From positions 262,359-294,358 of the forward strand of contig JBHLKY010000002.1 in the NCBI GenBank assembly GCA_048886185.1: a DNA stretch of 32,000 nt, in the 5' to 3' direction. The DNA comes from Candidatus Hermodarchaeota archaeon (GTDB lineage Archaea > Asgardarchaeota > Heimdallarchaeia > Hodarchaeales > Hodarchaeaceae). Positions 1-32,000 of this stretch are shown here, one piece after another (position 1 is the first letter of the stretch; each line of letters begins with the position of its first letter). A program made the position numbers and the translations under genes. The notes beneath the pieces were generated by a model. It made no database searches, was not told the origin of the DNA, and was given only the letters and a program-made list of their open reading frames with translations.

Positions 1-7
1 TTTTGGC

Positions 8-349
8 ATGTTGGAGATGTTCTTTCTTTATGGATTCTTTATATTTTGGATTACTACATCTACATTGATACTTTTAGGTCATAAAAACCCTTCTCGCGAC
101 CTTGATTCTTTTGGTGGACTCTTTTTTGCCACTGTCAGCATTGCTTGGCTTTTTGTGGTTTTTCCTTTTGAATTTGCTTATTTTGCAGACATATTGCCAG
201 CTTTTCTCGGAATTTTTGTAAAGTGGATTTCCAACGACATTGCTCGAGTGCTATTGGTGCTCCTTTTCTTTATCCATATTGTGGCTGCAGTTTATTCCCT
301 GGTCTTACGTCTGTTTGTTCGCAAAGTAAGGGCGCAAGGAAAACGGTGA
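8..349 (+). CDS. Small hypothetical membrane protein (about 3 hydrophobic segments), possibly 5'-truncated by the window edge
   Basis: 113-aa ORF, strongly hydrophobic with a basic C-terminal tail (RKVRAQGKR); the frame is open back to the window start. Confidence 0.6.
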   Translation: MLEMFFLYGFFIFWITTSTLILLGHKNPSRDLDSFGGLFFATVSIAWLFVVFPFEFAYFADILPAFLGIFVKWISNDIARVLLVLLFFIHIVAAVYSLVLRLFVRKVRAQGKR

Positions 350-399
350 CAAAAATAGAAAATTTGAATAATGAGAAGATAAAAATTAAAGGAATTGCC

Positions 400-501
400 G
401 AAGAAGGACACAAAAAGGGACATGTTACCAATCAAGTCATTCACCAAAAGGTAGATTTTACTAACAACAATATGTGTACCAGTTTTAATGATAAAACCTA
501 G
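400..501 (+). pseudogene. C-terminal remnant of an MDR/NAD(P)-dependent oxidoreductase gene
   Basis: Reads EEGHKKGHVTNQVI...NDKT*, compared with DKGHKKGNVVIDV (end of 1391-2332) and GRKKGNVVITVIRNNET* (end of 8754-9710); no N-terminal part is present. Confidence 0.45.
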
Positions 502-528
502 CATTTTGAATTCCTTGGTGTATTAGAA

Positions 529-1293
529 ATGAAAATAGGCAGAGGTAGGATGTTCATTAAATTATTGAGGTTATGGTTATGGTCCATTATAAGACGAGGG
601 TGGTATTTACCAGAGATTCCCGAAATTACTGTTGATGAAGTATACGATCGGTTGAATTCTAATAATCTACCGTTATTACTTGATCTTCGTGATCTAGTAG
701 AATTTTATGGGAATGGAAAATACAATTATGAAAAATTTGGACATATCCCGAATTCAAAATGGATACGCCTTATGGAACTCTCATCTCATCTTGAGGAGCT
801 TCAAGAATTTAAAGACAAAGAAATTGTAACTATTTGTCAGGGTGGTGGAATGTCTTTAGTAGCGGTCGAAATTATGATTGATGCTGGCTTTGAAGATGTG
901 AAAAGCCTAAAAGGGGGTATTAAACTTTGGTATAAAAAAGGGTATCCCCTAACTAAAATAAATGAGGGTAAATTTCCCCCTGATGAGATCAAACTTGGAT
1001 CTTTCGATAACAGATCTAAAATAATCGAAGAAAAGCTTCCTTTGTATGAAAAATATAATGGAGAAGTACATTATACTGTAGATGCACGTGGATTATATTG
1101 TCCTCAACCTGTTATGAAGTCTAAGAAAACATTGAAGACATTAAAAATTGGCCAGGTGTTAGAAATTCTAACTACTGATCCAGGGAGTAAAAAAGACATT
1201 CCATCTTGGGTCCATGTTACGGGTCAGGAACTCTTAGCCTCTGAGGAACACGGTTCTGAAGGTTATCGTTTTCTAGTAAAAAGAATGAAATAA
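529..1293 (+). CDS. Rhodanese-TusA/SirA fusion sulfurtransferase (copy 1)
   Basis: Rhodanese motifs LLDLR, GHIP, active-site loop TICQGGGMS and LKGGI..W; C-terminal TusA domain DARGLYCPQP, TDPGS..DIP.W. Confidence 0.9.
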   Translation: MKIGRGRMFIKLLRLWLWSIIRRGWYLPEIPEITVDEVYDRLNSNNLPLLLDLRDLVEFYGNGKYNYEKFGHIPNSKWIRLMELSSHLEELQEFKDKEIVTICQGGGMSLVAVEIMIDAGFEDVKSLKGGIKLWYKKGYPLTKINEGKFPPDEIKLGSFDNRSKIIEEKLPLYEKYNGEVHYTVDARGLYCPQPVMKSKKTLKTLKIGQVLEILTTDPGSKKDIPSWVHVTGQELLASEEHGSEGYRFLVKRMK

Positions 1294-1381
1294 AACTGCA
1301 TAATAGCTAGAACACTCTAAGGAGGATCTACCTACCTGTGCTTTTATAAAAGAATGTCAAGCTACTTTTTGAACGTAAAGT

Positions 1382-1386
1382 GGTGA
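1382..1386 (+). promoter_or_regulatory. Shine-Dalgarno-like GGTGA
   Basis: GGTGA-AAAA-ATG before the 1391 start; the same context occurs at 8744-8756, and GGTG precedes the 529 and 9787 starts. Confidence 0.55.
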
Positions 1387-1390
1387 AAAA

Positions 1391-2332
1391 ATGGAAAATA
1401 AGGAAAGAATGAGAGCAATAATCCAGACAAAAAACGGCCCACCCGATGTTCTTCAACTCCAAGAAGTAGAAAAACCAACTCCTGCAGATAATGAAGTATT
1501 AATCAAAATATATGCAGGAACAGTTACCATAGGGGACACAATACTTCGAGGACTCAGAATACCTGGATTTCTATGGTTTCTCCTACAAATTATTGGATTC
1601 CCACCAAGAAAAAAAATACCAGGGCATGAAGTCGCTGGAGAGATTGAGGCAGTAGGGAAAAATGTGAAATTATTTAGGAAAGGTGACCAAGTTTTTGGAA
1701 CTACTACTGGATTGACAAATGGTGGTAATGCTGAGTATGTGTGCTTACCTGAGGAATGGAAAGAAGGTGTGTTAGCAATAAAGCCGACTAATATTTCCTA
1801 TGCAGAAGCTGCTGTTATTCCCATTGGTGGCATGACAGCATTGCACATTTTACAAAAAGGGAATATTCAGAATGGCAACAAAGTTCTTATTTACGGTGCC
1901 TCTGGAAGTGTAGGTACATTTGCAGTCCAAATTGCTAAGTATTTTGGTGCAGAAGTGACTGGAGTATGCAGTACCACAAATTTAGACTTGGTAAGATCTT
2001 TGGGAGCCAATGAGGTTATTGATTACACTCAGGAGGATTTCACTGAACGTGAGAACACCTATGATGTTATTTTTGATGCTGTGGGGAAGATTACAAAGAA
2101 ACGATATAAATACTCATTGAAGAAAAAAGGGGTCTTTCTTTCTGTTAAATCTTCTACAAGCGAAACGAAGGAAAAACTGGCTTTCCTGAAAGAATTAACA
2201 GAAGCTGGTAAGCTGAGATCAGTCATTGATAGACACTATCCACTAGAACAGACTGCTGAGGCTCATCGATATGTTGATAAGGGACATAAAAAAGGAAATG
2301 TCGTCATCGATGTAGTACCAAAACCTAGATAA
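1391..2332 (+). CDS. MDR-family NAD(P)-dependent oxidoreductase, quinone-reductase-like (copy 1)
   Basis: GPPDVL...PTPADNEVLI, GHEVAG, GASGSVG nucleotide-binding loop, AHRYVDKGHKKGNVV; no Cys at the catalytic-Zn position. Confidence 0.92.
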   Translation: MENKERMRAIIQTKNGPPDVLQLQEVEKPTPADNEVLIKIYAGTVTIGDTILRGLRIPGFLWFLLQIIGFPPRKKIPGHEVAGEIEAVGKNVKLFRKGDQVFGTTTGLTNGGNAEYVCLPEEWKEGVLAIKPTNISYAEAAVIPIGGMTALHILQKGNIQNGNKVLIYGASGSVGTFAVQIAKYFGAEVTGVCSTTNLDLVRSLGANEVIDYTQEDFTERENTYDVIFDAVGKITKKRYKYSLKKKGVFLSVKSSTSETKEKLAFLKELTEAGKLRSVIDRHYPLEQTAEAHRYVDKGHKKGNVVIDVVPKPR

Positions 2333-2384
2333 TCGACTGTTAGAACAATTGATATTATAAAACAGACCATAAGAGTTACTAAAA

Positions 2385-2867
2385 ATGAAAACTAATAAGC
2401 TGAAGAGTTTATTGGTGGTGTTTTCATTTCATCACAAAAATACTGAGAAAATTGCTAATGTCTTCGCGCAAGTGCTTGATACACAAATAAAAACACCACG
2501 ACAAATAAATCCCGAAGAGCTTCAGGAGTATCGTTTAATCGGCTTTGGTTCAGGGATATATGATGAAAAACATCATAAAACTCTGCTTAATCTTGCTGAT
2601 AAACTTCCACAAGTCACCAACAGGAAAGCATTCATTTTCTCAACTAGTGGAATGACCAGAGAAGCAGCCAAAGCTCATTCGCCGCTTAGGCACAAACTGC
2701 AATCTAAAGGTTACATGATTGTTGATGAATTTAGTTGTGCGGGTTTTAACACAATTAGTTATCTCAGATTCATTGGAGGAATGAATAAGGGGAGACCTAA
2801 TGCTGAAGACCTCAAACATGCAGAAGAATTCGCTCAAAATCTTATTACTTTAGTACATAAGAAATGA
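2385..2867 (+). CDS. Flavodoxin family protein
   Basis: SFHHKNTEKIA (FMN phosphate loop), GFGSGIY, FSTSG, FSCAG, GRPNAEDLKHAEEFA. Confidence 0.88.
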   Translation: MKTNKLKSLLVVFSFHHKNTEKIANVFAQVLDTQIKTPRQINPEELQEYRLIGFGSGIYDEKHHKTLLNLADKLPQVTNRKAFIFSTSGMTREAAKAHSPLRHKLQSKGYMIVDEFSCAGFNTISYLRFIGGMNKGRPNAEDLKHAEEFAQNLITLVHKK

Positions 2868-2873
2868 TGGAAA

Positions 2874-3830
2874 ATGACTCCTAAAACAACTCCTGATGAC
2901 CCAGTATCACAAGAAATTGACGAAGTTGAATTAAAGAAAATGGGAGTATCTTTCTACAGCTGGGCGAAAGAGAATATTAAGAAGCAACAACACAAATCTA
3001 CAATATCCAAGTATAAAAGAGGATTAGAGTGGGATGAAGAACAATTAAATGAAACTTTAGAAGATATTGATTCAGAACATCCTCTGAAAAATACTATAAT
3101 AAACATTAATGAAAAACAATTTCGATTAAGATTTACTTATTTCGTAGCTATGACATTACTTCCAGCAGTTGGTCTTTCTATCGCTATTACTGCTCCATTC
3201 ACTTTTCCTTGGTTATTTAAATTTGTAATACCTGAAATAATGACAATAATCCCTTCTTTTCTGGCAGATTTTATAAGAGATTTAATTGGTTCAATTCAGT
3301 CCTTTCTAGCGATATTTTCTTGGCTTGAGCCTCTAATTGATTTCATCATGCAGATTGCAGCTACCTTTAATCCATTATTGGTGTATATGGCTATTATGTA
3401 TATTCTAAATTCGGCAGATATTGTACATGATGAATATTATGAAGACCCTTTACTTGATCTTTCTAATATCCCTTCCTCAGCAGATTTTCTTGCCTCTGAC
3501 TTTCAAATGAAATTTGGTTTAAGTTTCTCTGAGATTACTGTTTTTCTTTTTCTCATATCTTTTTTTATTTCATTATTCTTAATAATAGGACGAGAAAAAT
3601 GGGTAATATTTGAATTTTTGACTGCAAAAGACGAGAAGAATTATTTGGAAGAGATTGAACGAGCTTTTATCGGTTACTATCAAGATAAAGGATATGAGGA
3701 AATCAACTACATTAAGAGTCGTTTCTCTGAATCACCAAGACTGAAGACTCTTGCTTATCTAGTAAAATTAAGTCCAGTTTTATCCTTTGTTATTCCTGTA
3801 GTATTAGTGATAGTTTTTTTGTATCTCTAG
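2874..3830 (+). CDS. Hypothetical multi-pass membrane protein
   Basis: 318-aa ORF with a charged N-terminal region and 4-5 hydrophobic segments; no family motif recognised. Confidence 0.75.
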   Translation: MTPKTTPDDPVSQEIDEVELKKMGVSFYSWAKENIKKQQHKSTISKYKRGLEWDEEQLNETLEDIDSEHPLKNTIININEKQFRLRFTYFVAMTLLPAVGLSIAITAPFTFPWLFKFVIPEIMTIIPSFLADFIRDLIGSIQSFLAIFSWLEPLIDFIMQIAATFNPLLVYMAIMYILNSADIVHDEYYEDPLLDLSNIPSSADFLASDFQMKFGLSFSEITVFLFLISFFISLFLIIGREKWVIFEFLTAKDEKNYLEEIERAFIGYYQDKGYEEINYIKSRFSESPRLKTLAYLVKLSPVLSFVIPVVLVIVFLYL

Positions 3831-3883
3831 AAGGAGGAAGAATCAAAATTAATAGATAAACTCGTTTGTAGTTCACAAACTGC

Positions 3884-5338
3884 TTAATGAATTATAGCTT
3901 CTAACTCTTGTGCTATTCTTTTTACTGCCTTAATAAATGTCCTGAGATCTTCCTTTTTAGTTCTATGATTCGTTATTGCCACTCTTATAGCATATTTGCC
4001 ATTTAATCTCGTATGAGAAGGTACTGCAATACCCCGTTCCTGAAGTTGGAGAACTATTTCCTCATTCAATTTATTGAGTATTTCCAGATCCATTTCCTCA
4101 TTCTTGAATCTGAAACATACGATATTCATTGCTGTTGGGGCTAGCAATTCTAACTTATCTTCTTTTTCTATTAATTCTGTTAAATGCTTAGCTTGTTGAA
4201 TATTCTGCTCAACCAATTGGCCAAATTTTTCAATTCCATGTTCTTTCATGCTCATCCAGATTTTTAGGGTTTTAAACTCTCCAGATAATTCAAATCCATA
4301 ATCACTATACCATATCTCAGGGCCTCCAACACCTCGTGTGCCATGTGCTAAGTATTCTGGAACTACAGCAAATGAGTCAAAATGATCTTTATGACTCTTA
4401 ACTAAGACACAACCAACTGCATAATTTGTATGAAACCATTTATGGAAGTCTACAGCAATCGAATCTGCAAGTTCCATCCCATCTGCAAGATGATATGATT
4501 TAGGAGCTATTCTAGTTAAGGCACCAAATGCACCATCGATGTGGAACCACATATCATGTTGTTTTGCAATATCTGCCAAAGCTTTAAGATCATCTATAGC
4601 TCCCGTGTTCACAGTACCGAGATTTCCAATGACACAGATAGGTTTGTAACCATCTCTTTTGTCTCTGTTAATTGTTTTCTTTAGGTTTTCAAGATCAATT
4701 TGAAAATCTTTAGTCACAGGAATTTTTCTAAGATTTTTGTTACCTACCCCTAACAACTCTATTGCCTTTTGAAGACAGCTATGCCCCTCTGTTGAGCAAT
4801 AATAAGTTACTTTACTATTTCCAAATTGTAGACCTTCTTCTCGTAGATTGAAACCCGCTTTTACATTTCGAGCCACAGTTAGCCCAACAACACTTGCCAT
4901 GGAAGCACCTCTAGTTATCAATCCAGATGCTTGTGGATCATAGTCCAACATTTCTTTGACCCATTCTAGAACCTGATGTTCCACATAATTTGCTATATGT
5001 TCTAACCCTCCAGAAGGTTGGTTTAATGCTGAAGCAATGAAGTCTCCATAAGCCCCAAATAAAGTACCTGTGCCCACAACCCATCCCCAGAAGCAGGGGT
5101 GGGTATTTCCCAATGTGTAAGGGATTATCATTTCTTTTATTTCTTTGTAAATTGCACTGATCTTCTGACCTTCTTTGGGTATTGGTTTCTGAGCTCTATC
5201 TTTAACTTCTGATGGAATTGGTTGCCATACTGGTTTTTTTCGGATAGTCTTCAGATGTTCAATCATGTCATCAATAATCTGATGGCCTAATTTTCTTTGT
5301 TCTTCCCAATCTTTAGGATCTAATGTTTCTTCAAACAA
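3884..5338 (-). CDS. Group II PLP-dependent amino acid decarboxylase (aromatic-L-amino-acid/DDC-like)
   Basis: HP.FWGWV, GTVNTGAIDDL, HIDGAFG, PLP-lysine motif DSIAVDFHKW, C-terminal IRVAITNHRT; 484 aa. Confidence 0.93.
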   Translation of the reverse strand: MFEETLDPKDWEEQRKLGHQIIDDMIEHLKTIRKKPVWQPIPSEVKDRAQKPIPKEGQKISAIYKEIKEMIIPYTLGNTHPCFWGWVVGTGTLFGAYGDFIASALNQPSGGLEHIANYVEHQVLEWVKEMLDYDPQASGLITRGASMASVVGLTVARNVKAGFNLREEGLQFGNSKVTYYCSTEGHSCLQKAIELLGVGNKNLRKIPVTKDFQIDLENLKKTINRDKRDGYKPICVIGNLGTVNTGAIDDLKALADIAKQHDMWFHIDGAFGALTRIAPKSYHLADGMELADSIAVDFHKWFHTNYAVGCVLVKSHKDHFDSFAVVPEYLAHGTRGVGGPEIWYSDYGFELSGEFKTLKIWMSMKEHGIEKFGQLVEQNIQQAKHLTELIEKEDKLELLAPTAMNIVCFRFKNEEMDLEILNKLNEEIVLQLQERGIAVPSHTRLNGKYAIRVAITNHRTKKEDLRTFIKAVKRIAQELEAIIH

Positions 5339-5469
5339 AAAAGAGTTCCTCCGTATTCTAGACCAAATTTAACTAATGGTAGCGAAAGGATTTTGGAGGT
5401 TTTATGAGGATTATGGATTCCAAAGACATCCATCAGATACTGCAAGTATGTTCAGATATCACAAAGCAA

Positions 5470-5646
5470 AATCTGAATAAATTTAGAAAAGCGTAAGAAC
5501 CAACAGAAAACATTAAACTGAGTGAAAACAAACTAGGAGAGAAATAACAGGAGAACATTCCAGCTGTGTATGGTAGTTGATGTAGGAGGTGTTGTTGCTG
5601 AAGTTGTGGACATTGGAGTAATAGTAGGAATAGTAGTGATGAGCAA
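5470..5646 (-). pseudogene. Remnant of a Ser/Thr/Pro-rich linker plus C-terminal membrane anchor of a surface protein
   Basis: Minus strand reads TTIPTITPMSTTSATTPPTSTTIHSWNVLLLFLS*, and the hydrophobic run continues in another frame (SLFSLSLMFSVGSYAFLNLF); no start or upstream domain. Confidence 0.4.
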
Positions 5647-5675
5647 TTAAGGCTCAATTGATGCAGTCACTCAAC

Positions 5676-6815
5676 TTAATTTTTCTTTTCTAGATACTCC
5701 TTTAATCTAATATCAAGATATTTTAGCTCAAGTAGTTTGAAGTACTGTTCAAATTGTTCATAAGAATGATGAATTTCTTGAAAGAACACTAATAGAGAAT
5801 TGATATCCTCACCAGGTTTGATTTGACTAGTTTTATCAATTAAATCGCTTATACTTTGTCTCATTTCAGCAGCGTATCTAATATTGAGTCTGAACCTATG
5901 TATTGTTCTAGTATCCCATGATTGAACAATTATATAGTATTTTTTCCTATCACCAGGTTTTTTTATCAATTGAACCATTTTCATATTTAATAATGATTTT
6001 AAAGTGTCTGAGATGATACTTCTTTGAAAACCTGATGCTTGTTCAAGCTCCTTCTGTGTGAGTGGCTGATTTTCTAAAAACAATTCTGTTCCGAGGATAG
6101 TTCGTGCAATCGCTGTTTGAGATCTTGCTGAGGTTAGATTTTCTCTAAATTTTTGGTAAAACTTATTTTTAAGTCGGATATAGATTTTGGATAATTCTTT
6201 ATCTCCAATTCGTTGAATTGGGACGGAAATTGGTAATTTAGGGGGATTTAATAGACTCTGAATATATGTCTGGCTTTCAGGGGAATTCAGAAGATTGGCA
6301 TTAAACAAATGATTCGTATCAATGTCTCCTGTTTTAATTAGAGTATGGAACTCATCAGTTGTATCCGAAAATAGATTTAGATAGAGAGTACCATATTCAT
6401 AAGATTTTCTTAAGAATTCACTAAAATCACGAAATTTTTGATGTTTCGTGATACATGGTTGAATTTCCTCAATCAACGGAAGAATAAAGTCAACCTTATC
6501 TTTATAGGCCTCAATTAACATCCTTAGAAATGTAATCATGAACTCCCTGGCGGTCATATTAATAGTATAGAATTTTTTCCTTATTTTTAGCTTTTTAATT
6601 TGAATTACAGGGAAATTCACCTGAAGAAGTGTTAACATCTGAGAAATTGTTGTTTTAGAGTAGTTTGTAAGCTCCTTAATTTTGTCTTGTGTGATAGGCT
6701 CCTGTTCTATAAATACGGCCATCATACAACCAAAAAAATTTTTAGGAAAAAGAAGACCGGAGTGTTTTTCCTCCATAAATTTAATAAATTCTCTCTTTAT
6801 ATCAATAGTGTTCAT
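5676..6815 (-). CDS. Transcriptional regulator with two tandem GbsR/MarR-type winged-helix modules
   Basis: Two repeats: EQEPITQDKIKELTNYSKTTISQML...RKKFY and ENQPLTQKELEQASGFQRSIISDTL...GDRKKYY, each followed by a long helical region. Confidence 0.85.
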   Translation of the reverse strand: MNTIDIKREFIKFMEEKHSGLLFPKNFFGCMMAVFIEQEPITQDKIKELTNYSKTTISQMLTLLQVNFPVIQIKKLKIRKKFYTINMTAREFMITFLRMLIEAYKDKVDFILPLIEEIQPCITKHQKFRDFSEFLRKSYEYGTLYLNLFSDTTDEFHTLIKTGDIDTNHLFNANLLNSPESQTYIQSLLNPPKLPISVPIQRIGDKELSKIYIRLKNKFYQKFRENLTSARSQTAIARTILGTELFLENQPLTQKELEQASGFQRSIISDTLKSLLNMKMVQLIKKPGDRKKYYIIVQSWDTRTIHRFRLNIRYAAEMRQSISDLIDKTSQIKPGEDINSLLVFFQEIHHSYEQFEQYFKLLELKYLDIRLKEYLEKKN

Positions 6816-6926
6816 AATACGCCATAAACATTCGCATTCCTATATAAATACTTTTCTGAGTTTTTGTGTTTTTATGAAAATATTTATAAAAAATCAAATT
6901 AAAAATCAAATGACCGTTAAAATCAT

Positions 6927-8354
6927 GTGAAGAAGGTCTTACAACAAATGTCAGAAACAATAAAACTTAAGAAATACGAAAGAAAGGTTAATCCGTTAGA
7001 ACGTATATTTAACCGATCACCTTATGCGATTGTTACAATGGTAGCTCGGATTAAAGGAGAGATTTCAGAAAGCTTACTAAATGATGCTATTAGTAAAGTC
7101 CAACAGAGACATCTAAACCTCAGGGTTCGAATTTATGAGGATAAGGAGCACAATCTATGGTTTACATCAGAAGGGGTCAAAGAAATCCCAATAGAAATCG
7201 TTACACGAGAATCGAATGAACACTGGATTAATGTATTTCATGATGCTTGTAAAATTCCTTTTGATTTTGAGGAACGGCCTGCTATTCGGTTTATTTTAGT
7301 ACAATCTCCAGAAATATCTGAATTGATAATTTTATGTCATCATATTATCTGTGACGGGATGTCATTAGCGTATCTTGCAAGAGATATAATAACACATCTT
7401 GGGGATCCAACTAGAGAAGTGGAAGTATTGCCTGACCCAGTTCCAGTGGACAAAGATAATTTACCTCAAGATGTTTCCATTAACGTTATTGTCAAGTATT
7501 TTATCAAGAGAATCAATAAAAATTGGAAAAAAAATGAAACTTATTTCGATCACGACGATTACAGGAGTCTTAACGAAGCTTATTGGAAAACATATAAACA
7601 CCAAATGCTCTCAATTGAACTTTCCGAAGCGCAAACTTCCGCATTAGTTGACAGATGTAGAAAAGAGGGAGTAACAGTAAATACTGCATTAACTACTGCG
7701 TTTACAGGTGCTCAATCCATAATACAGGGTGATAAAGTCAATTCAAATATAGCCATTGGTGCTAGCATTAGGGATCGTCTCCTACGACCTGCAGGGGAAG
7801 CTATGGGATATTTTGCTGGCGGAGTAAATTTAAAGTATAGGTATAACAATAAGAAGAATTTCTGGGATAATGCTCGAAAACTTCATCAAAAAGTAAAGCC
7901 ACTCTATGTAAACAAGAATCTATTCAAAGAGTTATTACCCTGGTGTTACCTTGAACCAGGTATTATGGAATCGCTTAGTTACAAAATGTTAGGGGAACTC
8001 GTCTCATCAAACTCTCCACGGTACGAGAAACTCTCTGGATTCAGCAAACGAGATGATGTAGTCTCATCTATACTTAAAAGAGAGAAAATGGATTCTCTAG
8101 ATAAAACGTTTTTAGGAACTTCTATAACAAATCTCACCCGTTTGAATTTCCCACAAATATACGGAAAATTAGAGTTAGATCGCTTAATCATGAATCCTGG
8201 TGGAATGTTTCCTTTAGCATTGGTTGATCTAGTTGTAGGAGCAGTGACTTGTTCTGGAAAACTAAGTTTACTTGTCGAATATGCTGAAGAAACTATTGAT
8301 TCCGCCACTATGGAGAAAATTAGAGAAAAAGCAATGGAATTCTTGCTTATTTGA
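6927..8354 (+). CDS. Stand-alone condensation-domain / CoA-dependent acyltransferase (PapA5 / alcohol acetyltransferase-like); start may be ATG 6948
   Basis: HHxxxDG motif HHIICDG, RH.NLR in the N-lobe, CRKEGVTVNTAL, C-terminal SITNL and VTCSGKLSL. Confidence 0.85.
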   Translation: MKKVLQQMSETIKLKKYERKVNPLERIFNRSPYAIVTMVARIKGEISESLLNDAISKVQQRHLNLRVRIYEDKEHNLWFTSEGVKEIPIEIVTRESNEHWINVFHDACKIPFDFEERPAIRFILVQSPEISELIILCHHIICDGMSLAYLARDIITHLGDPTREVEVLPDPVPVDKDNLPQDVSINVIVKYFIKRINKNWKKNETYFDHDDYRSLNEAYWKTYKHQMLSIELSEAQTSALVDRCRKEGVTVNTALTTAFTGAQSIIQGDKVNSNIAIGASIRDRLLRPAGEAMGYFAGGVNLKYRYNNKKNFWDNARKLHQKVKPLYVNKNLFKELLPWCYLEPGIMESLSYKMLGELVSSNSPRYEKLSGFSKRDDVVSSILKREKMDSLDKTFLGTSITNLTRLNFPQIYGKLELDRLIMNPGGMFPLALVDLVVGAVTCSGKLSLLVEYAEETIDSATMEKIREKAMEFLLI

Positions 8355-8406
8355 TACAAACTAGGTGAATACGATACTGTCTTGCATTTTTCTCAAACTC
8401 CTCAAA

Positions 8407-8628
8407 TTATTGGTCTTCATCCCTATTTTTATTTTCTAAGTTTTCTGATTCCATTGATCTCATAAGAATATTGACAATCAAGTTGAAATGGGCTTTCCTT
8501 TCACTATCTTTCCCTTCCCAAACCATAGAAATATCAAATCTGCCAGAAAGATAAGGCCAACTCTTACTTACTCTAGCTTCCCTAAAAGATGTAATTTTCG
8601 TTTTATGAATATTTGGGTTTAATAAATC
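8407..8628 (-). pseudogene. Start-less 73-codon open frame, probably a gene fragment
   Basis: DLLNPNIHKTKITSFREARVSKSWPYLSGRFDISMVWEGKDSERKAHFNLIVNILMRSMESENLENKNRDEDQ*; the nearest upstream ATG (8636) is out of frame. Confidence 0.3.
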
Positions 8629-8695
8629 TTATTCATTTGTATCAAATTTGAACAGAAATAAACAGAAAAAATGATTTCAACCAAAATTAGAGAGG

Positions 8696-8748
8696 ATTCT
8701 CAAATGAAAGCTATTGCATACCCAGACAGCAATAAAATTCTAAGGTGA
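8696..8748 (+). pseudogene. N-terminal remnant of an MDR oxidoreductase start (MKAIAYPDSNKILR*)
   Basis: 8696-8716 matches 23572-23592 at 20/21 nt, which is the start region of MDR copy 3. Confidence 0.45.
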
Positions 8749-8753
8749 AAAAA

Positions 8754-9710
8754 ATGGAATCTAAAAGGAAAATGAAAGCAGTAGCATGGACAAGTTATGG
8801 CCCACCAGAGGTTCTTAAACTTGAAGAGGTAGATATTCCCACTCCCAAGGATAACGAAGTTTTAATAAAAGTATATACGACAACAGTACACAGAGGAGAT
8901 ACTAGAATGCGTAAGCTAGATGTTGGAGGCCCATTTTTTACTCCTATTCTCGCACGAATATACTTTGGTATTAGAAAGCCCAAGTTGAGATTAGGAATGG
9001 AACTAGCTGGAGAAATTGTGGATGTTGGAATAGATGTTACCAAATTTAAGATAGGTGACAAAGTTTGGGCAGCAACCCTGTGGGATGGCTTTGGAGGATA
9101 CGTAGAGTATAAAACAATGAATGAAGACGGGATATTGACTTCAATGCCTTCAAACATGACCTTTGAAGAAGCTGCTGTTATACCTGCAGGAGGAATTACC
9201 ACATTAGGGATTATTAAAATGGCAAATATCCAAAATGGGCAAAAAATGCTTATCTACGGTGCTTCTGGAAGTGTTGGAACTTTTGCTGTTCAATTTGCCA
9301 AATCGCTTGGCGCTGAAGTTACTGGAGTATGTAGTACTTCAAACTTAGAATTTGTCAAATCATTAGGAGCAGATAAAGTGATTGATTACAAAACCACTGA
9401 TTTCACTAAAATGGATGAAAACTATGATATCATTTTTGACGCTGTAGACTTGTTTAAAGGTGATTATAAGAAATCCTTAAAGGAATCAGGAATCTATCTT
9501 AACGTTGATAAATCCTCAGATAAAATAAAAAAAGACAATGCGCTCCCCCTTCTCAAAGACCTTAAAGAAATTTGTGAGGCTGGAAAACTAAAAGCAGTGA
9601 TCGATAGACGCTATCGATTAGAGCAGATTGTCGAGGCTCATCGTTACGTTGACACTGGTAGAAAGAAGGGCAATGTTGTCATTACTGTCATACGAAATAA
9701 TGAAACCTAA
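8754..9710 (+). CDS. MDR-family NAD(P)-dependent oxidoreductase, quinone-reductase-like (copy 2)
   Basis: MKAVAWTSYGPPEVL, GMELAG, GASGSVG, AHRYVDTGRKKGNVV; ATG 8754 preferred over GTG 8745 because GGTGA precedes it, as for copy 1. Confidence 0.92.
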   Translation: MESKRKMKAVAWTSYGPPEVLKLEEVDIPTPKDNEVLIKVYTTTVHRGDTRMRKLDVGGPFFTPILARIYFGIRKPKLRLGMELAGEIVDVGIDVTKFKIGDKVWAATLWDGFGGYVEYKTMNEDGILTSMPSNMTFEEAAVIPAGGITTLGIIKMANIQNGQKMLIYGASGSVGTFAVQFAKSLGAEVTGVCSTSNLEFVKSLGADKVIDYKTTDFTKMDENYDIIFDAVDLFKGDYKKSLKESGIYLNVDKSSDKIKKDNALPLLKDLKEICEAGKLKAVIDRRYRLEQIVEAHRYVDTGRKKGNVVITVIRNNET

Positions 9711-9786
9711 CAAAACAGTACACTCAACCGTTTGTTAATTTCTTTCCGATTTAATACCACACGAATTTAGGATTGGTGAACTTGAA

Positions 9787-10527
9787 ATGGAGAAAAAATA
9801 TGGTAAAAATAGATCCGTATTGGGTTATTATTTTAAAAACACGCTTAGATATTGGAGAAAAACCTTCAAGATGATGTTTTTCTATGGAAAATCGGAATGG
9901 TCTGAAATTACTGTGGATGAATTACGTGATCGCTTAAATTCCAATAAAACACCGTTAATACTTGATATTCGTACAGTAAAGGAATATTCAGACGGGCACA
10001 TTCCAGCTGCAAGGCAAATTTACATTACGGATATAAAATCGAATTTAGAGGATCTAGAGCACTTTAAAGGAGATGAAATAGTCACTATTTGTCCAGGAGG
10101 AGGATTATCCCTGGTTGCTGTTGATATCTTGGTGGATGCGGATTTCAAAGACGTTAAGAGCCTTAAAGGAGGTATGGATCTGTGGATTGAGAAAGGATAT
10201 CCTACAACTACAGCTGATGAATTCTTTTACCCCTCTAAAAAGGAAAAAATGAAAGTAACTGAAGAAGAACAGTATTTGCAGGAAAAGTACATAGGTAAAA
10301 TTCACCATTCTCTAGATGCACGTGGCTTAAGTTGTCCGCAACCTATTTTGAAATCGGTCAAATCTTTGAGAGAATTAGATATTGGCCAAGTATTGGAAAT
10401 TCTAACTACTGATCCTGGTAGTAAAGCTGATATACCTGCATGGGTACGTTCAACTGGCCATAAACTCTTAGTCTCAGAGGAATGTGGTTCCAAAGATTTC
10501 CGTTTTCTTGTTAAGCGAATGAAATAA
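9787..10527 (+). CDS. Rhodanese-TusA/SirA fusion sulfurtransferase (copy 2)
   Basis: ILDIR, GHIP, TICPGGGLS, LKGGM..W; TusA DARGLSCPQP; ends RFLVKRMK like copy 1. Confidence 0.9.
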   Translation: MEKKYGKNRSVLGYYFKNTLRYWRKTFKMMFFYGKSEWSEITVDELRDRLNSNKTPLILDIRTVKEYSDGHIPAARQIYITDIKSNLEDLEHFKGDEIVTICPGGGLSLVAVDILVDADFKDVKSLKGGMDLWIEKGYPTTTADEFFYPSKKEKMKVTEEEQYLQEKYIGKIHHSLDARGLSCPQPILKSVKSLRELDIGQVLEILTTDPGSKADIPAWVRSTGHKLLVSEECGSKDFRFLVKRMK

Positions 10528-11219
10528 AGTTAAATCATAATTGGTACAGGAATGGTAGCATATCTAACATCAGAAATCTTAAAGGATTGGTAGAAGAGAA
10601 CAGGGTCTTCGAAATATTATTCTATATTCCTCTTCATCTTAGTATGTTTGAACTCGTTCTAACTGCTTTTCTCACTCATCTGGATAGAGAAGACCGAGCT
10701 TGGCCTCTTAACATTTGTATATCAGTATAATCTCTCAGTCCAAGCCATTAAATGTCGCGATGACTGATAACTAAGAATTAAGCACCTTGTGACGATTTCT
10801 TTTTTTTCTTATCTTACTGTCAGAATAATAATATAAAAAATAATTTAAAACCAACAATCAATCTAATAAGCATTTGTAAGATGAAGTTAATTTGTACTAT
10901 TGAGTGTGAATCGGCATTCTTACAGTATAAGATATTATTCACACATTCTGAGACATAAAAGTAGTAAGTAAAATTATTAAAATCAGTAGATATTCATTTT
11001 CGCCTTGATACCAGTCATATCTATACTTGGATATTTGATATTTTTATCAAGAAAAGACAAGGAGAGAAGTAAACATCAGTAAGTACTGAAGCGAGAAATA
11101 TAATTGAGTAATTGATGTCTAATCGGTCTTCTATTGAATTAAACATAAAGCAAATGCAGATGACGACAGAGTCAATACCATTGCTAACTTAAATACTTCT
11201 ATCCCTAAAAGTTCATTTA

Positions 11220-12365
11220 TCACAGTTCTGTTACTTTCTCAAGATCGTAGGGGTAACTTGTTAAAGTTAATGGTTTATCTTTGCCAATTACAACCGTATC
11301 TTCTATTCTCACACCCCAAGTCTTGGTATAGATCCCACAATTACCAATGGCAATAGGAATGTTTTTTACTAGAGGTGGAGGAGCTTTTTCACCATGAAAG
11401 AAGGCATGACCAGGTGGTAAGGGAGCTTCTTCGAAGTTTATTCCAATACCATGAATGGGTGGGCCAAAGATGTTGTTTCCATACCCCGCATCTTGTATTA
11501 CACCATGAAGTGTTTTTTCAAGCTCAACCATTCCGATTCCAGTAATAGCTTTTGCTATAGTGATTTTTAATGCTTCTAGGTATACTTCATATGCCTTGAG
11601 TTGTTGAGTAGATGGTTTTCCAACACAAGCCATCCGACAGATATCCGATGAATAGTTGTTTACGATTGGATGAAAGTCGATCATTATGATATCTCCAACT
11701 TGAACCCTGTAATTGGTTGGAATGCCATGAGCAATGCGTGTTCTTATACCACTCGCCACGTAAGAACGCCAAAAGCCTTCAGCCCCAGCTTGACGCATAG
11801 CATATTCACCTTCTCCTGCGATTTGACTTTCAGTTATACCAGCTTTAATTGAAGCTATTGCAGCTTCCATTCCAATATCAGCAATTTTAGCAGCTTCCTG
11901 CATCAGTTTAATTTCGATAGGCTCCTTAATCATCCTCATTTGGGACAAGATATTCGTACAATCTTTGACTGTTACCATATCAGGTTTAGCGTGTGGATGA
12001 GTCATCATACCAAGCATCGACTTAGTTAGAAAAGTATATTCCATACCAACTGTGCCTTTACTGATCTCGAATTGTTTAAAAAAATTGGCTATGGAATGAA
12101 TCATTCCTATTTCATCTCTAAAAGTAGCAAGATGATCGAAGCGTGCTAATTCTCGCACATCGTCTTTATCTGTTTCTGGTACTCCAAGTGCGACTTGCCC
12201 ATCCACAGTAATCATAGTATAAGCACATAGACGTCCGTCACCAGTCAAAAAATACATGTTAGAGGGTTTGGTCAAAAGTAGAAGATCTAAATCTTCATTA
12301 ATCATAAGTTGATTGCATTTCTCTATCCGTTTTTCAAATACTTGCTTATTAATGGTATATTCCAT
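11220..12365 (-). CDS. Xaa-Pro aminopeptidase/dipeptidase family (M24B)
   Basis: Creatinase-like N-domain, RMIKEPIEI, metal-ligand motifs IDFH, SSD, HGIG, E, RIED. Confidence 0.9.
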   Translation of the reverse strand: MEYTINKQVFEKRIEKCNQLMINEDLDLLLLTKPSNMYFLTGDGRLCAYTMITVDGQVALGVPETDKDDVRELARFDHLATFRDEIGMIHSIANFFKQFEISKGTVGMEYTFLTKSMLGMMTHPHAKPDMVTVKDCTNILSQMRMIKEPIEIKLMQEAAKIADIGMEAAIASIKAGITESQIAGEGEYAMRQAGAEGFWRSYVASGIRTRIAHGIPTNYRVQVGDIIMIDFHPIVNNYSSDICRMACVGKPSTQQLKAYEVYLEALKITIAKAITGIGMVELEKTLHGVIQDAGYGNNIFGPPIHGIGINFEEAPLPPGHAFFHGEKAPPPLVKNIPIAIGNCGIYTKTWGVRIEDTVVIGKDKPLTLTSYPYDLEKVTEL

Positions 12366-12422
12366 CTTAAATGCACTTCTTTAAATAATTTGAATAGGTA
12401 CTTCTTGTTTAGCTGATACAAC

Positions 12423-13607
12423 TCACTTTAATATCCCTAGCTCTTGATGTTTAGTCACTATAACATCAATTAACCGATCAATTGCGTGGAAATCCTCTTC
12501 ATTAGGTTTACCTTTAATTACTACAGGTTCGAGTAATTCAACCTTAAGATTAGGTAGCAAGCTCACAATCTGATCCACAAGCTTTCCCTTCCACCCATAG
12601 GAACCAATAACAGTAGCAAATTTCGCTTTGGGTCGTATGAGATTTGCAAGGTAGGTCCCATAGATAACAGCTGGATGTGCTCCTGTGAGAACCGTGGGTG
12701 AACCAATGACGATCGTGGCAGCATCGACAAGCGCCATTGCCAACTCACCAATGTCAGTAGTAGTCAACATAAATGGTTTGACTATTATTCCTTTTTTAAT
12801 AAGTCCTTCCGCAAGATATTTCACCAACTTCTCCGTACTACCGTACATAGAGACATAGGGGATAACTACCTCGTTTTTCACGGCATCAGAGACCCAATCT
12901 TTGTAGGCATCAATGATGAAACTTGGTTCATTATAGATTAATCCATGACTTGTAGCCACTAGGTCAAAATCTATGTTCCTAATAATTTCCAAATGTTTTT
13001 CAATTATCTTTCTAAAGGGCATCATTATTTCCGCATAATATCGTTTTGCCGCGTTATACACTCGAGTATCATTAGTGGAATAAATCTCACTAGAAGCAAT
13101 ATGATTTCCCAAGAAATCACAAGTGAAGAGGATTTTTTCTTCAGGTAAATAAGTAAACATGGTTTCTGGCCAGTGAACCCATGGCGCAACGATGAATTTT
13201 AATGTATAATTTCCTAAATCAAGTGTACTCCCATCTGTTACTGTAAGAAATTGTTCTGTAGGAATATGAAGTAAATCTACTAGAATATCCTTGCATTTTT
13301 CAGTACAAACAACTTTTGCATCAGAATATATTTCTAATACGGCTGGGATAGCTCCTGAATGATCAGGCTCAGCATGATTAGCAATGATATAGTCAAGCTT
13401 GCTTAAAGCTAAATCACGCAAATCTTTTAGGAAAGGCTCAATTTTCCTGATATCCGAGGAATCAATCAACGCTATTTGATCTGTTCCTTTAATAACATAT
13501 GCATTATAACTCGTCCCATCGGGTAAAGGAATCAGTTCATCAAACAGACGTCTTTCCCAATCTAGTGTACTCAACATGTGAATATGTGGTTTTAATTCAA
13601 CTAACAT
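12423..13607 (-). CDS. fprA: Flavodiiron protein (FprA; MBL fold plus flavodoxin domain), likely O2/NO reductase
   Basis: GTSYNAY, NHAEPDHSG, VHWPE, CDFLG, SHG, flavodoxin SMYGSTE and GSYGW; ATG 13607 has a GAAGGAG SD (the ORF track start is 13634). Confidence 0.93.
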   Translation of the reverse strand: MLVELKPHIHMLSTLDWERRLFDELIPLPDGTSYNAYVIKGTDQIALIDSSDIRKIEPFLKDLRDLALSKLDYIIANHAEPDHSGAIPAVLEIYSDAKVVCTEKCKDILVDLLHIPTEQFLTVTDGSTLDLGNYTLKFIVAPWVHWPETMFTYLPEEKILFTCDFLGNHIASSEIYSTNDTRVYNAAKRYYAEIMMPFRKIIEKHLEIIRNIDFDLVATSHGLIYNEPSFIIDAYKDWVSDAVKNEVVIPYVSMYGSTEKLVKYLAEGLIKKGIIVKPFMLTTTDIGELAMALVDAATIVIGSPTVLTGAHPAVIYGTYLANLIRPKAKFATVIGSYGWKGKLVDQIVSLLPNLKVELLEPVVIKGKPNEEDFHAIDRLIDVIVTKHQELGILK

Positions 13608-13745
13608 TTTTTCTCCTTCTTGAATCTGTATCAATGAATTCCAAAATTTCTGGATTTAAATCCATTTCAAGTTTTTTTGTATACTCACCCATTGTATATA
13701 TTTTTCTTAGTCTGTTTTTTAACTTAACATTCATCATCCAATATT

Positions 13746-14513
13746 ATGGCGGAATTTACACCTAGCGATATCGGGAGTCAATTAAAAATAGCTGGAAGAT
13801 TAGATTCACAACCATTGTGCGTCTATGGAGCAGACTCTCCCCCCGTTGACTCTATTCCATCTGTTGACATGAATCGGTGCATTGCTAAGGCTATTTTTTC
13901 ATTGGCTACTGAATCGGATAACTCAATAATCCATATTGGAAGGAACAAAACGAAAGAATGCTGTCCTGGGGGGCAGGCTTGGTTTGGTTTCCAGTCATTC
14001 ATGACTCACTTGAACTCCTTTCTGTCTACAGGATCCCCTTCTTTTCGGAATGGCCGCTCTGAGTTTCTCATAGCTACTCCCGATTTAGCAGAAAAAAGAT
14101 TACAATCTATTGGTAAAATTACTCCCCTAGGAAAATACATTATAATTCAGAGGAGTGATCACATAGATGTAGTGAATTCTAAATTAAAGCTATTTTTATG
14201 CTTTGGAAATGCTGAACAGATAAGAAATCTCTGTTCGTTAGTATATTTTGGTTCACAAACTGCTCACGAAATCTATTTTCCTTGGGGGCCATCATGTGCC
14301 TCATTTATTTCTTACCCTGCAGGAATGATTGAAAATTGTCCTAACAATGCTGTTATTCTAGGACCCACGGATCCTACAGGAAATTATTGGTTTCCTCAAG
14401 ATTATTTATCGATGGGAATTCCTTTCATCATTGCTAAGAAAATGGCTGAAGATTTAGCCTCTTCTTTTATCATGAAACGCCCTAAAGTAGCTTATCCCAT
14501 ACAAAGAGAATAG
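13746..14513 (+). CDS. DUF169-family protein
   Basis: P..VYG, RCIAKA, CCPGG..WFGF, AEQIRNL..L, WGPSCAS, GPTDP pattern. Confidence 0.7.
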   Translation: MAEFTPSDIGSQLKIAGRLDSQPLCVYGADSPPVDSIPSVDMNRCIAKAIFSLATESDNSIIHIGRNKTKECCPGGQAWFGFQSFMTHLNSFLSTGSPSFRNGRSEFLIATPDLAEKRLQSIGKITPLGKYIIIQRSDHIDVVNSKLKLFLCFGNAEQIRNLCSLVYFGSQTAHEIYFPWGPSCASFISYPAGMIENCPNNAVILGPTDPTGNYWFPQDYLSMGIPFIIAKKMAEDLASSFIMKRPKVAYPIQRE

Positions 14514-14685
14514 TATTCAACAAATGTTAATCATCTTTGTATTCAAATATTAACTAATGAGAGAATCACCAGATTTGTTTATCTTTCCTTGCTTTTTTTT
14601 TCATTAAGGAGAATTTCTTTAGTTCACCTTATTAACTCTTACTCATATAGTACACAGAGTATAAACCCCTAGGGGTGTGATATAG

Positions 14686-15255
14686 TTGCTCTTTGGCTTA
14701 ATTGGAGGATGCACAATGGGTGAGAGAATACCTCATGAATCTCAAACGACTCATATTGTGTTCTTTAATTATTCTCTTTGTTGTCTTCCTTCAGTAGATG
14801 AAATGATAGGGGGATTGGATGAAGCGTGGCGAGTTCTGACGCCACTAGGGATATTAGTCAATTTTTATCCATTCATATCGCCATCACAACTTTTTACCCA
14901 GATCAATACAGCAGAACAGATGATAGCTACTCCAATTTTTGAGAGTATGAGATTTGATGAGGGGTATGCGTTCAAAAATGCAGTAATTTTGAGGGGATTT
15001 GAGCTTTTTACTGAAGAACACATAACAGTGAAATCCTTTTATTCAACGCAAATCACGGCAATGGAAGAAATATTGACAAGAAGAAGTGTAGAATATCTAG
15101 GATTTGACCAATGTCTTAATTATTCTATTTCCAAAATGATTGGGCTGTTTGTAACAACCCAAAAGAAACCAAAATGGTTTCCATTTCGAAAAGATGATTA
15201 TTTCACACTCATATGCCAGATTTTTGTAAAGCGGAGTTGTCAAACGAAAAACTAA
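14686..15255 (+). pseudogene. Partial or degenerate class I SAM-dependent methyltransferase lacking motif I
   Basis: ERIPHESQTTHIVFFNYSLCC...LDEAWRVLTPLGIL resembles the post-motif II/III region; no GxGxG motif and a weak TTG start. Confidence 0.45.
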
Positions 15256-15830
15256 AAGAATTGATACCAGTATATGTTTTAATCAATTCTTAATCATTTT
15301 ATTTCTTTATCTAACGTATCAATAAGAATAAAACTATGTTACATCTAGTTCTATTATCTAAAATTAAACTTAAAACTGTGAAATTTCCCTCAAAATCACA
15401 ATCATAACTGGTAAATATATATCCCATTAAATTTGATATTCTTCCTCTTTTTCTCATCGTATTACAACCTCCTCCCTTGAATAAAAATGGAGGAAGAATT
15501 GTTACAGAAAGAATCCCTCCAATAGTAGTTAATCTAGGTATATTAAATAAAAGAGGAAATTACAAAGGTTATTTACCTTTTTTTCCTAGTTAAGAATACT
15601 GGAGGAGAGGTTGGCCAATAAGGATAGGGATGATACTAGAATTCTTGTTTAACGACCTGGAGGAATGCTTATGAGTTTAAAAAAGGTGAAGGAGAAACCT
15701 CCAAAAGGCCAAAACTTGTTTTAAAACGTAAAATTATTTAAGGATTTAGATTGTGGAATAAGTAAGCTTTTAAGAGTTGGAATGATATAATGAAACAAAT
15801 TCTACTCATATGCACAAGGTTTTGTAAGTT

Positions 15831-16643
15831 GTGAGAAGTGTAAAACAATGTCAATATTGTGGAAGAGTACTTACAGATTATAGTACTTTAACTATCTTAT
15901 GGTCTTATATAATCGCTAGAGATCATCCTCGTCGAGCATGGTTTGAAGGTTATTGCTCTGGTGGATGCCTAACAAGAGATCGCATGAATAAGAATCCACT
16001 AAAACCTTTTATGATATCTATGGGATTGATTTTGGTCGCTTTTGTCATCTTTTCATATTATGAGTTTTATAATGACGAAAACCTATTTCCATTCTGGTGG
16101 GGTTTTCATATTATATTTAGATCATTAGATCTATTTCTCTCTTGGATTATTGGAAACATTATCTTGATATACGGTTTTTTCTCCTTATTTGTTAATATCT
16201 ATTACTTTTTTTCAGAGAGATTAAGATCTAAAAGTGAAAAAATATCTATTGAACACCAGATCAGAGATGTAGAACATGATCTCGATACTGCCAAACAAGA
16301 AATAAATGCAAGAAATTTTAAAGATGCTATCGCGAGACTTAAGAATTTAGAGAGCAACCTACTCCTTACACCTGATGGGAAAAAGAGGATGCGATCCTTA
16401 CTTGCTCAATGTTATTTCCAGCAAAAAGACTATCCAGATGCATATTATAATTTACAACTACTAGCAAGACAATCCCAATTGACCATAAATGATTATATTA
16501 GAAAAATCCAATGTGAGAGCTATTTAGATTTACCTCAACAAAGACACCAAACATTAGAGGAGGCTTTTGTGAAATTTCCTGGCCATCCTGAGCTGAAAGT
16601 CCTCATGATTGAGAAAAATGGAATAAATAACGTTAAAATGTAA
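15831..16643 (+). CDS. Membrane protein: N-terminal Cys4 Zn-finger, 2 TM segments, C-terminal TPR-like helices
   Basis: CQYC...YCSGGC, two hydrophobic segments, LLAQCYFQQKDYPDAYYNL. Confidence 0.75.
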   Translation: MRSVKQCQYCGRVLTDYSTLTILWSYIIARDHPRRAWFEGYCSGGCLTRDRMNKNPLKPFMISMGLILVAFVIFSYYEFYNDENLFPFWWGFHIIFRSLDLFLSWIIGNIILIYGFFSLFVNIYYFFSERLRSKSEKISIEHQIRDVEHDLDTAKQEINARNFKDAIARLKNLESNLLLTPDGKKRMRSLLAQCYFQQKDYPDAYYNLQLLARQSQLTINDYIRKIQCESYLDLPQQRHQTLEEAFVKFPGHPELKVLMIEKNGINNVKM

Positions 16644-16688
16644 TACAATTTGCATTAAGTCTTGAAAGGAAGGTCTTAGGGGCCTAGG

Positions 16689-17450
16689 ATGAAGGTTAAG
16701 AAAATAACTTTAGACGATTTGGATTCAACTTATTGTTGTGTGAACGAAGCACACCCTGGTGCATTATGGACCAAAGGTTTACCTGAAGCTAGAGAATGGT
16801 TTAAAGCACACTTAAATAACGAAGTTGAGGGATATCATTTATTTGATGGAGACAAAGTTGTAGGGTTCATATATTATTCAACATCAGAAAGAGCTCTTGT
16901 TCCCTACGAAATTGAACCACGAGTAGCCTGTATTTATTGCACAGAAATACTACGTGACTATAAGCACAAGGGAAATGGTAAATTGATGTTTGATTATGTA
17001 AAGACTGATCTATTTACAAATAGATTTAAAGGTATAATGGTTGCTGCTACTGATTTTAAAGAATGGATGTATTATGAACTCTTTCTCAAACAAAAATTTC
17101 AGGTAATTAAAGAATGTACTCCCTATAAAGTAATGTATTTTCCTCTCTTACAACAAAACATCGATGTTAGTCCTTTAGAAATAAATTTTACTCCAATGGG
17201 GGATAGGATCGAAATAACATTATTTAAACATTTTTTCTGTCCTGCAGGAGTTTACATGTATAATTTAATAAAAAAAGTTGCCAATAAATTTGAGGATAAG
17301 GTTAATTTAATAGAAATGGAAGCAACAACGCATACAATGAAAAAATATGGAACAATAGAGCCTTTAATCAACGGTAAAATAAAAATATTGGGGCCTACTT
17401 CTGAAGAAGAAGTAATAAAATCTATCCAAGAAGAAATTGATCAATTCTAG
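16689..17450 (+). CDS. GNAT N-acetyltransferase with C-terminal thioredoxin-like region (YoaP-like)
   Basis: N-terminal YCC, acetyl-CoA motif YKHKGNGKLM, C-terminal FFCP. Confidence 0.75.
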   Translation: MKVKKITLDDLDSTYCCVNEAHPGALWTKGLPEAREWFKAHLNNEVEGYHLFDGDKVVGFIYYSTSERALVPYEIEPRVACIYCTEILRDYKHKGNGKLMFDYVKTDLFTNRFKGIMVAATDFKEWMYYELFLKQKFQVIKECTPYKVMYFPLLQQNIDVSPLEINFTPMGDRIEITLFKHFFCPAGVYMYNLIKKVANKFEDKVNLIEMEATTHTMKKYGTIEPLINGKIKILGPTSEEEVIKSIQEEIDQF

Positions 17451-17481
17451 TAGTGTTCTCGTAAAGCTGGTGAGAGGAAGA

Positions 17482-17577
17482 ATGATATTAGAAGAAAAGT
17501 TGATGACTCAGATATTTGGGGAAGAATCTCTAGACCAAATGAAACACACAAAGCCAGGAATTCCTTTTATTTACTAA
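17482..17577 (+). pseudogene. C-terminal remnant resembling the isoprenylcysteine carboxyl methyltransferase (ICMT/PEMT) family
   Basis: MILEEKLMTQIFGEESLDQMKHTKPGIPFIY* resembles the family's EE..L...FGEEY..Y....P..IP C-terminus. Confidence 0.4.
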
Positions 17578-17678
17578 AATATCATGTCTTGGAGTCCTGA
17601 AATGCCTAAAAGAAACTATAACGACTGACATGAATAAAAAAACTAGATATAGGAAGATAATCGCAATTAGGGGATCTC

Positions 17679-19496
17679 TTATATTCCCCATTCCCTTTTC
17701 GTCTTTTTTGCTTCATTGATGTATGTAGCTACTTGTGCCTGTTCCAAACGTGATCCAAAAGGAGCATTACTTTGAATAAGGTACTCCCATTTCTCATATT
17801 GATTTTTTAATTGCTCCTTCTCCTTTAAAACTTTGTTAGTAAGCTGATGAATCTTTTTTTCCTTTGCAATCAGTTCGACATGATCTAAAAGCTGCTCTGA
17901 TGCATTTAAATCACCTTCCACCATTGAAAGCTTAGCCTGCAGGATCAATGTATCAATAATTAAAGAATAGGATTTTTGTTTGTTAGCAATCTCATCTAAA
18001 TTCTGAATCAACTCTTTGACTTTATAAAAAACTTCCTCCTCTTCATATACTCTTAGTTCATCAAGTAATAGCTCTGAAAGCTCAAACATTACTCGTACTG
18101 AGAGTGAGTGCTCAATAATTTCCTCCGATAATAGTTCTTCAAGAATTTCGGAAGATTTTACCTTCATCTTTGCCCTTTTACTATTTTTTAATACCAAAGC
18201 TTTAGCTAAGCGATACCTTTGCCTGATTAGTATGTGTTCTTCTTTCACATTGATCTCTTGGAGTTGCTCTAAATATGATTGAGCTTCTTGAGGAAATCCT
18301 GAATCCAATGAAAGATCTACTAGATTGAATAAAGGAAAAGTTGTATCAAGATTGACCCCAATCTCCTGAAATAAAGATAAACTCTTTTTAATCTGATCCA
18401 AAGCCTCCTCATATTTCCCCATTGACCTATAAATTTCCCCAATATTATTATAACATATCGCTATGTCATGATTATTCCCTACTTCCTGCAATAAGTCTAA
18501 AGAATCTTGATAGTAACGAAGAGCCTGCTCAAGCTCCCCTCTCGCATGAAAAATTAATCCTATGTTGTTCAAACACAATGAAAGAGGAAGTTTCTGACCT
18601 AACTCTTTACTAATAACTAAACTTTTCTGAAGACTGCTTAAAGCTAAATTTAACTCTCCTTGATTCACATAAATTAGGCCAATGTTTAAATGTAACACCG
18701 TGATTTGACTAAGGTTTTCCAGTTCTTCAGCTAATAATAAACTCTTTTGAAAAAAGATTAAAGCATTCTGTAAATTACCTAATTTCCAATAATTCATCCC
18801 AAGATTATTTAATATCTTTACAGTTACCTTCTTATTATCAAATTTATCTAAAAATTTCAATGATTCTTGAAAATACTCGTTTGCGCTTTGATACTCGCCT
18901 TTTGAAATATGAATAATCCCTACCAAATTAAGACATTCCGCTATTTCATAATGATTTTTGTTTTCCCTCCTTTGAGTCAATGCTTTTTGTGCAAATTCAA
19001 GTGCCATGTCATATTCAGCTGTTCTTATGAAAACTCGAGCTTTCAAGTAGTTCAAGTCAGATTTTTTTTGTCTTACATTCTTATCTAATCTATCCTCAAA
19101 TACATAGAGAAGAACTTCTGCGTTTCTTATTAAGTTTAAACACGTTTTTAATTCACCAAGCTCTAATAATGCCCTTATTTTTAAGAGTAATCCACTAAAT
19201 TCCGATGATTGATCTTCAGAGTGCTTAGCGATGTTGATAATCTTTTCAGTGAGATCTAATCCTGATTTAAATTCACCTAGTTCATATAAGATTAGAATTT
19301 CAAGAACTTGGGTCTCAATCGGGGCTACTTGTGTTATTTCACCAATTATCTTTAGCTGTTCAAATTTATCTAAGAGATCTTGAGTTTTTCCCTGATACAT
19401 TAGATTTTTGAGTAGATTAAGATGATCAAAAGATGAAATCATCTGGTTATCTTGCAATTTCTCTTTGATAGAGAAAAATACTTCTGAAATGGACAA
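17679..19496 (-). CDS. Tetratricopeptide repeat protein (TPR_12/MalT-like) with a conserved helical C-domain
   Basis: About 7 repeats of the type A..LNNIG.I....GE...AL.YYQ.SL; TTG start with GAGGG upstream. Confidence 0.9.
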   Translation of the reverse strand: MSISEVFFSIKEKLQDNQMISSFDHLNLLKNLMYQGKTQDLLDKFEQLKIIGEITQVAPIETQVLEILILYELGEFKSGLDLTEKIINIAKHSEDQSSEFSGLLLKIRALLELGELKTCLNLIRNAEVLLYVFEDRLDKNVRQKKSDLNYLKARVFIRTAEYDMALEFAQKALTQRRENKNHYEIAECLNLVGIIHISKGEYQSANEYFQESLKFLDKFDNKKVTVKILNNLGMNYWKLGNLQNALIFFQKSLLLAEELENLSQITVLHLNIGLIYVNQGELNLALSSLQKSLVISKELGQKLPLSLCLNNIGLIFHARGELEQALRYYQDSLDLLQEVGNNHDIAICYNNIGEIYRSMGKYEEALDQIKKSLSLFQEIGVNLDTTFPLFNLVDLSLDSGFPQEAQSYLEQLQEINVKEEHILIRQRYRLAKALVLKNSKRAKMKVKSSEILEELLSEEIIEHSLSVRVMFELSELLLDELRVYEEEEVFYKVKELIQNLDEIANKQKSYSLIIDTLILQAKLSMVEGDLNASEQLLDHVELIAKEKKIHQLTNKVLKEKEQLKNQYEKWEYLIQSNAPFGSRLEQAQVATYINEAKKTKREWGI

Positions 19497-19773
19497 GAAA
19501 TAACCCTCTTATCGAATTTTCCTTTTAGTACAAGAATTGATTGGTAAGTAGTGTTTTTCTTCATTTCCTTTTTAGGTTTTAGTAACCTATTTTCTATAAC
19601 TATTATTTCAGTTTTCAAGCATAAAAATGATAACCTATGGAACCATATATCATCGAGGAAATTAGCTTCTAATCCGTTGTATAAGCCCAAGCTGCATTTC
19701 TGTTTCGTGAGATGATCCTTGCTTGGTACTATTGTCATGTTGTTTCAGTAGTGGTCCAACGCTGTTGTAAGAC

Positions 19774-21330
19774 TCATTCGACTACATCTCGGTAACATTC
19801 CCGTGGGTAAAAATTTGATTCATTCTTATCGTGATTTGGATACCAAACTTGAGCGAAAAATGAATTTTGCCTAGCTTCTATATCATAATTCCAGGGGGGA
19901 GGCAGGCATTTAGGACACCAATGTCCAGCTTTCAATACTGTAAATGGTTTAGCATTAAACTCGTGTTTAAAAGCACATTGCCACTTTAGAGTCATATACA
20001 TATCACCATTCCATTTTGTAGAAAGACAAACTCCTCCTCTAAATTTGGCTGCTGTTTTAAGGTCGTTTAGCTCTAAAATTTCTTTTGATTCATCATAACC
20101 GTGATGAAGTCGGTGACATTTGATATTCTCAGAGACCATCTCTGGCATATCTATTCGCCAATCAGGTATTGCTTCGTAGGTTTCATAGTTTTTGAAAAAT
20201 GCTGATATCCTCAAATCATTACGATTTTTATACCAATAAACTGTGCCATTCTTTGATTCAGTTGCTAATTTTTCAAGTCGTTTGTAGGTTGCCTTTTCCA
20301 CAGCATTTTGGATAAAAGAAATATGTTTACAAAGGCCACCAATTATTTTCAAATATAAAGGTCTATTCTGAGTAAGTGATTTATAGTAATCTTCCATACT
20401 GTCTCCCCAATTATGAATATAATTATCTAAAATCTCACTATCCTCAAAATATTGCATATGAAAATTCCGTAATGCAAACCAATTTCTTTTTGCCACTTTT
20501 TCTAGTTGTAAACCACTAATAGCAAAAATTCGCTTCATTAAATTGTAATAAGTAGTACGACAGGTAGGCCCTCCACCCATGTTGTAAACTCTTCGCCAAA
20601 AGTCAGAATCATCAGAAATGTTCAAACAATTGATCAATCCTCGACCCGCATCCTCTTTTGTATTGTTTTCCATGAAGGAGTCTATAGGTTGATGAAACAT
20701 GATTGGATCTTCTTGATTATCATGTGTCATGATATATGTCTGCCTTAAAGATACCCAGTGTTTGATATTAGACTCTAATACAGCTCTTTCCCCTGCAATT
20801 TTTGTTACAGCATAGAAATCGAAAATTGAAGGCTTCAAAGGATCACCCACTCTCCCTATATGAATAGTTTGAAGTCTATCACCAGTCTCAGCCACAGTCC
20901 CAACATAAACAAGTTTAATACGATCATTACCGTTAGGTTGGGATTCAATTGCCCTAATAATGTGTTTAATTGCTGTTGTATTGACTGCTTCTGCGAGTTC
21001 AGGATTTAAATCAGCATCAGGTGAGATAAAAGCCATTGGACATAGACACCAATCTATTCCTTTACAAGCTTCAAAAATGTCTTCATAATTCGTGGCGTCT
21101 CCCCAAACAATCTTCAATGGAGGATTTTCAACAACTCCTCTTCCTGGGATCGATATTATACCACATTTTCTTTCGTATTTTCTAAAAAGTTGCTTATTTT
21201 TCTTTGAGGGTCGTTGTAAAAGAACAATCTCATAAGTATCCCGCTTTTCCCATAAATTCTTAAACGCTTCAAATCCCATTGATCCAGAAGCTCCAGCTAA
21301 GAAGACCTTTTCTTTTTTCAGTCTATACAC
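19774..21330 (-). CDS. Extended SDR / NAD-dependent epimerase-dehydratase with a C-terminal Zn-ribbon
   Basis: AGASGSMG loop, YxxxK (YAVTK), C-terminal CLS...WQCAFKH...WCPKC. Confidence 0.85.
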   Translation of the reverse strand: MYRLKKEKVFLAGASGSMGFEAFKNLWEKRDTYEIVLLQRPSKKNKQLFRKYERKCGIISIPGRGVVENPPLKIVWGDATNYEDIFEACKGIDWCLCPMAFISPDADLNPELAEAVNTTAIKHIIRAIESQPNGNDRIKLVYVGTVAETGDRLQTIHIGRVGDPLKPSIFDFYAVTKIAGERAVLESNIKHWVSLRQTYIMTHDNQEDPIMFHQPIDSFMENNTKEDAGRGLINCLNISDDSDFWRRVYNMGGGPTCRTTYYNLMKRIFAISGLQLEKVAKRNWFALRNFHMQYFEDSEILDNYIHNWGDSMEDYYKSLTQNRPLYLKIIGGLCKHISFIQNAVEKATYKRLEKLATESKNGTVYWYKNRNDLRISAFFKNYETYEAIPDWRIDMPEMVSENIKCHRLHHGYDESKEILELNDLKTAAKFRGGVCLSTKWNGDMYMTLKWQCAFKHEFNAKPFTVLKAGHWCPKCLPPPWNYDIEARQNSFFAQVWYPNHDKNESNFYPRECYRDVVE

Positions 21331-21609
21331 CTTAAAATAAGCAAATCAATTACTCAATTTAATCAAGCACAAATAAACTTATCAAATTCTTTTATTACAC
21401 TTGTGTGAATTTCCTCTTATTTAACCAATGTGTGATGTAGGTTAAAGTTCATTAGTTTTACAATATTATAAGTTAAAAACAACCATTATCAATAGAAGAA
21501 AATATCTACAAAGCCCATTTGCAGGAAATGCGGTTTGCTAAATAAAATTTTGAATCATAAAGTGTAATAGATGAGGTATTAGAGGAAACTAAAGCGTTTA
21601 ATGCCACAA

Positions 21610-22605
21610 TTACTTGAATAAAGCCAATGCATTCTTATGATATATTTTTTCTAGAGTCATTTTAGACAAATTTAATCCATTTATTATTGGATTTTCTGGA
21701 TTATCTTTGTCTTTAAACGGTAATGGAGCCCGATGAGATGTTTCCCAAAATAAACGTTGAGACCAGTATCGGCTCCCCCAAAAATATTCACGATGGTATT
21801 TACCAAGAAAGAATCTTATATTAAATTCTAAATTTCCAAGATCTGTCCCAAACAATATTCGATCTTGATATTTTTCAAACCATTCTTTAGATCTTTTAAC
21901 ATCTTTCCCAAGTTCACGTATCATCCACCGAGTAGATGCAGTATCTACAAATAATTGAGGATGGTCATCAAGTAATTCACTTAATCTATTTAGATTTTCA
22001 GGTAAACATCCTAGATGGACTGAAATCATGGTAATTTTGGGAAAATTTTCAAGAAGATTTGAGAAATCATTAATTCGATCTTCTTTCAACCCATACTTCT
22101 GTATATTTCTGTATTTATTCTTATACGAAATGTCTGGATCTGCGACATGCACTAAAACAGTCATTCCATAATCTTCTATCTGAGAATAAACAGAATCCAA
22201 TCTATGATCGTTAATTCTAAATGGTTTTTTATTCCTAGTAAAAAATTGAAACATTGGACCAAAAAAAATCTTCAAAAATTGAATCTCATTCGTGTGAGCC
22301 TTATCAATCTGGTCTTGGAGTTTATGAACCTTAAATTTTAAAAAATCATATGAACTCAGATAATCACAAAAAATAATATTATAAACTCCCTCTTTAGATT
22401 CTAATTTTCTTTTTAAGTCTCGATTTCCTATTCCTAATATTTTTTCAACACCAAATCTTTTAATATATTCTAAGTAGTCATTTAAATATCTATAACCCCA
22501 GATATGGACATGAGAATCAAAAATCTTGTAGTTGTAGTCGTTTTCAAGATTGATTAACGGATTTGAAACTGAGAATATCGTCTCAACCATCCTATTGATT
22601 TTCAA
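21610..22605 (-). CDS. Amidohydrolase family protein (Amidohydro_2-like TIM barrel)
   Basis: DSHVH, VHVAD, VHLG, VDTAS, LFGTD, KIYHKNA. Confidence 0.88.
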   Translation of the reverse strand: MKINRMVETIFSVSNPLINLENDYNYKIFDSHVHIWGYRYLNDYLEYIKRFGVEKILGIGNRDLKRKLESKEGVYNIIFCDYLSSYDFLKFKVHKLQDQIDKAHTNEIQFLKIFFGPMFQFFTRNKKPFRINDHRLDSVYSQIEDYGMTVLVHVADPDISYKNKYRNIQKYGLKEDRINDFSNLLENFPKITMISVHLGCLPENLNRLSELLDDHPQLFVDTASTRWMIRELGKDVKRSKEWFEKYQDRILFGTDLGNLEFNIRFFLGKYHREYFWGSRYWSQRLFWETSHRAPLPFKDKDNPENPIINGLNLSKMTLEKIYHKNALALFK

Positions 22606-22884
22606 ATTATTGAAATTAGATTGATTAGTGTCTTAGTCATGCTCCGAAAGCAATAATAAATATTTTACTGAGTAATACCTTTTCGTGATTACTGGTAGTA
22701 CGCTTTTGAAGGTTACAGATAGGCTCCAAATTATAATTACATGAATAAAATGGAGTCACATTATTTAATCTCTAATTCTATTCTGTTGCAAACCTTTTTG
22801 AATGAACAATGGCGTTTGGATAAAAGCAATTTCAGACCAAAAGATTGTTTGTTTATCAATTTAAAAAAAAAAGGAGAATAAAAA

Positions 22885-23565
22885 TTGAATTCTGAGAAAT
22901 TACCCGCAAGAATTGTAGGAGTCTTATTCATAACTGCGACGGTTGCAGCCATAGTAAGTGGTGTTTTTATATTACCAATTATAGGAGCTTCAGATTATCT
23001 GGCTGAAGTTTCTGCGAATGAAACCCAAGTAGTGCTTGGAGCGATATTTTATTTTATTATGGCAGCTGCAGGGGCGGGTATTGTAATTCCGATGTATCCA
23101 ATCTTAAAAAAGTATAATGAGGGCATGGCTTTTGGGGCCGTTGGTTTCAGGATTATTGAAGGCGCTATCTTTATGGTTGGTGTAATGTGTTTATTAGCAC
23201 TAGTGCCATTAAGTCAAGAATATGTGGAATCAGGAGCTTCAACTGATTCCTATTTTCAAATTATAGGTGAATTATTATTAACAGGATATACTGTCGATCA
23301 GGCTGTTGTACCAGGGGTATTTGCTTTTAGCATTGGTGCTCTGATGTATTATTCCATATTTTATCAAACAAAACTTGTTCCTCGATGGTTATCAGTTTGG
23401 GGTCTTCTTGGGATCATATTGGGGATTTTGAATGGCTTGTTCGATATGTTCGGTGGTATTGATGAGATGATCTCGATGTTGCTAGATCTACCAATTTTTG
23501 TGAATGAAATGGTTCTAGCGATATGGTTGATAGTTAAAGGATTCAACACATCTACAATTGAATAG
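22885..23565 (+). CDS. DUF4386-family membrane protein
   Basis: ARIVGVLFI, MYPILKKYNE..A.G.V.FR..E, KLVPRWLSVWG, EMVLAIWLIVKGF. Confidence 0.85.
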   Translation: MNSEKLPARIVGVLFITATVAAIVSGVFILPIIGASDYLAEVSANETQVVLGAIFYFIMAAAGAGIVIPMYPILKKYNEGMAFGAVGFRIIEGAIFMVGVMCLLALVPLSQEYVESGASTDSYFQIIGELLLTGYTVDQAVVPGVFAFSIGALMYYSIFYQTKLVPRWLSVWGLLGIILGILNGLFDMFGGIDEMISMLLDLPIFVNEMVLAIWLIVKGFNTSTIE

Positions 23566-23579
23566 AAAAAAATTCTCAA

Positions 23580-24019
23580 ATGAAAGCAATTGTACAGACA
23601 AAATACGAACCACCAGAGGTTCTTCAGCTCAAAGAGGTAGAAAATCCACTCCCAAAGATAATGAAGTACTGGTAAAGATTTTTGCAGCATCCGTAAATGC
23701 AATCGACCCGCTTATCGTGAGAAGAAAACCTTTCTTTCTCCGTCTAACAGCAGGGGGGATTCTAAAACCAAAACACAACCATACAATACTAGGAGATGAC
23801 ATATCGGGGCAGGTTGAAATAGTTGGTAGAGACGTGGAGCAGTTTCAGCCTGGTGATGAGGTATTCGGAAATAGCAATTGGGGTGACTTTGCTGAGTATA
23901 GGTGTGTTCCAGAAGAACGATTAGTACTAAAACCAGCTAATATATCGTTTGAGGAAGCAGCAGCCGTACCTATAGCAACAATTACCGCTCTACAGGGTCT
24001 CCATGATAAAAAACAGATT
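23580..24019 (+). pseudogene. MDR oxidoreductase copy 3: frameshifted near 23646 and truncated before the Rossmann domain
   Basis: ATG 23580 gives MKAIVQTKYEPPEVLQLKEVENP; a 1-nt loss (CCACTCCC vs CCAACTCCT in copy 1) shifts the frame to TPKDNEVLV...ITALQGLHDKKQI, where homology stops. Confidence 0.85.
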
Positions 24020-26305
24020 CTAACCAGACAATTGATCACTTTCCTTTTCTCTCAACCTTCTAATGGAAAGCTCTAACGCTCCTTTTAAGATTCGAAGAAA
24101 TGAAATCCCCTTAGGTGTAATTATATAATTTCTAAAGCGACCATCCTTAAGGACTTGAGGAGAAACAAATCGTTCCAAATATTCTAATTCCATTAAACGG
24201 TTTATTTCATAAGAAACAGTCGTGGGAGGAATATCTAAGGTCTTAGCTAATCTCATTGGATTCGTTTCTTCAGGATGCTGATAAGCAATCTCGATTAATG
24301 TTAAGACTGTTCTTCCTTTTAATCCTGATATTAATTCATCTCTAAAGTCAGAGGGAAAATACTCAACAAGAGTTGTCGGTTCTACAGGTTCTAGCAAAGG
24401 AATATCTTGGTGTTCTGAAATGATCGCTGATTGGATGTTTTCTAGACCAATAATTACTTTACCATAAACAGATTTTAAAAAATCAATCTGATCTGAAGGA
24501 AAAAAATCAATGATCGTTTTTGGAACTCTTGTTTTGGATGTATACAAGAAGTAACTAACCCCAACCATCAAAATTAGACTAGCAACTACAATGAACAATT
24601 GAATAACAAATTGATTGCCTCCTGAAGACATATTGGCAATTGTGAATGTTTTCGAGATCTCTGCAACAATAAGTCCCTCATCGCACTTTGCTTCTATCTT
24701 GAGTAAATAGGTGGAACCATCGGCCACTTTAGTTGTATCCCATTTGAAGTGTGTAGCTGTTAAGTTCGAGGCGAGGACTATCCATTCCTCTCCCTGATCT
24801 GGTGAATAATAGACAACGTAAGTGATGCCATGCTGCAAGGAATCTAATGATGCAGTCCATGTAAGGATGACTATACCAGTGAGAGGGGTTTGGGGGAGCA
24901 AAAGGTTTGGATTGTACATCAAATGACCATGATCCAGTTCTAAAGTGACAAGGGGATGTGAATCTTTGTTTTCTATTACTCCTTTCACAGGGTAGGGTTC
25001 ATCTACGATCCCGTCTTTATTGTTATCAGGTGACACCCAGTCATCCCAGTAATTAAAGGCAAATGTATTGTTTGATCCTCCATCCTTGGCTTGATGTTCA
25101 GGAGCATAATTGTCTGTAAAATTATTAAATGTAAAAATGTTGTAATGTGTGTTCCCTTCAATTCTTATTGCTTCCATGTTATTATCACAAAATACATTCT
25201 CAGTAAATGTATTGAAATCTGAATCAAAGAGAACAGCACCTACTATTCCGTTTTTGAGTATCCTATTTGTTGAAAATGTGTTATTATGGGAAGAAAGCTC
25301 TAAATCAATTCCTAGATTGAAATTCGCTTGTGCTGTATTATTCCAGATTATGTTTCCTGTTGAATAGTAGAGACTAATCCCTCCCATGTTATTCAACACA
25401 TAATTGGACGAAATATTGTTCTGCGAGGAATTATACAAAGAGATCCCTATTATTGTGTCCTGAACTTCATTTTGGGAGATTACATTCCCTGATGCGTGTA
25501 TGAGGTCTATCCCATTCACATCACTCCCATAAATCGTGTTCTTAGAAATGATGTTGGAATTCGATTGCTCAAGCTGTATTCCCGCACCAGTATTATTGTA
25601 GATGGTATTTCCGACTAGAGTGTTATTGGAGGTCTCGATATTCAGCCAGATCGCCATCTCCTGATTTCTGTAAATACTATTATTGACAATACAAATATTG
25701 TTTCCACCAACGTTTATGCCCATCTGGTTACCAAAAATAAAGTTGTTGATAATTAAATTGTGAGAGGATGAGTGTTCAAAAACGATTCCTCCATCTATAG
25801 CATCATTATTGCATATGATGTTATTCTCAATTGTGCCATGTTGAACATTAGAGAAATGAATGCCTTCCGTCGCGGCGTTTGAACCATTAAGCAGATTATT
25901 TCGAATGATGAAGTAGAGAATAGTGTCACTGATAAATATGAGTGGTCCTTCTGTTGCTGTAATGGAGTACTCTTCAATTACAATCGGATTAGCCATTGTC
26001 CCTTCTCCTACCCAATTCTTTATAGTCGCTTGAGTAATAAAATCCTCGTCACCATAGATAAAAATAGGTTCATAAGGAGTATAGAGATGAATATTACGGG
26101 CTATTTGAGGAGTTGTCAGAGAGAATGCTTGCGTTCTTGAAAAAGGGTCGTTATTGGGATTTTGTAAGTTTTGATTTTCAGTCCAAGCAATGCCTCCTAG
26201 CAATAGAATATTAAGAAGAAGCACGTATATGGAATGTTTCAATTTAAAACGACACAATGTATCCCATATAACTGCTTTTGACATTATAATCACGAGTTTT
26301 GTCAA
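24020..26305 (-). CDS. Membrane-anchored NosD/right-handed beta-helix protein with FN3-like domain, TM helix and cytoplasmic winged-HTH
   Basis: N-terminal hydrophobic signal, many GI.L..S.NN.I..N repeats, NYWDDW..PD.N.DGI.DEPY, LTWTAS...YYS.D.G..W, TM segment, LAKTLDIPPTTVSYEINRL...YIITPKG. Confidence 0.9.
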   Translation of the reverse strand: MTKLVIIMSKAVIWDTLCRFKLKHSIYVLLLNILLLGGIAWTENQNLQNPNNDPFSRTQAFSLTTPQIARNIHLYTPYEPIFIYGDEDFITQATIKNWVGEGTMANPIVIEEYSITATEGPLIFISDTILYFIIRNNLLNGSNAATEGIHFSNVQHGTIENNIICNNDAIDGGIVFEHSSSHNLIINNFIFGNQMGINVGGNNICIVNNSIYRNQEMAIWLNIETSNNTLVGNTIYNNTGAGIQLEQSNSNIISKNTIYGSDVNGIDLIHASGNVISQNEVQDTIIGISLYNSSQNNISSNYVLNNMGGISLYYSTGNIIWNNTAQANFNLGIDLELSSHNNTFSTNRILKNGIVGAVLFDSDFNTFTENVFCDNNMEAIRIEGNTHYNIFTFNNFTDNYAPEHQAKDGGSNNTFAFNYWDDWVSPDNNKDGIVDEPYPVKGVIENKDSHPLVTLELDHGHLMYNPNLLLPQTPLTGIVILTWTASLDSLQHGITYVVYYSPDQGEEWIVLASNLTATHFKWDTTKVADGSTYLLKIEAKCDEGLIVAEISKTFTIANMSSGGNQFVIQLFIVVASLILMVGVSYFLYTSKTRVPKTIIDFFPSDQIDFLKSVYGKVIIGLENIQSAIISEHQDIPLLEPVEPTTLVEYFPSDFRDELISGLKGRTVLTLIEIAYQHPEETNPMRLAKTLDIPPTTVSYEINRLMELEYLERFVSPQVLKDGRFRNYIITPKGISFLRILKGALELSIRRLREKESDQLSG

Positions 26306-27123
26306 ATTAGAAATAAAACCATAAGTTAAAAATTTAAAATAAAAATAATTCCATTATCAAGTTTACGACTTTCTTCTAGAAAGAATGGATGAATTCTCTC
26401 CAGAATGGATTGACAATCCCAATACAGACGAATATATATTGCCAGACCATAAAAGTTCTATCAAAAAGAGTAAAGATTTCTAGCCAAGAGCTCTTCCGAT
26501 AGATTCGAGGATATTTAATACATTTATCACAGATATGCAATAACCAACTATATACAATATCTCTTTGACTTCAGGTCTGGACAAGACACAGAGAGCCATG
26601 ATAGCAAAAACTATATCAAACGGAATTTTGTACAAAATCAGATTCCACTGGTTAGGAATTTTTAAAATTGCCTACCAATCCATTAGAGTTCCACTCTATT
26701 TTTTTCTATTTGGAAAATTCCATTTGGGAAAAGGTGTTGTAAGTGCAGTGATAGATCCTGCAGGTATTTGGAATCGTTTTTTACATGTGAATGAAAATCT
26801 GTAACTGAGAGCGGTTGTATTCATGTTTAATATCAACACATTCCTGATTAGAGTGATGTTGTTCCTTAAAACAATTAGATTATTAACCTACTGAAAGAAT
26901 CTATCACTTTTGGAGGACGGAACTTGCATCTTTGAAAACATCCGCATATTAAAAATTATCTGTAAAGTGGGAAGATTGTTATAAGAAGAGAAGAATAAAT
27001 CAGGTATAAACATCGACTTATTCCTAAAAATTGATATAGGAACAATCTTATCTCTATTTATTACTTACTGAAAGAATTGTATCAACATTTAGTATTCAGC
27101 TATTCTAGTTCGGAGATGGATTT

Positions 27124-28143
27124 ATGTCAAAGAGAGACAGAGAAATTCAAAATATCGCAGAAAGAATACTAGAAGATAGTCCTGATCCTACCATTCAAGT
27201 TAGATTATTACGCGATATATTAGGAAAGAATAGAGACGATGCTGAACTAATTGAAGCAGTATCAAGATTAGATGACAATAAATGGGTACAAATGCTTAGA
27301 AATGATCAATGGGAAGATGGGAGCTGGGGAAGGTTTCACACTGAAGACACTAGCCTTAAGCAAAAAGTCCCTACCACTGAAGTGGGCGTTACTAGAGCCA
27401 TTAACCTTGGTCTTGATGACACTCATCCTATAATCCAAAAAGTAACTAAATATATTATAGGAATACTAACCAATTCAATCAAGCCACGAGACGTTGAACC
27501 AAAAGGTATAGGTCGAAATGTTTGGGATAATCTTATCAAAAAGATTGTTGCAGCTTCATTGGCAGAAATAGATCCTATTCATCCAATCCTATATGATTAT
27601 TTTGATCTATGGGTAAGAATCCTACAAAGATCCTTTCCCTATAACTCATACGACAAACAAACGCAGATTTCTGCGTTTCTAGAACTGCTTGAGATAAACT
27701 TTGACAAACTTTCACCCCGATTTAGAAAAAGAATAAAGGAAGGGAAAGAATTCACAATAAATGACGTTTACACTGTAAATCTAATCGGTTCTCAAGTACA
27801 TAAGTTGAAACCTGAGTTAGAAAAAGCATTTTTCAGGAGAGTATGGAATCACGGAATTGGTTACCTAAATGTGGATCTGAGAACTTCTCCGAGTAGTTTA
27901 ATAGGAACTACTACTTTCACAAGGTGGTTGAGATCCCTTGAAGTTTTAAAACCGTATCCTAGCTGGAAATCTCATGTTGAAGAAATTATTGAGTGGTTAT
28001 GGGCCAATCAAACTAAGAATGGGCTGTGGGATTTTGGAAACGTACCATTAACCAATAGATCAATAAGACTGTCCTCTAGTTGGAGGAAACCAAATGTTCG
28101 CATCCACGATTGGACAACTCGTATTCTATTGATATTAAAATGA
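27124..28143 (+). CDS. Hypothetical alpha/alpha-toroid protein with prenyltransferase/squalene-cyclase-like QW repeats
   Basis: LRNDQWEDGSW and WLWANQTKNGLW; no DxDD motif. Confidence 0.7.
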   Translation: MSKRDREIQNIAERILEDSPDPTIQVRLLRDILGKNRDDAELIEAVSRLDDNKWVQMLRNDQWEDGSWGRFHTEDTSLKQKVPTTEVGVTRAINLGLDDTHPIIQKVTKYIIGILTNSIKPRDVEPKGIGRNVWDNLIKKIVAASLAEIDPIHPILYDYFDLWVRILQRSFPYNSYDKQTQISAFLELLEINFDKLSPRFRKRIKEGKEFTINDVYTVNLIGSQVHKLKPELEKAFFRRVWNHGIGYLNVDLRTSPSSLIGTTTFTRWLRSLEVLKPYPSWKSHVEEIIEWLWANQTKNGLWDFGNVPLTNRSIRLSSSWRKPNVRIHDWTTRILLILK

Positions 28144-28311
28144 TCTAAAATTGGTCATTCATCTAATCTAACTTCCTGGGATGCAAGGTTAATTTAATTT
28201 CAGAGGCAGATTACTTACATTATGTTCAACTACTAAATGGAACACTTCAATTGCCTGAATTATTAACTCCTCAGAATGAGATTTTCTATAAAATAAATGA
28301 TTATTTTGGAA

Positions 28312-31041
28312 TCAGATTCGTGTACTCTGGATAAATGGTCTCTCCTTTCCCTGTTCAATCTCCCATTTTTTCCGTTCTGAACGCAATCTAAAAAGATCTA
28401 CTTCCTTATAGATCAATTCCTCCTTTTTAGGAGGAATTTTTCGTTCAATTTGTTCTCTTTCAGGCGTAAAAATAAAAGATTCACCTACTTCTGCGATATT
28501 CGCGAAGAAACAGTAAGCATAGATAGATCTACGAGCATCAAAATGTGCTGCGTTAAAATCAGCAGTAACAGGGGTGAAGGCTGGATTAAATATCATATCC
28601 ACGGGAGGATCAGAATTTTTAAGTTCAACACGTAGATCCATGTCCAAAAAATCCCTGCAGATTGTTATCGCAATATTACCATATTCAGTTCTACAGACAA
28701 TTGTATTTCTAGTAAAAGCGTCAGTGTTAATTCCTTCCTTGAGTCTTCTCCCATGATAATGGATTATGGCTGGTATATGTTTTTCTTGTTGCCATAGGAC
28801 ACCCTCTGGACCTAAAACCATACAAATGTTTCTTTTAGTATGTTGGTCATGATATGAACCGGGAATGATATACATGTCATAATTATTAGCAAGTTTAGTC
28901 ACATCCTCAAGCAATTCCTGGTAATTGAAATCAATAGATAGCTCTGGAAAGAGTAAGACTTTAATGTCTTTAGAATGAGCATCTATTACTAATTCCTTTA
29001 CCTTTCTCCTTATAACTTCCAGTTTTTCTTTTCTAAGATTAAAAAGCCCTTCTGATTTTTCTTCATAAAACTCATTCACAATATCATCAGTCTCAGCCAC
29101 GCCTATCTGGGCAATCGCAACTTTAAAGTTATTTTTTTCGGTTTTAGAGGTATCTTTAAGCAGATCTAAATGGATTAGATGATATTTTCTTATTGGTACT
29201 TCTTCCCAAGCCGTTCTCTTATATTTCTCTCTCCTAGCATATTTTTCCACCTCCTCCTCGGTGATTTCGAAAGGATTTCCTGCAACTCGAGACATCATTT
29301 CCTCTAATCTCGTTAATTCGAATCTTTTTGCTAAAGGTACATTTTGTTTAATGAGAAATTGCCATTCTTCTACCTGTGCCTCTAATGCTGTTTTTTCATT
29401 AAATATTTTTACAGCTAAATTCCTTAAACCTTTTTCTTCTGCAATTAATAAAGCAAAATCTAATAATTCTTGCGCTTTTACAAAATCTAATTCTAAAAGT
29501 GCAAGTTTAGATTGAAGAACATAAGTCTCAGTAAGTATAGAATGAGAAGATTGATTTTTGGCTATGTCAAGGAGTTGATTTGTCAACTCTTTGACTTTAA
29601 TAAGAATTTCTTCTTCTCCAGTCATTTTGAGCTCATAGAGTAATAGATCACTCAAAAATATCATTGCAGTAATAGTTAAATTATGATCAACAACGTCTTC
29701 TTCTACTACTTTCTCAAGAATTTCTATAGCTTTCATCTTTAACCTAAAACGGGGACTATTCTTGAGTATGAGAGCTTTTCCAATGAGATATTTTTGATTA
29801 ACAATCCGATTATTAACTCGTTCTTTGATCCCTTCAAGCTTTTGTAGATAATTTTGGGAAAGAGATGGTTCATTATTGTCCAAACAAAGTAATATTAGAT
29901 TGTAAAGAACGTCGGAAGTTGAAAGATTGTTTTGTAACTCCTCAAATATTTTTAAGCTTCGTAGAAAATATTTTTGAGCCCATTTAGAATTCTTTTTTAT
30001 TTTATAGATCTCACCAATGTTGACAAATGACAAAGCGATGTCTGCCTTCATTCCGAGCTCTTCATAGAGGGCAAGACTTTCCTGATGATATTCCAATGCC
30101 AGATTAAGGGCACCTTTCAACTGATATACATCACCCAAGTTGTTAAGTACAAGAGCAATGTGTTTTTTATCACCTAATTTCTCAAAAATTAACTGAGACT
30201 GTTGATAGTATTCTAACGCCTGATTTAAGCTTCCTTGCATACGATAATTCACACCTAAATTGAGAAGAGAAAGTGCGATTTCATTTTGGTTTCCAATTCG
30301 TTCTTTAAGGGCTAAACTTTTCTGATAGAATTCTAAGGCTTTTTTATGGTCTCCTTTCAGCTGATAAACAGTACCTAAATTATTATAATTTGAAGCGAGA
30401 ATTTGATCATCCATCACCTCCTCTATAGTACTTATACTCTTTTGATGACACTCAATTGCCTTATCTAAATATCCTTTTGAGCGATATAAAAGACCTAGAT
30501 TATTTAATACTTTAGCGACTCCTTGTGTGGCATTTAGCGCCTGAAAGAAGGTTAAGCTCCTTTGATGGTCTTTTAGTGATTGATCAAAATTACCTTGATA
30601 CCATTCAAAAACTCCCTTTGATAATAAGAAATCCCCTCTTCTTCTTTCAACCTCATCTATTTCATCATAATCATGTTCTATTTCCTGAAATATCTCCTCC
30701 ACCCTTTGTGATACTTGTAATCCTTCGTTAAATCTGCTTGAACGCCAACAAATCTCTAATTTATTCAATAAAATGTCAACTATAACTAATTTATTTTTTA
30801 TTCCTTTAAAATTCTTTAACATTCTTTCAATCTGCTCATCAGCTTTCTCTATCTCTCCAAGTTTGATCATAAGTTGATTTTCAATTAATAAGCAATTTAA
30901 TTGATCATTTAAAGAAAGCTCTTTGTCAATGAAAAGTTTTCTGACTAATTCTATAGCTTTTTTATAATCTCCTCTACTCATAAGATTTTTTACATGCTCA
31001 ATTTCATCTTTGAAGTTGTCAATCAAGTAAATTCTTTCCAA
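28312..31041 (-). CDS. TPR protein fused to a C-terminal carbon-nitrogen hydrolase (nitrilase-like) domain
   Basis: About 7 TPRs; the domain from about aa 638 has VAIAQ, FPEL (E700), QEKH (K754), ICRDF (C795), NPAFT and FANIA. Confidence 0.9.
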   Translation of the reverse strand: MERIYLIDNFKDEIEHVKNLMSRGDYKKAIELVRKLFIDKELSLNDQLNCLLIENQLMIKLGEIEKADEQIERMLKNFKGIKNKLVIVDILLNKLEICWRSSRFNEGLQVSQRVEEIFQEIEHDYDEIDEVERRRGDFLLSKGVFEWYQGNFDQSLKDHQRSLTFFQALNATQGVAKVLNNLGLLYRSKGYLDKAIECHQKSISTIEEVMDDQILASNYNNLGTVYQLKGDHKKALEFYQKSLALKERIGNQNEIALSLLNLGVNYRMQGSLNQALEYYQQSQLIFEKLGDKKHIALVLNNLGDVYQLKGALNLALEYHQESLALYEELGMKADIALSFVNIGEIYKIKKNSKWAQKYFLRSLKIFEELQNNLSTSDVLYNLILLCLDNNEPSLSQNYLQKLEGIKERVNNRIVNQKYLIGKALILKNSPRFRLKMKAIEILEKVVEEDVVDHNLTITAMIFLSDLLLYELKMTGEEEILIKVKELTNQLLDIAKNQSSHSILTETYVLQSKLALLELDFVKAQELLDFALLIAEEKGLRNLAVKIFNEKTALEAQVEEWQFLIKQNVPLAKRFELTRLEEMMSRVAGNPFEITEEEVEKYARREKYKRTAWEEVPIRKYHLIHLDLLKDTSKTEKNNFKVAIAQIGVAETDDIVNEFYEEKSEGLFNLRKEKLEVIRRKVKELVIDAHSKDIKVLLFPELSIDFNYQELLEDVTKLANNYDMYIIPGSYHDQHTKRNICMVLGPEGVLWQQEKHIPAIIHYHGRRLKEGINTDAFTRNTIVCRTEYGNIAITICRDFLDMDLRVELKNSDPPVDMIFNPAFTPVTADFNAAHFDARRSIYAYCFFANIAEVGESFIFTPEREQIERKIPPKKEELIYKEVDLFRLRSERKKWEIEQGKERPFIQSTRI

Positions 31042-31499
31042 GTTATTTTAATGAAAATTCTGAAGAATTCAAAACCTCAAGAAGCCTAGGCGTTATAATT
31101 AATATCTATTATTATATCTCTTTTTATATAAGATGGTAGGGATATCTAAAATTATACAGCATTAATAATCTTACATTATTTTAGAAGAAAAATGAGTAAC
31201 CAACTCCCTATTTACAACAAGTTGAAGCGATTACTTAGTGTAGAGGTGTTCAACTTCAGATTAACGGTATTTTCTATAGTTCATTTCAAATAAGAAATTA
31301 TTAAAGTCCATATTTTCCATTCTGTTTCCGATACTACTTGCATTTACCCCCCAAAACGCAATTCAGGGAGTAAATTCTGTGAAAAAATAAAATAAAGGGA
31401 AAAAATTAGTCTGGAATAAATTACTATATATATTAATTATAAAGGAGTTGTTACCAATATAGAGAAAAAAAGGGAAGGAAAACTTGAAGAAAGGGAATT

Positions 31500-32000
31500 C
31501 TACATTCTTTCTTTTTTACGTCTATAAACTAAGAGAGGTAGAATTATGAGTAATAATGTTAAGATAGAAAACCCAGGCACATCTTTAGAAGAATATTTTG
31601 TAAACGACACTTCTTTTTCCCAAAACATTGACCAAGGCCTATACCTCAAATTACCATCTGGAGACCAGTTCATCAAGAGAACTACCCGACAAGTAGTGTT
31701 CTCTTGGGCTTTGAAAATACAAGAGAATGTCACTTCTTCTCCTGAGCCAATTTCAAATGCTGGATCTGGATTGTTTATAATATAAAATGTCTGCAGGTAT
31801 GGCACATTATCATTATAATATAGTTCCTGTGCTACAAGGGCATGTGTAAAGTTTACATTCACCTCTTTTCCATTGATATGAAAATTGTTTACATCTATTT
31901 TATCGGAATCAATAAGTAGTTCAAAGTTTGGGCTAGGATGTTTTTCGATAATTCCTTTCCCTATACCAAATACAGCAATGCTATCTGTTGCTAGGTATAG
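31500..32000 (-). CDS. 3' part of a secreted/surface protein with a PGF-type C-terminal sorting and anchor segment (5'-truncated by the window)
   Basis: The frame of 31500-31862 stays open to 32000; it ends VPGFSILTLLLIILPLLVYRRKKERM (PGF, TM helix, basic cluster). Confidence 0.85.
   Translation of the reverse strand, partial: LYLATDSIAVFGIGKGIIEKHPSPNFELLIDSDKIDVNNFHINGKEVNVNFTHALVAQELYYNDNVPYLQTFYIINNPDPAFEIGSGEEVTFSCIFKAQENTTCRVVLLMNWSPDGNLRYRPWSMFWEKEVSFTKYSSKDVPGFSILTLLLIILPLLVYRRKKERM

Follow-up and report, generated by a model that had tools for sequence, protein, structure and literature searches.

A TPR-nitrilase fusion protein of a Hodarchaeales archaeon with a nitrilase module that groups by sequence with conflict-type nitrilases

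Introduction

Nitrilases have only lately joined the known effectors of prokaryotic immunity and are still little understood. The class 3 UG/Abi defence reverse transcriptases (RTs) DRT1 (UG1) and UG5 consist of an RT, alpha-helical repeats and a C-terminal nitrilase (PDB 9yfd; PMC13275509, PMC13436386). DRT1 forms a tetramer or filament held together by the nitrilase core, its conserved C-terminus completes or caps the active site of the neighbouring protomer, and among the class 3 UG/Abi RTs the nitrilase alternates with a phosphohydrolase (PMC13275509).

The gene described here lies in a 32,000-nt stretch of DNA (the window) from a Hodarchaeales (Asgard) archaeon and encodes a 909-aa TPR-nitrilase protein. 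As in DRT1 and UG5, a C-terminal nitrilase of the RT-associated type stands behind helical repeats, and as in DRT1, the extreme C-terminus is conserved in the family. However, the TPR-nitrilase lacks an RT domain, has a TPR solenoid as its front end, comes from an Asgard archaeon and shares only ~25% identity with DRT1, and the module family forms a separate tight clade. Since the RT domain is missing, a protein-primed DNA adduct cannot control assembly of the TPR-nitrilase. Anti-phage activity belongs to the DRT1-type systems. The class 3 alternation has its counterpart in a sister scaffold of ~1277 aa, on which nitrilase and metallophosphoesterase are swapped.

Three further groups of proteins invite comparison. 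The CARF-nitrilase CARF_m7 (PDLC01989), a candidate type III CRISPR ancillary effector, gave the best-scoring profile and has the same sensor-plus-nitrilase logic, but the match covers model positions 213–390 of 457, which are the nitrilase part, and the TPR-nitrilase has no CARF domain. The STAND/NLR-like receptors (Avs, nSTAND; TPR, LRR or HEAT sensors) likewise join a repeat-solenoid sensor to an effector cassette that can be exchanged; nSTAND3, LRR or HEAT is the fusion partner of some of the nearest outgroup nitrilases, AAA_16 is present in some family members, and TIR is borne by sister scaffolds. In contrast to these receptors, the TPR-nitrilase lacks an NTPase and a Walker A motif; if it is a switch, it acts without nucleotide hydrolysis. 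The Nit2/omega-amidase and PH0642-type amidases (2w1v, 1j31, 6ypa) share the alpha-beta-beta-alpha sandwich and the Glu-Lys-Cys triad and are the top Foldseek matches, but identity to them is 12–17% and they are stand-alone proteins of ~270 aa rather than cassettes on large variable proteins.

Results

Architecture of the TPR-nitrilase and its scaffold paralogues

The protein is built of three parts, an alpha-solenoid with TPRs (aa 10–577), a linker modelled as disordered, and a module of 290 aa that belongs to the nitrilase superfamily (Table 1). The full-length model (pLDDT 81.6) showed an unbroken alpha-solenoid over aa 10–577, then a low-confidence linker (aa 580–617, with pLDDT below 50 at aa 580–593 and 604–617) and the nitrilase. 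Pfam TPR_12 (E 2e-42) and other TPR families matched at approximately aa 130–400, and these matches together with the predicted structure confirmed the claim of an earlier note that a TPR array and helical domain are joined to a CN-hydrolase. An identical 909-aa protein is present in a public protein collection (P0002); the orthologues are 904 aa long, thus the real start is possibly a few codons downstream of the TTG. A motif scan of the protein found no Walker A sequence ([AG]xxxxGK[ST]), Pfam gave no match to an NTPase family, and no hydrophobic segment resembling a membrane span was seen. Neither a CARF domain nor, by Pfam and PADLOC, an RT family was detected in the protein, the PADLOC matches to CARF_m7 and to RT models being confined to the nitrilase part. 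Alignment of the upstream regions of four orthologues gave no convincing operator, just a short GTTyGGAAT-like stretch. The sequencing runs listed for the expression search were of sediment and estuary DNA, with no RNA run among them.

Table 1. Positions of the TPR-nitrilase gene, its parts and a scaffold paralogue in the window
Feature	Position	Strand	Basis
Whole ORF, soluble TPR-nitrilase fusion	28312..31041	(-)	909 aa, TTG start, stop codon 28312-28314
N-terminal helical cap (aa 1-130), fastest-evolving part	30652..31041	(-)	Pairwise identity; helices in full-length model
Canonical TPR array with helices in regular pairs (aa 131-395)	29857..30651	(-)	Pfam TPR_12, TPR_1, TPR_10, MalT-like TPR region; PADLOC TPR model; full-length model
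Helical scaffold module (aa 396-577), extends solenoid	29311..29856	(-)	Common to effector-less, kinase-bearing and KaiC-like-bearing paralogues
Linker (aa 578-619), low-confidence/disordered, ending in conserved EVPxRKY lead-in to nitrilase module	29185..29310	(-)	pLDDT, family consensus
Conserved nitrilase-superfamily end module (aa 620-909)	28315..29184	(-)	Pfam CN_hydrolase, PADLOC conflict-nitrilase models, predicted structure, family alignment
E700 codon, catalytic Glu in FPELS	28942..28944	(-)	Motif and conservation
K754 codon, catalytic Lys in QEKHIPA, invariant including outgroup	28780..28782	(-)	Motif and conservation
E769 codon, probable second Glu of catalytic tetrad	28735..28737	(-)	Suggested by conservation
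C795 codon, catalytic nucleophile in ICRDF	28657..28659	(-)	Motif and conservation
C-terminal tail FIQSTRI (aa 903-909)	28315..28335	(-)	Family alignment
Effector-less scaffold paralogue, 605 aa	17679..19496	(-)	BLASTP 34% identity over 570 aa, E 1e-73; Pfam TPR

The two ends of the protein evolve at different rates. Among 45 TPR-type homologues, mean pairwise identity was 0.34 in the N-terminal cap versus 0.67 in the nitrilase module, and in comparisons with the closest orthologues the corresponding values were 0.52–0.63 and 0.84–0.88. In the genome of the window the scaffold belongs to a 16-member paralogue family, most members of which have no enzyme. The 605-aa paralogue aligns to aa 6–575 of the 909-aa protein and ends where the linker and nitrilase start. 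The scaffold also occurs with a Ser/Thr kinase, a KaiC-like ATPase or no effector. Considering the number of paralogues that are enzyme-less, general scaffolding fits this part of the protein as well as sensing does.

Fold and catalytic residues of the nitrilase module

Pfam CN_hydrolase (PF00795) matched aa 672–888 with 26.0 bits, above its gathering cut-off of 23.2, and the six-frame genome search gave 29.5 bits for the module. The structure prediction proposed in the earlier note recovered the alpha-beta-beta-alpha nitrilase fold, with pLDDT 93.7 in the AlphaFold2 model of aa 600–909. A Foldseek search with this model returned Nit2 (top match, E 3.5e-15), NitFhit and PH0642 at E-values of 1e-15 to 1e-11 and TM 0.6–0.7; there were 213 PDB matches at E ≤0.001, and the best 50 of the 213 were all nitrilase-superfamily proteins.

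The catalytic triad had been assigned to E700, K754 and C795, which proved to be correct and conserved across the family and the outgroup: in an alignment of 38 family representatives and 12 outgroup sequences, K754 was invariant and E700 and C795 were nearly so. Judged by its residues, the module is thus catalytically intact, with the Glu-Lys-Cys triad in place. E769 was invariant within the family and at least 90% conserved once the outgroup was included, and it is probably the second Glu of the nitrilase tetrad. In a single representative, P0153, the catalytic Cys is replaced by Gly. The IPGSYH motif is found at position 726, and mean column identity of the module in the family alignment was 66%. 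Conservation extends to the tail, in which I904, Q905, S906, T907 and R908 are invariant and at which the family proteins nearly always end; in the monomer models the tail has low pLDDT. Prediction of a module homodimer (two copies) gave a score of 0.33 (mark, 0.42), which counts neither for nor against a dimer.

Affinity to conflict-type nitrilases

Affinity was judged by three means: profile scores, a control within the same genome and a family tree rooted on the outgroup. The PADLOC models CARF_nitrilase, RTasNitrilase and RT_UG5-nitrilase scored 47, 41 and 36 bits on the module, respectively, versus 26 bits for Pfam, while NCBIfam housekeeping models reached at most 20 bits (AguB 19.8 against a cut-off of 410, Lnt 14.4 against a cut-off of 133) and no other NCBIfam equivalog matched even at E up to 10, the housekeeping branches considered being Nit1/Nit2, AguB, Lnt and the NadE glutaminase domain. 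The control showed the opposite pattern: three stand-alone housekeeping nitrilases of the same genome scored 61–176 bits with Pfam and 15 bits or less with the PADLOC conflict models. A search of 1.84 billion representatives delimited a discrete family, with 47 representatives at E <1e-30 followed by a gap. Beyond the gap, 49 of the 69 next-nearest proteins matched CARF- and RT-associated nitrilase models and 23 of the 69 matched Drt1a; the partner domains of these outgroup nitrilases are nSTAND3, LRR, HEAT, PUA or TPR. The best solved match was DRT1 (9yfd), with 68 bits when the profile included outgroup sequences. With the family-only profile, 9yfd was the only solved structure matched end to end, and Nit2 scored similarly to DRT1. 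These scores, the control, the outgroup matches and 9yfd as the best full-length structure match bore out what had been a by-eye call of a conflict-associated nitrilase style: by sequence, the module groups with the conflict-type nitrilases (DRT1, UG5, CARF-nitrilase) and not with housekeeping amidases.

The module as a cassette and its distribution

The module family is tightly conserved (~60–70% identity), and the module is nearly always C-terminal, ending in FIQSTR. It is a swappable cassette on unrelated front ends, which comprise TPR proteins, a solenoid of ~1277 aa, a form of ~1390 aa, a beta-helix, and AAA_16 with an alpha/beta-hydrolase. The ~1277-aa sister scaffold can bear TIR_2 or a metallophosphoesterase in place of the nitrilase. 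The N-terminus of the 1276-aa form had no significant similarity to the TPR-nitrilase scaffold in BLASTP, and its look-up in a protein atlas gave scores all below 0.9, with TPR-like leads only. A link to alpha/beta-hydrolases, which occur fused to the module and as neighbour arrays in Lokiarchaeia loci, was considered and rejected, the similarity being generic (20–28%).

Among 90%-identity cluster representatives there were 836 module matches. The module was present in 90 of 301 Asgard genomes at one to eight copies per genome, in tandem in places, and these genomes fell into 4 of 30 families; it was not found in the other 26 of the 30 Asgard families searched. Its presence varies among genomes within the window's own genus. 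In one Asgard family it occurs in 15 of 19 genomes, mostly only once per genome. The tandem paralogues, which share 44% and 68% identity, are old and have been kept as pairs. The TPR-type clade largely tracks taxonomy (Hodarchaeales, Hermod/Odin, Thor). We found no description of the module family in the literature on nitrilases in Asgard archaea or on TPR, CARF and STAND/conflict systems.

Genomic neighbourhood

All-against-all clustering of 841 ORFs of the 80 loci revealed no conserved partner gene; the neighbour families recurred in 9 of these loci at most. Only in Thorarchaeota do GNAT, DUF362 and beta-lactamase-like neighbours recur as stable synteny, with two GNAT acetyltransferases. The window has no synteny with the loci of the closest orthologues (79% identity), and no conserved metabolic operon was seen around the family members in the 80 loci or around these orthologues. 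The survey for defence islands that the earlier note had proposed did not uphold a defence context: a PADLOC scan of the 150 genes closest to the family members in the 80 loci detected no enrichment of defence genes, a test weakened by the bacteria-centred models, and no more than a dozen members matched at E ≤1e-10, all of them to generic families (mad2, SspA/DndA-like, E1-E2). Pfam identified the window's neighbours as non-defence genes, and no relative of the module was found in IMG/VR viral contigs. No RT or CRISPR-Cas gene occurred among the 150 nearest neighbours checked, which, with the absence of an RT from the protein itself, agreed with the proposal that the system is RT-independent. 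Overall, the fusion architecture, the intact catalytic residues, the absence of an RT and the conflict-type look of the earlier interpretation stood; the gating by the TPRs and the role in defence that it proposed are hypotheses.

Discussion

Based on its sequence, the 909-aa protein is probably a one-protein sensor-plus-effector. That it is a single-polypeptide sensor-effector switched by a ligand and probably related to conflict is a reading to which we give roughly even chances. The alpha-solenoid, with its fast-evolving cap, TPR array and helical module, would bind a protein or peptide ligand, and the bound ligand would relieve inhibition of the nitrilase or drive its oligomerization; nitrilases are active only as oligomers. 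The flexible linker would tether the solenoid to the conflict-type nitrilase, and the invariant FIQSTR tail probably acts as in DRT1, completing or capping the active site of a neighbour. The active nitrilase would then hydrolyse an amide or a nitrile in a molecule that is abundant and universal in cells, as the extreme conservation of the module argues for an invariant target; growth may be arrested, or another response to conflict or stress may follow. Several observations count against a defence reading, namely the lack of RT, CARF and NTPase, of a partner gene and of defence enrichment, the taxonomy-tracking clade, the old tandem pairs that were kept, the near-universal single copy in one family and the absence from IMG/VR viral contigs.

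The most serious alternative, which we nevertheless regard as less likely, is a resident regulatory enzyme, whose TPRs recruit a cellular partner or substrate and whose nitrilase deamidates, or transfers an acyl group on, a protein, peptide or metabolite. Such an enzyme could be likened to the N-terminal amidase Nta1 or to Lnt-type transfer and would belong to the signalling or proteostasis of Asgard archaea. TPR arrays bind proteins, and the kinase and KaiC-like ATPase found on the same scaffold are typical signalling enzymes; the 16 scaffold paralogues, with an effector-less one lying 9 kb away, point in the same direction, as do the absence of a defence-island context and the near-universal single copy in one family. 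Because the TPR clade follows taxonomy and Thorarchaeota show synteny beside the two GNAT acetyltransferases, a resident cellular function fits these data as well as immunity does. However, the nearest relatives of the module are defence-associated proteins and not Nta1, Lnt or Nit, and the TIR and metallophosphoesterase that replace the nitrilase on the sister scaffold are typical immune effectors. The absence of the module from most Asgard families searched and its variation within a genus indicate that it does not serve a core function, and its identity of ~60–70% on unrelated front ends and in different phyla speaks against co-evolution with a protein substrate specific to one lineage.

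A metabolic amidase with a housekeeping role (omega-amidase or carbamoylase-like), its TPR extension serving stability or localization, seems improbable. The nitrilase fold, the intact triad, Nit2 as top Foldseek match and its score near that of DRT1 with the family-only profile would suit such an enzyme, but the NCBIfam equivalog scores are far under their cut-offs, three typical stand-alone nitrilases are already encoded in the genome, no conserved metabolic operon surrounds the gene, and almost every family member is the C-terminal cassette of a large, variable protein. Even less probable is that the module is mainly an oligomerization domain assembling TPR scaffolds, with catalysis secondary or lost, as the nitrilase core holding the DRT1 tetramer or filament together (PMC13275509), the obligate oligomerization of nitrilases and the Gly of P0153 might suggest, since in 37 of 38 representatives the catalytic E, K and C, the second E and many residues beside the catalytic motifs in sequence show no or almost no variation, which indicates selection on catalysis.

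Among archaea, Hodarchaeales are often regarded as the nearest relatives of eukaryotes. Extending the sensor-effector reading to the whole group, we tentatively propose, at somewhat less than even chances, that Asgard archaea, Hodarchaeales among them, hold a large family of NTPase-less, NLR-like receptors made of one protein each, in which a fast-evolving solenoid would sense a viral or foreign protein and free a plug-in effector. This effector would be a nitrilase, TIR, metallophosphoesterase or kinase, and the nitrilase cassette would destroy an essential, universal, amide-bearing metabolite by chemistry shared with DRT1. The TPR-nitrilase family represents an enzyme of the DRT1 kind freed from the RT, conserved, abundant and carried on simple TPR scaffolds, and it could be more tractable for finding the substrate of the nitrilase and the way it is switched. 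If the family is immune-like, it would add an NTPase-independent receptor-effector design to the defence repertoire of Asgard archaea; if it is regulatory, it would point to a system of amide-directed modification that has so far been overlooked in these organisms.

Domain architecture and catalytic residues

The TPR-nitrilase is encoded by a single ORF in DNA of about 34% G+C, an identical protein is present in the public collection (P0002), and its closest homologues belong to Candidatus Hodarchaeum and the Hodarchaeales. Pfam strongly detected TPR families at about aa 130–400 (TPR_12, E 2e-42) and CN_hydrolase on aa 672–888, the latter with 26.0 bits, barely over the cut-off of 23.2. Neither a Walker A motif nor a membrane-like segment was found in the 909-aa sequence. 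The residues named in the earlier note were all located where it had placed them, E700 in FPELS, K754 in QEKH and C795 in ICRDF, and its IPGSYH motif lies at 726. The proposed TPR scaffold joined to a nitrilase-family domain was also recovered by structure prediction. The full-length AlphaFold2 model (pLDDT 81.6) consisted of a continuous alpha-solenoid (aa 10–577), a low-confidence linker (aa 580–617) and a compact domain, and aa 600–909 modelled alone from a 50-sequence alignment reached pLDDT 93.7. Foldseek matched this model to Nit2, NitFhit, the PH0642 amidase, beta-ureidopropionase and formamidase (E 1e-15 to 1e-11, TM 0.6–0.7). Fold, triad and Pfam score thus all place the protein in the nitrilase superfamily.

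In the alignments K754 is invariant, E700, C795 and E769 are invariant or almost so, and many residues flanking the catalytic motifs along the sequence are fixed too; E769 probably supplies the tetrad with its second Glu. An invariant ...FIQSTR tail forms the protein end nearly throughout the family. One representative (P0153) carries Gly in place of the catalytic Cys (INGRDF) in an otherwise conserved module and may be an inactive variant. A short GTTyGGAAT-like stretch at 31066–31078 (−), about 25–37 nt upstream of the start codon, is also found upstream of the orthologues L004 and L008, but its shortness does not allow an operator to be called.

The TPR-nitrilase and other features of the window
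Feature	Position	Strand	Description
Effector-less scaffold paralogue	17679-19496	-	605-aa TPR protein; similar to aa 6-575 of the TPR-nitrilase (34% identity, E 1e-73)
172-aa ORF	23558-24076	+	GroES-like N-terminal part (ADH_N) of an alcohol dehydrogenase without the remainder; overlaps the neighbouring NosD/MarR gene at its end
339-aa ORF	27124-28143	+	convergent with the TPR-nitrilase; matches QseB-type regulators only weakly, at their winged-helix end (E 1e-3)
TPR-nitrilase ORF	28312-31041	-	single ORF, 909 aa, TTG start

Relationship to conflict-associated nitrilases

The nitrilase module (aa 620–909) scored 47, 41 and 36 bits on the PADLOC models of CARF-nitrilases, RT-associated nitrilases and UG5-nitrilases, respectively, whereas the general Pfam model gave it just 26 bits and the NCBIfam housekeeping equivalogs (AguB, Lnt) no more than 20. 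As a control, the three ordinary stand-alone nitrilases of the genome gave 61–176 bits on Pfam and at most 15 bits on the PADLOC nitrilase models. Outside the family, the CARF- and RT-associated models matched 49 of the 69 nearest proteins, the UG5 model 45 and Drt1a 23, while Pfam CN_hydrolase was reached at E 1e-5 or better by only 18. The partner domains in these proteins are nSTAND3, LRR, HEAT, PUA and TPR. When a profile including the outgroup sequences was compared with solved structures, DRT1 (9yfd) was the top match with 68 bits, followed by Nit2 with 59; with a family-only profile DRT1 was the sole end-to-end match, and Nit2 scored similarly over a partial match. These scores, the control, the outgroup and the structure matches therefore support the by-eye impression of the earlier note that the motifs are conflict-associated in style. 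Judged from its sequence, the module is a conflict-type nitrilase, though it forms a separate clade with only about 25% identity to the DRT1 nitrilase.

Unlike DRT1 and UG5, the TPR-nitrilase has no RT, in line with the RT-independence suggested earlier; it also lacks the CARF domain of CARF-nitrilases and the NTPase of STAND receptors, and hence is not a member of any of these groups.

Portability and distribution of the module

When 1.84 billion representatives were searched exhaustively with HMMER for the module, 47 matched at E < 1e-30, the full-length ones with 41% identity or more, and then came a gap down to E about 1e-12 (25–33% identity). A larger collection gave 836 matching cluster representatives, and in most of the 120 matches listed the identity in the module was 62–70% regardless of the front end. 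The latter may be a TPR scaffold as in the window (proteins of about 850–920 aa), a helical region (~1277-aa proteins), that of the ~1390-aa forms, NosD-type beta-helix arrays (1616–1800 aa) or an alpha/beta-hydrolase, and some proteins combine AAA_16, nitrilase and alpha/beta-hydrolase. The module is thus a discrete, portable cassette.

The scaffold is versatile too. Its helical module (aa 395–600) occurs elsewhere with a C-terminal Ser/Thr kinase, a KaiC-like ATPase or nothing, and only two of the 16 copies in the genome bear a nitrilase; the 16 include a pair of neighbouring frames of 756 aa on contig C34. In the ~1277-aa sister scaffold, TIR_2 or metallophosphoesterase can occupy the place of the nitrilase.

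At E 1e-30 or better, the module was found in 90 of the 301 genomes searched in the Asgard phylum, in only four of 30 families (13/20, 29/76, 32/68 and 15/19 genomes), in one to eight copies per genome, and it is present or absent within the window's own genus. The ~1277-aa forms build tandem arrays of up to four; arrays of two to four genes, spaced by about 135 nt, lie at G192:C1:157776-170593, G121:C33:148257-157041 and the loci L052, L054, L067 and L078. The copies of a pair diverged long ago (44% identity N-terminally, 68% in the nitrilase), and several Lokiarchaeia genomes have kept the same pairs.

In the family tree, all members form one clade apart from the outgroup (support 97). The TPR-nitrilase sits among 34 members, mostly of TPR type, in a clade that divides along taxonomic lines (Hodarchaeales, Hermod/Odin, Thor). 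Mean pairwise identity rises from the N-cap (0.34) through the TPR array (0.47) and helical module (0.52) to the nitrilase (0.67); against the closest orthologues the identity of the TPR-nitrilase is 0.52–0.63 in the N-cap and 0.84–0.88 in the nitrilase. An orthologue on a Heimdallarchaeota B3_Heim contig (L009:2833-5545) matches as two pieces that overlap (aa 1–551 and 545–908) but lie in different frames, owing to a frameshift in this copy or to a mistake in the assembly.

Outside the phylum, copies were found in Bathyarchaeia and in bacteria of WOR-3, and the homologues listed include one with the label Zixibacteria. Of the WOR-3 copies, L063 lies on a closed chromosome; both it and L064 are distinct and fall within the Asgard TPR-type clade. 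The modules of L062 (Nanopelagicaceae MAG) and L049 (Promethearchaeota) hardly differ (end branches 0 and 0.004), and binning is a likelier source of the actinobacterial label of L062 than gene transfer. No copy was found in IMG/VR.

Gene neighbourhoods

The TPR-nitrilase is neighboured by a surface receptor with a MarR tail, the 339-aa protein, oxidoreductases and a CTERM surface protein. The product of one neighbouring gene ends with a Heimdall-CTERM sorting signal, which together with the closest homologues identifies the host as an Asgard archaeon. The 339-aa ORF has no Pfam family and no match in the loci of the closest orthologues, which share no synteny with the window; the 172-aa ORF may be a truncated MDR remnant. 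Other family loci are surrounded by ribosomal, proteasome and metabolic genes. The defence islands that the earlier note proposed to look for around homologues gained no support, and neither did an operon: no gene family recurred in more than 9 of 80 loci, and few of the 150 nearest neighbours scanned with PADLOC matched, all to generic families. The recurrent GNAT, DUF362 and beta-lactamase-like neighbours reflect Thorarchaeota-specific synteny (L014, L018, L023, L033, L039, L050, L055 and L076), in which a beta-lactamase-like gene is followed by the TPR-nitrilase, a convergent 151-aa GNAT, a 265-aa GNAT and DUF362; the 151-aa GNAT is only 4–77 nt from the TPR-nitrilase in five of the seven loci having it. 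In five Lokiarchaeia loci (L034, L054, L069, L078 and L084), two to five tandem S33-type alpha/beta-hydrolase genes lie 4–9 kb downstream of the solenoid-nitrilase; they share only generic similarity (20–28%) with the hydrolases fused to the module in bacterial forms.

Possible function

We give about even chances to the TPR-nitrilase being a one-protein, conflict-type sensor-effector. The solenoid would bind a trigger and control the assembly or exposure of the nitrilase, which would attack a universal small molecule. This reading agrees with the architecture, with a cassette behaviour that extends to replacement by TIR and phosphoesterase, with the conservation gradient and with the patchy multi-copy distribution. 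The DRT1 nitrilase is an abortive-infection effector active only as assembled tetramers, in which conserved C-terminal residues swap to the neighbouring protomer as a lid completing or occluding the active site; its substrate is not known (PMC13275509). The invariant tail of our family might act by a similar lid mechanism. Class 3 UG/Abi RTs bear a nitrilase in some cases and a phosphohydrolase in others (PMC13275509), an alternation repeated on the Asgard scaffolds.

A resident regulatory enzyme, for example an amidase that acts on a protein or metabolite and is borne by a signalling scaffold, is a less probable alternative. The missing defence-island signal, the congruence of the TPR-type clade with taxonomy, the stable Thorarchaeota synteny, the retention of old tandem pairs and the kinase or KaiC-like alternatives on the protein's own scaffold speak for it. 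A plain housekeeping amidase, considering the equivalog scores, and a purely structural domain, considering the conserved catalytic residues, are unlikely.

No published account of Asgard TPR-nitrilase or solenoid-nitrilase proteins was found, and in databases they bear no more specific name than 'tetratricopeptide repeat protein' or 'carbon-nitrogen hydrolase family protein'. Conflict-type nitrilases are already known; what appears new is such a putative effector on an RT-free, NTPase-free scaffold. The TPR-nitrilase may work like the effector halves of DRT1/UG5, CARF-nitrilases and STAND receptors.
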